A stretch of DNA of 62,957 nucleotides, the filler included, from Perkinsus chesapeaki ATCC PRA-425 (lineage: Eukaryota; Protista; Perkinsozoa), in assembly GCA_013115145.1 (NCBI GenBank). It is 8 parts of 8 records of this genome, joined end to end, with 100 filler letters (N's around TTAATTAATTAA, not from the genome) between each part and the next. Parts side by side here need not be neighbours in the genome. Positions count along the whole stretch, not along the records: positions 34,779 to 39,022 come from JAAPAO010001288.1; 7 more parts are not named here. One strand, 5' to 3'. Each line of letters starts with the position of its first letter. Positions within the stretch are counted from its first letter, which is position 1. Shown here in pieces: positions 1 to 62,957 of this stretch. The notes under the pieces are model-generated. The model saw nothing but the letters and a program-made list of their open reading frames with translations. It was not told the DNA's origin and made no database searches. Made by a program: the position numbers and the translations under genes.

Positions 1-73
1 GAGGTGGTTTAGTATCGGCCACTTCAATATACCCTGGGAGGTGGTTTAGTATCGGCCACTTCAATATACCCTG
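1..73. repeat. 37-bp tandem direct repeat, 2 copies (cut by window edge)
   Basis: GAGGTGGTTTAGTATCGGCCACTTCAATATACCCTG at 1-36 and 38-73. Confidence 0.9.
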
Positions 74-956
74 AAAGCCAACCATTTCCTCAAGAAATGC
101 ATTCAACCCGCCCAGCTGACCGTCACACGTGTGTTGGGTTCGTTGGGAGTGGGAGCGAGTGAGTTCTGCTCATGGAGCTACGTTTACATGCAAAAAATAA
201 TCCAGAAATGGTCGAGGTCTTGACGCAAGCCGATACAGTGTATCTGCATCTAGGTACTGTATCTGATACAGTAGCTAAATCATTCAGGCTAAATGCGAAG
301 GCGTGCCGCGGAAGCTGTCCGATATTGACTGTCACTGGAAAACCCCTACTACATAGACCGAGCCTCAAGACAGAACAAGACAACAGGATATAGTCATCAT
401 CCGAATACGACTCTCCCGGCAACCAAAGCATACTATGCTCTTGCTGGAGTGCTATGCTCAGCATACTGCTCTGGACACTTCGCTCGGCTGTAAATATAGC
501 GGGTTTGAAAATGAGCTATCCGATGGTTCGGTTGATTAGGTCGGATGAAGTTGTGCCCGTTGCGTTGTCCACCAATAAACAGTAACTAATAGAACAATGA
601 ATGAATTCCGAGTATCAATACGACCAAAACAAAAGAATCGAACAGAATCCTCTACACTCCGCGTAATCAGATATGCACGCATGTGCATGGTCCCGAAGGA
701 ATGTATGCTGCGGATGTTTTCGGGATGGTATCGAGTCCATACTATGGACCACAATTTATAGGTGATTTACCGCGCTCCTTGACCTGACGTCTTGAGTGCT
801 CATATTAAAAACGTTGGACCTGCAACCGAGTCGGTTGAGCCGGCGCTCCAAGTTTCTCTTTTCCTGGTTAGCTCTACACGTGTGTCCTACCGTGGAAGTG
901 TACGCAAGCGCGACAGGGATACTGTTGCTCAAGCTTTACTAACCGTTTACTAACGG

Positions 957-3346
957 TTGATGGCATGTGCTGCAGCAATAGCACTGACTCCGTCGAGGCA
1001 TTTTCCGCGGTGGATATTCTTCGCTGCCCTCACCTCGTGGGTAGTCAAATCGTACAACCCTCCTTCCGTGGTTTGGACGGATTTGTCCTCTGAAGAAAAT
1101 GCCACAACCTACATGAACTCGATGCCTATCGGCAATGGAGGATTGGCAGCCAATGTATTTGTTGATACCAAACCAGAAGGCCCACCGAGATTTGGTCTTT
1201 TGATATCTGACCAACGCGCATGGAATGAAGCCGGCGAGCTCATGAAAGTAGGAAAAGTCACTTTCGACCTGTCACCAAGTCCATGGGACTCCAATATCTC
1301 GAGAACTTCATTTCAAATGGTGAGTGTCTCAGACTTCCCGCCATTTGTTTTGTGGAGGTTGCCAGCTTTTAGTTACTGAATGTAAGCATGGGAGCCGTCG
1401 TAATCGATATAGGTGATCCAGCAACTCGCATCACTTCGTACGTTGATGCCAACCATGACGTTCTGGTGGTAGATATGAGCTCTCCTCAAGGAGTCAGCAT
1501 TTCAACAACGGCTGAGCTGCTTCGTCCCGTCCCCTCGAGTTTTATTAGAGAGTTCGATTGCGTGACGTACAACATAAGTGCCGACTCTTACCTCCTCGGC
1601 GAGGGAACCGGTACGATTATTGGTTGGAGCCACCTTAACGATAATACTAATTTCACGGCACAGACTCTGACACAGCTGAATCTCGAGCATTTGTATGATA
1701 TGACGGAGGACAGGCTGCACCACAGACACACAGCTGCTGTCTGGAACTTTTCTGAGCCTATGAACGAAGTGTCAGAAGGGACCGTCAAGACAAGGGCAAG
1801 TGTTAAAACATTACGAGCAGTTATTGCCGTGGCTACCACCGAAACAGAGGCATCTACTAAGGCTCCTGAGGGTGCGATGACGCTTATTGGTGCTTATGAT
1901 CCAAAACCAGCGTGGCAGAACCATACTAATTGGTGGGAGAATTTCTGGAATACAAGTTGGATAGAGATATCTGGTGAAAAGGCTGAAGCAGTGAACGAGA
2001 AGTATACTTTACAGAGGTATATCCAAGCCGTACAGGCTCGACAACCATATCCTTTAAAGTTCAATGGTATGTTGTTCACTGCACAGCGAGACAATCCAGA
2101 CTACCGCAAATGGGGAGGAAGTAATTGGTGGCAAAACGCACGTATGCCATATTATAATATGCTTGTGAGCGGCGACTTTTCTATGCAAACAAGTTTGTTC
2201 AAGTCGTACCTGGCGACTCTTCCTTTTGCTATTGAAAAGACTAAGATATACTTCCCCGGCATGAAAGGCATAGCGGCTTACTGGGATGAATATGTCCACC
2301 CTTTGATTGGCACAACACATCCTTCGAAATACGGCTGTGACCGTGCAGGCAAAAGTGACCCCCCTATATGGTACTCCGATGATCCGTGGAATCATTATAA
2401 CCTTCAGGGGGCGCTAGACCTCAGCCTTCTCATGTTGGATCATTACGCCTGGACTGAAGATGATGAGACCTTGAAAGAGAACTTGGTCTTAATCGACTCC
2501 GTTATTAACTTTTACAGTCAATGGAGGACTACTAAAGATGACAATGGTAAAATTGTTTTATTCCCAACACAGTCCGTCGAGACATGGCAGTGCCCTGGTT
2601 ATGAGAACATGGTTGCTGGAGTGAACTGTACAAAGAATGACCAACCAACTATATCCGGTCTCTGGGCTGTTGTCACAAGACTCCTCAGGCTACCAGCGAG
2701 TCTCACTACTCCTGACCAACGTGCAAAATGGGAAGCCCTTTTATCTGCCCTTCCTGCTATACCTACTACTAAGTCTAGCGAAGGCGGCACAAAATTAGCA
2801 CCGTGCGAGGTTTGCTCGCCAGTTGCACTGAACGCTGAGAATGCTGATCTATATGCTGTTCATCCCTACCGGAATGTTACTGTGAAGTATGAATCTGAAT
2901 CGCACCTCCAATTAGCTAAAGTTGCATATGAGGAAAGGCGCTTCAAAACCGACTTGGGCTGGAACCAAAACGTGATGGATGCCGCTCTCATTGGCTTGGC
3001 TAGCGAGGCTGAAAGGATGGTTATCGAACGAGCATCCTACCGCCCGGCAAGGGGCTATCGATTCCCTGTTTTCGCTCCACACTTGCAAGACTACGCTCCA
3101 TCGGGTGACCACTATGCTGTAATGAACAATGCTATAGTCTACATGTTATTACAACCTATGGACGATGAGTTGCAGAACATGATCTTATTTCCTGCATGGC
3201 CATGTCACTGGAATGTTAGCTTCAAACTGTGGGGCCCGGGAAGGACTGTTCTCGAAGGGTCACTTATTAATGGTCATCTTGAAGGTTTCAAAGTCTATCC
3301 AGCTACCCGCGAACAAGCGGTTGTTATTCGAAGTTGTCAAATCTAG
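957..3346 (+). CDS. GH95-like / DUF5703-type six-hairpin glycoside hydrolase, two exons
   Basis: ORFs 957.. and 1388..3346 join in frame via GT-AG intron 1320-1372 (SFQM|LLNVSMGAVV). Motifs SMPIGNGGLAANV, DQRAWNE, KFNGMLFT, DYRKWG..WWQNARMPY. Confidence 0.75.
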
Positions 3347-4216
3347 TCTCCTGAAGAGAGAGGTCTTGACTATTGGTTGAACCGTCTGCTCATATTCTTG
3401 TTATGTCAACCACACACTTGTGCTGTCGTATTGGACGAGTCGTCGCGCGAGCCATGTGTCCTTAATCACACTCCAAGTTTCGTCTTGGGAATCGTGTTCG
3501 TAAATGTGGGTTGTCAGCTACGAAGCTGGTCTTCAAAGTGTCTAACGGAATCTAATTTACCAGAGAGGTTTATGTGCTCGCCCAATTGTTGTTCAGTTTG
3601 CTTGTGTTGTTCCAACGAGTTTCATGCGCAAGGAAGACTGGCCGTTTTACTGAGGTTGAAACCTTCGCGTCAGGGGACAGTGACACAAACAGCTGAAGCA
3701 CTCAAGCTAGTTATCCCGCGCCTCCTCAGCTCGTGTTTTGCTCGGGTCATATCGGCGCTCCAAGTGCACTTTCGCGCTGGCGAAGGATGCGGCTCTACCA
3801 CCATGTGAGCCTGCTCCTCCCCAGCCTTTTCTCAGTTTCCCTCATGCTCACTTCCCGCATAACGATTCTTTACCGACACGCGCGGGTTTGCCGTCACCTC
3901 AGCTTCTCGGCGTAACCCGCCACGGGGCATAACTATTCCTGTATCAGAGAGGTATAATCTCATGTTTCCCCGTCGGTTGATGTCCTTTGAGAACAACTCT
4001 TCAACCAAAGCTTGAAGTAGCTGTTTGACAATTTTTGTTGTGTTGGCGACACAGTGTCGTTTGCTTACTTGATGCGGTCAGTCTCTATCGCAATAATAGA
4101 ACTGTTCACCATTTTAATGTACAAATGTTCTGTCTGTCGATGTTCTGTTTTATGTTTTGTTTTTGGAGTTCTGTATATGTCGTGTATTTCTCTTTCAAAG
4201 TTAACACCTTTCCCTT

Positions 4217-5428
4217 ATGAGCGAAGTAGGTGCTGGGGCTCCTGCTGATGAAGTTTTGGAAGTCCTCCATTTGATTTGTGACTCGGATGTCACCGTGCAG
4301 AAGCTCTCTGACTTTCTGGTGTCTAGTCAAGTCACAAAGGCTAGAGCTCTTGCGTGTCTTGCTCCAGGCCTAATCGCTGCTGCTACATCGGCTATAACTC
4401 CACCCGAAGGGACAACGGCTAGCGTCTGGAAAGGAACCGTAGCTTCTTTATTGCAAGCAGCTCGAGAGGAAGCATCTGATCAGCTTAACCACAGAGTCCA
4501 GCAAGCTACTAGAGATATCCAGTCTAAATCGCCTGGGGTTCCAATCAGAGGGAACTCGAGAGGATCTCGCCACAGGCGTGTATTTGCGAAAGCTATGAAA
4601 TCTGTGGCTTCGAGGATTGGGAATACGGACTTTCCGACTTCGCTGGTCCCTCCTCAAAAAGTTCTGGAAGTTTTGTATCTCAATCCAGGAGCCTATATAG
4701 ATTTTGAGAAGTATTTCTTAAGTTCACCAGACCCTTCGTCTTCTGGTGGTTTCGAGGGGAGTCTGGCTGAAGATATGGAAGGAAATCCAGTCGTGGTTAA
4801 GAGTTTTCGTTCGTCGGACTCTACAGAGAAAGGAAAGCCGATGAAAAACTACAGCGCTAAATGGTCGAGGGCTTTCATCATTTATTCTCTGGCAGTACTG
4901 ATAATTCAGGACTGTCGCTGTACTACTTCCAAAGACTCTGTAGATTTGGGCTCCCCGACTGAATCTAGTGATGATGAGTCTTCAGATGAAGCCGATGATA
5001 AGTTATCTATTCTTGATATGTTGATGTTTTATGATCGAATTTTGTGGTATGCTGCAGAATATAATTGGTCAGTTGCATCTTTGGTGGACAAAACTATTCG
5101 GCAAGCCATCGATTCAGCCTGCCGGAGTGGTACTAAGTCCTTAGCGCAGTGCTACCAATCATTTGATCTGTGGTCTGGCAAAGCTTCGGAAGCAGTTGGT
5201 CTGGCAATGAATTCTCAGACTTTTTATCGCTCGAAGGGCTCTCCGCACCAGGAATCAACTACACAAGCAACCTCTTCATTTCGGGGGACCTCTCAAAGTC
5301 AGCGTCCATTCAATCCTTCCAAGCAAGGAACAAAGAGAGTATTCGAAAGCAGGGGTTTTACTCAGCCTCCTCCTCCTCCTAAGCAGTCTTCTGCGGGTTC
5401 CTTCCGTTCCGAGTTTTCTCACAAATAA
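4217..5428 (+). CDS. gag-like ORF1 of YR retrotransposon
   Basis: 403-aa ORF directly upstream of RT ORF, S/Q/P-rich C-terminus; assigned by position. Confidence 0.7.
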   Translation: MSEVGAGAPADEVLEVLHLICDSDVTVQKLSDFLVSSQVTKARALACLAPGLIAAATSAITPPEGTTASVWKGTVASLLQAAREEASDQLNHRVQQATRDIQSKSPGVPIRGNSRGSRHRRVFAKAMKSVASRIGNTDFPTSLVPPQKVLEVLYLNPGAYIDFEKYFLSSPDPSSSGGFEGSLAEDMEGNPVVVKSFRSSDSTEKGKPMKNYSAKWSRAFIIYSLAVLIIQDCRCTTSKDSVDLGSPTESSDDESSDEADDKLSILDMLMFYDRILWYAAEYNWSVASLVDKTIRQAIDSACRSGTKSLAQCYQSFDLWSGKASEAVGLAMNSQTFYRSKGSPHQESTTQATSSFRGTSQSQRPFNPSKQGTKRVFESRGFTQPPPPPKQSSAGSFRSEFSHK

Positions 5429-5816
5429 AGAGCTGACTAATAGTTTGAAACTATTATTGCATTTTGTGGCTGTTCTTTCTGTTTTTATTATTGTATTTCT
5501 AGCCTGATATTTTCCAATTTTTCCTCTTTGGTTATTTGCTTATTCTTGGTTCAACTTTAGATATATTTTTTTTAGCTTGTCAGAAATGTTAATCTGTATG
5601 AAAGTTAGTAGGTCTACTTAGATATTATGATCTGAGTTATTTTATGATAGTCTAATAGATGTTTGATCTGACAATACTGAGAAGGTTGCACTGATGATAT
5701 CGGTCCAATGTATACTGGGTTTAAAATTCAGTAATTTTTTTTTCCATGATAATCTGTATTTTGCTTTTAGTTACATTTTCTTTTGTTTGTTGCTTCCATT
5801 TGTTGGTTACGCTCTT

Positions 5817-8105
5817 ATGCCTAAACGTGGAATCAGAAGTCATACCAGTATTCTCACTCGCCGTAAGCGTTATTCTGCTAATAAGAGAGCTCGTGAATTA
5901 CTAACAAGTCCTCCGGATGGTGTTCAGGATTACGAGATTAGCGATGTCGGCCATACATTAGTTGATATAACAAGCTATATTGATTTTCTCACCGATCTAG
6001 GGAAAGAACATCTAGCTTCTACTAATGCTGATCCTCTGCGCGATGGTACTGGTTTGAATGCTCTATTGCCCAGTCAGCATCTCACAAATGCTCTTTACTC
6101 TTTGCCTGAGGTCGCCAAAGACGTCACAAATGTTTTTGTTAAATCGGTGGAAAATAACAATCTTGTGGATTTTGTTGGTCGTTTGAAGGGCTCGCCGACC
6201 GAGAAGGAGGTAAAAGTGCTTGAGCAGAGATTTGGTGATGCAGCTCAGCAGTGTCGAAGCTCTTTAGCTAAGATCTTGCATTGTTCTACGAGAAAATCTC
6301 AGTGTGGTGCTTCCATTCGATCTGATATACTCCGAAACCTTATTTCAGCTTTACATGATCCAGATTCATCATTGTCTTCTGAAGTTGATGCAGGAGTTTC
6401 GCTTGGTATAAGCCAGCCTTTACGTAAGACGGGGATCTTCCCTCCATACACGAAGAAGCGTGATGCCGAAGAGCTTCAACTTCTTCGTCTTCATCAGCTT
6501 GCCAATTATACCTCTGCAAGTGAAGATGCTTCGATTATTGAAGATATTATATCGAAGGAAATTCGCCTGGGCCGAATGAAACCACTCTCGCTGGATGAGG
6601 CTAATGATCCTTCTAGAGTTTATGCGAAAATGGCATTGATCAAGAAGATTGGTTCGGCATCTTCTAAGCCTAAATATCGCATTGTCGAAGATTACCGTCG
6701 GAATGGTTTGAACTCACGAATGCATGCAGAGGAGACAGTTTCTTTACCGAGACTCCGTGATGTCCAAGAGTGCCTTCGTGATTTACTATACTATACGAAA
6801 AGTGTTGATTCCCGTGTTATAGATTGTCAAGCCAGACATCTAATGTTCTTTAGCTATGATATTGCTTCTGCTTTCAGAAACTTATTTGTATGTCCGTCTG
6901 ACGGTCGTTGTTTATGTGTGTACGCGAATGGCAAGGCGTACCAGCATGTCGCCTTGCCATTCGGAGTAAAATTAGCCCCTTATCATTGGTGCAGATTTGC
7001 AGCGTGTGTTGTACGTCTTATACGAAAAGTTATCCAAAGCGTATTCCCTGACACTCCATTTATTAATATGATTTACGTCGATGATGGATTTATGGTTTTT
7101 CCGGAATCAATTTATAATATGTGTGTATGCTTGTGTCTTCTTGTCTGGAGAGTATTGGATGTTAACCTTTCCTGGGAAAAGTGTATTTTCCACGAGACCT
7201 CTGACCAATACATAGGTTTTGTTTTCTCCATTGCTAAGGATGAGCTACATGTTAGTATTCGGGAAGGTATTATGTCTAAAGCTAGAGAGCAAGTTGTTCA
7301 ACTCTTACAACAACGTTTAGTTACAAGATCGTCACTTGCCAAATTGGCTGGTCGCCTTATCTTTGTTACTCAGTTAGCACCTTATTTACGCAGTTTTCTG
7401 CAACCTTATTTTGCTTCTCTCAGTGTAATCGAACGGATATCTTTACGTACTTTACGACTCTCTAGTAATTCTGCTACGTTCCAAGTTTCCCAATTCTGGC
7501 TATTGATCCTTCAATCCTCTACGCTTCGTATTTCTATTAATATCGACTATGGTCCTTCGTCATCTTCTATTCATTTGATTGCTTGTTCAGATGCTAGCAT
7601 CCTGGGTCTTGGTGGTTTCGTGTCCTACTCGTCGACAGGCTGCTTCTTCTCTTACTCGGTTTCTGCTACTACTCTCGGTCCATGGACTCAGTTTTTACGT
7701 CAACCAGGCTCCGTTTGTAGCTCTGACATGACGTTGTTAGAATTATTAGCGGCGTGTGCTACAATCCAAGCATCAATGTCTCTATTGGGTCCATCGTTAC
7801 GCTCTGCTCAATCACATCCCATTGTTCTCCATTTATTCTCAGATAATCAATCTGCTGTAGCAGCGCTTTCCAAACTTTATTCTCGGAGTCCAGTTCTCTC
7901 TTCAGTCCTTCGTTGTTTAGCCCGTCTGTTGTTTTGCTCTTCTTTTATTCTGGATGTAGTTTATTTGAAGGGCTCTACGAATTGGCTTGCGGATGCACTT
8001 TCTCGACAAATCCCGGTTGATGTACCTTCGACTTGGACTCAAGCCTCCATTGATATCTACTTTCGAGATCTAATGACCACAGCAAATTTTGTTGCTATCG
8101 AGTGA
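5817..8105 (+). CDS. Reverse transcriptase / RNase H (DIRS-type)
   Basis: YDIASAF, LPFG, YVDD; RNase H CSDAS, LLELLA, SDNQSA, NWLADALSR. ATG 5817 preferred over 5694 because the extension is T-rich and looks non-coding. Confidence 0.93.
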   Translation: MPKRGIRSHTSILTRRKRYSANKRARELLTSPPDGVQDYEISDVGHTLVDITSYIDFLTDLGKEHLASTNADPLRDGTGLNALLPSQHLTNALYSLPEVAKDVTNVFVKSVENNNLVDFVGRLKGSPTEKEVKVLEQRFGDAAQQCRSSLAKILHCSTRKSQCGASIRSDILRNLISALHDPDSSLSSEVDAGVSLGISQPLRKTGIFPPYTKKRDAEELQLLRLHQLANYTSASEDASIIEDIISKEIRLGRMKPLSLDEANDPSRVYAKMALIKKIGSASSKPKYRIVEDYRRNGLNSRMHAEETVSLPRLRDVQECLRDLLYYTKSVDSRVIDCQARHLMFFSYDIASAFRNLFVCPSDGRCLCVYANGKAYQHVALPFGVKLAPYHWCRFAACVVRLIRKVIQSVFPDTPFINMIYVDDGFMVFPESIYNMCVCLCLLVWRVLDVNLSWEKCIFHETSDQYIGFVFSIAKDELHVSIREGIMSKAREQVVQLLQQRLVTRSSLAKLAGRLIFVTQLAPYLRSFLQPYFASLSVIERISLRTLRLSSNSATFQVSQFWLLILQSSTLRISINIDYGPSSSSIHLIACSDASILGLGGFVSYSSTGCFFSYSVSATTLGPWTQFLRQPGSVCSSDMTLLELLAACATIQASMSLLGPSLRSAQSHPIVLHLFSDNQSAVAALSKLYSRSPVLSSVLRCLARLLFCSSFILDVVYLKGSTNWLADALSRQIPVDVPSTWTQASIDIYFRDLMTTANFVAIE

Positions 8106-8226
8106 GCCTACTAATAGTCTCTCCTGCTTCAAGCAATACTCGAGCTACCTTAATTCACAGTCTGTAACTCTTAGTCCCGTAAGTAAACTGGTTGTTGTAT
8201 GAATAGGTATCTTTCTCTTTTAACTC

Positions 8227-9324
8227 ATGGTTGATTGGAAGTGCCTACCATCCCTTCGCTGGCAGCCTCTCCCCAGCTTCGCTACGTGCACTAAGTTGTA
8301 CCACGTACCAACTGCAAAGGCACCCCTAGACCGGACGCAAAATACACGAGGTTCTAAAAGCTCAAAGCGCAGCAAGGCAAAGCATTTTCTACATGGTTCT
8401 ATCTCGTCCCGCGAAGTGTCTGCCTTTTGCCTATCTGGTTACTCAAAGGGGACGTTATCACAAATGAAGTCGGCATGGAACCTCTATCTAAATGTCACAG
8501 CCGCCGCATCTGTGGCGCCACTACCTCTTTCTCGTTTGTCTCTATGTTCCTTCGTTTGCGCTATGACCAAGGCGGACTACGCTTACAACTCGGTCCTGCG
8601 TTATCTGACCCACGTCAAGAACAAAGCAAGTATATCTGGGTATAAGTCGGCGCCCACCACTGATTTTTGGGTTACTTTGGCTCTACGAGCTTCGGGCAAG
8701 CTCCTCGGAAAAGGCACAGTCCTTCGTGCCCACACTCTAACCATCGAGCAGGTGCCTTCCATTTTGGAAAAGCTCAACGAAGCCCACGCCACTATGTTTC
8801 TTCTTGGCACCGTAGCCCTACTACGTATCAGTGAGCTACAACGTGTGCAAGTTCAAGACATCGTCTTCACTTCAACCGGAATCCATCTTCGGATCCCACG
8901 AAGCAAGACTGATCAATGCGCATCAGGGCGCGTAGTTCCTCTGGTTTGCCTTAGTTCTTCCTTTAGTTCTTCTAAAAGATGCACCTCTAACTTATGCGTC
9001 CCTCACGCCCTCAAGCACTGGCTCGACAGCTCGCCAGATCTCTCCGCCAGCAGCAACCTCTTCACCAAGGAACAGTCAAATTCCTTTCCAATGTCCCTCA
9101 GCGACGCCCTTTTCGACTTACTGGGCAACCGCCCGCGCTGTACGACCCATTGCATGCGCCGGTCGGGGGCCTTGATCGCCTTCCGTCGAGGAATGCCATT
9201 AGAGGAAATAGCCCTTCTAGGGCGGTGGTCGGGTACTCAAACTTTGGTCGACAACTACCTTCGTGACGCGACCGATGAGCTCTCTCAAATCTCCAAACAA
9301 GTATTTAAAGTCTGGCGTACCTAA
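8227..9324 (+). CDS. Tyrosine recombinase of retroelement
   Basis: LLRISEL (R), PRSKTDQ (K), HCMRRSGA (HxxR), LGRWS, DNYLRD (Y). Confidence 0.92.
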   Translation: MVDWKCLPSLRWQPLPSFATCTKLYHVPTAKAPLDRTQNTRGSKSSKRSKAKHFLHGSISSREVSAFCLSGYSKGTLSQMKSAWNLYLNVTAAASVAPLPLSRLSLCSFVCAMTKADYAYNSVLRYLTHVKNKASISGYKSAPTTDFWVTLALRASGKLLGKGTVLRAHTLTIEQVPSILEKLNEAHATMFLLGTVALLRISELQRVQVQDIVFTSTGIHLRIPRSKTDQCASGRVVPLVCLSSSFSSSKRCTSNLCVPHALKHWLDSSPDLSASSNLFTKEQSNSFPMSLSDALFDLLGNRPRCTTHCMRRSGALIAFRRGMPLEEIALLGRWSGTQTLVDNYLRDATDELSQISKQVFKVWRT

Positions 9325-9484
9325 ACGGTGAGTCGGGAGGTCGGGGTCACTATCGTCGTCGCGCAGGACGCGCACCGCTCCCTCTACCACCGTATCGGCG
9401 TGACAGGGAGTTGGGTGCAAACAGGCTCGCGCGCCCAGCGCTCCGCTCCGGCGGTTCCATGTCTGCGAGACCCTTGGATTCCGC

Positions 9485-9584
9485 NNNNNNNNNNNNNNNN
9501 NNNNNNNNNNNNNNNNNNNNNNNNNNNNTTAATTAATTAANNNNNNNNNNNNNNNNNNNNNNNNNNNNNNNNNNNNNNNNNNNN
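9485..9584. other. Artificial contig spacer
   Basis: N44-TTAATTAATTAA-N44, stops in all six frames. Confidence 0.97.
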
Positions 9585-9847
9585 GTGAAGGCATAAAGAT
9601 AATATATAAATGTAATGAGGAAGTGAAGGCATAAAGATAATATATAAATGTAATGAGGAAGTGAAGGCATAAAGATAATATATAAATGTAATGAGGAAGT
9701 GGAGGCATAAAGATAATATATAAATGTAATGAGGAAGTGAAGGCATAAAGATAATATATAAATGTAATGAGGAAGTGAAGGCATAAAGATAATATATAAA
9801 TGTAATGAGGAAGTGAAGGCATAAAGATAATATATAAATGTAATGAG
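9585..9847. repeat. 38-bp minisatellite, about 7 copies, at contig end
   Basis: Unit GTGAAGGCATAAAGATAATATATAAATGTAATGAGGAA head-to-tail, one GTGGAG variant, no spacers. Confidence 0.95.
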
Positions 9848-10000
9848 TCATGGAGTAATATACGGATCGTACTAGTAGCAAGCTTCTTAAGCTCCTTTAG
9901 TTTCTTAGAGTCGTTGGCCAGTACAGAATCAGCCAGACCTGTCTCCTTCAATAACTGATCAAGATCACAACACTCGACCTCAATGGTATGAAAGGAGTAG

Positions 10001-12361
10001 TTACGAGGTCCCAGTCGTCAGCCAATCTGGTCTCCTGCGGTCGATGTAGGGACTCTCCCGTCTCGAAGTTATGGAAGTATTTAGAGCCTGCGATGACTTC
10101 AAGTGACGATTAAGCCGATTGCATTGCTCACCACGGCGGTCAAAGAATGCATGCCATTTGATACCAAGAAGTGTATGCGGTGGAGCTGTCCTTGACAGTG
10201 ACTCTAGCAGCTCCTTCCGAGGATCCAGTTCACCCTTGGCCAGAACCCTGCCTCCAGGGCCCGTACCTGAAGTTCCAATATCCGACAGTGAGGCGTCTTC
10301 ACTGATCACCATGTGATGCCTGAGCCTTTGTCAATTGGGACTGCAAGGAGTGGCCAACACTTCGCCTCTTTGTCTCTGTTCCCTCCTCTTGTTCGATATA
10401 CGCATAGTCTCGAGTGTAGTCTATTTTAACGGGCTTTAAGTCGAGGAACCTGATAACTTTCCCCACCACCACAAGCCCGGAAGTACAGCGCCCCACCTGG
10501 GCAGCGTTTTCACGTGTTTGCCTGTGTAACATTCATGACAGTATGAACCAAAGGTGTAGGTGCACTGGAGCTTTGCTGGTAGAGTCCGACAAAGGCAGCA
10601 CGGTATAAGATGATTCGGCACGTGAAGCTTCCGGTTGCCCTGCACACCAGTAACATGTGCCAAAGTCTATTGCTTACCTTCATGTGAAGCTTCTCGAAGC
10701 AAGTTTCACAAAGGCAATCTCGGCACTTCGGACAGTAGCAGCTGGCTACTATACCGCACTCGACACAGTACACTTGACCTGACACCATACTTGACATTTT
10801 TCAAGATTGAGGTACTCACCGGCCTCGTTGGGGCCTATGGTGGCGCTGGGGTCCTCTTGCTCGAGGACCTCCTGGGAGATCTGGAACCTGAATAAATAAC
10901 AGGTCACTAGCGGTGGGTGCTCCGCCGCGGTGACCTGTTCCTCTCGTTATCGATGATCTCCAAACAGTACTTCACCTCCTGGGTGTCAAGCTCAGTTTCA
11001 AGACGGTACTGCAGGGAGAAGGCCTTGATGAACACCTTAATGGTTCGGACCTGCTCGATGGCCTAGAAAGGGTTTGAGGATATCGGGCATACCATGAAGG
11101 GCTCCGCAACAACATCGACTTTGAGTATCTCAGCAATTTCTCGAACATACCGGGGAGACACTATAGGCTCCTGCGTGAGGATATTGGAGTTGCACTCGGC
11201 CTCATAGGACTGATCAAGGCCACAAAGCTCTGCGGTTCAAAGTGGAGGAGGTACCCAAAGCATCCGGTTGATCCTGAGTTTGATGTGCTCCTCCTTGCTG
11301 ACATGTCGGCAGTGGTCCAGCAGCTGAGCGAAGTAATCGTAGAAGGGGTGCTTCCAGGTTGACTCGGAGGTCTCTTCATTAACGTAACATATTATACCTG
11401 ACACGGACATATGGATAGGTACCAGCAAATCTAAAGCCTACTTCCAACCCCGATGACAGAAGTCCATGGCGGGGGCAGCTCCTGGTCCGCGAAGCTCTCA
11501 ATGACCCAGGTGTATTCCTCGTCGATTTGGGGATCAGCCTGTACATGGAGACTTGGTGGAAGGTTGTGCATCTGACCTACTTGGAGGTATGAGAACCACT
11601 CGTGAAGTGTCGGTATGGCCCCAGAGCACCGGAGCATTGGCACCACGTTATTGCTGGTCCTCTCCACAGCCTTCTGCGTGGTAGGGTCAGCTATACCGAA
11701 GAGGAAAAGTGGATCGCAGTCCAGAAACTCAAGGGCTGCCTGAGGCAATGGGGGCCTTGGAAACGCTTGGAAGAGTATAGATCGTTTACCTCGCCGAGTG
11801 CCTGCGTATCTTCCAGCGCGGTCATGACTTCTATCCAAAGCGTATCAACATCATCTGTCCAGTCCATAAGAACTGACTCTAAGTCTTGAAAGCAAACCTA
11901 CCACCAACTTTACTAGCAGGCAGGCGGAGGCGGAGGCACAAGGCTTACTCTGAACTCAGGTCCCAGCTGCCCCTCTCTAGAGCAGAAGAATATCTCACTG
12001 GTCTCAGCGCTAGGGTCCACCCCACTGGCGTCCTCCCCTTCCCGGTTGACCTAAACAAATCCTATAGGTACTCAGGGGTAGCCGGCGTCGACGCCTACTC
12101 TGATGCTGGCCTTGTAGCCAGCGGGAATGATACCCATATGAAGCTCATCGGGAGCCCCATCGGGATCTGGGGGGTACTGGAATCGGTAGGCTGTTGGGAC
12201 CTGAGGACCAACTCTGGCTGACCAACTCGGAGACCTTTCTTGCCTACCTCGGCATTGACAGTGACAGGATATCCAAAAGACAGGATCCTGTGTATTCGAG
12301 GCTGGGCCTTAGGCCGCACTATAGGGTACTCAACCTCTTGATAGTCGTTATTTGGCGGCAT
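10001..12361 (-). CDS. Multi-exon WW-domain and B-box zinc-finger protein (boundaries approximate)
   Basis: ELPPPW...YYVNEETSESTWKHP (WW-like, split by an intron); CVECGIVASCYCPKCRDCLCETCFEKLH and CCLCRTLPAKLQC..YCHECYTGKH (B-box-like). Confidence 0.75.
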
Positions 12362-12527
12362 TAACCATAACTACCCTACTAGAGCCATAAAGGGACGAAA
12401 ACACAAAGTGAGGGTAGGAGGAGGAGAAGCCTTCGTTGGACAGTAGAGGGTGCATCATGCAACATGTTAATAGAGACACTTTATACTTCACAATCAAACA
12501 ATACATATCAACATCCCCGTATACCCG

Positions 12528-14858
12528 TCAATATCGACGGTGCTGAGGAGGGTACGGTGATCGCCCACCACCGCCGCCCTCTGACATGACTGATGAACGA
12601 ACATCATAACAGGACCGAGGGAAGTCATCGGCCCGGCCATTGGGAGCTGGAGACTGCTGGAGCTTCTTCCGAGCCAAGGCGCCCATCTTCATTGGGGACG
12701 CCAAAATACCACCGGCGTTCATGGGAGCACCGCCTCCCCGGTGAGCTCCTACATTAGGCCCACGGTTCTCGACATCGACCGACCGAGAGACACCATGTGG
12801 ATATTTCCGATAATTAGGTTGGCTCCAGACCGGCGGCAGTCCGTGGTGATGCTGATGGCTTCCCTTGTGGGCTGGAGAGGAGTCTGGTACTTGGCTGGGA
12901 TGCGGCTGTCCTCTTTGATTTGATGGCAATAGTACTCCTTGAACCACCAATTGTTGGCCTCCTCTAGGGTGAGCCATAGGTACAGGAACTCCCTGGACCA
13001 CTGGTGACCTTGGTGACTGATGCCTCGGTATATGAGCAGGTGATGCAGATGTTCCGACTCTTCTCCTTTTGCCCACCACTTGCCTCTGCTGAGTGGGGCT
13101 GCAGTAGGGCACCCCTCTCCCTGGGGACCCTTCACGAGCATACCGCACATCTCGATGGCAAGATGCAACTGACCGTGGCGAGTCATCCGGCGCAACTCGA
13201 CCAACTGGAGATCTTCGATCATCCAAGACTGGCGAGCGTGGTTGCTGTACGTTCTGCCTCGTCATGCCTGCGGCAGGGGACCTCTGTTCACTGAATTCTG
13301 AGTAGTTCGGGACAGGTGACGGCGGCGGTGGACATCCTCGCGGCAAGGCTCTTGGGTCCTCCATTTGGCTGTATCGCTGTGGACCTTTAGGTGAGTGGTT
13401 CGACCTAGGCATCGGCACAGGGCTCGGACAGCATCTCGGGGATCTAGATGAGCATCCTCTGTACCAGGATCTTGGGCTGCCGTCCTGAGCACACAATGTT
13501 GATTGGATATCCTAGCCAGTGCGCACCTCTTCCTCCTCCTCTTCCAGCATCCTGCGTATCTCCCCTTGAACTATCCCTCGCCCGACAATCTCTGCTGCAG
13601 TTGGTCTTCTCGTCCAGTCCCTGTTAAGGCAATCTCTAAGTAGCTGCCTCAACTCCGGTGAGTAATGCTTCGGCAGTTCAGGCGTTGGCCCTTTGGTTAT
13701 TTTATCAACTAATGCTTTGATATTAGTTGCATCAAAGGGCACCTTTAAACAACACATCTCATACAGTATACACCCGAGGGCCCAGATGTCCGATGCCCAG
13801 TTGTAGGGTCTCTCTTCGCATATCTCTGGGCTGAGGTAATAAGGCGTCCCTATAGTGGTCTCGGCAAATGCCAGAGTAGAGTCAAGTATCTAAGCGTACT
13901 TTATACTGTAGATGCAGAATCACCTCAGGCAGCAAGTGCGGAGATATTCAACTTTTCGAACAAGTGGATTATCATGAATTACTGACCGACCTTGGAAATG
14001 CCAAAGTCACCCAGTCGAAGTCTATCGGTCCTGGTCAGGAAGAGGTTCTGTGTCTTTAGGTCTCTATGAAGGATATGCTTCTCGTGCATATATCTGATGG
14101 CAGCAGCAGCATCTCCATCCCCTCACGAGAGCGGCGGCTACTTCAAGGCCAGGGCCGCCTGACTGAACCATCGCAATATCTGTGGCTCCGTGAACCCTTT
14201 GCCGAAATCTCGTGCCTTCCTTATTCGAGCGGATAGATCTCCTGAGTGGGAATAGCCACTGGTTGAGTAACCGATTCACAATGAGGTGGTGGTAGGACAA
14301 GATAGCTCCGGTGAATGTTATCACTGTCGCTGGGCCACAATCTATAGCCTCCCAATGCCTACGAAAAGTCGAAAACCCAAATACTCGAAAATGAAACACT
14401 CTCCCTGTAAAAGTCGAAACTGCTCATGCAGAACTAGTGGCAGTTTGCACAACAGAGTAATATGCGCTGCTGCTGTAACGCTCGTGTCCAAGTGGGCAAT
14501 CGACTCACCACCCTCTGCGTAGTCCATGATGATACACAAACCATTAGACTCCTCAAAAAATGAATCACGATAGCAGACCACGTAGGGATGCTTTAACGAG
14601 GAAAGGACCTATAGACAGGCAGGCAACTTCAGCAAAGTGATACGGTCGCCAGTTGTTGCTGTTGTTGCTTTTCGCTTGTTAGAGCTGGTGAGTTACTTTA
14701 ACTTCGTTCCTCGCTTCCTTTTGTTGTTTTTTATTCATTCGTCTGATATCAATCGTCTTCATAATATATTCTCGGCCATCTCTGCCTCTCACTAACCATG
14801 CCTTGCCGAAGGACCCTTCCCCTATTTTACGAATACGAGAGTATCCTCTAGACGCCAT
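12528..14858 (-). CDS. NIMA-related (NEK) Ser/Thr kinase, multi-exon, with low-complexity SP-rich tail
   Basis: IGEGSFGKA, EARNEV, CIIMDYAEGG, HRDLKTQNLFL, DFGISK, GTPYYLSPEIC, SDIWALGC, PFDATN. Confidence 0.93.
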
Positions 14859-15014
14859 TAAACCAGTAGCAACGATGACTTCTACTATCATCACCGATAT
14901 ATTCACAAACTCAACTGCCAACCTTATTTATGAACATCGTAATTAAGAACACCGTGTTGGGAATGCTATGGTAGGCCAGCTGGAGCGGCGGAGTGCCTAA
15001 TAGTCAGCCTCGGG

Positions 15015-18000
15015 TTAGTCTATCGATTTTATGTAGCCTGTCTTGGCGTAGTGACCATGTAAGACCATAGGGCGTATCGACTCGAGCCTGACAACTGCCT
15101 CGTCTATAGCTTCCTCCCCTATGCCGAGATCCCTGACAGAGCACTTCACGCACCGGAGACATACACTGCGCGTTTGCTACCTGAAGGATCTCCCCACTTG
15201 CTGCATAAAACAGTCAAAGTGATAGTCAGTGACGGCCAGTACAGAGTGCAAGCTCTCGAGGTTCCTTCCCTTGTACTCTGTCGGGCCTGAACAACAACAC
15301 TTAGCCATACCACAGTGTCCTCTGCGATATTGATATACCCCCGAGGACCATGGTGATATAGGCAGATTGAGCTTGCTTTATGAACTTAAGCTTGGATCCC
15401 TCGAAGAAGCCATTGATCCGCTTGTCTCTTTCAATACATTCGTACCTAACAACTATCCACCACGGTCGACTATCGGCAGTCGTCTACAAGCGTGTTATGA
15501 AGCTCTCAAGGCCCTCGTGGCCGCCCAACTTCTCAAATAGCTTTTGCTTGCCCTCCTTATCGTACTCCTTCTGAGCCACTTCCATCCGAACCATGCATCC
15601 AGTGGTAATGTCCGATCTGGTCCTATTCACAACCTGTAATTGATCTTTACGGCAAGCAAGTCTAAAGCCATTTACCAGGAACACGTCGTCCAGCGTTATG
15701 CTGTCAACACCTATCTCCTTTGAAGCCTCCACTAGGCTCTCACAGACCGCATCGAAATGGTAGTTAGTGATATTCATAAGATAATGGGCTGGCCTCAACT
15801 GCCGAGGATCATATTGAACTGGTCCACCAAAAGCACCACTAAGATACTGATACCTGAATAACATCACACGGGACGCACCGAGCACACCTAGTACATTTTC
15901 ATCCGTATCTGCTTCTGCTTAGCTTTGCCTTTTTCAAAGAAATATCTGACTCTCGTATCGGCCTTGGCTCTGTCATACCTGCAAGTGTGCTGCTGCTGCA
16001 GCGTGGTACAGACTGCCGCGGCATTACATATCCTCCACCAGAGCTTCCAGAGATTGGTCACCACCGAGCCGATCAACTAGAGTCTTATCGTCATCCTTAC
16101 CCTTCATTTCTGCAACGGACAATACGTCACTCGACAACACAATAACCCACCCAAATGGAACTCATCCTCTTTGACGCCGAGCACTCCCTGCCTAATCTGC
16201 TCTAATGAGACATATACTTCATCCACCAACTCCGGGGAGACGCCTGAAGTATCTTTTATCGATGTGAAATGCATGCTCAAACCTCTACCTGTATCAATTA
16301 AAGCCTTGTGGAAGTTGGTTAGGAAAGCATCGAAGTGATAATCGTTGACCCCTGAGCACCAATAACTCTACCATCAGACTCTGCCAAATGCTCTATCACC
16401 AAGATGCTCGTGTATTTGAAACAGTCCTTTCCCTTCATACGTCTGAGGGCCCCCGAGGAGCCCCAGGATGTACCTCCCTATGTTCTGCTTAACTCTATCG
16501 AACTGTGGTATAGCAAAAAAGCTTTTAATCCGAGGATCGGTCGCCGCCTGGTCCACAACTTCATTAACAAGCTTCGTGATGCCCTCTTCCTTTCCCAACC
16601 TGCTTCTATTAATATAACACTTTCAACTACACTAGACTCTACTTACCCAATGAACAGGTGCTCCTTGCCGGCATCGATACGTTCTTTCGCTAGCTGCATT
16701 CGAACTGTACATCCAATAGTAACATCTGTACGAACTGGCTGCAAGGCTTTCATAACCTCCCGAGCAAATCCTAAAACATAGAGATATGTGCAAGCTAATT
16801 CATACCGACTTTTCCCCACTTCTATCAATTCCCATATCCACGATTAGCACTCCCAGCATGATTCCCAACATCGCATCGAAATGTCTATCATTGACATTCA
16901 GGCCATAATGCGCTGGCCGCAGCTCCTTCGCATCGTACTTCGACGGTCCACCTAAATGAGTCGATTCTCCGCTACCTCCACTTGCTTCATTCACCTATTA
17001 ACAATGCAATATACTGTGTCATCCTGTCTTTAATAGTAGTTATCCTAGCCTTGTTCTTCTCAAGCAGACTTCGCAATCTCGGATCCTCTATCGCCTTATC
17101 ATATGCCTTGCTCACGAATGTCGATAGGACTTGCCCCCCACCAAGACGATCGAATCTGACCATGACTGCACGACCAAAGCATCACGACAACTTACAGGGA
17201 TTTCTCTCTCGAGGCCGCTTGAGTAGCCCTGGCATCATGCTTTCTGAAATCGGGATTAACAACATTGCTTCGCTCCGTCTCCAACAACACGGCACCTGAA
17301 ATGCCACCCGTCTCAGCTGAGCTCGAAAATATCTTTGCCAACCATGAACTGGAAACGCCGCGGAAGTTCACTGAAGACTGCTGGGATTTATTCAAACGTC
17401 ATATTTAGCCAAGCACATGTAAAGCGGCGAAAGCATGCTAATATTAACGAGTGCTTTTGCATACGCTCATCTTCCAGTTTGGAAACTACCTTAATGAAAA
17501 ATGAGATTCAGTCGGCGGAGCGAAGCGTATCCTTCTTACATTCATCTGTAGTAGATTCATCTAAGCCCCTTTGAAGTAGAGCCTTTCTACATAGTTCCAG
17601 GAAGGCATCAAAATGATAATCAGATACTTGAAGAACAGCATGAACTCGTTCTAATGGTCTGCCAATATACTCCACCGGTGACCCCAACAACTGTGCAATA
17701 TATTCACCTAAATGATGCTTCCTCCTCCTCCTCATCATCATTCACTTGGCTTCAATGGCTACTACTCACCTTGGCTCGCCTTTATAGTGTCCAACTTGCT
17801 GCCGGAAAAGAACAGCTTTATCCGAGGATCCTCTTGAATGAGTTGATAAAGGTCATCAACGAACCCCTCAATACCGTCATCTCCCCCTAGCTGCTCAAAG
17901 AGCCCATCAGTACCTTATCACAACAGCAGTCACTTTGCCACTAAATCCTCCTCCCCCTTTATCCACTGACCCGAAGCCTGTGCCTTTTGCATAGCTATCT

Positions 18001-20188
18001 CATATCGAACCGTACATCCTTTGGTAATATCAGATCTAACCTTACCAACTACTTCTAAAAAGTCCTTAGAGGCTTCCTCATCCAGTTCTAACACTCCACA
18101 GGCAGCCTACACATATACAACAAGTGAATGAAATATATACAAGCGATGGGATAATAGGGATCATGCCGTATATTCAATAAGGCGTCATCATCATCATTGA
18201 TGAAGCTAAACTCGGAAACGCGCATATGCTCCTAGGAGAGGAAAACTCCCGCAGTGCCCCCCCCAAATATGCCCAGCAGATGCAATCCAGAAACTCTACA
18301 CGGATCTCAGATCTCCTCCTCGTTATTAAAGAAGTCGAGGCCTATCGCGTGAATCACTGAATCGTGTAATGCTCATAGTCTTTTATACTCGTTACCATTT
18401 TTTGCATACAAAGGCCACTCACGCACCAACACAGAACTATCTTCTCGGACTGCATCGAACAACTAATATGTCGATTCGGTTTTTGGGGAATCCTTTCGCG
18501 GCCCAGCCGCCCTGCTGCTGTTGGATATTACGTGAATATTCTCCAGTACAGCATCGAAATGGAAATCAGTGATGTTCATATTAAAATGGAAGGCCTGTAG
18601 CTGAGATAGATCATACTTCTTAGCACCACCACAGAGACCAATCAATACTTCACCCTAACAAAATTGAATATCTTCCTCCTCGCCCCACTTCCAAGCTGGC
18701 CCTACTATCTTGGTCTTCTGATTATCCTGCTTATCAGCTTCTATATCGAAGAAGTACTTTACTCGTGGATCAGCTCGACATCCCATATGCCTGAGGATGA
18801 TGCATAATACCACCACTGTTACCATCCCCACCGCTCTACATGGTCTCGACAACTGCTTCAATATTCATTTCACCACCCAATCGTTCTAGTACACTCTTCC
18901 CTTTAACCATCTTTTGTGCAGATTCAATGCCTCTTGCACAATTCAACACTGATGCTCTGATCGGCTCCATTAACACCAGAACCTATTCGCGGGGCACCCT
19001 GCATCAACAGCAGCAAGCAGCAAGCCTCTATCACCTCATCAACAGTAGCATCATCGTAGCCTAGACCACTTAAGGCCTTCTCACAGTCCATCAAAAAGCA
19101 GTCAAAGTTGAAGTCGTCTATCTCCATATCCTTGTGGATTTCTACCAAGTCCCGACCTAACCATGGGACAGTACTTTCCCAAAACAAACCAGAACATTCA
19201 AGACCACACCGAGGCCTCCTCCTCCCGGCATATTACCATCATAACATTTTTCACCTCCGAATAGCTCAGTGAAATATAGCGTTTGGCCAGCTTTGACTCT
19301 GGTGATAGGTTGAGGAATGGATATATGATATTCACATATTACTTATTAATATTCTTATCCTTGAAGAATTTGTTGAGTCTATTATCCATATTAATAACCT
19401 CATATACCCGATCCATGAACTCTGCAATACCGTCTTTTCCTGAATGCACCCAACTTTCTATCAAGTGCCAGTGGCCACCCCAGCATAACCCTGGTCCTCT
19501 CCCTTCATTACCTCTGAGTTTCCGGAAGAGATAGTCTTCACCACCACCCTGCAAGCTTCTCTTTGCTGTTTCCATCCTAACAGTGCATCCTGCTGTAATG
19601 TCTCTCCGTACCTGACAAGGATATTGAGGCCAAGTGATAGTACTAAGTACACTCACCTTCCCGAGAGCAAGCAAGAGATCTTCCTTAGCAGCTGGATGAA
19701 CATTTAAACTGGTGAAACTCGAGTCGAACAGCTCGAGTATCTGAACTCGATGCGTGCACGTGGAGCACAGAAAGATGCCCAGTACCGCATCGAAGTGATA
19801 GTCCGTTAAATTAAGGTTGTAATGAGCAGGCTTAAGTGCCTCGGAGTCGTACAGTACCGGACCACCAGTGAAGCCCGAAAGGAACTGAGGACATCTACTA
19901 TCCCTACCGCTCATCCGCATCACTTTACCTGATGAAGCTTCTTCTTAATATTAGACATCTTTCTCTGATTCTTTTCTAGATAAGCTCTGAACACCACTAC
20001 CACTCCTTTCCCAACTCTCATCCTCAATTACCTTGTTCTAGCATCAGCTATTGCCTTCGAATACATGATATCCACTGCAGTGACTATAGCCAGATCGCCT
20101 CCTACTCGTTCGTAACTACCAATTCACTATATCCATACGCCCCCTTTTCAGACTCATACAGCGTCCTAGACTTATCATCATTAGCCAT
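15015..20188 (-). CDS. Multi-exon protein with eight tandem group I truncated (2/2) haemoglobin domains
   Basis: Eight repeats of L(F/Y)xRLGG...D.R...FF...GP..Y....L...H..(L/M).(I/V).D.HFD, read across ~50-nt introns. Start MANDDKSRTLYERVGG at 20188, stop at 15015. Confidence 0.85.
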
Positions 20189-20306
20189 CTTGTTCCTGAA
20201 TGCACTGAGGCCAAATACATTCCCTTGTGCGTTCTGCTCAGCTGCTTGCTTTACCGACGATTTGAACCTGCGCCGCCGTCCTTGCGTGTACCATATTTCT
20301 ATTATT

Positions 20307-20700
20307 CTACTTTTGAATGTCTTCCTTCGCCTGTGCCACTAAGCTTTTAACCGTTTCGACTTCAATATCAACCATACCTCCACCGTTCTGTCCCGGTGTA
20401 GTGGCCGCTACTAAACTCTTTATATGCCCAAGTTTGCCTATATAGAAGAACGTATTGTAAAAGTGATAAAACGTCTTACCAGCAACTGCAGTTATTCTAG
20501 TTTTAACGTTCTGTATCTCATCTCGTGTCTTGCCTACTGTGTTGAGGAGTTCCTCAACGTCTACACTTCTAACTGCCATTTTCAATTCGTCCCGCAACGG
20601 TATCGCCATCCAAAGAATCTTGCGCACTTGTTCTATCTCGCGTTTCCTTCACGCATCCTCCATAGCATGCCGCAAAGTTTGCACCGGTCACACGTAAGAC
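20307..20700 (-). other. Coiled-coil-like coding fragment; separate broken gene or N-terminal extension of the globin gene
   Basis: REIEQVRKILWMAIPLRDELK..VKTRITAVAGK, preceded by an in-frame TGA; the frame upstream of the globin ATG is also open for about 35 codons. Confidence 0.3.
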
Positions 20701-20859
20701 TAACTAGCAGAGCCCGTCGCTTCACTCCAGTGTTGTGTAGCTCTTTGTCAGAGGGACCATGGAAAGGAGGCTAAGAGAAGTTCACATGTGAGGTGTAAGG
20801 AATATGGATGTATGGTATGAGATAAATAATATGCGGAACAGATCGTCTGTTACAGATGA

Positions 20860-23800
20860 GGATATGTTACTGGGATACATCGAATAGTAAATCGTTATTA
20901 CGGCGGTATACGCATAGTCCCGTCATTCAACGTCACAACTCATGCACCGTAATTTTCGATCCGTACGTAATATCGATATCGCATATCGAGTTCCATTACA
21001 GTGGCCGTTTTTAGCATCGAGGTTTTTGTGTAACACTATCGGGGTGTTTATTTTCAGAAGAAGAAGATGGGGAGTAATAGAGTTTAGAAATTTAATAGGA
21101 GCTGGTATGGAGTTATCGTGGTCAGTAATAGAGTCTGCGCTGACTAAAGTGTACAACTGACCGGGAATACGTCTAGTGATACTCTCATTTAGCTCATCAA
21201 TACGTGCACGAGTTGCGCTGAGAATGGCTCTTTCAGAAAAACAAGATGGATTACTATAATTAGAAGGATTCGTGATGTCTGAGTATACAAAATCTATAAG
21301 ACTATCAATAGTTTGAGGATAGATAAGTTGTTCATGTGGTTAGCGGTATTATTTGTGAGTCGGGTTGATATGGGTGTGGAGCTGGTATACTCCCATTGCC
21401 TAATTGAATGAGCCACTGCGAGAAAGAAGTTAGTCGCGTATGATTGATGGAGTGAGCTGTGACATAAAACGCATATTTGTAGTTAGAGTGAATTTCATAA
21501 TACTTTGCCATCAGGGAGATTTGCAAATGCACGCGCTAACTATAATAACTCGTCCAGCTCTGCCGCAGGGTCTGCGGAGTACGGGAGTGACTTGTCTGAA
21601 GTCCCCAGCTAGAGTGAGAAGTTTTCAACCGAACGGGAGTTGAGCATTCATAAGATCCTTCAAAGAACGATCTAGAGCTTCTAAAGACCACCTCGTGGCT
21701 TCATCTCAAACAATGAAATGTACATTTCGTAGGGTTTTACCTGTGTTGGATCGTTTCATAAAATTACACACAGAATCCGGGGACGCAGGGATAGGCAATT
21801 TTAGTACGGAGTGCGCTGTTCTTCCCCCCTTGGAGAATTGTCACCCATGTGGAATTTTTAGGAAAATCTATGTAATGTACAGATCGAGCCAATTGATAGT
21901 CTTGGTGGCCAACCGAATTAGTTTGGAAGCATGCTGTTAGTTTGGTTACCGGTGGACTTCTCATCATTGCGTTCATGAATTCTACCTGCCCAAATTGTAC
22001 TTTGTTGATGGTTCGGGAGATGGACAGGGAGGCGTAAATTTTACGCTAAAATACTTTTACGCTGTGAAACCGAATGAGAACGATTGTGGAGAGGAAATTT
22101 ATAAATTCGTCATGCAGCTTCTGTACAGCCTACATAACGGGAGTCAGTGTATTCGGGTAACTCGTCACCAGGAGTAGTTGGAGTATTACTGGAGGCTGGT
22201 GGTTGTTGTTGGTTAGCTGTCATGGTAGGATTAGATAATGCGCGTCATAGCAACACCAGGGACAGTGGGGGACTACCCATGGATTGGTTATTACAATAAT
22301 TATGCCGTTACGATTACGTTTTGTGAAGGAATTCCCACATTGACTGTCAATGTGGCAATGGCTGGCCTCCACGACCAAGGGATCCAGAGCTTCATCGATG
22401 TTGCCACTATCAGGAGTTGGTGGAATAACTGCCCCATCTTCTGTGCTGTAGTGTGGCGAAGTGGGAGACAAACTGTTTAGGAATGCAGTTACCTCTGCGC
22501 CAGGAGCACAGGTAGGGGACACACCAGGCCCTGGCTCACAGCCACGTGAGCTGCATCTCATACGTTTCCTAGCCGGTGCATGAGTCGTCGAAGGCTTAAA
22601 CCGTCCAGGCTTCCAATGAACATTTTTGGTGGTCAAATGCCAATTGGCAGCCAGCTCGCTTTCGTGGCAGTTCATCAAGTGCTGCCTTGCTTTCCAAGAA
22701 TTCCAAAATGCACTACCGCTTTCTGGTCGCTGACAAAAATGACAGCAATATTTCCATCCATTCACTGTGAGCAAGGGCTCGAAGAAGCCGTCGGGGCGGA
22801 AGTTAACCTTGCATGGACGACCACGGCCACCAGTCATTAATAACAGACCGCTCAAAGAATTGGGCTGCGGTAGAACGGCTTCGCTCACTAGAGCTGTGTT
22901 ATTACAACACTGTTATAGAGTCTGGTCCCATACGAGGAGAAAAGGAAGTGTTTGGATTCAAATCGATTCAATTGATGCGAGGACAGCATTGCTGTCAACT
23001 TGACAGCGTTCGTCGACAACTCGAGAAAATCGAGGGAGTACAGCCGCTGGAGTGCAGCAGTTACATTCCAGGCTGGAAGGAAACCTAATTCCCCTACTGA
23101 CGAGCCCAATTCCTAGATCTAAGTAGCTATTAACAACACAGAGCCACGAGAGCGCCGCGACATGGTTACCAAATCTGCTACTTAATACGGGAAGCATCAT
23201 CCGTGAGAAGGGATGGCTTCTCATCTCAGGGAACGACTCGTTCCGAACGAGGGAAAAACCGGGAAATTTTCCCGGAATTTCCAGGAAAAATGGAAAATGG
23301 AAAACCGGCAAACCCTGCATTGACATGGTGGGCGCCTTTTGTATTGAGGATATGTGTTGATCGCTTATAGTAGTAAGTGATGAGAAGTTTTTCGGAAAGC
23401 GTTTAGTACACACCCCATCTTTCCTACAACGGGCTGAAGGATTGTGTACTCCACATGGTTCATGAATCATATATCTTGTTACTATAGCCGCTATAGTATA
23501 GCGTACAAGTTAGGGTTCAAGTTACGGTCCGGTTACCGGACTCCGGTATTCCAGCTTAGATAAGAGAATCGATGTGATCGATTGTGAATTGACCAATGGT
23601 CAATGACCATGGTGTTGTATGAGTAACATGTGAATATGAGGCAGACCACGCTTTTGAAAATTCAATTGAGTGGACAAAAGCCAAGCAATGACCGAATATA
23701 CTATCTTGGACGTTTTTGATAAGGCTTTTGCACTTCAAATGGAATACTCTACAAACGATATCTGGGCGATCTACAGGGGTTTGACCGCGTTGAAGAGCAG

Positions 23801-24090
23801 ATGAAATTTCAGGCCAATTGGGATTACATGTCATCGATATAAACAGATGAGGACGGCCAAAGGATGGCACTATACACATGGCATCGTGATAGACTCTATC
23901 TGATAGAGCCCTATGGTGTATCTCGGGTTGTCTGTGAATGTTGATGGAAGCAACACTCTCCTTCCGGCAAGGCCATCCTCGTCGTTGTGGATAGCATCAA
24001 TCAAACCCGGGTATGATCTGGACTCAAGAAAGGCATCGGTGCAGGGGTGACATACACGTAGACTTTTGATCTCGTAATAAACCTGAAGGA
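20860..24090 (-). mobile_element. Decayed Helitron (Rep HUH endonuclease plus PIF1 helicase)
   Basis: GRRVLLPSTF, FGRPHLFISMTCNPNWPEI, frameshifted EF/QKRGLPHIH, MIHEPCG..CTKRFPK, NPWVVP, TKLTA, DEA..ALDRSLKDL, GDFRQVTPV, LNSI..LHKNLDAKNGHCNGTRY; stops and deletions throughout. Confidence 0.9.
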
Positions 24091-24203
24091 GAAATAGTAA
24101 AGGAAAGTGGAGGGGAGAGGTTACATTTTCCTTCGGGGACGGGCTGCTAAGCTAAGTGTTAGTGCACTCGTCACAGGCACCTAAGGTTTTGTTGTCGTAG
24201 TCC

Positions 24204-24830
24204 TCAAGCGACATCATGCAAATTGGGCAGTAGTCGCAGAAGGCGTGGGTGATATGTGGGCCGAAGGTGAGAAAAATGGGTGATGGAGAAGGAGAATGTG
24301 TTAGAGGGGTAAGGAGAAGAGCTTTGGGATCCTACCGAATCGCTTTCGAATCCTGCTGTCAGGCTACTCGCGTTATCACCTTTAAAGGTGTGCGGACTGA
24401 GTTCGGGGCCCATATCATCCATTTTGGTCATTAGCGCTGCCATAGCCTCCCTGACGGTGGTCCCCGATTCTTTCAGCGTATATCCCACCAGAAGGAGCTT
24501 GAACCTCGATGGGTTTCTTGGGAATACCCCACCTAGGATGAATATGGGAAATGGGGCGTACGATAATTTGTGCGCAAAGTCCGCCGGTATGACGTGGCAT
24601 GAATGCTCAGCTTTGAGCGCTTCGCTCGTGAAGTATCTATAGCACTCGTTATCCTCGTTCGCTCGACTAGCTGAGTAAGTAATACATATGGGATCTATTT
24701 CGGTATATGAATCCCCTTCGGCCCGAGGAGAACCTTCGCCCATTTGCAACAACTGGCGACAGAACGCCTCGGTTTCGACCAGAGAGGCTCCGGGTGCTGG
24801 TCGCTCTTTGCGGTTATCTATTCTAATCAT
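24204..24830 (-). mobile_element. MULE-like transposase fragment
   Basis: DFAHKLSYAPFPIFILGGV..LVGYTLKES..FKGDNASSL resembles the MULE core D.T(H/Y)K.N...PL...E..D. Confidence 0.5.
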
Positions 24831-26382
24831 GATCTGTTATTTCGTCAGCCCCAGCGGTAAGATTTTCTTCTCTCGTAGTACGCGATAGATAATTTGTGGT
24901 TGAAGCCTGTGAGACTTCGAATGGAGCAGTTTGACTAAATATTTACTTTGGTTCGATTTCTCCATGACAAATTTTGAGTCCTGACTCCGTCAGAGACGAG
25001 ACGCGGGTCTTAATCCTAGTTAAGGTATGTGTTTTCCAGCGAACAAAAGCTCAAGAAGGCTTCTTGTGGTGTAAGAAACTTTCTTAAAAGCTTCGATGCG
25101 TGCTCAACTATTTTACCGATCTCGATTGTATGTCTGAGTGTAAGGTGTTGATATAATAAGAGAGTATATATGTTTTGGGTGAAGAACTAACGTGCGTCGA
25201 ATGGGCTAGTCTTATCGAGAGTATTTTCCAAGTCACATCAGTAGTGGTTGGATACTCGGTGGAAATAGGGCAAGTGTTGGCGCCTGGTTCGATGCCGACT
25301 GGGGTTAGCGAACCCATCGTTTGATTCTTTGCTTCCTCGGGACCTTTTTCCTAGTTTTTTTCATCTCACAGAGGTGGGATGAGAATTAGAATCGCGCTTC
25401 AATCCTGTGCAAACTAGCTTTGTTGAATAGCTATCAAATAAACCATATCAATAAATAATAAGAAGCACCAGATGCATCATCCGCCTTCCAGATCCTATAC
25501 CACACTTCCCTAAGTATCTAGCCATTCTATCAGATTGGCGTGATGCTGTAGGTCTAGTATCCAGAGAATCATATACCTTCCATTACATACCTCTGAAACA
25601 AGGCGAAGGAAGTGTGGTATGAGCGGAGTATGCCTCCGCTTCAACTTCCATGTGGATTATAATGTCGCCGGCGGCTTCGCAACATTGTTGCGACAGTGTT
25701 GTCAACACTACCGAGCACATGGCTTGCATCAGCAATGATTCATTTCGCCTCCCTGTCATCACATCCCTTCCAACCGCTTTTGCGACGTTCCGCCATGATA
25801 GGGTTGTCATAGATATTACTTTACGTAATTGAGTGTTGGCAACAGTCGTCCTGAGAGTTAAATAAATTTGACGGATGGATTTAGTCTCTGAAGCAGCAAT
25901 GTCGTCATCAATGTTGTACCTCTAGTGTTGGCTAATAAGAAGTTTCGGTTGTTGAGTTGCACGGGAATAGGGATCTGAACAGCAGCCTTGGCGGGACTGG
26001 GTAAAGTCGGGTAGCCGTGAAGAGCATGAAGTTCGCTCCTCGTGCTTTTCTATTGAACCTAATTTGACATATTTCAAGCCTGGATGGTCTATTTTGATAT
26101 GCAGTCGATTTTCTCAATCACCTGCTTACTGCCTCGGATGCGCAGGTTTATCAGTTAGCTTACTTCACACCGCTAGTATATCATCATCTACATCTGCCTG
26201 GAATACTCAGTACTGCATCATGCATCAGCTGATCGTACACAGTTCATCTGTGAGAATAACCCTCCATGGTGGAAGTCTGCTTCTTGGTAAGCTCCTCATT
26301 GTTAATTTCTCGCTGTATTCTAAACTCGATATTCTCCATAATTTGTCTTCGGTCCTATTCTGTCTATCAGAATTTGTATAAA

Positions 26383-27393
26383 ATGACGTCTTCAATGTTG
26401 AAGGGTGGCTCCGTTCTCTTCTGCCAAAGGCGCGGATTCGCCATCACCAGCATCCGAGACGTCCGCCCTGGGCAAGTACTGAAGCTACAAGGAAAGTTTG
26501 ACAGCTCTCCAGTCCAATACTGGAGGATCAACGAACTGAACCTTGTTAAACAGAAGCAAGAGGGTGTGGCCAGTTGCATAGCGGTAGTAAATGGGAAGCT
26601 CCAATCGGACAAGGCTCGGCGAGACCGATTAACAGTGTGCTGGAGTATCTACTCCGGAGCCGCCAACTTCCCTCGGTGGACCCTCGCAATACCGTCGCTA
26701 GGAAGGCGGGAAATGTAGCCGCCTCTCTTGAAAGTCCCTCGCCTCGCCATCGTGTGCACAAATCGTCTACTAGACAACCGTGGTCGTGGATTGCAGCGCC
26801 AGACCCATTTCTACAACCATCTTGGAAAGGACGGGGAAAATGCGTTGCTAAACAAGTTGGGGGTTGATAAGATAGATGGTATGGATAGCCTCCGTTTGAT
26901 AGAATATAATTGCACATATAGAACTGAGTACGCCTTTGGTGTTATACGTTGGCTGCGTATCCCTCAATCTTCAGATAGCGTACTTGAATTTATCCACTAT
27001 GAAGAATGGTAAATGGAAAGCTCAAATGAAGGAGAGAGTGGACGGTGTGGAATACACTGTGATTGCTCATATAGCCTCTTCCTCAGTCGTTGAACTGGAT
27101 ACTAAGAACTGTCAAGTTCTCTACTACGATGAGGACGCTAGAATACTTTTTGTGAATGATGAGAACTTTAACCAGATTGAGATACCTCTCCGACTAATCA
27201 AGGGTGCCGAGAAGCTCCTTCAAGGTACCTTCGTCCCTTGCTGTTGGCAATTCCTCATTTGCTGTGTTCAGCTGGAGACACTATAGGAGTCGGAATGGAC
27301 GGCGAAGTTATAGTGCAGATAAGCCTTCCAGGAGGAGTGATCCAACAGATAAGGTCCATTGGAGTAGATGATAACGATGATGGCGATAAATGA
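26383..27393 (+). CDS. Elongation factor P-like protein with probable mitochondrial presequence, about 176 aa
   Basis: Exons 26383-26583, 26975-27044, 27087-27224, 27272-27393 join in phase. SIRDVRPGQVLKLQGK, VELDTKNCQVLYYDED, FVNDENFNQIEIP, ISLP match EF-P domains 1-2; N-terminal RRGF. Confidence 0.7.
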
Positions 27394-29145
27394 ATGGTGC
27401 ATGTTGTAAATAACAGAGTTTCTGCCGTATCGCACTTCAAGGAGAGTTCTAGTTCTCTTCAGTCAGTAACGATCTTTGAAGAGCAGGTGAAGCGATGAAA
27501 GCGAATAAAATTCACGAAAGATCTCAAATACACACCACTCATAATTGAACCTCCAATGCCCTGTTTGAGACCAAGGTGGAAACGCTCAAGAGATGAAGTG
27601 TCGTCGGGAGAGCCTCGCCGAGTAGGAGCTCCCTGTCGAGTTAAGCAATATGATGTAGCTCACACCTCCCCATAAGTAATTGCTTGTTGCACCTTAAAGG
27701 ATAAGAACAGTAACAGAGGTTTATGCTTTCGTAAGGGCACCCCCGATATTGATTCGAGATTGACAATAACGCAAAGCTTGAATTGCGATGTGGTTTGCAA
27801 ACCGTGCAGTGACAAAGTGGCTTGTGAGGAATACTGAATCAAGATCCATTGAGCATGTTGTTTAGTCTTCCGCCCAGCGTTCCGTGACATGGAGTGCCAT
27901 CGGCGAGCACTATAATCCTACTCATGTGGACCCTGGTGCTCTCCTTGCCCTTCATGAGGCTTACAACTTCTGGAAAATATTATGTGTTTGTCGTTGGACA
28001 TGTATTGCCACTGAGACGAATCGCTATTAACCTGCCCATGCTACATGATACAGTTGCGTAAAAACAACGGGAGTTGTGTGAAATCGCTCCTTCGGAACGT
28101 CTAGGTCCTCCAATTCGCGGTAGATGCGTCCATGGGACGAGAGATGGAGGGGATGTGTGGACGGAACACGTTCTTGCTCAGTTCCCAACCCTAATAGAGA
28201 TTGGTTTGTACAAGTCCCTCGCCTCACTAAACTCTTGCATACCTCTTTCTACTACAAAGTTCATAGCTAATCGATTACCGCGATTTGGAAACTACGGTAT
28301 TCGCGCAAATTCACGTGAAGTTCGTGCGCTTAAAGTTATGATCCCGAGAGCCTAGTGGCGGTTGCTCTATTCCAAGATTTCTTGTAGTGTTTTTGTTCGC
28401 GCAGAAGCACGCACGCGCCCCGCCCTGCACGCGTGCACTTCGCGCTGCACGCATGGGCCCCAGGTTTCACACCTCCGAGTGCTGCGATGAGCCGAAAGGA
28501 GCGGAAGGGTCCAGGACCTGAGGCGAACGATGATGTGGATGAGGCACGTCACCGTAAACGTCGTTAAGGGCTCAGCCTTTTGCTAAGAACGTCGAGTAAA
28601 CGACTCGACGCTGCCACCACAAGTGTGCAGGGGCCCTCTTCGAGACGGTCACATAATGTCTAATGTCTCACATATGGTCTGTGATAGTTTACACTCTGTA
28701 GCTCTTTGTAGTTTTCATAAGTACGCTATTCCCCCAAGAGCTTCTTGCCTTCTTCATCCATGATACGTTACGCGTGTAACCTCCCATTTGCTTATATGCT
28801 AACTTGTGTTCTGAACTGGAAAACAGACTATGACGAATGGGGGCAATGTCCGCCTCCGCGACTGACGACTAAGTCAACTAGCGTATCACTTGCAGAGAGT
28901 AAATACGGATTTCTAAGAGATTTATTTTTCCAGCAACTGAGATTTCTCGAGATGCGCTTGTCTCCGCTGATGATTTGCACAGCTTCCTAGCTTCGATCTC
29001 AGGCTAGCCTTCTGCACACATGAGACCGTCTAGCTAATCCACGCTCTAGCTGGCTTCCGCTACAGCACCAATCTATTGGAGTGCGACTCTGGTTTGTGAA
29101 TCGCTGTGACTCGTTTCGTTTGTAGCTTTTACTTTCGTTCCACAG

Positions 29146-30929
29146 ATGTATAGAGGAGGTCTCTTGGTCTTCAATCTCGCTCTCGTGTCGGCCGCACCTT
29201 TCTTGGGTAAAGAGCCCAGCACTGCTAATAAGGTATCCATCACTCTATCTACTACTAATGATGTTTACTCTATGTATGCCCGCCCGATGTCTGGTAACGG
29301 ATACTTCTTCGAAGGCACCCCTTCTGCTGACTTTTATTCAATGTGCGAGAAGGACGGTGATAACTGTTACGGCGAGGCCGCTGCCAAAGGCATGCCCGAA
29401 GCTGCTGTTGGTAAACTATATGAAATGGACATGCCAGCCACTGGTGGTAAAGTGATGACTAATGAAGACAGCGGTTGTGTAGACCCTTCCCTGTTTGATG
29501 ATATGGTACGTGATCCTTCTACAGCATGGGGTAATACAGCTCAAATGGCTGGTACGTATAAGTATCTTGGGCTTACTGCTGATACTGATGAGTATATAAG
29601 TATGCTTCCTGGTGACTTCGTTGCGATGTCTTATCTCTCCTCCATCACTTACGGCGAGCATATGGTTGATATGATGAATGCGGGTGAAGTTGATTTGGTC
29701 ACATTTGGCAATCATGAGTTTCAGTTTAAGAACAAGTGTCCTCCAGCTGACATGGCTAATCATCCTGAATATAATGATGTATGTGTCGCTTGGAACATGG
29801 CTACTGGTAACTTCCTTTACCTCGGTAGCAACGTATATGAGGATAAGGAGAAGACTGTTCGTTTCGGAAGCAAGTTGGAGGTTGATGATGAGATATCTTT
29901 TGTCAACGCTACAGTCCCCAAGAACCAGAAGGTATTCGGTGAGGAGCCTAGCTATTATGCTATCTCTGGAAATTATTGGTATAAGATGGTTAAAGGTAAA
30001 AAAGTTTGTTTCGCTGGCACTACCGAGACTTCTGCTTCTCAATCGATCGTTGGCGACAGCAACGTATGGTTATCCGACATGATGGACGCTGGTGTTGATG
30101 CTACTCGCGAGATGAACGATGATGGTTGTAATTTAGTAATCGTTCTCACTCATCAACGTGAAGGTTTTGATGTCCTATTTTGGAGAAAGGCTGTTGTTGA
30201 GGAGGGTATCAAGATTGATGCTATTATCGGAGGTCATGATCATTTCCCAGCCTTCTTGAACTTGCAACATCCCACCAAGCCTGATATAATCACTCCAGTA
30301 TGGAAGATGGGCATGGACGGCCAAATGCTCGGCAAGTTTGTATTCGACTTTGATGATGAGAATCCAAATGGGAAGCTGAGATTTGCCCATGCCATACCTG
30401 TATTTGATGGTCAATGTGATCAACACTTTATTGGTACTGATAATGAAGAGTGGTGGAATAATAATGTTATGCAAACTTGGACTCATTGGGTGGAGCCTAT
30501 CAAACCTATGGCGGAGACCAACATGGATAATCTGCTCTTCAAGGGTTTGTATGATACTGCGGATATCAGGTCTGCCGAGTCGCGCGTTGGCAACATGTTA
30601 GCTGACCTCTTCCTGTGTAACTCGTCCGTTACTTTCGCAGCTCTTGATGGTGGTAACATTCGTTACGGATTGAGTCAGCTCTTTGCTGAACGTATTCCTC
30701 TTACCGAGTTGTACTTGTATGAAGAAAACCCTTTCCTTGGCGGATTGGTGTCTTATGATATGTCCTTGATGGAGTTGTTCGGTTATGTACTCTACTCGGC
30801 TCCGATTGTGATGGGAATTGGAAATGCGGCTCGCCCTGTTACTTCCGGATTCGAGGTTGAGATCGACCCAGCAACTACTAAGCACGGTGGTGTTACTCTC
30901 ATCCGGTTTACTGGAACTAGTCACATGGC
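29146..30929 (+). CDS. Secreted 5'-nucleotidase / calcineurin-like metallophosphoesterase, truncated by the spacer
   Basis: Signal peptide; TNDVY, PGDF..SYLSSITYGEHMVDMMN, FGNHEF, LTHQ, IIGGHDH, RSAESRVGNMLAD, DGGNIR. Confidence 0.88.
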
Positions 30930-31029
30930 NNNNNNNNNNNNNNNNNNNNNNNNNNNNNNNNNNNNNNNNNNNNTTAATTAATTAANNNNNNNNNNNNNNN
31001 NNNNNNNNNNNNNNNNNNNNNNNNNNNNN
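30930..31029. other. Artificial contig spacer
   Basis: N44-TTAATTAATTAA-N44. Confidence 0.97.
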
Positions 31030-31372
31030 TGCCCAGGAGGCACAGGACGGGACACTAGTCTCGCTCCCCCGTGGCCCTAGCCACGGGCTTAACTCTTCAA
31101 AAGGCTTTAGCCATTGCAGAGGGTCTTCTATTCGTAGAAGTAGTAGCCCCACGGGCCTCTCTCTTTCCAATGCTCTCTTAAGAGCCACCCCCCCACTAGC
31201 ACTAAAGCTGGCTATGATACCGGGAAGTTCCAATTCTCATTTGTTGGTCACCCGGGAATCTGGCTAGTAATGCTGCTTATCCCAGTTGGCCATGTCTGCT
31301 TATCATTTTTGCGCTATCATTCTCCCTCATATTGTCAACAGGTGTTAGTTTGTTTCCTCCCCCCTCTATCAA

Positions 31373-33347
31373 ATGTCCCAACCCCCATCCTCCCGCTCCA
31401 ACGACCCTCCGACTGAAGCCGAGATGCGCGCCGCTGAGGAAGCCGTCACAGGGGAAGCGACACCCAGCAACATGAAGACCGTCAGTGGGAAGAATCGGTT
31501 CTTTCTGTGATACATAACCTCACCAAGAGCAACTGCTCCGGAAGGCCATCTCAACAGCATTACTACACACCCGGTACCGTCGCCGACTACATCGAGAAGG
31601 CCCCGGCTTTCGAGGGTATCTGCTTTGACCAAAACCCCCCTGAGGAGGTGCTCGCCACGGCGGTAGACACCCCCCCAAGCAACCGCTTGACCTACCTACT
31701 AACGCTTCCACTAAAGAAGTTGTCGGGTGGTGATGAGTATGACTCTCTGAGGATCTCGGAGGATAACTTCCTGTTATCAGACTACATTCGTGTAATCATT
31801 AGATGGGCCATCTGTCTATCCCTGATAAGCACTTATGCTAACGACATGGATACCATTCCAGTCGGTTATCTTCTCGGACATCTCGAGTCCATCTTGGCTA
31901 GTACCGGAGCCTTGTCATTCTCCGGGAAACCGGGAGGGGCCTTGGCCGCCCCATTTTACCACAGGCTGTCCATCAGGAAGGCTGCTGAAGCCACTCGCCG
32001 TGGTCTACCTATGAAGGCCATCTTTCAAGACCTGAGTATAATGGATCAGAACCTGGCCCTGAGAGCGGCCAACGAGGCTGTGGCCGCCAGAGAAAAGAAG
32101 ACGAAGTCCTGGCGTGGCTGGCAGAACTCCAGCAGCAGCAATGGTAAGAACAACCACTACTCCTACAGCACCAACAACAAGAAATCTCGTGATAAGCCAT
32201 GGAACAAGAGTTCCGATAAAAAGGAGATCACTAACAATGACAATGACAACAGCAACGGCTCCAACAAAAAGTCCAAGCAGTGACCCTCCGGTGCTCTTCC
32301 TGAGTGGCCAGGTCCATCTATCAGTATGCAAGTATAACCAGTAAAACCCTTAGGCCGATTCGTTTACCCGCCATCAGCGGGGTGCAAGTACGTCCACCGT
32401 ACCACTAAGTCTGATCGTCCAGGTCATAACCACTATCATAGTAATCTCTAATTTCATAGCCAACTCTCTTTGCGTTGAGCAGTGTCAATAACAAAGGCAC
32501 ACACAGCCTACGGCTTAAGTAGCCTATTATCTACATGCCCGCGACAGCTACCTACAACTCCGCGCCCAAAGCTGATGCCAGGCGCAGGAAAAGGCTACGG
32601 AAATCAGCGGCGCGTCCCATCGCCCTGGGACAACTCAGGTCGATCATCCACGAAAGCGAGTTATCCGAGGACCCACATCCTCGGTTCTTCTACACGAGCC
32701 CCAAGATCGATGCAGCCAAGCTCAGAGACTACAAACTGACGGGGGGCGCTCTAGAGCACCTCACATGGGCTCGTCAGCGTGGGAACCCCCTGCGTTCCAA
32801 ACCCACTCTTCCTCACTCCCTGTCAGCAGCCATTCAAGCTCACAAACAATCGGAGAGTGATGCTATTAATGAGTCGCGTCGCAAAGTCATGAATTTCCTC
32901 AAGTCTCGAGCATCGCAACTTAGCTCGCAGGCTGATGAAGTCAGGCAGAAAATGCCCACGGATGTCCGGGCCATCAGCGGGCGTTTGAACATCCCGCTCT
33001 TAAGAGAGCTCATTCTCTTAACGGACTATACTGATACTAGTCTACCACAAGATCTTCAGGAAGGCATGGACGTCGTCGGCAGACTGCCGTATATAAAAGG
33101 GGTTTTCGCTGAACGGCAGAAGCCTGTACGCGAGGACAACACTTTCATGGATCCAGAACACCTCCTCGACTCCTCCATGTCAAACTTGGACAATCTCCTC
33201 GAACAGATCAAAGGACGGGGGTTTGATCAAGGAATCTGGGAGTCTTGCCTAAAAGAAGTGGGTGATGACTTCATGGAAGGTCCGATAACACTAGCGGAGG
33301 CTAAACACCGATACGGCAAGTTCGTCTTGCTAAGGCTCGAGCTTTGA
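31373..33347 (+). mobile_element. Truncated YR-retrotransposon fragment (frameshifted gag-like ORF plus N-terminal part of RT ORF)
   Basis: LNIPLLRELILLTDYTDTSLPQDLQEGMDVVG..GVF..CLKEV...MEGP aligns with the pre-RT region of the other two elements; ends before the RT core. Confidence 0.75.
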
Positions 33348-34678
33348 GGCGTTGCTCCACTTGTACATGCACGGAGTCATCTTGGTTATGGAGGTAAGCG
33401 AGGGGGGAGTCGTATGATGCTGGCTTGACTGTCTTCGGCGTTAGAAATGGTAGTACCTGTCTACCAAAAAATACAGTAGCTGGAGCTATACCCATTGTAG
33501 CATTTCGGGTAATATTATAGCTAAAAATCAAGTAGGGTAGTTGGGATTTCCAATCGCCGTAGTCACGGAATGTTCGAAGTAGATTAAGAATAGAAGAATT
33601 CATGCGTTCGATCATCCCGTGAGAATATGGGGCCCTACTTGGCGAATGATCCTGTTGAACATTGAATGCTTTAAGTACCGATTTCACTTCAGGACTCTTC
33701 AAATTGGATCCATTATCACATAACGGACGTGTGGGAGGACCGTATGTCAAGAAGAAATCCACAAGGTAAAGGGCAGTGTGGAGTCCATCAGCAACATTAG
33801 CTAAATATGCTTTCGTGAATTCAGAAAATGCATCTTGTATCACAAAAATCATTTGGCCTTCAATGGTTAAGTAATCTATAAGTATAATCTCCAATGGATA
33901 GCTAGGTAGAATCGAAACGAAGCTGTTGAGGATTTGGCCTTGTATCGTACTCTTAACACGTTGACAAATGTCACAGCTAGTAGTATAAAATTCACAATCG
34001 ATACTTATATACGGCCAGTATGTCACTTTGCTGATCAAATCACACATTCTCACTGCTCCGCAATGCCCTGCATACACTGAGTCGTGGTGACTCTGGAGTA
34101 TACGAGGACGTAGTGCGGGTGGGATATAGACTACAGGTAAACCGACTGCCTTCTTGTGGTGGATTAACCCGTTACGCATAGTATAGCCACGTTCACCAAC
34201 CGTAGGAGGGTATGGGTCTTGTTCCTGACCTCGTCGGATTTCTTGTAGGGTTACTGGTTGAGGTTGCCACTTTAGTACTCCTAGATATCCTGGTTGGTAG
34301 AAATCTTCTTCACGTAGCTGGTTCTTGCTTGAGATACAGTTAACCATGCTGGCGATCTTGTCAGGCCTATTGGCAAAAGTCTTCTCATATGTCACCAAAG
34401 TATCTAAGAAGGAATGCCGAGTTAATTGGTCACTGGGATTCTTCTTGCCATCGATATGTTCAATAGATCATTCACAACCAATTGCAGTAAGTAGTTCTTT
34501 AGTAATAACATATTCTCGATGTATAAGCTCCACGTGATTGCGGCTAGCTGCTGGTATAGATTTTACACGTTCGTTCTTAATAACATTGTAGACCACTTTT
34601 GAATCAGTAAAGAACTCGATGGGACCAATCTTCTGCTTAGCTAATGTCTGTAGTCGACTAATAAAGCTTATAGAGGAA
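33330..34678 (-). mobile_element. Ty3/gypsy-type LTR retrotransposon fragment (RNase H end plus integrase)
   Basis: FTDSK..HIDGKKNPSDQLTR with an in-frame TGA; HHDSVYAGH..SCDICQR (HHCC), IILIDYL, DNGSNL, GMIERMN, YN...ATMGIAP..FFGR. Confidence 0.9.
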
Positions 34679-34778
34679 NNNNNNNNNNNNNNNNNNNNNN
34701 NNNNNNNNNNNNNNNNNNNNNNTTAATTAATTAANNNNNNNNNNNNNNNNNNNNNNNNNNNNNNNNNNNNNNNNNNNN
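34679..34778. other. Artificial contig spacer
   Basis: N44-TTAATTAATTAA-N44. Confidence 0.97.
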
Positions 34779-35208
34779 GTAGCCGAAGCGTGGCCATTCT
34801 GGATGAACGTCGATATCTCCTTTGCAAGCCAAACTGTATCTTTCGACGCGACCGCTTCTTCGGCAGCACCGCGCATGTCACGGGCGGTTTTTACTCGCCT
34901 ACGTTGACTATTCGGCAATCGGGATTTACCTGTACAAAACTAGACTCACTTAATTTAAATTTGAACGAAGTGCATGTTTGCTAATTGACTTGTTGCTCAT
35001 AAAGCTTACTATCCACTAAGGATAGTAATACTATTATAGTATTACTAGTAAAGAGTCCCACTTTGCCACAACTGAATGCCCGATCCAGGCAGGACAATTG
35101 ACAAAAGAACATGTAATAGACTATACGGAAACGAATACTAACCGGTCTAACATATCGGTTAAACAATAAGAACCGCTACGGAACCAACATTAGGCACCGT
35201 ACAAAGGA

Positions 35209-37361
35209 TTAATGACGGATCTTCGAAATTGGGTTACCCGACGAGTTATGCCTTTTTTTGACCATCTGATTTGCTGATTTCAAACTGTTAGCATTCACCA
35301 AAACCTCAATCCAGGATTCCGGAAGTACTTCCGCAGGATTGCTAGATCTACTTATGCGATCGGCATAAACATTCTCAGCCGATGGTACATAACAGACATC
35401 AAATCGATGAGCAATGCATCCTAATTTTAATGCCATCGCCTTCAACAATTCGTTTATCCGATAGGTGGAGGATCTAAATTTCTGAAACTGCACTTTAGTA
35501 CCGGTGTTATCGGTCTCAAGGCTAACCCAAATCCTCTCCTCTCTCACCAATGCAAATTTGTCAATGGCCAACAAAAGACCGAGGCATGCCGCAAGGGTTT
35601 CTAGGAAAACCATATCTCTGCAAGACGGCTTCAAAGGGTCTTCCAAAAATCGTCGCCACCAGCCCAGGTTGGCGCCTCCGCGAATGTCCAGCTTATACCA
35701 ATAAGTGACCGGACCAAAGGAAGCCCACGCACCCAACGCTGTGGCAGACGCATCACTTGCAATGAGAACTGCAGGAGTCTCCCCAAAAGGTGCCGGAACT
35801 GGAAGACGAACTCGGAAATAATTATTTTCAAGCAGATCCTGCCACCATCGCAAAGCTTTGAAAAGCTCGGACTGCCGAGAGACACGAGCACGAACAATAT
35901 TATGTTTCCTCAAGCCCGCCAAGCGAGAATAGAATGGAGAAAGGAACGGCCGACAGAAACTACAAACCATCGACAAGCGTGCCAATTTACCAGTGAGTGA
36001 CTCCAAAGTTCGGGTAGGAACCGACTGGACACTGCTTACCACCGATCGCAGCAACTTTTTGATCTCACTAAACTTATCGTCCGGAATTGCAATCATAACC
36101 GGATTGCTATTCAAGATCAAATCGAATCCAATAAACTTGATGCGATCACTACGGAAGCATAACTTAGACCATGATATCGTGACACCAACGAACGAGATGA
36201 GGATAATCACGACACAAATGATCTTTAGCGCCATTGCGGCGACCAGCAGCCACAAGAAGTCATCGATATACACCATCGAGCCAGCCCCTCCCACTACGGA
36301 GAGCTTCTGCAGAACACAGATAAAATGGACGAACGTTCTCAAAACTCTGAGCAACTTAGAGGATAGTCGACAGAAACCCCAAGGAGCGCTACAAACTCCA
36401 AAAGGAATCATTAGGTGCTCGTAGCCCCACTTCTCTTCTCCGGAAGTGACCGCCACAGAACAATAACGCCTATCGGCAGGCAATAGGCCTATATGCCTAT
36501 ACGCCCCCTTCAAGTCCATTATGACACCTATACTATCAACTTTTTCCCCATTATTGTCATACATAACCTGTTGTATTAACTTGACGATATCTCTCAATCG
36601 GGGTAGACAAACCCTCTCGACTAGATTGATCCTACTATTAGCCTTACTGCGACGGTAGTCCTCCACTAAGCGTAATTCTGCTGAGCCTGCTTTGGGAATC
36701 GCCGCCACTCGGGAAAAACAGCGGCGCTCGTCCCACATCTCATCATGAGATAACGGCCGCATGCGTCCCAAGCGAACCTCCTCTTCTATCATCCTCAAGA
36801 CGGTAGCATTTTCGCTCTCGGCCGAGCCATAGTTCTTGAACGACCTCTGCAGTCGGCTCAATACCTCGTCCTCCGTTACTTGTGCATCCGATGTAGGACC
36901 GTGCTCGGGGAAAACGCCTGAAGGCTGTAGGCTTCCAGAAAAGCCTAAAGCCATCCCGAAATCAATTTCCTCGCATAAGCGACTATCGTTCATATTGTCA
37001 TTGGTCAACTTGCTTAGCCATTGAAGGAGATCCGGCCTCAGCGGGCCGCCTACTCTAGCCGTTCTCGAACTTACTTCAAAACGTTCAGAGACCCTACCGT
37101 GTAGATGATCTACCGCGCGTTCGAACAAACCCTTAATCTCATCAACTTTTAGAGGATCAAGCTTTCCATCTGCATGAACAGCGGCTTGTAAAACTTCTGT
37201 GAGTTTGAAATCATCAATGGTACTTAACACTTCCGTTACAAAACAGCTTAGTTGCGGGCTCGGACTTGAGAGGGAATCCTCCGTCGGGAACACTCTTGGC
37301 CTACCGCTACCGTCTTGATAATCACCGGCAGTTTGGACTCGTGCCTCCCGGCCAGGATTAC
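35209..37361 (-). CDS. RT / RNase H ORF, no ATG ahead of the conserved region
   Basis: MDLKGAYRH, IPFG, YIDD, ASDASA, LETLA, ETDN, NVYADRISR; frame open from about 37364. Confidence 0.9.
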
Positions 37362-37473
37362 CTAATTAACAAACTCGTTGAAACGAGCGCAAAGCTCACT
37401 GATTCACACGAGAAACCATTGATGAATACTACTATACGGCCTTGAGCCGTAACACTCTCAACTTCACTTAAAT

Positions 37474-38628
37474 CTATTGCTTACCACTCTTCTTATTTCC
37501 ATTATTAGCAGAATGTCCAGTACCGCGCGCATCAGCGCTCCCTTCATTTTTAGTCTCATACTGCGAAGGCTTCGAATACGGACTTGGACCACTGGCCTGC
37601 CTCACTTTCGCCGTCAGATCATGAGAATACTTGCAATTAACACCATAGGTACAACGACCTTTGATATAGTGTTTGCACACACCAGGCGGAAACTTGTAAG
37701 GGGTGCCCAAAGCATGAGACTGAGTACTAGCAGGACCTCGCATAATAGCCGAATGGTTCGCTAGCGCTTGAGCAGACGCCATAATACTAGGATTAACATC
37801 AGTTCGGAATCCGTCGCTCAAAGATACAGAACGCTGGCTAATTCTCAAGGCCAATTGGTCTCTGTACTGACGGTCATATTGAATGATGCCAGTAACAGTT
37901 AGAGGCACAGCGTTGTCATATAATCTCTTCCAGTAAGCCAACAGGTCATAGAAGCTCACACCAGGAACATACCCCGGGCTGTTGGGATCTTTACCATCAT
38001 TTGTCAGGGGATGGAAAACGGACATTGTCTGGGCAAAACGTAAAAAACAGCAAGTAAAGTCTGTAAAACTAGTTATCTTCTTCAAATCAGCATCACGATC
38101 GAAAACGATGTTACCAGTTTTACCGCATGCCCTAAGAGGGATGCTACCTTCGCTTAAACTGCCGTTGCTTCCAATAGAGCGCATGTCCCGTAGAGGGTGA
38201 AACTCGCGCATGTCGATATTCACGGCGGAGTGGACCTTCATCATGCGATTCAGCGTTGCTGGGTTAGCTGGAAGCATGCTCGCTTCAGGAAGGTTACCAA
38301 ACTTTTGCCCCGCTTTAATAAGCAAATCACCAAAATCAGGGGTTGGATCTTGACGAGGGGAAACATTATCACACTGTTGGAGAGCTCGGTCAAAAATCGC
38401 ATTAAGAACGCACACCTCAGGCAGCTCTAATTTTGCCTCAGTTGCGACTTTAGTACGCAAATCTTCACGGCGAGCAATAGCCTGCACCATCTCCAAGGAA
38501 GTGAGCTTGTTCATTGTGAGGACAGGAGCAATCTTAGTGACAGCAGTCTGGTCAAAGTCCTTCGCCAAACATAAGACCTCAGCCGGTAAAACGTCCAGCT
38601 GGGGAGATGCAGCAGCGTCGTCAGCCAT
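37474..38628 (-). CDS. gag-like ORF1 with C-x7-C-x5-C-x3-H zinc finger
   Basis: CKHYIKGRCTYGVNCKYSH; IIQYDRQYRDQLA resembles YR-element ORF1 cores. Confidence 0.8.
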   Translation of the reverse strand: MADDAAASPQLDVLPAEVLCLAKDFDQTAVTKIAPVLTMNKLTSLEMVQAIARREDLRTKVATEAKLELPEVCVLNAIFDRALQQCDNVSPRQDPTPDFGDLLIKAGQKFGNLPEASMLPANPATLNRMMKVHSAVNIDMREFHPLRDMRSIGSNGSLSEGSIPLRACGKTGNIVFDRDADLKKITSFTDFTCCFLRFAQTMSVFHPLTNDGKDPNSPGYVPGVSFYDLLAYWKRLYDNAVPLTVTGIIQYDRQYRDQLALRISQRSVSLSDGFRTDVNPSIMASAQALANHSAIMRGPASTQSHALGTPYKFPPGVCKHYIKGRCTYGVNCKYSHDLTAKVRQASGPSPYSKPSQYETKNEGSADARGTGHSANNGNKKSGKQ

Positions 38629-39022
38629 GTCAATAATTAAAGGAGAAGAAAAAGGGGAACAAAGGAACTAAACCAATCATCCCTTTACATTTACTTATTT
38701 ACTTAAACCAAGAACAACTAACTGACCCTAAACTCTCTAGGGCTCACACTGAATCCTTTACGGCTCATCGGCCAATAAAGAAATAATAATACTAACAGCA
38801 CATATGGCTGCCATATATGCACGCCGCGCTTCTCATGCGTGCTACGACCTGTTTTTGAACGACTTCCACATGATACAGTATCATTGATATTGGGGCGAGC
38901 GAGGATTGATTGTATCGACACAACGCATCATGCACTACGCATGTTATCACACTACAAATATTCAAGTAACACGCTCCGGACGGTAATCCCCGAGTAAACT
39001 GGGTCAACTACGTTAACCTGTA

Positions 39023-39122
39023 NNNNNNNNNNNNNNNNNNNNNNNNNNNNNNNNNNNNNNNNNNNNTTAATTAATTAANNNNNNNNNNNNNNNNNNNNNN
39101 NNNNNNNNNNNNNNNNNNNNNN
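39023..39122. other. Artificial contig spacer
   Basis: N44-TTAATTAATTAA-N44. Confidence 0.97.
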
Positions 39123-40023
39123 TTCGATCCTCCTGTCTCCATTCTCTACTTAGCCCACATTATTGCGCTCGCCATTGTGATCTATATCGCAGTCTGCGAC
39201 AAATGTGACAATCTAGTCCGATAGTCATCTTCAAGACTTCTCTTGGAGGCTCCAAATTGGAGCAACACGCTCGCATCACGATCACAAATACCAGTCCTTG
39301 CCACGACATTGAATTCGATCACTGTGGTCCTTACGAATCCAACGAGGATCGCGCGGCGCGATTCGCGCCAAGTTCGTAGCTACTGCAACTGATCTGTTTA
39401 GTGGATATATTGATGCGCGGGGTATACTAACATCGCCAACCTTATCGCAGCCTGTCGCCGCACCTTATCGTAATAGTCAACCCTGCAGTCCGTGTCCTGA
39501 TTGTGCTCCCGGTCACGTTACAGTGCCGCATAGTTTCTCCTTCAAGGCTCGAAGCTCGAGCCCAATGTTGCTCACGAAAACACAATATTCGTATTCAAAG
39601 TGAATTTGCTTAGCAAATTTTGCTATAGGCGGGAGGATGTACCGGTCTGTAGGGATCGCCAATGTTTTTCCAGAGTTCTGGTACTCCGCATCTGTTTCTG
39701 TTATCTGTCCTTCGTGCGAAGTAGACATTTCTCCACTCTCGCGTCAAGCGCTATTGTTCGTGCGTACATTGCAATTCGAATCAGTCAGTTTTCACTCACG
39801 CAGTTTCGCGAGTCATTTCTCTTCCCTTCGTCACTGCGTTGTTTAAATACCACACAACCCCCTTTGGTTCTCGAATTCCTACCCGGAAACTTCCTGGAAG
39901 ATGGCCTTGAGAAATTTACTGTGTAAACCCCGCGCATGCGCATCGATCACGTGTAACAGTCTGTTACACCCTCAAGGTCGCATCGAACGAAATTCTGTTA
40001 CTAACAGAATTTCGTGAATTCCT

Positions 40024-40962
40024 ATGACGATCTCCGCTGATATGATAGCACTTTCGAGACTATCGAAGTATATATTACACTGCTGTCTAGTTTGGTCCTT
40101 TGGAGAGTTTCGGGTCGTCTTTGGTCAACTACCATACATGGTATGGCATACCCGCCCAACGACCCCTACTTTCCGAATCAGAGAGCCCTTATCGCTCATA
40201 GGGCTCAGCCCTATTCGACTCATTGCATACCAACTCATTAATCCAATAGACCTGAAAGGCGGTCCGAGAGTCCGGGTTAGCCCGTAGGGATGTCATTGTC
40301 ACTGTTGCCGACTCAGGCGTCGCTACTAAGCAACCTGACCTCGTCACGAGGTCCTCCGAGGACCGTCCTCGTGGGCAAACTATTGGGAGGGCATGACGCT
40401 TCTGGTTCTCTATCTCCATCAGTCGAAGACATCCATGGCCATGTTACGGGAATGAGCAGTACTATCGCTGCGCGGATCAACAATTGTATAGGCATCGCTG
40501 GAATAGTTAAGATACGGCCGATTAGGCTAGTTGGGACTCCCACCGGAAACGCCACAGAAAGGCAAGTAAAAAAAGCATGGGAGATGGCGAACAAGTTCAA
40601 CGATTCTGATGTTCTAGTATATGCTGCTGGTGAGCCATTCACAAAAGACATGTCCATGATGTACAAACGAGTGATCACGGAGGCCGCGGGGGAAGTTGAG
40701 ATACCCTGTTCATCGGCGAACTCCATGCCTGGTGTGGTGTGCGTTGCTGCAACATTAACAGCAAATCCTATGGTGTTGTTGAGTGAAGCCTCTCTGTTGG
40801 CTAGCTTTGGTGTGCCTGGTACAGAAGTCATGGTAGCTGAGATGAGGAATGAAGTTGGACAGTGGCAGTATGGTAAAGGCCAAGGCTCTTCTTGTGCTAC
40901 TGCGATTTTGGTGGTATAGCAGCTCTAATCCAAAGCTTAAAGAAATTCAAACCAGATGTGAA
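40024..40962 (+). pseudogene. Subtilisin (S8) pseudogene, close paralogue of 53987-55045
   Basis: Collinear with the intact copy (MTISADM..SKYILH, KIRPIRL, PGVVCVAA, GSSCA) but with frameshifting insertions and deletions and loss of the catalytic Asp segment. Confidence 0.9.
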
Positions 40963-41981
40963 GGGCGACGTGTACATCCGGTGGCGGGCTGGGTAGGAAC
41001 TCCCTACTAGGGAGGAGGACAATTCATGTAAGATACTGTTGGATGCTGGTCCAGCATTGCTGGAATTTTCCTCGCTCACCCATTTGAAATCCAAATCCAA
41101 ATTTAAATTTGTAATATCATGTCTCGATATCATATTTGTTGAGTGTTCCAGCTTGCTCTAGCCTCAAAATTTTTAGCCTCAGATATGGATGAGAAGCTTT
41201 GGGAGAACTGTTTTATAGCAGAGAGAATGGAAGCTCTAGAGAGGAAGGTAAACATTTGATCGCGCAGCCTACATTAGTTGCCGGAGCCTCCGTCCCGGAG
41301 GGTATTTGTGTTGGCTAGTATCCCGTAAGCTTCCCATGCTTGAGGAATCATAATACCCAATTCAGTGCTACTACGTCTACTAGATTGAATCTATAGTAGA
41401 CTAGATAGCCCACTCTGCGTAGACTATCTAATGGATTCTCTTTCAACGTAGCGGAAACTATCCGCAATCTATTGGATGGAGTAGTGCTTTTACGAGCTGT
41501 AATAACTCACTGAGCTAGACTCAGATGTTATGACCTCTCGTCGACTAAGTCGATTGGTCTCAGCGAGTTAAATAAGAGTAACACGACCTCATGCCCGATA
41601 GTTTCATAGACACCGGAAGCTGCTGCAGCTCCTCACTACGACCACAGCAAAGCGTTTGCCGTGATCGCAAACCTTCAAGCTGATAAGACCTTATACAAAG
41701 GATCACTCGAATAGGCAAGCCTCGCAGGCAGGGTTGTACATTCGGGAACAATTTTTTTCTTCCCAAGAATTGTTCCAAGGAATAAATGGGAAGAAACAAA
41801 AGTTGGTATTGTTCCCGGGAACAATGTAAAAAAGGGAACGAAAAAGCCGCAGGCTTGAAATTTTTTTACGATTGTTTTTTTTGGTCAGAAATGAGGCTTA
41901 AATTGTTGTTTTGCAGCATAATTCCCACTGATGAAAAGGGTGAGATCAGTTCCTCTGCTCAGTCTGTTCAGGTTTCTCTGG

Positions 41982-42081
41982 NNNNNNNNNNNNNNNNNNN
42001 NNNNNNNNNNNNNNNNNNNNNNNNNTTAATTAATTAANNNNNNNNNNNNNNNNNNNNNNNNNNNNNNNNNNNNNNNNNNNN
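41982..42081. other. Artificial contig spacer
   Basis: N44-TTAATTAATTAA-N44. Confidence 0.97.
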
Positions 42082-45000
42082 ACTGTGGTCCTATTAGTCG
42101 CTACCTAACAAGAACGTAATTATTACCGTAGATTTTGATAGATTTTTCCGTCTAGAGACGTATCGCGCCTCGTTGCCGCGCTCGCCGGAGAAGCGTAGTG
42201 ATCTACACAATCTAACGCAGGTCGCTTCTAAGTTCTATCAATATGGATATCCGTCCTGAGAGCCGGTTTCACTTGCCGTCCTAGCAAGGATGCTCATACA
42301 CTGTGTCGCGGGTCTCGTTGAGCTGCTCGGTTTTCGAAATTAACAGTTCATCGAGCTTTTGCTAACTTGACAACGTCAGTTGTTTTTAACATAGTTACTC
42401 TGAGCTATACAGTGAGTCCGTTTTACTCTACAGTATTGGTAGACTCATTAATCGTCCCGATTAATCCGATATATCCTTGTTGTGTTGCACGGTATGCATC
42501 AGAGAGGACAAATCAATATCGGGGGAATCATGCCGAAAACGCAGCATTTCAAACGCCCATTTCTCGGGAAGATTTGTGGAACGCAAGAGTAAAATAATAA
42601 TATAGTTGAGTTATACTCCCAGTACTGGTAAATAGGAGTCCCTAACCTACGGGATAAGCTATGTAACCGAGTTCGGTTTGTTCCTGATGAGTGGCATGAG
42701 CTTGCGAATGTAGCGGCTGTGAAATCTCCTGAGATTAAGGGAGTACCGCACGCACACCCCAAATAATTTCAGACACAATGCATGAAATAAAGATATTGGA
42801 TTTGCACTACATTGAAGCACCCTCCATAGGGATATCTTCTAACTGAAGATCCATAACAAATACGATGTGTTGGTCGGGACTATCATCGCAACCGTTGCAA
42901 AACGACATACTTGACGATGACAATGTCATGACATCATTCAATAGAATGGCTTTCCAATAATTCCAGGCACATCATTTGTGCCCGATATAGGCACTTGGGG
43001 CACAAACAGCCCCTAGGTTTGCCTTGGGTCACTTGCTGCTTTGACATGGATACCCAAACCGAAACCTCTTCCCGCTCAACTTTTGGAGTGTGTTCGGGTT
43101 TCGGGTTTTAGTTATTCCTCCCGCACTCCCGTATTCGATGGGATTTTACGGGGCGAAGAACCGGATAAATCGAACTTGGAATTCTTCAATGGGATTTTCG
43201 ATGCCATAAGTTATGTATATGACATATACTATATGTCTCGTGCTAAGACATACCTTAGCCAGGCAGCCTGATCCAGGCTATATTATTGCCTGGCAAAAAT
43301 GACTGCAATGACCTTGAGGGCACTACCAAAGCAAGGAGAAGAGGGAATTGCAAGAAAAGAACATTCCCAGAATATTCTCTTGGCTTCGATCATTTTCTGC
43401 GTGTAGTCGGTTACAGTAACCAATTAACTTGGTGTATGATGAAATCGATACCTCCAGGAGGAAGGTGCTCGAACTCATAACACGAGCCACTTCTAATCAC
43501 GAAGAGCTTCAAAGGTTCAGGCGAGTCTTTGTTTCGTCTTGAGTCTACTGTTCCGTGCTGTTAACGTTTTCGCTTTCACCCCATGGCCAACGGACAAGAA
43601 CCCCAGACGCCACCCGCACAGCCGGATGCTGGACGTGGCTGATCAGCACTGCCGATCCAATCATGATTAGTCAACAGGCCGTCGCGATATGGCACATGTA
43701 CCTCAAGTCAAGATTCTCAGCAGTGTTTAAAATGTTTATCGTGCTCGCAGTGGGTTGTTTCGGGCTGAGCGAAATCGATCTTCCTACTGTGGAATTGAAC
43801 CGTGGACTTGAATATCCTACTGTTGCGAAATTGGAAGTATCATGAGGGACTGGCGAGCATTGAAAGTCCGAACGCGAAATCGAAGATCCTAACGGCGAAA
43901 TTGATTGTCCTAGTCGAGCGAACTCGACCGTACTAACTTTCCTTGTCGAACTTGAAAATCTTAACGGTGAAGTGGATCTTCCCGTTTCAGATTCGTGCGC
44001 TCAAATTCGCCCGTCGAGACGAAGTTGATGTTCTTAAGTGCGAAGTTGATGTTAAAAAGGTGTAGACGAGTCCGAAACGCGCGAGATTTCCCCGCAATGG
44101 AGTCTTTTTGACACACTTGAAGCTTATCTGCGAACAGATGCAACTTGCATCATGGAAGAGCTCGTAATCCGATCCGTGAAAGCGATGAGAACAATGGTCT
44201 TGCTATAAATTCCGGGGAGTTTAGTCTCTTCATGAGAGAATTAATAGGTGAGATCTTCGTCTGCCTTAGCGATGCAGCTGCTGCTACGAAATCAAGGAGA
44301 AACTGCAACGGTGAGAATAGGTGATAGTTGTGATCTGATACGCGGATTAAAAGTGTGTCATACAGTTTTGGTATTTGTTTTTGCACACAGCGCTACTACA
44401 AGTGAACACAAGCGACTTCCATCGCGGGTGCGCTCGACTGTGTATATGACATTCTCCGCACTAAGTTGTGCGACCTAGAGGCTTCCCGTGCTGTTTTTAA
44501 TGTCTGTCTTGTCACAAGACACAAGTGAAAATCGAGTCACAAGTCGGGGCTAGTCAGTTGAGAGACATCGGAGACACATTTTGTGAGAACGGTAGTTCCA
44601 AAATTGCGAATAAGAAACTTCGTGTAGCCTCGGGCTCCTATTTGCAAAGTTTTAATAACTGCTTCTGTAGCTTCGGTTGTAGAGATAGGACTTTATCAAG
44701 CTGGCCATGTGTATGTGTGACTCAGTGACAAGCAGTGACAACCATCATGGTTGTCCAATACGGGGATTGAACGACAATACGATATAGTGCAGATATTGTC
44801 GTTCATTGACTCAGTCAATTTGACTGCAAAGTTGTTAAGAGGCGGACGGCTTCCAGAGGGCCGACATGCTAAGATGCGAATATGACTTCTAAGAGCGATT
44901 CTGGCAGATTCTTGTTCTGGTCCGACTGAGTCATCTCAGATCTGAGATCCATCAACACTGGAATGAACGAAACTCGATAAGACTGCCAAGTGATATCAAA

Positions 45001-45447
45001 CTTGGTTGCAAATTATGAAATGTTAACCACCATTCGATGCTGCATCAATTTGTCCCTTCCTCTCAACTGCTCTATCCAACTTCGCCTTTGTGTCGTTGTC
45101 CCATGCCACAGAGTCACATTGCGGTTCGCTTCTGCTGGGCGCTAGGGACCGTCTGGGACTGGAGGGTGGCAAATCGGCCGGGAAGGCTTCCGGTGCCACT
45201 GCTCGCCCTTGCTGGCGACATTCCCTCAACCACTCAGGCCGTACTTGCGGACATCTGCAACCCGTTTGCACTAAAAAATGATCCCGAAAACACATTATAA
45301 ATTTTCCTACCTGCGGCAGAGCGTTGCAGGTCTCCAGCTAGAACGGCAACCCTCGTTTGCAGGCAATCTATCGGCACCCTATGACCGGGCCAACCAGCTG
45401 ACCGCGTCGCGCCAGTTGAGTCGATGAGAGCATCCATTTCGGACATC

Positions 45448-45547
45448 NNNNNNNNNNNNNNNNNNNNNNNNNNNNNNNNNNNNNNNNNNNNTTAATTAAT
45501 TAANNNNNNNNNNNNNNNNNNNNNNNNNNNNNNNNNNNNNNNNNNNN
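45448..45547. other. Artificial contig spacer
   Basis: N44-TTAATTAATTAA-N44. Confidence 0.97.
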
Positions 45548-45620
45548 ATTTCCTATCAAACTCCTTTCTATTATATCTCCTCCTCCATATCACTAGTAAC
45601 ATATTTCCTATCAAACTCCT
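45548..45620 (-). repeat. 55-bp-period repeat at contig end (same family as 53791-53861)
   Basis: ATTTCCTATCAAACTCCT recurs at 45548 and 45603. Confidence 0.8.
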
Positions 45621-46944
45621 ATCAAGTCCAACTCCCCTAGCACCACTTAGAATCCTAACCCGCCAAGACTCTACTCCTCTACTAGATGATCTCACCTCAT
45701 CATCCTCAATCGCCCTCCCCTGGTCAGCGCTAGCCCTTCTCTTCGCCCCCTTTTTCGCCAGCTCGTCATCCTCAAGCTTCCGCTTCATCGTTTGGTTTGT
45801 CGAAGCGCTCTTCGATTCCCTCAACCACCGAGTGAAGTGCACAAGTTCATCCGGGGAGGCGTCACGCAACATGATCTGATTTTCCAAATCGAAGGCAAAT
45901 CTCCTATTATTATCACCGTGTCACCGTTCCGGTGCATCAATGTTATTTTACCATCCGATATGAACCTGACTCGAACATATGCAGGTTGCATAATGCAGCA
46001 CTGTCGCCAGAGGCCCCGTAATCCTCTTTGTAATCCTCGCAAGCCAACTCCTTGCGCGTTGGCACAAGCCAGTCGTCCTGGCTCCCATAGGTGGTAAAGT
46101 TGCTGAGACTCCTCAGCTACAGTCCGTGACTTCTATCTTGTGCTTCGTGCTTCCCGAGGCCCATTTGGTCTCGGGTTGAAATTAACCAACCGAAGCTAGA
46201 GTTCAAGAGCAAGGATAGAAATGCGCGCCAAAGGCGGACAAATTTTTCGCAAGCCGGATGATCGAATTTCGCCTTATTTCCTTCTCGGTCCAATTCTGCG
46301 ACCTCGATTACCCATACACCGAAGTGTACGTCGGGTGGAGCTCCAGTCTTTCTTAGCGTCGTCTCCCCCTCCAGTGGAATTAAAGTCATTAAGTATTGAA
46401 TCACGAATCACTTGAATCAGTCTCGGGAAATGGACTTTGTCATCTTACCTATCCACAAGTCGACATATCTCAGACACCTGTACTGCGATTTCACGTACGA
46501 AGCCTGTCACCTCAACCCAGCATCCCGTGGGCCCGGCATTCGTCGTGTCTGACGTAATACCGAAGCAAGAAATGCGTGACATTGCTTACCTCGCCAAAAT
46601 TTAACATCTGTCACCGCTCCGGCAGTTGGGTCCCGTTTAAGCTGCTTCCCCTGGGCGGTCGTGACCGCAGCGCCACAACGGAATCTGGAGCGATTATGAC
46701 ACCACATCAGTCATGGTGGGCTACTGACCCGTTTTTCTTAATCTTCTTCTGAGCTTCCGATAGCCTCTTTGGAGGAGGAGCTCTGGCAGCCTCCTTAAGT
46801 TTGCGTTCCATCTTGAATGACGGAGATTTACCACTACTCCGGGCACCTGGACCAATACGGAAGTCCCTCGAGCCAAAGACTGCTTATACACCAACGAAGA
46901 CTTAGACCGCTAATGTTATTGTTGGGCAGGTGACCAGTACCAGG

Positions 46945-47030
46945 GCTGGTCTACTCAACGGAACAGGGAGTGCGGTAAAGCTAGCTGGTCTACTCAACCG
47001 AACAGGGAGTGCGGTAAAGCTAGCTGGTCT
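46945..47030. repeat. 39-bp tandem repeat, about 2.2 copies
   Basis: GCTGGTCTACTCAAC(G/C)GAACAGGGAGTGCGGTAAAGCTA units start at 46945, 46984 and 47023. Confidence 0.9.
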
Positions 47031-48204
47031 TCCTTTGCCAACCCTGCCGCTATGACGTGTTGATTAGCTATGACGGAGCAGCTCGTCCTGTTGCTTATCC
47101 GAACGCCGCCTCCGCCGCCGACTCGAAGAGTTGGTAGCTCTCGATAGGCTCAAACAAATGATTGAGATAAAAGAATTGATCTCAGTTTCTATAAAGAATG
47201 TGTAATACTATTCCCCTCATAATCGACTTATCTCACCAGTGGTTGTAAATCTAGGAAGCTGGACACGAGCATCTTTCACCGGCCCCCTCAGACCAGGCTG
47301 GATCACTGTGGTTAGAGCGTTCATTTGAGAGAGGAGGGAACCTGATAGGACATAGTACATAATATCATGCAAATGGGCTAGCAATATCGAATATCTTGCT
47401 CTCATACACTGTACTATTACAATATACTATAATACCAGTGTACGTACGATGGTATGCTGGGGCTCACTTTCCTACTTTTCATGGGACTTTTGCTACAGCG
47501 ATGACATTGCAAGACTGAGGAGCGACCCCGATACATATACCGTCATCAAGCAGCTGGTGGCCCACAAACGAGAATACGTACGAAGCAGTTCCTTCAACTT
47601 CTTACCTCTCCCAAGAACTTCTCTATTCTCCTTCCGAGCTTCCGCCTCCTCTTGATCGCGAGCTAGTCAACAACAAACTATCGCCATCACCAGTGGCCGC
47701 CAATCTACGGACTTATTTCTGTCAACTTCACTTCCCCTTCATCTTTCTTTTCCTTGGCCACTATCCCTTTTTTCTTCATGAACGCCCCTAACCCAACTTG
47801 CTGCTGCCCACCGCTCGACCTGGCCCCTTGCCGAGCTGCCATTGCTTTGAACTACACTGTAATGTACTGATACGAGTATGACATCCCATATCCGGAAGAA
47901 TGCAGCATAATAATACGGACAGATAATGCGCCCAGTTTCAGCGATTATCAGGCACACGTGTCCTCGCGATTCCCTTCATAGCGCACCAATATTCATTTTC
48001 CTGCATTTTTATCTTTAACTCCCACCAACTGCGTGGTGCTGCGCTAATCTTCGTAACTAACCAAGAACAGAGCGGAGTTAGAAACATTATTGAAAAACTG
48101 CTATTGATTAATATACGACAAGTGTCAAAACAATGTTACTGAAAAGTATCTCAAACGTTCATTCGAACGACCCAGGTTCGATCCTCGCAGTCGTCATCAT
48201 CCTT

Positions 48205-51200
48205 TTACAATCTGGTACTCTTGCCAGGTACCACCGTTGGGCTCCATTCAGCCGACACAGAATTCAACCGTCTCCTCGTCATACCGACAATTCCAATCTC
48301 ATCTTCGTTAACAGAGGCACCGCATGCATCGCTCCGCTCAGATACTGTATTTACAACCCACGGAACGTCCTCCTCCTCTTCCCCGGAGGAATCATCCGAC
48401 GTCTCATCTTGAGATTCAGAATCCATCACTGAAGCAGCACTACTGCCAGGATTAGCTCCTCCTACAAATGGACCTAAAGACCATCACCAAATCGATCACA
48501 AGGGCGCGCGCTTCGCCACCTCTATAGTCCCTGAGCATGCTGGCTTTTCGCTCCTTGTTGATATAATAAGTTGTCATGAGACCTTTGCCTTTCACTTGCA
48601 TTTGACCTCGACAGGTAAGGTCGAAGGAGTCGGCAATCTCACGGGCGGTGTCCTCGGAGCAATGGACGCGCATTTCGGTGCCATGTGATTCCATTCTGAG
48701 AGGAACTTATAAAAGTTGGACAAGGGGGCAAAAAAAGGAAAAAGGAAATTTTTCGTCCCCTTATAAAAGGGGACAAAAAATAGCATAATTTACACAGGAT
48801 TAGTTTTCACTGTCGTTACTGGTTCAGCTGGTATCCCAACAAATGTTTAGCCATTTCCTATTAGCTACTCACTTGTTCTAGTTCGATATCACGGGACAAT
48901 CAAGCTAATCGTTAGTATCATTCAAGCAAAGACATCATTCCCGCGCGCCACGAAATTGAGGTGCCGAAAGGTGGCTCACCTAGATGCTGTGTTGACACAA
49001 TCTCCCCAAACATCATAAATGAATTTCTTGCGGCCGATGACGCCAGCCACGCAGTGACCAGAATGCATACCGACACGGATACGCAAGGGGTGGCCAAGCT
49101 GATCAACTAGGTTACCATCTTCGATCTTGGACGGGTCTTGGAGGGCCTGAGAAGGAGGAGGGATGAAGAAGGTTGAGGAGTAGCAGATACTTTACAATTA
49201 CGAAAAATTGCAGTAACAATCAAGCACACTTAATAGGTCTGATGAGGTGTAGGAGATCATACTGGAAAATATTTTATGAAAGTCTCACCAAGGCGGAGGT
49301 ATTATGTCATACTGGTAGGTGAACCACAAACTAATTTTACAAGGCCAAATCCACTGAAACCGATTTTTGGAATTTTAGAGTTTAAATTTCTCGTAAACCC
49401 CAACGACTATCATTATGGGTCTTACGACGTTAGAGAGTCACTGTCGAGAGCTTTCGAACGTCGAACGTGTCGTCGAAGTATTCGCTCTACTGAGAAAACT
49501 ATTCAAAAATTCACATTTTTTTGGGACGCCAAGTCGTGAAATGATCAACAATACTAATCTGGTACTCTTTGAACCATTTTCCGCGATAGGAGTTCAAGCT
49601 ATGATTCTAATAGTAGAAATAGAAGAGAAAGTAACAAATTACAATTCCGAAGAATGACATGATAAATTACCAGATAAATCATTCGTCTGTATCAGGCAAC
49701 CATGCGCAACTGCTGGGTCGTCACGAATGTACTCAGCACTAGTAAAATAAATAAATCGAGCACAAGCGAAATTTAACGGAGCTCGACGATCTAAGCGATG
49801 ATAAATGGATAGAAATAATCAAATAAAATTTATAATAATAAATAAAATCCAGAACACTCACCTCGACCATCATCAACCCCATTCGCGCTGTTGCATGAGC
49901 GTGATACGGGTTATGTCTAGGTAGGCCAGCCGCTGCCATATACGCATCACCAATCGTTTTTATCTTCTCGAGGCCGCACTCCTCAGCAATGTCGTCAAAC
50001 AATGTAAATAATTCGTTCAAAAGTTGTACCAGCTCCTCTGGGTCCATGTTAGCGCCGATAACAGTGAAGCCTACGACGTCCGAAAAAAGAATGGAAACCC
50101 GGTCGTAAGCTTCGGCGAATCCAACAGCCATCTGGTGGCTCAATGGGGTCTCTCCATCACTCGGCATCATGTCACCGCGCTCTCTGCACTTTGCGATTTG
50201 GTCGTCTTGGATGTCCTTGAGCTGCTGGATGATGGGGATTGGCAGAACATTCATCAATAGACGCTCTGAACGGTCGGATTCGGTGGCGAGGGTCATAGAC
50301 AGGACATAGTCCTTCCGCACTAGCAGTTCAAACATATAGCGAACCGTGGACAGGACCGCGGTGGGGGCGATCATAACAGCAACGCTTCGGAGAGGCTCCA
50401 CCAGGAACGACGATGTTTCAAACGGATAGGTGCCGAGGGCGATCCAACGAGCCGAGAACATGAAGATGAGGAGGTAGATGGAGAGGTAGAGGATGTGGAT
50501 GAATCTGAGAGGGATGGGTTGAGTTGGGGCAGCTGATAGTGAGGGGGGGTTATAATATGATGTTGATGAGGCAATAAGTGGTACGGATAGAGTCAACGGC
50601 GGTGGACTTATCAACACTTAAATTTAAACAAGATAGCAGCACAACTATAATGATTCTGCCTTACTGTTCAAAAATTAATCAGATTCATTTATGAATAATA
50701 TAATATTAACAGGCTACCCTACCAAATATATCGCCAAAAAGGTCGATGAAACGGTTGATCGATATCTTATTGGCTTCGTCAAGCAAAATGAATATACCTC
50801 ATAAAATATAAATTATAATTCTGGCATCCCCAGCCGCTCTACAGCGGGAAGAAAACTAAGATTGTTGAATTTGCAAAACGAATTGTAACAGCCAGTAGTT
50901 ACATGAAAAGGAGATATGATGATGAAATCTTGCCGTTTGGCAGCGAAGTGACTCTGCGACAGAAAGGGTGTCAAAGAACAAGTGAGACTACGGCCCACTT
51001 CGTGCCCATACTCTAACCAAACTAACCACGAAATACTGAGGACCGCAACGGTAATTAATAATTAGATACCGTAATACCGGATCGATAATACCAAAGATAC
51101 CCTAATCGATGCGAAGGCCGATTCAACAAAGCCGATCATTTAATTCCGGCTAGTATGGATAAACAGAAAGCTTGAAGACTTTTAAGGGCCTTCTCAGTAA

Positions 51201-52960
51201 AACGCTCAAATTTTGGGGAATTGAATGCTTTTGATAGTTCTAATATAAAAATGTAAAACATGTTACGAAAAAAGACGGAGCGAAGCACCTCAGCTTGAAT
51301 AAAACTATCGAAAATGCCATCAAGACAGCATAGGCCAAAGCTTCTTGAAGCGGCCGGGTATAATACCGTAGTATCTAACAGAATAATTATACCATATTTC
51401 CGTCAGATCACGACTGCCTTACCAGCGGTGAAATGTACATCCATAACAACACAGCAGTGCCAGCCAGCACAGACAGGAGCAGCTGCATAGGGAAGTAGTT
51501 CTCGACGAACCACAAGGAGTCGGCGAGGAAGATCACCTCGATCTGAAATAAAATGCCCTCGCCGGGGATCGAACCTGCGACCTACCGCCAGCTTAACTAT
51601 GGCAGCGAAGAAGATGATAGAAGCCGGTTCGGTCATCATAAGCCGGACGAATGTGACGCTTGGATACCTCGGATGAAGAAGCTCGTATTGCAGCCAACAA
51701 TAAATAATAATCAAACAGGCCGTGAGAAGGAAGTACCAATAGGGATATCGCCGTGCTCTGGCCGCAAAATCAACCTAAAACATCCGTGTGGTATGCATTA
51801 AAACCCGAAACCCAAAACCCAAAACCCGAACAAGACGCTACGCCCGAACGAATGAAATGGAATGCTTCAACTTATCCTTTGCTGCTGCAGTTTTTTGTTA
51901 AAGTGTAAATAGGAACATAACGATGAGAATGTAGGATAATGTAAAACACCTCACAAAATCGATCGACCGTTTCATGACCAATTACTGGGATACGATATTT
52001 GCAATCGCCCCTCTACGGTGGCGAGGAAGAAAACTTTTTTGAGAAAAGTTACCCGAGATTGCGGTAAGATGTCTCATGTCCCTACATCCACTCACCGTAG
52101 TAAGTCCGAACACTAAGAAATGCCAAAAGATATTAACTCAGTAGGTAGCAACTGATTTCAACACCCAACGGTCCCGAGTTCTATCCCACCTGGAAGCCTT
52201 TTTCGAGCGCGGCATCGTCGGCGAACTCCAACGTCAACCAATGCGTAGGCTGCCCGAATGCCTCCCACATGGTGTCTCTTTCCAGTCGAGTGTACTGAAC
52301 CTGCCCAGACGAACTCTCAAAAATATCTTCGACGATGTTCGACCTCTCTCCAGCCCTTCGCCGATCCACTTGTCTCCGAGCCGATCAGAAACCGCAGGCG
52401 CCAAGGCAGGAATCGACGAACGAGACGATATTTCTTCTCGCTCAATATCGATAATCTAAAATGGCCTCACCAGGATTCGAACCCACGACCTTTCGCTTAC
52501 CGCAATTCGTTCGACTTGAGAGATTCTCTAACAATCCTTCTACTCCTATATTTAATGTTACCAATACTCCACCGAATTGCTGACGGGAACTGTCGCCCTG
52601 CCGCCGTTCGTGCTGCACCGTTCGTCGGTGAGTACTAAAAAAGACGACAACAAATGGCACTCGCTTTTTTATGGGCAGCTGAGTTGGAGATCATGCCCTC
52701 CCTAGAGGGTCCCCCAAAGTGGCCTCTCTAGCACAGCGTTATCGACCTAAACGATGATATTCTGAAGCGAAGAAAACGAATCGGAAAACCCAGGCGGATT
52801 TTCACTTGTCAGTAACCGTAAAAAGCCCTCCGAGAAAAGTGGTAGTCTCCTCCTTCTGGCTCCTTACCCCACCGGCGGTGATAACTGCCTGCTGCTGCTG
52901 CTGCACACTTGTTGTTGCTGATGCGGCATTCACATCTATTGCGGATGACTTGGGAATGCC
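48205..52960 (-). CDS. Membrane-type class III nucleotidyl cyclase, adenylate-specific residues; multi-exon, ends approximate
   Basis: [61 protein letters not shown]|[15 protein letters not shown]. Lys in KIKTIGD and Asp in YDVWG indicate ATP specificity. TM exon 51425-51544 and TLEFAD.ALEKGF upstream. Confidence 0.85.
51554..51610 (-). pseudogene. tRNA 3'-half-like remnant
   Basis: AGGTCGCAGGTTCGATCCCCGGCGAGGGCA followed by TTTT; no matching 5' acceptor strand. Confidence 0.45.
51801..51830. repeat. Four copies of AAACCC(G/A), telomere-like heptamer
   Basis: AAACCCG AAACCCA AAACCCA AAACCCG. Confidence 0.6.
52462..52505 (-). pseudogene. tRNA 3'-half-like remnant (Thr-like)
   Basis: GTAAGCGAAAGGTCGTGGGTTCGAATCCTGGTGAGGCCA followed by TTTT; 20/21 identical to 61421-61441. 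Confidence 0.5.
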
Positions 52961-53084
52961 TGATAACAAATGATAGTGAGGTTCAATCGGGAAGTGACAT
53001 TACGAGACCTATTCAAACGGCTTCGAAAAATTGGGATTGTCAATCAACAGACCAGATCGAGAGACCAAAGCCTGCTGCTATTGA

Positions 53085-53190
53085 CACTAAAGGGTGTTTC
53101 GAAACGTCGTAAGTGGCCTTAATCGCTCAGAAATCACTCAATACTCTTTACGACTTACTCACTCACGACGTTTCGAAACACCCTTTAGCG
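53085..53190. mobile_element. Miniature inverted-repeat element, CACTA-like
   Basis: Perfect 24-bp inverted repeats 53087-53110 and 53165-53188; ends CACTA...TAGCG; GA on both flanks. Confidence 0.55.
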
Positions 53191-53790
53191 GAGCGATAAA
53201 ATAGCATATTTTAAATAGTTTCAATTAATAGATCGAAAACCATAAATGACATAAACAACAGATTTCATAGAAGGATCAACTTTCCGCCCAAAGAAGTTGA
53301 TCAGATAGAGGGAACACCAGCAATGCCGCCTCATCGCCCTTGTCCTCCAAAGACTCAATTTCGCATCAGATTTGCCTCTAAGCAACACCGACTATCTCTG
53401 CGGGATCGAGTAGGGTTGATTATTCTATAACCAACAGACCCCCGATTCCTATATCATTATTGCGGCCCAGCCGAATTGAAGTTCATATTCCGACGATAAG
53501 CAATAAGCAGTTGGTGAGGAAGGATTCCTAACAACCACCGCAGCTGACCTTCCTCTGGCAACCACAGCTGTACCGCCGCCGATCCTTGATGGGGGACCTG
53601 GCCTCGTGCAAGCTCCTTAGGGGTCAGCTTGCCACCTGGTGACTGTGGGGCCATAACCAGAGTGGAATCATGGTGATGACGATACTGATACTCTTCAGTG
53701 TGGATGCAGGAGAATCTGAAAAAGAGCAGGAAGCGTCTAGGCTCACAGGACTGAGCATAGCGGAGATCGAGCAGTGCGAAGGAGGAGAAG

Positions 53791-53861
53791 ATATAATAGA
53801 AAGGAGTTTGATAGGAAATATGTTACTAGTGATACGGAGGAGGAGATATAATAGAAAGGAG
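53791..53861 (+). repeat. 55-bp-period repeat at contig end (same family as 45548-45620)
   Basis: ATATAATAGAAAGGAG recurs at 53791 and 53846; reverse complement matches the 45548 repeat. Confidence 0.8.
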
Positions 53862-53961
53862 NNNNNNNNNNNNNNNNNNNNNNNNNNNNNNNNNNNNNNN
53901 NNNNNTTAATTAATTAANNNNNNNNNNNNNNNNNNNNNNNNNNNNNNNNNNNNNNNNNNNN
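53862..53961. other. Artificial contig spacer
   Basis: N44-TTAATTAATTAA-N44. Confidence 0.97.
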
Positions 53962-53986
53962 ATCATTGATGTGTTGCTCTCTTGCC

Positions 53987-55045
53987 TCAATGATGTTTTG
54001 CCAACTCAATTGCTCGTTTAACAGCAAGATCAGGTCGAAGGACGCCATACAGCATTTCCACTCCCTTTGCTGTTTTAACTTTACCCACAGTAGCATTCAA
54101 TAATATTTCCTTTATCACATCTGGTTCAAATTTCTTGAAACTCTGCATTAAAGCTGCTATACCACCAACAATCGCAGCAGCACAAGAAGAGCCTTCGAGC
54201 TCCGCATACTTCCACTGTCCAACTTCATCCTTTATCTCAGCTACCACAACTTTTGTACCAGGCGCACCAAAGCTAGCCAACAGAGAGGCTTCATTCAACA
54301 ACACCTTAGGATTTGCTGTTAATGCCGCAGCAACGCACACCACACCAGGCATTTTCGCCATTGAACAGGGTAACTCAACCTCAAAAGGCCCGGTTGCAGT
54401 ATCGTTGTTTGAAGCAGTAACGACGACGAAGTTACCTTGCTTGACGGCCTTCTTGATCACCCGCTGGTACATCAAGGACATATTCTGTCCAAATAACTCG
54501 TAATGGGCGAACACTATAACATCAGAATCCTTGAACGTGTTCGCCATCTCCCATGCTCTTTCTATTTGCACTTTTTCAGCGATTCCGGTGGGAGACGTAC
54601 TCAACCTAATCGGTCGTATCTTAACTCTATCAGCTATTCCAGCAATACCAATAGAATTGTTTATCCCCGCAGCGATAATACTGGTCATCTCCGTACCATG
54701 GCCTTGCAAGTCTTCGACGGATGGCACTGAAGAACCAGAAGCATCCTTCCCTTCCAATAGTTTTCCCACGAGGTCAGGTTGCTGAGTAGCGACGCCAGTG
54801 TCGATGACAGTGACAATGGTATCTCTACGGGATAAGCCGGACTCTCGGACCGCCTTCCAGGTCTCTTGGATATGCAATGCCTTGAATAGGGGTTCCTGGT
54901 GCAAAAAGTAGGGGTCGTTGGGCGGGTATGGTAGTTGACCGAAGACCTTGCCAGCCCGAGACCCTCCAAAGGACCAAACTATACAATAGTGTAATATATA
55001 CTTCGATAGTCCCGAGAGTATTGTCATATCAGCGAGGACTGACAT
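53987..55045 (-). CDS. Subtilisin-like serine protease (S8), intronless, 352 aa
   Basis: PNDPYF, VIDTGV (D), GHGTEM (H), EGSSCAAAIV (S), hydrophobic N-terminus. Confidence 0.93.
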   Translation of the reverse strand: MSVLADMTILSGLSKYILHYCIVWSFGGSRAGKVFGQLPYPPNDPYFLHQEPLFKALHIQETWKAVRESGLSRRDTIVTVIDTGVATQQPDLVGKLLEGKDASGSSVPSVEDLQGHGTEMTSIIAAGINNSIGIAGIADRVKIRPIRLSTSPTGIAEKVQIERAWEMANTFKDSDVIVFAHYELFGQNMSLMYQRVIKKAVKQGNFVVVTASNNDTATGPFEVELPCSMAKMPGVVCVAAALTANPKVLLNEASLLASFGAPGTKVVVAEIKDEVGQWKYAELEGSSCAAAIVGGIAALMQSFKKFEPDVIKEILLNATVGKVKTAKGVEMLYGVLRPDLAVKRAIELAKHH

Positions 55046-57024
55046 TCACCAATATTTGTTAAACCTGATTGATTCTCGATAAAACGTCGCCAACGAGCCG
55101 GTTGGTGAAATTCGAGTACTACGAGACTCGTAGTACGAGTAACTACAAGTAAACTGCAAAAAAATTGATCAACAAATTTCGACGGGCCCTATGCCATGGA
55201 GAAGTACGGTGGGATCCGCGCACCTGCTTTAGCCGATTGCGACAAACCGTTGCACGGGTCGTTGGGCTAACTTGGGCCCAGCCTGGGCCGCCCAGGCACT
55301 CTGGGTCTTGCAAGGCAACGGGGGAAGGGAAAACAACCAACTTGATTGAATCAAGTATGGAATAGAGGAGCCATTTTATCGCTGCCACAGACTGAGGAGA
55401 CTGCTGGGCTAGTGTTTGCTTGTGTCGAGGCCCTTAACTAAAGGGGCATCTAAGGCCCAGCAGCACACTGCACACCGCACACGATGTCACCGTGCCTGTG
55501 GAGTCCACGGCGCGAGATTTATGTCACGACTTAGTGATGCACCGGCTGACTCATCGATCAGTTATTACGTTGAGAGTTGGGTGTCGGATCACGCGCGATA
55601 CTTGGAGGATAATGAAGAAAATGGTTTCATCCAGGAACCCTTGAGGGTCCTCGAGTAGCCGGGATAGATTCCAGTAACCGTTTCATCTCGAGTCGAGATT
55701 CTCGGCATGCAGAACTCCTTATGTTCCTGCGGGGTCGTGCTGTCTGCTCATATCCAGGTCTACTCAATCATATGAGGTCCTTGAGTAACTCAATCATTGA
55801 CTCTCAATGCGATACATTATGGGGTAGAAACCTCGCTAGGACGTTCGCACCGCGCGGCACGAATTTTCTGAACTAAATTCCGCTGGGATTCGTGGAGCAG
55901 GAGCCTCCTCGAAAATTGAGGTTGCTTCTAGGAAACTTCGTGGAACGGGCTGGATGGATCTCTGGTGAAGAGGCTTAGTTCGCTAAGATAAATTGTGCGA
56001 GAGTTATCTGATGCTAGTTCTAAAGATACTCCTAAAAATACAACAACATAAAGGACAGATCCACTTATTGCTGAAGAGACACAAATACGACACAATTCTC
56101 ATCATGATGACATCATCTTGAATTACCTCCCACCACTGCGGGAAATTTCCTCCGTCAAGGCAACCCAGATAGTTCAGGTGGATAAGCTTCTTGACAATAC
56201 TCCTACTGTTCTTCATTCCAAACTCGGCGATTCAGGCTCAGATCCACCATCCCAAATAACCAGATAATTACGGGTAGAATCCTACTGTGGGATCAGAGAG
56301 TGTTGGTCCAGTGATGGAGCGAGTTCAGGGCCATATAGAATTGATCGAGAAGTACGGGAATAGAGTCCAGAGACCTTCCCCTGGTTTGTCCTGGAAACGT
56401 AGGGGACGTTGAAGTCTTCCGCGCTCCCCACGCGGGCTACATTCTTGATTTTTTTAGTAGCACGGAGGGCATGTGTCCTAACTCCGGTGGAGCTAGTCCG
56501 CATGCGACGGAGCAGATAACCACACAGTCTCTCTCTGTCAACGAACCCAATCCGCCGTGCTTCTTAAGTTGATGGGTTAGACGTTGAGTAGAGTGGTGCC
56601 ATCACCACCAGGGTCACAAGGCCAACAGGGTCACCAGGATCACCCGCAGGATAGACTTCGATATGTATAATTGAACTGTCACAATCTGGGTTGCGCGGTC
56701 ACCCGGAGAGTCCATCCTTGGCGCTCCACACTGCCTTCACGGCAGAGAATTAAGATTTTCCGCTCTTGGCAAAGCAGGTGCCCAACATCCAGATTGTGAA
56801 AATATATTGTGCCTCCGCTACCTATGCACGCCATTCATTTTCATCTCATTGAAGAGACTGTAGATGTATCGTACATAACAGTCTCATCTACCTTGTTTTC
56901 GCGTACATCTGTGCGCGACAAAAGAGAGGAAGCGCAAAAGGCAAAGCGCCTCATTGAGACTAGGGAGCATCTTTAAACTCTCAGTCAGTCTTGTTCTCCA
57001 TCTAAGGCTTCCCTGTTATCGAAC

Positions 57025-58047
57025 ATGTCACCTGCGCGTATTCTGCTTGGATTCGTTGTCGTTGTAGTGAGAAGTCTACGTAGTATTGAGAACGACTTCC
57101 CCGTTAACGATCCTTCTTACGCTGCCCAAGCACCTTAGATGAAAGCTATGAAGGTCCCGGCTGCGTGGAAGGTTTTGTGGAACCCTCAAAGAAAAAGGGG
57201 AAAAGTTACCGTAGCTCTATGTGATTCCGGTATTTCCCGTCATCCCGACTTGGTCGGTAATCTCGTGCCTGGCTATAATGTGCTTGACCATAATACTGAA
57301 ACCACCGATAAACTTGGACATGGTACTGTGATGGCTGGTATTCTCGGTGCTACCATTAATAACAAGCTTGCTATGGCGGGTGTGTCAGATCTTGTGAACC
57401 TCATGCCAGTTGCGCTCGGCCCAGCTGCCAAGCAACAGCTGGTGCTGGATGCCTTCAATTATGTCATTCAACATCGAGCTGAGCGTAATATCAAGATCAT
57501 CTTGATGCCTATCTCGTTTGTTAATCCAGCGAAGAAGCTGGTTGATGCATAGAAAGCTGCAGATGCTGCGGGAGTTCTTATGGTCGCTAGCCCTGGCAAT
57601 GAAGGCCTTAATGTAACCCTCGATAAGCGCTATCCGTGTGCGCTCAAGGACGAGCTCCAGGGAATGATATGTGTTGGCGCGTTGGGCCAAACGAATATGA
57701 AGATTTTGGATGGAACGAATTTCGCCAATTATTTGGGCATCGCGGCTCCCGGCTCCCGGCGTATCCTCGGAACAACCAAGGACAACAGACTCACGAAAGT
57801 GTCAGGTTCTTCGGCTGCTGCAGCTTTAGTTGCTGGTGTGGCTGCTTTGCTCTACAGTATTTCTCCCGATCTAACTGCTAAAAAAGTTAAAACACTTCTT
57901 ATAGGCACTGCCACCATGGGCGTGAAGGATCCAACTGGAAGGGAAATACTTCCCTTTGGTCGCGTTGATGCCGCAAAAGCTATCTCGACTTTGATGGCAG
58001 TACAATCGGGGAAGGCTTCAACCACTATAAGTGCACCTGGTGTCTAA
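57025..58047 (+). pseudogene. Subtilisin (S8) with two in-frame TAG stops
   Basis: Single frame from ATG 57025; signal peptide, PVNDPSY, LCDSG, GHGTVMAG, SPGN, SGSSAAAA; TAG at 57136-57138 and 57550-57552. Confidence 0.85.
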
Positions 58048-58298
58048 ACAGTGTTAGAAGATTCTAATAGACCGTGTTCTTTTTGTTCGAGGTGTATCCG
58101 TTCTGTTGTAATCGCTATTTTATACCCGGCTTAAACCCAGGCACATTATATCCTTTGTTATCAACATCATTAGACATTTCTGATCAGATTGTTTGCGTTA
58201 TTTGAAGTGTCTCAATAAAGGCAACCCCGATCGACAGCGGGATACAACTCAAGCCGCATCTATAATGTTATTTCCGGTCGCTGTAACAACCTTTCTAG

Positions 58299-58380
58299 TT
58301 CGTCAGACCATCTGCTGGCTTGTCTGCATGCATTTACTAAGAAACGCAGTGTTGTACAAAATAGCACTTCATCATCCGAA
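58299..58380 (-). ncRNA. Box C/D snoRNA, paralogue of the RPS4-intronic copy
   Basis: TTCG-G-ATGATGA (C) ... GTACAACACTGC ... CCAGCAGATGGT-CTGA (D)-CGAA terminal stem. Confidence 0.85.
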
Positions 58381-58622
58381 AAATAATACAACATCATTGG
58401 GAATCATCCATACGATACCGCAGCACCTACAAGCCGCGGCTTGACCGTATTTCCGGAAGGTATTCTGGCAGTATTATGGAATGAACCCTCTACGGGAAGA
58501 GAGGCCAAAACGAGATACTGCGATGACAGTTACTTAACAAACGCAACACATTAAATTCGCAGTCTCGAAAGCTAGTTCCCGCTAAACGAGTGATGACTTC
58601 TTGATCGCTGCCGCATCAACAT

Positions 58623-59883
58623 TTACTTCCTGGTCTGCTGGGAAGCGATGTGGTTCTTCTTCATACGCAAGTGACGATCGTCAACGTTGGAGAGCTGGAC
58701 ACCATCGCCCTTGGGAAGGGACACCCAAGGCTTGCCCTCGTGACCGATAACGAAGACGTTGGAGAGACGGGTGGCGAAGTTGTTACCGGCGGCATCGCGA
58801 ACATGGATGATCTCGAAGTTGCCGGGGTGACGCTCACGATGAGTGATAACACCAACACGACCAATATTGTTACCACCAGTCATCATGACAGTGGCACCAA
58901 CCTCGAACCTGAAGGGAGAAATATCGAAACATGCAGCCGAAAATAAGCGGAGCGAAGCAGGTTGAGAGTTTCGTCAGACCATCTGCTGGATAGTCCGCAC
59001 GTTTAGGACTTGGCAAAGCAGTGTTGTACGATTAAGCAAGTCATCATTCGAAACTCTTCCAACCTTCAGAGTAGCCACCTCCCACCACTCACTTGAGGAA
59101 GTCCAAAACCTTGCCGGTCTTGATGTCAATGCGGACGGAATCGTTCTCCTTGATCTCGGGATCGGGGTAACGGATGGTGCGACCGTCGTGAGTGGTGGCG
59201 TACGGCACACCCTTAGAGCCCATGAAGACCTTCTTAACTCTGCAGAGCTTGTAGGCGGCCTCATCGGGGTGAATCTTATGGATGGCGAAACGACCCTTGG
59301 TATCGAACAACAATCTGAACAAAGAAAAATAAAAGCCGCTCCAGAGGACGTAACGAAGGGCGGTGGATGGTCCAGCGGTTTGGCAGTACCTCCTGGCTAG
59401 TTCCCTAGCCATATACCCGGACCTATCCCATGCACTTCAGTGGGCCGTATGAGCCACGGCAGCCACCATTGTTGAGGCTGTGGTGGCTCATAGGGTCTTG
59501 AAGGCATTTAGTCGCATTGTGTTGAGCAATTCCAGGGCAGCACCTGAAGTTCTCCTTGGTCTTTTCAATGGTAATGACATCCATGAAACCAGCGGGGTAG
59601 GTCATATCAGTGCGAACCTGCAAGAGCACATGACCTCAAGTCGACCTAAAGATACTACCTTGCCGTCAACCTTGATGAGCCTCTGCATGACGATCATCTT
59701 AACCTCGTTATAGGTCAAAGCGTACTTCAGACGGTTACGAAGAAGAACAATCAAGGGCATGCACTCACGCAGCTTGTGGGGGCCAGTGGAGGGTCTGGGG
59801 GCCCAGACGCCAGCGAGCTTGTCGAGGAGCCAGTGCTTAGGGGCGAAGACGCGCTTCAAATGCTTCTTAGGACCGCGAGCCAT
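58623..59883 (-). CDS. RPS4: 40S ribosomal protein S4 (eS4), four exons
   Basis: [60 protein letters not shown]. Introns 59618-59658, 59315-59543, 58909-59092. Confidence 0.97.
58966..59056 (-). ncRNA. Intronic box C/D snoRNA in RPS4 intron 3
   Basis: Perfect 8-bp terminal stem GAGTTTCG/CGAAACTC enclosing ATGATGA (C) and CTGA (D), sense to the host gene. Confidence 0.92.
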
Positions 59884-60585
59884 GTTGTGTTTAGGACGGG
59901 AAAGACCTTTCGGAAACTCTGCCGATGAGAGGGTTTGAGATGTTGATCGATTAAATGACCATTCGCTACGTTGAGGAAATGCAAGGTATGCAAGATTGCG
60001 CAAGATTTGTAGTTGCCATCTCATACAATGCGTCCCGCAGCTTGAACCTTTCTGCTTGTATTGTGCGTTGTTGCATTACAATCACTCATTTATCAGTAAG
60101 ATGTCGGGCTACGGTTGCTCCTATGAACCTTAGTTATTGGTGTCTTGTCAAGTGTTCGCCCCTCTGAGTCCCCACAGATTCATCGTTGGCGTTTATTTTA
60201 AGTTGTGCCGATCCGAGCCTTGTAGATTGCACGCATTCTAAATAATAGATTGTTGCATTTCAGAGCTTTACTCGGCCTTGAATCTGTTCATCTTAAACCT
60301 TAAAGCTGGTTAGTTTAATCAGCAGTTGGTTATTAACGGCCTTCTTGCAGCAAACGAACAGTTTGTTTAACAAACCGTTCCAGTTCAAACGCGACCAGCT
60401 TCCTTAGTCTTGTCGTTTGAGACGCCGCAGACTTCGGAGAGAGTCTTAGTGTACTGCATTCCGATATTACTTGACTTCTAAACTCGTTGTGTCGCCGGAG
60501 CTGTCCCCCTAGCACTAGCGTTTGGCCTTTCTCCTTTCGGTGATCCTTCTATAACACGTTTTAGTTTTACGTTATTTCTATCAGA

Positions 60586-61317
60586 ATGGATGACAATATG
60601 ACTGCCGGTGAGCTCCGACGCCGTTATGGCCCTGGAGGCTCTGCTCCTGATTCTGATCTTACTGCCAGCCAATTAAGAGCCAGGCATAATATACATAACA
60701 ATTCATTTAAAGACGACAGCAACGGTACGCAACCCCCATTTGCGATACTCTTCGATAATTCATATTTGTCATATTAGTTTTATAACTAGATTATATACAG
60801 TGTTATAATGTACATAAGATTTTAAGGTTCAATGTAACCACTAGTTCTTAAATGGATACCGCCTCAGTTATTATATAGTATTACTTTACTTTGTTATTAT
60901 ATAGTATTATTTTACTTTATTATTATATAGTATTAATTTGCTTTATTATTATATAGTATTATTTTACTTTATTATTATATAGTATTAATTTGCTTTATTA
61001 TTATATAGTATTATTTTANNNNNNNNNNNNNNNNNNNNNNNNNNNNNNNNNNNNNNNNNNNNNNNNNNNNNNNNNNNNNNNNNNNNNNNNNNNNNNNNNN
61101 NNNNNNNNNNNNNNNNNNCTTTATTATTATATATTAGCATTTAACATTTCGTATCTATTTTTCGCGTTAAGTTACTGCTTACTACACACTACTATATTTT
61201 AATTCGTCCATTTGAAATTCTGTTATTTGATCAGGTATGAGCCCAATGGTCATTATCGCGGCAATCGTATTGCTGGTCGCAGCAGCGGCCGCCGTGATGA
61301 AGTTCTCGTCCTCGTAA
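60586..61317 (+). CDS. 73-aa protein with C-terminal transmembrane anchor, two exons
   Basis: Exon 60586-60724 (G|GTACGC) joins exon 61235-61317 (TCAG|GT) in phase 1: MDDNMTAGELRRRY...DDSNGMSPMVIIAAIVLLVAAAAAVMKFSSS. Confidence 0.75.
60868..61132. repeat. AT-rich minisatellite (about 26-bp period) spanning a 100-N scaffold gap at 61019-61118
   Basis: Core TTATTATATAGTATTA six times before the gap; similar sequence resumes after it. Confidence 0.9.
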
Positions 61318-61380
61318 TTACCTTTGTTTTTGAGTGTTATATAACAACAAGTGGAACATTTTTTGCTGTTTTATTATTGA

Positions 61381-61454
61381 GTTTTGATAGTCTATTTGGT
61401 TAAAGCGGGAGGTTAGTAATCGAAAGGTCGTTGGTTCGAATACCACTTTTAACA
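61381..61454 (+). pseudogene. tRNA-Thr(AGT)-like pseudogene
   Basis: tRNA-length layout: TAGTCTATTTGGTTAAAGCG (D arm), TTAGTAA loop, AGGTC, GGTTCGAAT; stems pair poorly. Confidence 0.5.
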
Positions 61455-62957
61455 ACACAATAATTATTGATACATGAATACTTTGGGTAGAGAATGCAAG
61501 AATTTATTCTCATGCACATGCGTGCAAACCGTCTCTTTGGTGGAGGGCGTCAAAATTACGTGGTTACCATCGATCAGTCTGGCTACTTCCTTGGGCATCC
61601 TTGGTGGGGGCAAGGGGTGGTCGAGGGCTGAAAAAATAAAAATAAAGATGAGTGGAAATGTGCACGAACGGTACACGCCATCCAGAGGGAAATCGAGCAT
61701 TAATCTATAGAGTACGACAAGTCGGGCGATAGCCTATTCCGAATAGGGTAGAGCGAATGACAGAAAGAAGAAAGATGTGCTGGTGTCGTGTTTGGTAGAT
61801 AACTACCAATGCGAGTAATAGCAAGATGAAACAGACAAACAACAATATACCCTATAAACAGAAATGAAATTTTCAGGATAAAAAGCTCTCGTTGAAAAAA
61901 TGAAACACTATTCGTGTCGGAACGTTTGAGCCTCAAGAAGCACCCGACCAGGCAAAGTGTAATGCAGTTGATGAGGAATGTAAATATCCAACACGTCGTT
62001 CATCGCATTAGTGGTCCGTATGTCAGTGGTCGGTCTTGGATGGTCGTTGAGGTAACCAGAATAGGGCAGATCGAACGGTACTCGCTTCTCCAAGGCGTGG
62101 ATAGTCGACGATAACTTGTCACGTATCTGAAATGCAGGCGATCGTTTACCCTAATTGGAAATCAAAAAGCATGGAGGAGGAAATATAACAGAATTTACAC
62201 TGCGCGACATGTCATTTGCAACTCGTGTTTTCTGTGGATTTATGGACAACCAGGGAGAGTGTCGAACGGGTATGTTCTCGATACACAGTAAGTTCATCCT
62301 CCATATGTTCCGAGATGGACAGGTAAACGGGAGACGCGTACCATCTGGGCCGAGCAACAGCAGCTGATGCCCTCTATGTCGTCTATAGCTCATGGATAAA
62401 ACAGCTATAATATACATTGCTTATTGACGAAGAGGGATCTACTGAACCAAAATGAAGGGGGCATAAGACTCCCTACTTCGTCCGGTAACGCATCAAAGTC
62501 CTTGTTCTTCAGGACGTAGTTGCAGAACTGCCGAATCTGTCCGCGGAACTTCGCAATGTACCTACTTTAGGCACCACGTTCGCCATGCGACTCACATTTC
62601 CAAGTGTATCCCTGATGTTAGTAAGTATTCATTTTTCACCAGTGGAACGAATCTCGGGACATTCCGTCGATTGCTCAATTCTATTGTTCATTTTCCGATA
62701 TGTACTTCTGCTGCAGTATGAAACGACCTATATTAATATAGATCACTAACGAACCCGCGTGCTTTGTAAATGATATCTCAGGGATCTGAACCCGCGACCA
62801 CCCTACAGATCCTGCCCGCTCGCTCCGAACCCCCTGTGCGTCACAGGAGCACACTCATCACGACGGATGATAGAGATATATAAATACACCATTTCAAGAT
62901 CTAATTAGTAAAAGCCAAGACCAAATTAGTTAACGCCCAGAACAAATTAATATAGCC

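What the first reader, a model, noticed from the sequence alone, without database searches (positions are those of the whole stretch)
15015..20188. Eight truncated-haemoglobin domains in an (AB)4 architecture
Seen: eight 2/2 globin domains alternate between two types. Type A (1,3,5,7) has Y.....L.PAHY.(L/M)N(I/L/V)TD.HFDA and is followed by a conserved linker (V/T)R.D(I/V)T.GC(T/M)VR(M/Y)..A. Type B (2,4,6,8) has Y.G(R/K).L...H..(L/M).(V/I).D..FD.F. Each keeps a His at the proximal position. Established: group I trHbs are usually single small domains acting in O2/NO chemistry. Inference: an A-B didomain was duplicated to four pairs, and the invariant linker Cys may have a structural or redox role. 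The join between domains 4 and 5 (about 17170-17520) allows stop-free splice models but is ambiguous; domain 5 has no ATG of its own, which favours one gene. I cannot say whether this has been described.
Basis: partly seen in the sequence, partly recalled or inferred. Interest (0 to 1): 0.75.

Follow-up and report, generated by a model that had tools for sequence, protein, structure and literature searches.

The report
Eight-domain truncated haemoglobin gene of Perkinsus
This is one intron-rich gene of a Perkinsus-type oyster or clam parasite that strings eight small haem-binding (truncated haemoglobin) domains of two alternating kinds onto a single ~1,180-residue protein; the kind is already known from computer surveys, and this copy has clear relatives in other Perkinsus genomes.

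Summary
The minus strand encodes eight group-I truncated-haemoglobin (Pfam Bac_globin) domains in strict A-B-A-B order, each with the proximal His.

Three corrections:
- The gene starts at ATG 20579, not 20188. A 108-residue helical, non-globin N-terminal extension precedes domain 1.
- Domain 5 does have an in-frame ATG (17163), but by homology it lies inside a 40-nt intron.
- The "linker" after A domains is a prolonged H helix. Its Cys is kept in only 40 of 62 A domains of the family (otherwise mainly Phe or Tyr).

My 31-exon GT-AG model gives 1,177 aa (20579 to 15015). It is collinear with the syntenic P. marinus locus, P. olseni proteins and an intronless metagenomic ORF. The d4-d5 join is supported by linker homology, by the P. 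marinus model and by purifying selection on the linker exon. No RNA data could be used.

Trees give A and B as clades (100/98, 99/99), position-by-position orthology of all eight domains, and a history AB → ABAB → (AB)4.

The likely function is multi-haem O2/NO chemistry (NO dioxygenase), which is inferred only. Multi-unit T1 globins were reported in silico, so this is a new member of a known kind.

The parts
15015..20579 (-). Whole coding region of one gene: 31 exons, 30 GT-AG introns, 1,177 codons plus the stop (15017-15015).
   Evidence: Hand-built model. It is collinear with P0140, P0003 and P0008 and with the syntenic P. marinus locus L004.
20171..20579 (-). N-terminal non-globin extension, residues 1-108 (exons 1-3, introns 20479-20438 and 20310-20268). 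Predicted helical; no Pfam family.
   Evidence: Homologous to the N-termini of P0008, P0003 and P0133. The first 34 residues are 88% identical to P. marinus. Pfam finds nothing above cut-off. The AF2 model of the P. olseni paralog gives three long helices at low confidence.
19537..20170 (-). Domain 1, type A (residues 109-245). F8 His at 19824-19822. B10 Tyr, CD1 Leu, E11 Leu.
18899..19536 (-). Domain 2, type B (residues 246-375). F8 His at 19136-19134. B10 Tyr, E11 Gln.
17909..18898 (-). Domain 3, type A (residues 376-511). F8 His at 18588-18586. Unusual distal pocket: B10 His, E7 Gln, E11 Ile. Interrupted by the 425-nt intron 14 (18531-18107).
   Evidence: The exons on both sides of the long intron are conserved in P. 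marinus.
17204..17908 (-). Domain 4, type B (residues 512-644). F8 His at 17642-17640. Its H helix is completed only after the 244-nt intron 17 (17539-17296). The stop at 17510-17508 that seemed to end a first gene lies in this intron.
17196..17295 (-). Exon 18: end of the d4 H helix plus the d4-d5 linker. This is the decisive piece for the one-gene reading.
   Evidence: The linker has the same 24-residue length as in P. olseni P0140. It matches the P. marinus model P0005. All 100 bases align to P. marinus at 68% identity while the flanking introns do not align. pN is 0.11 with pS saturated.
17156..17195 (-). Intron 18 (40 nt, GTAAGT...GGTCAG). It contains the ATG at 17163-17161 that could be mistaken for a start of domain 5.
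   Evidence: Splicing here gives ...REKSL|FDRLGGG, which matches ...KKPLFDRLGG of relatives.
16664..17203 (-). Domain 5, type A (residues 645-780). F8 His at 16910-16908. CD1 Leu, E11 Met.
16087..16663 (-). Domain 6, type B (residues 781-912). F8 His at 16412-16410. Unusual distal pocket: B10 Val, E11 Ile.
15547..16086 (-). Domain 7, type A (residues 913-1048). F8 His at 15786-15784. B10 Tyr, E11 Met.
15018..15546 (-). Domain 8, type B (residues 1049-1177). F8 His at 15248-15246. B10 Tyr, E11 Gln. Ends in a conserved C-terminal tail HGHY.K.GY.
19576..19608 (-). H-helix extension motif of d1 (RRDITAGCTVR). The same motif lies at 18005-18037 (d3), 16700-16732 (d5) and 15586-15618 (d7).
   Evidence: Family conservation: Arg, Gly and Arg invariant, Cys in 40 of 62. 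Predicted helical.

Best explanation
Shown or strongly supported:
- The region is one protein-coding gene of a Perkinsus species (Perkinsozoa, Alveolata), on the minus strand from 20579 to 15015.
- Thirty short GT-AG introns (mostly 40-80 nt, plus two of 244 and 425 nt) are removed.
- The product is a protein of about 1,177 residues: a 108-residue helical N-terminal extension, eight group-I (trHbN-type) 2-on-2 globin domains in the fixed order A-B-A-B-A-B-A-B, and a short conserved tail.
- The eight positions are each orthologous to the same positions in relatives.
- The array arose by two doublings of an already differentiated A-B pair.

Inferred:
- Each domain binds one b-type haem through His F8.
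- The A-type H helix is prolonged by about 18 residues (R.D(I/V)T.G.(T)VR.E.A) and holds the A domain to the following B domain, so the working unit is an A-B pair.
- B domains carry the Tyr B10 / Gln E11 pair that stabilises bound O2 in M. tuberculosis HbN and Tetrahymena trHb. They most likely turn NO plus O2 into nitrate (NO dioxygenase), or otherwise handle O2/NO.
- A domains have an apolar E11 (Leu, Ile or Met), so they should have different ligand behaviour.
- Eight haems on one chain give the parasite a high local capacity for this chemistry.
For: Family and fold:
- Pfam Bac_globin hits on exon pieces.
- The closest solved proteins are group-I trHbs, with Tetrahymena pyriformis 3AQ5 at E 4e-18 (A) and 9e-20 (B).
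- AF2 didomain model of the P. marinus ortholog: pLDDT 88.7, pTM 0.84, with an extra helix carrying the motif. Foldseek gives TM 0.90 and rmsd 1.4 A to 3AQ8.

Gene model:
- 31 exons with GT-AG at every intron.
- Collinear with P0140 (48% identity over 1,081 columns), P0003 (43%) and P0008 (53%) without gaps at exon joins.
- Collinear along the syntenic P. marinus locus from residue 1 to 1172.
- Exons have 52% identical bases against 13% for introns.
- pN is 0.145 against a saturated pS of 0.84 in every domain, in the N-extension and in exon 18.

One polypeptide:
- P0003 is an uninterrupted 3.4-kb genomic ORF with the same domain order.
- P0005 joins d4 to d5 as in my model.

A/B clades, positional orthology and duplication order.

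Relatives are (AB)n throughout.

Organism: the neighbouring 5'-nucleotidase-like ORF is 92% identical to P. chesapeaki and 82% to P. olseni and P. marinus.

Distal-pocket residues.
Against: - No transcript evidence. Splice sites are therefore inferred from homology and GT-AG rules only.
- A few junctions (for example intron 20 in d5 and intron 24 between d6 and d7) have alternative GT or AG choices.
- Haem binding and any enzymatic activity are untested.
- Two domains lack Tyr B10 (d3 His, d6 Val) and two lack Phe CD1 (d1 and d5 have Leu), so not all eight need be equivalent or even active.
- The full-length AF2 model (of a P. olseni paralog, shallow alignment) is only moderately confident (pLDDT 78, pTM 0.62). 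No coordinates were available to inspect the contacts of the prolonged helix.
- Public annotations disagree on gene limits: P. marinus splits the locus inside d3, and P. olseni merges two units into P0133.
Confidence: 0.78

Rival explanations
1. Two adjacent genes of four domains each: the first ending at the stop 17510-17508, the second starting at ATG 17163.
For: - A stop follows d4 in the unspliced frame, and an in-frame ATG opens MVRFDRLGGG.
- The two halves are ancient duplicates, so d5 begins much like d1.
- Four-domain proteins exist in the databases: P0008 and P0007.
Against: - Ending at 17508 leaves d4 without the end of its H helix.
- Splicing 17539-17296 and 17195-17156 restores it and gives a linker equal in length and similar in sequence to P0140, P0003, P0004 and P0005.
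- That exon is conserved while its flanks are not, and it has pN 0.11 with pS saturated.
- P0008's contig ends 180 nt after the gene. P0007 sits on a 1.7-kb contig and begins inside the linker. Both look truncated.
- P0003 carries all eight domains in one uninterrupted ORF.
Confidence: 0.05
2. The same single eight-haem protein, but its main role is O2 storage, buffering or sensing during the hypoxic phases of the parasite's life, not NO detoxification.
For: - Group-I trHbs bind O2 reversibly.
- Covalent multi-domain globins of invertebrates are O2 carriers (established knowledge).
- A and B pockets differ systematically, as would suit graded affinities.
Against: - The Tyr B10 / Gln E11 pockets of d2, d4 and d8 resemble those of M. 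tuberculosis HbN and Tetrahymena trHb, for which NO dioxygenation is the reported activity (established knowledge; closest solved structures).
- Nothing in the sequence separates the two roles.
Confidence: 0.3
3. Only part of the array is catalytic. Domains with aberrant pockets (d3: His B10; d6: Val B10 and Ile E11; d1 and d5: Leu at CD1) are structural spacers or regulatory, perhaps hexacoordinate, haem sites.
For: - Residue table.
- In the family these positions are Tyr or Phe in nearly all domains.
- P. marinus d6 also lacks Tyr at B10.
Against: - All eight keep His F8 and both Gly-Gly hinges.
- All are under similar purifying selection, with pN 0.09-0.22.
Confidence: 0.15
4. A decaying or non-expressed gene copy (pseudogene).
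For: No RNA evidence was available.
Against: - There is an open spliced frame over 1,177 codons with canonical splice sites.
- Synteny and strong purifying selection against P. marinus.
Confidence: 0.02

Closest known systems
Perkinsus marinus locus GG685288.1: Pmar_PMAR024501 (P0005, 695 aa) plus the preceding 422-aa Bac_globin model; both 'hypothetical protein'
   Same: Syntenic ortholog, lying between a 5'-nucleotidase-like gene and a protein kinase gene. It has the same N-extension, the same eight domains, the same d4-d5 linker and the same C-terminal tail. Identity is 68% over 712 aa.
   Different: The public annotation cuts the locus in two inside domain 3 and skips parts of d5 and d6. 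The window comes from another species: its neighbouring 5'-nucleotidase-like ORF is closest to P. chesapeaki (92%).
Perkinsus olseni and P. chesapeaki (AB)n proteins (KAF4713054.1 = P0140, KAF4665176.1 = P0133, KAF4651942.1 = P0008) and unnamed metagenomic proteins (P0003, P0004, P0013)
   Same: The unit is the same: N-extension + (AB)4 + tail. Domains are orthologous position by position.
   Different: Identity is 33-53%, so these are probably paralogs or more distant lineages. P0133 joins two units into 16 domains. P0013 has no Cys in the helix motif. P0003 has no introns.
Multi-unit T1 (group I) truncated haemoglobins found in silico (Hade et al. 2017, IUBMB Life 69:479; as cited in PMC7475203 and PMC7082302)
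   Same: Several 2-on-2 globin units on one polypeptide in microbial eukaryotes.
   Different: I could not read that paper. I do not know whether it covers Perkinsus, the strict A/B alternation, the fixed eight positions or the N-extension. No paper in the held library mentions Perkinsus globins.
Single-domain group-I trHbs with solved structures: Tetrahymena pyriformis trHb (3AQ5), Chlamydomonas (1DLY), Paramecium (1DLW), M. tuberculosis HbN (1IDR)
   Same: Fold (TM 0.8-0.9), Gly-Gly hinges, His F8, Tyr B10, and Gln E11 in B domains.
   Different: Those are single chains of 116-136 residues. Here eight are fused. A domains have a two-residue insertion before helix E, an apolar E11 and an H helix prolonged by about 18 residues.
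Covalent multi-domain 3-on-3 globins of invertebrates (Artemia nine-domain, Daphnia and Ascaris two-domain haemoglobins); from general knowledge
   Same: Tandem globin domains arose by internal gene duplication.
   Different: Different globin fold and family. Those are extracellular O2 carriers of animals and have no alternating two-type pattern of this kind.

Membership tests
Group I truncated haemoglobin (trHbN; Pfam PF01152 Bac_globin) | Sequence match to the family profile above the curated threshold | tested here: met
   Exon pieces score 32.8, 27.3, 38.1 and 25.3 bits against a cut-off of 21. Shorter pieces fall below it.
Group I truncated haemoglobin (trHbN; Pfam PF01152 Bac_globin) | 2-on-2 helical fold | tested here: met
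   Tested on the P. marinus ortholog's d7-d8 (about 75% identical to the window). AF2 pLDDT 88.7. Foldseek gives TM 0.90 and rmsd 1.4 A to 3AQ8. The window's own joined sequence was not folded.
Group I truncated haemoglobin (trHbN; Pfam PF01152 Bac_globin) | Proximal His F8 and the two Gly-Gly hinge motifs | tested here: met
   His F8 is present in 8 of 8 domains. The hinges are GG or a close variant in all eight; d2 (RG), d6 (GK) and d4 (GS) each have one hinge altered. His F8 is present in 125 of 125 family domains.
Group I truncated haemoglobin (trHbN; Pfam PF01152 Bac_globin) | Distal Tyr B10 and Phe CD1 | tested here: inconclusive
   Tyr B10 in 6 of 8 domains (d3 His, d6 Val). Phe CD1 in 6 of 8 (d1 and d5 Leu).
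Group I truncated haemoglobin (trHbN; Pfam PF01152 Bac_globin) | Group I rather than group II or III | tested here: met
   The best solved matches are all group I (E 1e-18 to 1e-9). Group II matches are far weaker.
Group I truncated haemoglobin (trHbN; Pfam PF01152 Bac_globin) | Binds haem b | not testable with these tools
   Needs expression and spectroscopy.
Multi-unit truncated haemoglobin | Two or more trHb units on one polypeptide | tested here: met
   Several exons run from one domain into the next, for example 15633-15488 (d7 into d8). The spliced model has eight units. Relatives have eight in an uninterrupted ORF. There is no cDNA.
Perkinsea N-extension + (AB)4 globin family (defined here from relatives) | Homologous ~105-residue N-terminal extension | tested here: met
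Perkinsea N-extension + (AB)4 globin family (defined here from relatives) | Eight domains, each orthologous to the same position in relatives; A and B as separate clades | tested here: met
   Domain tree and unit tree. Typing by A and B profiles is about twofold in score.
Perkinsea N-extension + (AB)4 globin family (defined here from relatives) | Prolonged H helix with R.D(I/V)T.G.(T)VR.E.A after every A domain | tested here: met
   Four of four A domains. Arg, Gly and Arg are invariant in 62 A domains.
NO dioxygenase (function, as in M. tuberculosis HbN) | Tyr B10 / Gln E11 pair in the distal pocket | tested here: inconclusive
   Present in d2, d4 and d8 only. A domains have Leu, Ile or Met at E11.
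NO dioxygenase (function, as in M. tuberculosis HbN) | Catalytic turnover of NO with O2 and a reductase partner | not testable with these tools
   Needs an enzyme assay.

The most novel reading that the evidence does not exclude
The A and B domains are obligate, functionally different partners, a 2-on-2 counterpart of alpha/beta pairing. The A haem (apolar E11, prolonged H helix clamped onto B) would tune the neighbouring B haem allosterically or feed it electrons. The eight-haem chain would then be a self-contained, cooperative NO-detoxifying machine peculiar to Perkinsea, used against the nitric oxide of mollusc haemocytes.
Probability: 0.12. Interest if true: 0.7.

Novelty: new member of a known kind. 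Interest (0 to 1): 0.42.

Why it matters
- No multi-unit truncated haemoglobin appears among solved structures: all PDB matches were single domains. I found no biochemical study of one in the papers I could search.
- This family offers a clean case. It has a fixed eight-domain array of two differentiated domain types, conserved across Perkinsus and unnamed relatives, in parasites that damage oyster and clam stocks.
- The corrected gene model shows that the public Perkinsus annotations of these loci are cut or fused wrongly. That matters for anyone counting globins or looking for the protein by mass spectrometry.
- If the protein protects the parasite against host nitric oxide or hypoxia, it bears on how Perkinsus survives inside haemocytes.

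Tried and rejected
- A first model with two genes (521 and 533 aa). I dropped it when the relatives' d4-d5 linker was found encoded between them.
- An intermediate idea that the d4 H helix is the stretch VVSKLEDERMQK at about 17490. It fits no GT-AG phase without losing a residue and has no counterpart in P. marinus, so I rejected it in favour of exon 18.
- RNA evidence.
- Rfam scan of 14800-20800, looking for small RNAs in the two long introns: nothing.
- Pfam on the N-extension: only sub-threshold coiled-coil-like noise.
- Literature. Hade et al. 2017 is not held. No held paper links Perkinsus and globins or names the P. marinus accession.
- P0008 of P. chesapeaki as support for a four-domain gene: rejected because its contig ends 180 nt after the model.
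- The joined 1,177-aa model was never sent to a database search, fold or family tool. It was built only inside run_python from window.fa and compared there with sequences already fetched. Searches used exon pieces by reference, or relatives' protein ids.


Full report
**What is in the sequence**

The piece has eukaryotic gene structure. On the minus strand between about 20600 and 15000, short stop-free stretches in all three frames carry globin-like sequence. Ten of these pieces were scanned by reference. Four reach Pfam's threshold for Bac_globin (PF01152): 32.8, 27.3, 38.1 and 25.3 bits against a cut-off of 21. Two more match just below it.

**Gene model**

Reading the minus strand, I placed GT-AG introns so that each domain aligns with its siblings.

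- A first version gave two open frames: 521 aa (ATG 20188 to stop 17508) and 533 aa (ATG 17163 to stop 15015).
- In that version domain 4 lacked the end of its H helix.
- Relatives then showed what lies between the two frames. Their d4-d5 linker (…SNVLRNYDIRK…ANRKPLYDRMGG in P0003, and similar in P0140 and P0004) is encoded in the window as …TTDEC|AVLLETERSNVVNPDFRK…REKSL|FDRLGGG.
- This requires intron 17 (17539-17296, GTAAGA…TTTCAG) and intron 18 (17195-17156, GTAAGT…GGTCAG). The 17508 stop and the 17163 ATG are both intronic.
- The relatives' N-termini are also homologous to two exons upstream of 20188. The start is therefore ATG 20579, and the Met at 20188 is residue 103.

The final model has 31 exons, 30 GT-AG introns and 1,177 codons. 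The introns are 40-80 nt, except the 244-nt intron 17 and the 425-nt intron 14 inside d3.

The joined model was built and used only inside scripts. It was not sent to any search, family or fold tool.

**Tests of the model**

- Alignment with relatives. The model aligns end to end with P. olseni P0140 (48% identity over 1,081 columns), the metagenomic P0003 (43%) and P. chesapeaki P0008 (53% over its 611 residues). There are no gaps at exon joins, and the d4-d5 linker has the same length, 24 residues between the conserved Arg and the LF/LY.
- Organism and synteny. The neighbouring single-exon 5'-nucleotidase-like ORF (29146-30927) is 92% identical to a P. chesapeaki protein and 82% to P. olseni and P. 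marinus proteins. One of the latter is Pmar_PMAR024504, on the same contig as the globin model Pmar_PMAR024501.
- The P. marinus locus. The fetched locus has the same gene order: nucleotidase, two Bac_globin models of 422 and 695 aa, then a protein kinase. The window's model is collinear along it from residue 1 to 1172.
- The d4-d5 join in P. marinus. The 695-aa model joins d4 to d5 exactly as mine does (…TTDECVVLLETERSNVVNLESRK…RRKSLFDRLGG) and is 68% identical over 712 residues. The P. marinus annotation cuts the locus inside d3 instead. That bisects a globin domain, so it is best read as an annotation error.
- Nucleotide conservation. At nucleotide level, exons hold 52% identical bases against 13% for introns. 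Exon 18 aligns over all 100 bases at 68%, while introns 17 and 18 do not align.
- Selection. Over 748 aligned codons pN is 0.145 and pS 0.84 (saturated). Values are similar in the N-extension, in each domain and in exon 18 (pN 0.11).
- An intronless relative. P0003 is one uninterrupted genomic ORF of 3,363 nt carrying the N-extension and eight domains, although its last domain is cut short.

Together these make the one-gene reading much the more likely. What is missing is RNA.

**The family**

A full HMMER scan with the exon piece 15918-15487 found 132 proteins. The best are multi-domain proteins of P. olseni, P. marinus and P. chesapeaki, all named 'hypothetical protein', plus unnamed metagenomic proteins.

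- Profiles built from the window's A and B domains type the relatives' domains cleanly, with roughly twofold score differences.
- The resulting architectures are (AB)4 for P0140, P0003 and P0013, (AB)7-8 for P0136 and P0133, and ABAB for short or truncated entries.
- P0133 (2,375 aa) is two complete units in tandem, each with N-extension, (AB)4 and tail. The second begins with its own Met. In another assembly the same pair is annotated as two genes 28 nt apart.
- More distant multi-domain trHbs exist elsewhere, for example a 1,882-residue protein of the diplonemid Lacrimia, but without the clear alternation.

**Phylogeny**

- In a tree of 46 domains plus 7 single-domain outgroups, A domains form one clade (100/98) and B domains another (99/99).
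- Each of the window's eight domains groups with the domain at the same position in P0140, P0003 and their kin. P0008 corresponds to d1-d4 and P0007 to d5-d8.
- A tree of A-B units splits (unit 1, unit 3 | unit 2, unit 4) with 100/99 support. The history is therefore AB → ABAB → (AB)4, completed before these lineages diverged.
It also explains why the d4-d5 join mimics a gene boundary.
- Intron positions are mostly not shared between repeats.

**Domain anatomy**

- Both types are nearest to the ciliate Tetrahymena pyriformis group-I trHb among solved structures (E 4e-18 and 9e-20), followed by Chlamydomonas, Paramecium, cyanobacterial and M. tuberculosis HbN.
- An AF2 model of d7-d8 of the P. 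marinus ortholog, made with 43 didomains as alignment, has pLDDT 88.7 and pTM 0.84. It superposes on 3AQ8 with TM 0.90 and rmsd 1.4 Å.
It is either a separate helix right after H or one continuous helix of about 36 residues in the full-length model of a P. olseni unit (pLDDT 78, pTM 0.62).
- Across 62 A domains its Arg, Gly and Arg are invariant. The Cys is present in only 40, with Phe in 9 and Tyr in 9. P0013 has none.
- Distal pockets differ by type. B domains have Ile or Val at E7 and Gln at E11 (55 of 63 in the family). A domains have a two-residue insertion before helix E and an apolar E11 (Met, Leu or Ile).
- In the window, His F8 is present in all eight domains. Tyr B10 is present in six (d3 His, d6 Val) and Phe CD1 in six (d1 and d5 Leu).
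- The N-extension has no family match and no obvious signal peptide by eye.

**How it most likely works**

- Shown: a conserved, selected, single-chain array of eight trHbN domains in two alternating types, with a helical N-terminal extension.
- Inferred: one haem per domain through His F8, and A-B pairs as structural units held by the prolonged A helix.
- Inferred from established knowledge of M. tuberculosis HbN and Tetrahymena trHb: O2/NO chemistry, most likely NO dioxygenation, at the Tyr B10 / Gln E11 pockets of B domains, with A domains differing in ligand behaviour.
- O2 buffering is a live rival, and partial degeneration of d3 and d6 is possible.

**Novelty**

Reviews state that multi-unit T globins of multiple 2/2 repeats were identified in silico, and that T1 multi-unit sequences occur in protozoan parasites, citing Hade et al. 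2017 (PMC7475203, PMC7082302). I could not read that paper. No held paper mentions Perkinsus globins or the P. marinus accession.

The window's gene is thus a new member of a known kind, with public orthologs annotated as hypothetical proteins. As far as I could check, three things may be new: the strict A/B alternation with position-by-position orthology, the conserved N-extension, and the corrected gene limits.

Noticed in passing
window 14927-14500 and further down, minus strand: A protein kinase gene (NEK-like by eye, motif GEGSFGKAW) starts about 160 nt downstream of the globin stop on the same strand. The piece 14927-14682 matches Pfam Pkinase at 30.0 bits, just under the 31.7 cut-off. 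A kinase gene sits in the same position in P. marinus.
   Followed up: partly
window 29146-30927, plus strand: A single-exon ORF of at least 594 aa, cut by the piece's edge. It has a calcineurin-like phosphoesterase domain and matches 5'-nucleotidase-type proteins. It is 92% identical to a P. chesapeaki protein and 82% to P. olseni and P. marinus proteins. This identifies the genus and the synteny.
   Followed up: yes
window 20923-21156, minus strand: A short ORF matching the Pif1 helicase 2B domain (38.5 bits), just upstream of the globin gene. It is probably a fragment of a Helitron-type or Pif1-like element.
   Followed up: partly
window 9585-9847: A 38-bp tandem repeat, 6.9 copies at 99% identity, AT-rich with strong GC skew, at the left edge of the piece.
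   Followed up: no
window 18531-18107 and 17539-17296: Two introns (425 and 244 nt) are far longer than the other 28 (40-80 nt). They have no Rfam match and do not align to the P. marinus locus. The P. marinus counterpart of intron 17 is only about 110 nt.
   Followed up: partly
L003 (P. olseni JABANM010026392.1) and P0133: P. olseni carries two complete N-extension + (AB)4 units in tandem. One assembly annotates them as two genes 28 nt apart, and another as one 2,375-aa protein.
   Followed up: partly
L004 (P. marinus GG685288.1) 6632-14196: The public P. marinus annotation splits the orthologous gene inside domain 3 (422 aa + 695 aa) and omits parts of d5 and d6.
   Followed up: yes
window 12528-13496, minus strand: A 322-aa ORF rich in Pro, Ser and Arg, with no Pfam match, in the GC-richest part of the piece.
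   Followed up: no

Follow-up and report, generated by a model that had tools for sequence, protein, structure and literature searches.

The element at positions 34,779 to 39,022 of the window (the whole stretch of 62,957 nucleotides analysed) raises the question of how a reverse transcriptase (RT) can be translated from a frame that has no start codon near its conserved beginning and that is set apart from the preceding gag frame by a spacer filled with stop codons. An earlier note had proposed that both spacers of the element are introns, the removal of which fuses gag to RT and RT to a tyrosine recombinase (YR). All coordinates and sequence strings given in support were verified on the minus strand of the piece (34779-39022). 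A gag ORF encoding a CCCH zinc finger is followed there by a 123-nt spacer, an RT/RNase H frame, a 308-nt spacer and the start of a YR frame that is truncated at the piece edge. Taken together, the piece probably represents most of a seemingly intact Ngaro-like gag/RT-RNase H/tyrosine recombinase retrotransposon from a Perkinsus-like alveolate that is expressed by way of splicing, and gag and RT are most likely linked via removal of a short stop-filled intron.

Features of the retrotransposon, with positions counted along the window
Feature	Position	Strand	Basis
Leader or terminal region (5', non-coding) ahead of gag	38629..39022	-	no long ORF in gag frame; piece begins here
ORF1, gag-like, 384 aa counting the stop, ATG start	37474..38628	-	ORF list; 71% / 55% identical to P. 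chesapeaki P0006 / P0007
CCCH zinc finger (C-x7-C-x5-C-x3-H), gag residues 317-337	37618..37680	-	Pfam zf-CCCH_4, E 4e-9, above curated cut-off
Candidate intron 1, 123 nt, phase 1	37362..37484	-	G|GTAAGC...TTAATTAG|GT
RT-RNase H exon, acceptor 1 to donor 2	35238..37361	-	frame map; 67% identical to P. chesapeaki P0001
YQDGSG block, RT-exon codons 14-19, ahead of any ATG	37303..37320	-	conserved in six elements
Reverse transcriptase domain	36121..36609	-	Pfam RVT_1, E 2e-8, above cut-off
Candidate intron 2, 308 nt, phase 1	34930..35237	-	G|GTAACC...TTTTGTACAG|GT
Tyrosine-recombinase exon start, truncated by piece edge	34779..34929	-	57% identity to start of L002:3508-4581; FIQNGHA block

The nearest relatives are exclusively Perkinsus elements (five matches for RT, two for gag and three for the recombinase in word searches with the individual exons, with no match from a transcript assembly). 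Because identity to the nearest P. chesapeaki copy is only 67-71%, the element is predicted to belong to a distinct family or species. Metagenome scans with the RT alignment and a search for exact copies of a 24-mer of the RT exon gave no match. Neither the gag ORF nor the RT frame (718 codons) contains internal stops. The proposed identity as a YR retrotransposon is borne out by RVT_1 in the RT frame and by a third frame resembling the start of a full-length Perkinsus YR ORF. The closest solved RT structure is that of Ty3 (4ol8, E 0.002). RNase H is assigned only by reading the alignment by eye for the D/E/D/D-like blocks SDAS, LETLA, TDNTG and ENxYAD; Pfam gave no match on the C-terminal 296 aa of the RT frame, the part in question, and PF17917 is present in the distant relatives P0004 and P0005. 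The recombinase portion inside the piece comprises 53 residues and was not detected directly by Pfam. The corresponding complete ORF of L002 matches PF00589 proteins (E 1.7e-5) and features the motifs R..K..HxxR..W..Y (LLR / SKT / HSLRR / GRW..Y); weak PF00589 matches are also found in the third ORFs of L009 and the P0029 contig. No match to a protease or to an rve integrase domain was obtained with Pfam for the element. An aspartic protease was considered for the DG[ST]G block and rejected on inspection, as the block has neither the hydrophobic-D-[TS]-G-A context nor a GRD/GRN block.

In content and order the element corresponds to Ngaro elements of the order DIRS, in which a gag-like ORF1 is followed by an RT-RNase H ORF2 without methyltransferase and a YR ORF3 (PMC8547959, PMC3783388), and its RT is Ty3-like. 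The methyltransferase-like domain of the DIRS1-like superfamily is absent, the RT frame stopping about 30 residues past the last RNase H-like block. The CCCH zinc finger in gag is a difference from described Ngaro elements, the ORFs of which either stand apart, share one frame, or overlap with a frameshift; introns go unmentioned in the reviews searched. Long inverted repeats, which together with an internal complementary region mark the DIRS1-like superfamily, were found neither in the piece, which does not include the 3' end, nor in L001-L003. L001 is flanked by two copies of a 42-nt direct repeat at a distance of 5.6 kb, blocks past the recombinase ORF of L003 are duplicated, and the first 36 nt of the piece are 80% identical to L003 sequence downstream of that ORF. 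These similarities are suggestive only, a weak hint at terminal direct repeats or at split direct repeats of the arrangement A1-[ORFs]-B1A2B2, by which Ngaro elements are defined.

At the junction of gag and RT, ORF1 ends AGT G|GT AAG CAA TAG with the donor three codons ahead of the gag stop. The RT frame is open from 37365 to 35212 (stop at 35209-35211) and lies in the same frame as gag with six in-frame stops in between. Readthrough is excluded by these stops and frameshifting by the lack of overlap between the ORFs. Removal of the spacer, as delimited in the table, joins the frames in phase 1 within a Gly codon, exactly as the earlier note had it, and the RT frame does indeed lack an early ATG, the first one being codon 123 of the exon, past a conserved block. 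The GC content of the spacer is 0.40 compared with 0.48 in the exons. GGTAAG occurs twice in the element, once three codons ahead of the gag stop, and TTT..YAGGT is present only at the two proposed acceptors.

The comparison set for the junctions consisted of Perkinsus relatives outside the piece. For gag and RT, six elements could be compared (ours, L003, L001, L004, L005 and L006), with RT identities to ours of 27-68%; they are mutually homologous and their sites are thus not six independent observations. All six have a phase 1 donor (G|GTAAGC, G|GTAAGA, G|GTACGT, G|GTAAAG, G|GTAAGA and G|GTAAGT), and a phase 1 acceptor (YAG|GT, YAG|AT or YAG|GC) lies shortly before the conserved motif [YF][QR]DG[ST]G. 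No RT exon has a Met ahead of this motif: the first one is found at codon 22 to 194, or there is none. Spacers range from 123 to 311 nt, carry stops in all frames and leave remainders of 0, 2, 2, 0, 2 and 0 upon division of their length by three. One of them contains an (AGTC)n microsatellite. In L002, the closest relative and a decayed copy, the site homologous to the gag donor has GC rather than GT, and the YQDG block is missing. The conservation of splice sites and phase that had been predicted thus holds for the sites between gag and RT in six elements and for the acceptor ahead of the recombinase in six, and falls short at the donors ahead of the recombinase, which are weak and variable, and at the GC donor of L002. 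With splice sites in place and the frame restored by removal, the spacer would resemble the Ogre-type introns discussed below. The proposal of an intron between gag and RT is well supported by the six divergent elements together with independent GenBank gene models, and we consider it quite likely to be real.

The GenBank models for P. chesapeaki place introns at the gag/RT and at the RT/YR junction. P0002, P0007 and P0017 are Gag-RT models, while P0011 (1385 aa) and P0018 (1451 aa) are Gag-RT-YR models; in L009 and L010, two further families, the GT of the model intron overlaps the gag stop. These introns stem from automated annotation. Gene finders are prone to joining adjacent ORFs through introns. 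KAF4650786.1, KAF4677994.1, KAF4650709.1 and others, annotated as 'C3H1-type domain-containing protein', belong to the same element family, and the modeled fusion proteins of 1084-1451 aa are listed as unnamed 'hypothetical proteins'. In the searchable literature, such models have apparently never been described as retrotransposons with stop-removing introns.

The junction of RT and recombinase is less clear-cut. The third frame is open from 34939 until it leaves the piece at 34781, the spacer has a GC content of 0.37 and stops in all frames, and its proposed removal is again in phase 1 within a Gly codon, between the boundaries originally assigned (35237-34930, 308 nt). A phase 1 YAG|GT acceptor is found in six elements (ours, L002, L001, L004, L005 and L006), located 4-12 codons past the opening of the recombinase frame, which is open from there onward. 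The donors are poor and variable (GTAACC, GTATTC, GTTCGT, GTTGAA), and that of the L004 gene model deletes a conserved LPxSW block. By chance, 6-62 in-frame GT..AG pairs exist around such junctions, and restoration of the frame is therefore weak evidence here. A GG|GTAATG donor tried for L002 lies in phase 2 and breaks the frame; G|GTATTC, in phase 1, was picked afterwards, which shows how large the freedom at this junction is. A Met 23 residues ahead of FIxxGH is common to our element, L002 and L004 and could serve as the recombinase's own start. Of the proposal of a second intron, the conserved acceptor stands, and the weak donors and the Met shared by three elements speak against it; on balance, the chances that this spacer is an intron are about even or very slightly better.

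A less probable though serious reading is that only the junction of gag and RT is spliced in cis and that the acceptor ahead of the recombinase is joined either to a spliced leader, so that YR is translated from the conserved Met on an mRNA of its own, or to donor 1, which would yield subgenomic mRNA for Gag-YR or YR, comparable to retroviral env mRNA. In Perkinsus, spliced leaders are known to be joined to AG acceptors in trans (PMC2868825, PMC9399869), and strong, conserved acceptors combined with weak, variable donors are in line with this reading. The Met ahead of FIxxGH, which also has a neighbor in L001, and the L009 recombinase, which is annotated as an independent gene beginning with ATG, would fit a separate YR mRNA, but L005 has no Met close to the start of the frame. 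Moreover, a 5' untranslated region needs neither a phase 1 acceptor nor an open frame up to the Met, yet both are present in all six elements, and G-x-S-R-[LI]-P after the acceptor is kept between our element and L002 with synonymous differences. Pairing of donor 1 with acceptor 2 agrees with phase 1 at both sites in 6/6 elements. It had also been pointed out in the note that this pairing is in frame; this is correct, all four sites being in phase 1 (G|GT, AG|GT), and is a matter of arithmetic only. The P0011 and P0018 models, on the other hand, link RT with YR.

It is unlikely that no splicing occurs at all and that each of the three ORFs is translated on its own from unspliced RNA, through non-AUG initiation, reinitiation or internal entry, with GT and AG kept for coding reasons such as a Gly-Lys tail of Gag. 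[quoted passage not shown] Lys follows the split Gly in five of the six and is a possible protein feature; the Gly codon, however, is GGT in 6/6 compared with 40% usage overall (p about 0.004, the elements being homologous), the next bases fit GTA[AC][GA], and the gag tails, which end at a stop 3-7 codons past the donor in every element, are otherwise unconserved and cannot be aligned. The spacers, too, are AT-richer, variable in length and filled with stops, yet bounded by a Y-rich tract and AG. It is most improbable that our copy and those related to it are relics in decay, with debris for spacers and GT..AG pairs that restore the frame by accident: broken relatives do exist (an RT frameshift in L002, gag and RT frameshifts in L001, an internal deletion in L003) and chance in-frame pairs are common, but gag and RT of our element are intact over 384 aa and 718 codons, the same architecture recurs in families at only 27-40% RT identity, and the motifs at the end of gag and at the two acceptors are specific.

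More distant Perkinsus families have other layouts and no such introns. In L007, gag and RT are separated by a single TGA, RT has an ATG of its own, and the frames of RT and YR overlap; no in-frame GT..AG pair is present in L008. RT ORFs of other Perkinsus families begin MPxRR. L011, a relative from an environmental source, was too divergent for conclusions on the junctions.

Returning to introns as the preferred reading, we infer from the sequence that splicing occurs, that it is partial and that it shapes both the set of isoforms and the Gag:RT ratio. The full-length unspliced transcript would encode Gag alone, ending three codons past donor 1, and would double as template for reverse transcription; it has to be the unspliced RNA that takes this role because the spacers are kept in every genomic copy. 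In some transcripts, the spliceosome would remove the 123-nt phase 1 intron, and with it the gag stop and five more in-frame stops, giving a Gag-RT/RNase H fusion. Splicing would be the only evident route by which the beginning of the RT exon, conserved but devoid of an ATG, is translated. The donor form of Perkinsozoa spliced-leader RNA is likewise G|GTA (PMC9399869). The second phase 1 intron (308 nt) would probably link RT and recombinase likewise, or else acceptor 2 may pair with donor 1, and partial splicing would set the Gag:RT ratio in a manner comparable to frameshifting in retroviruses. It is reasonable to suppose that alternative splicing yields Gag, Gag-RT, Gag-RT-YR and Gag-YR, unspliced RNA serving as template. 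We propose only tentatively that an entire clade of YR elements in Perkinsus has exchanged overlapping ORFs and frameshifting for two phase-matched, stop-removing spliceosomal introns, such that one transcript gives rise to Gag when unspliced and to these three fusions, while a share of the RNA is shielded from the spliceosome as intron-bearing template.

The stop-removing placement of the introns had been singled out as new. It is not without precedent, as ORF fusion through an intron with partial splicing is proven for the plant Ogre elements (PMC6317226). Ogre and Bianca, Ty3/gypsy LTR elements of legumes, likewise consist of two coding blocks with a short non-coding intron in between. Whereas Ogre is a plant LTR element the splicing of which has been shown experimentally, ours is an alveolate tyrosine-recombinase element known here as sequence, with splicing predicted, and it differs further in an intron directly at the gag stop and in a second candidate intron ahead of the recombinase. 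In the literature searched, Ogre is the only case for which a stop-removing intron has been shown to set the Gag:Pol ratio. For retroviral env mRNA, foamy-virus pol mRNA and the gag-only RNA of Arabidopsis Ty1/copia elements (PMC5580714), the unspliced primary transcript is both genome and Gag mRNA. As in the scheme suggested for our element, the spliced forms of these retroviral and copia RNAs alter which proteins are made and in which ratio, but splicing there drops coding sequence to produce subgenomic mRNAs, and Gag is not fused in frame with Pol through removal of a stop.

If the proposed splicing takes place, it would account for the 'C3H1-type domain' hypothetical proteins of 1000-1450 aa in the GenBank entries for Perkinsus, and it would call for caution, as such elements will be divided wrongly where transposons are annotated by ORFs. 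Retrotransposons replicate via RNA and are thus expected to lose introns; elements that keep them must, like retroviruses, weigh splicing against the export of genomic RNA that is still unspliced. Perkinsus marinus is culturable and transfectable, which makes this a tractable case. The finding, if true, would mean that an Ogre-like expression strategy has evolved convergently in tyrosine-recombinase elements of alveolates, where it would be conserved across families with less than 30% RT identity and possibly used twice.

Read on the minus strand from 39022 to 34779, the piece carries a gag-like ORF1, a long reverse transcriptase (RT) frame and the start of a third, recombinase frame. Pfam recognizes zf-CCCH_4 in ORF1 (E 4e-9) and RVT_1 in the long frame (E 2e-8). 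The Gag finger is of the CCCH, RNA-binding type rather than the CCHC knuckle usual for retroelement Gag; it is also present in P. chesapeaki relatives under the UniProt name 'C3H1-type domain-containing protein'. ORF1 and the RT frame share one reading frame, with six in-frame stops between them (TAG, TAA, TAG, TAG, TGA, TAA). As the ORFs do not overlap and these stops intervene, neither frameshifting nor readthrough can join the two. The earlier note had proposed introns at both spacers, and all four splice-site strings that it quoted are found as stated. Each site lies in phase 1, so that, as claimed there, the frame is kept by arithmetic upon removal of intron 1, intron 2 or everything from donor 1 to acceptor 2. 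The exons were analysed one at a time.

Features of the element (window positions) and phase-2 model introns of related loci; vertical strokes in motifs mark exon-intron boundaries
Feature	Location	Strand	Remarks
Leader		-	394 nt, 5' of ORF1
ORF1 (gag-like)	38628-37474	-	384 aa, ATG start
CCCH zinc finger of gag-like protein	37618-37680	-	C-x7-C-x5-C-x3-H
Spacer/candidate intron 1	37484-37362	-	123 nt; AGT G|GT AAG CAA TAG, GT at 37484; TTAATTAG|GT AAT CCT, final intron base 37362
RT open frame	37365-35212	-	718 codons; after first spacer
[YF][QR]DG[ST]G block	37303-37320	-	also in L003, L001, L004, L005, L006
Spacer/candidate intron 2	35237-34930	-	308 nt; TCG G|GT AAC CCA, GT at 35237; TTTTGTACAG|GT AAA TCC, final intron base 34930
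Third frame (recombinase start)	opens 34939, leaves piece edge at 34781	-	after second spacer
Phase-2 model intron, gag/RT	L009:4160-4858		P. chesapeaki; AAG AA|G TGA
Phase-2 model intron, gag/RT	L010:1206-1687		P. chesapeaki; AAG AA|G TAA

The DNA of 11 related loci (10 from Perkinsus, one environmental) was compared, and GenBank model proteins, where present, were mapped back to the locus DNA. Six elements, ours and those of loci L003, L001, L004, L005 and L006, have a common gag-RT junction layout at RT identities to ours of 27-68%. In this order, the donors read G|GTAAGC, G|GTAAGA, G|GTACGT, G|GTAAAG, G|GTAAGA and G|GTAAGT, each splitting a Gly codon after its first base 3-7 codons ahead of the gag stop, and the acceptors combine a pyrimidine-rich tract with AG|GT, AG|AT or AG|GC in phase 1. 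The spacers measure 123, 212, 311, 270, 176 and 153 nt (0, 2, 2, 0, 2 and 0 modulo 3) and hold stops in all three frames; GC content in ours is 0.40 versus 0.48 in the exons. An (AGTC)n microsatellite of ~125 nt, expected for non-coding sequence, resides in the L001 spacer (L001:6760-6884). Ahead of the donor, the gag tails (ANNGNKKSG, TGSVGQRGG, RGPAKRPRG, KLDSKRHSG, AKSTTSEEG, EKDERSGAG) cannot be aligned save for the Gly, encoded by GGT in all six at a GGT share of 40% among Gly codons of these elements (p about 0.004). G|GTA is the donor form of Perkinsozoa spliced-leader RNA (PMC9399869). Within our 4.2-kb element, GGTAAG occurs twice, once at the gag end, and TTT..YAGGT is confined to both proposed acceptors.

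Directly 3' of acceptor 1 follows a conserved [YF][QR]DG[ST]G block and, later, ARVGGPLRP. In every element, the RT exon lacks a Met up to the end of this block (first Met at codon 123, 22, none, 69, 194 and 176, order as before), which leaves the conserved RT start without an initiator of its own and agrees with the late RT ATG that the earlier note had described. Degenerate forms of the block (FKSGFG, LRDGSG, VRDGTG, TDGTG) occur in more distant Perkinsus families; its reading as an aspartic protease was rejected on inspection, as it misfits the D-[TS]-G-A context. Independently, the GenBank models of P. chesapeaki have introns at precisely these junction sites and encode fusions of 690-1451 aa (Gag-RT and Gag-RT-YR); such fused gene models are already deposited, unnamed. 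With the G|GTA donor and the phase-1 AG acceptor kept in six of six elements, junction 1, a candidate from DNA comparison and gene models, is probably a genuine spliceosomal intron. In L003 (P. chesapeaki JAAPAO010000683.1), positions 5856-8360 are an internally deleted derivative in which a 5'-truncated gag, intron 1 with its splice sites kept and the first ~145 RT-exon residues lead directly to recombinase residue ~43; it may be a non-autonomous copy.

At the RT-YR junction, the acceptor is the conserved feature. It reads GTACAG|GT, TCGTAG|GT, TTTTAG|GT, CCTCAG|GT, TATCAG|GT and TTTCAG|GT in our element, L002, L001, L004, L005 and L006, respectively, is in phase 1 in all six and lies 4-12 codons past the opening of the recombinase frame. 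The residues directly behind it are conserved between ours and L002 (G-x-S-R-[LI]-P), with synonymous changes. Part of the proposal for this junction thus stands, namely the phase-1 acceptor, while the donors are weak and variable (G|GTAACC, G|GTATTC, A|GTTCGT, A|GTAGGA or A|GTGATG, A|GTTGAA and C|GTAGGG, same order). The GenBank model of L004 appears doubtful here because its donor removes a conserved LPxSW block. When GT..AG pairs that restore the frame are enumerated, 6-62 turn up near junctions of this type, so frame restoration by itself proves little. RT-YR cis-splicing as originally proposed is, on this sequence evidence, finely balanced with at best a slight lean in its favour. It is also conceivable that acceptor 2 is joined to the strong gag-end donor instead, both sites being in phase 1 in all six elements. 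Addition of a spliced leader at acceptor 2, as documented in Perkinsus (PMC2868825, PMC9399869), would have the recombinase translated from a conserved Met, and a Met 23 residues ahead of the FIxxGH block is common to ours, L002 and L004 (nearby in L001, none in L005), but phase is kept and the frame is open upstream of the Met, which favours some kind of cis-spliced fusion.

More distant Perkinsus families show other layouts. In L009 and L010 a model intron also sits at the gag/RT junction, but in phase 2 and with its GT overlapping the gag stop (AA|GTGA.., AA|GTAA..); these introns span 480-700 nt and splicing would remove the stop itself. In L007 (P. olseni JABAHT010000805.1), gag and RT are in the same frame with a single TGA between them (KSG*RGQ, L007:3840-4010) and no GT at the gag end, RT has an annotated ATG, and the RT and YR frames overlap by 11 nt (L007:6130-6150). 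In this family, the arrangement would fit readthrough or independent initiation better than splicing. L008 (P. marinus) offers no in-frame GT..AG pair at RT/YR. RT ORFs of several P. olseni and P. chesapeaki families start with MPxRR and a basic stretch; in proteins P0131, P0025, P0036 and P0046 a conserved MP[HYK][KR]R opens ~30 highly basic residues, which points to an own initiator and perhaps to a nuclear-localisation or RNA-binding tail. Given these other layouts, the candidate introns characterize a single clade of CCCH-gag elements and are not shared by every YR element of Perkinsus. L002, the closest copy, is decayed: its donor has GC, its YQDG block is deleted and its RT is frameshifted. 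An environmental relative (L011:1445-6140, ENA metagenome ERZ28008711; RT identity 25%) features an extra 404-codon ORF between the CCCH-bearing ORF and an RT ORF with its own ATG. The short P. chesapeaki contig that carries the L010 retrotransposon also holds a MULE-transposase-like gene (L010:5768-6850), ~2 kb downstream of the element.

Perkinsus is a mollusc parasite; rather than a virulence gene, the element is a retrotransposon. The proteins nearest to RT and gag are all from Perkinsus (RT 67% identical to P. chesapeaki P0001; gag 71% to P0006 and 55% to P0007). Among 2478 relatives that a profile search found in 1.84 billion representatives, the top ones were 'hypothetical' or 'C3H1-type domain' proteins from P. 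chesapeaki, P. olseni and P. marinus. These matches place the source among Perkinsus-like alveolates. The third frame, 53 residues within the piece, shares 57% identity with the beginning of the complete ORF3 (358 aa) in the close relative L002. Pfam does not recognize this ORF; it matches PF00589-bearing proteins in a search of 5.8 billion sequences (E 1.7e-5), and LLR, SKT, HSLRR and GRW..Y blocks in its alignment belong to the R-K-H-R-(W/H)-Y catalytic set. This homology, the PF00589 matches and the catalytic motifs bear out the YR identity assigned earlier. A profile weakly matches XerH (E 0.15), and weak, precomputed PF00589 hits lie on the ORF3 genes of L009 and the P0029 contig. Gag is followed by RT with a putative RNase H and then by YR. 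As the element contains no methyltransferase, protease or DDE integrase, its gene content is of the Ngaro rather than the DIRS1 type, an assignment by content in a truncated piece. Some sequence matches may be traces of direct repeats, either terminal or split: the 36 nt at the start of the piece (38987-39022, minus strand) resemble L003:8745-8780 downstream of the recombinase, a 42-nt repeat flanks the L001 element (L001:5094-5135 and 10655-10696), and duplicated blocks follow the L003 recombinase ORF (L003:8528-8739 and 8934-9065).

The stop-removing placement, which the earlier note had singled out, is not without precedent, since plant Ogre LTR elements are a proven case of the mechanism and Bianca a suspected one (PMC6317226). 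For Ogre, partial splicing has been proven, whereas our candidate intron is predicted from DNA comparison and gene models. Splicing to subgenomic RNA is known in retroviruses and Ty1/copia (PMC5580714). ORFs of YR retrotransposons have been described as separate, same-frame or overlapping, and introns are not mentioned in these reviews and surveys (PMC3783388, PMC3266345, PMC4157794, PMC8547959); prior mention in older DIRS/Ngaro literature is possible.

We propose that unspliced RNA would yield Gag, ending 3 codons past the donor, and would also be the template, as it must be because all copies keep the spacers. Removal of intron 1 would give Gag-RT/RNase H, to which a second event would add the recombinase. 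Partial splicing would then determine how much structural protein is made relative to enzyme, in analogy to retroviral frameshifting or readthrough and to partial splicing in Ogre (PMC6317226).
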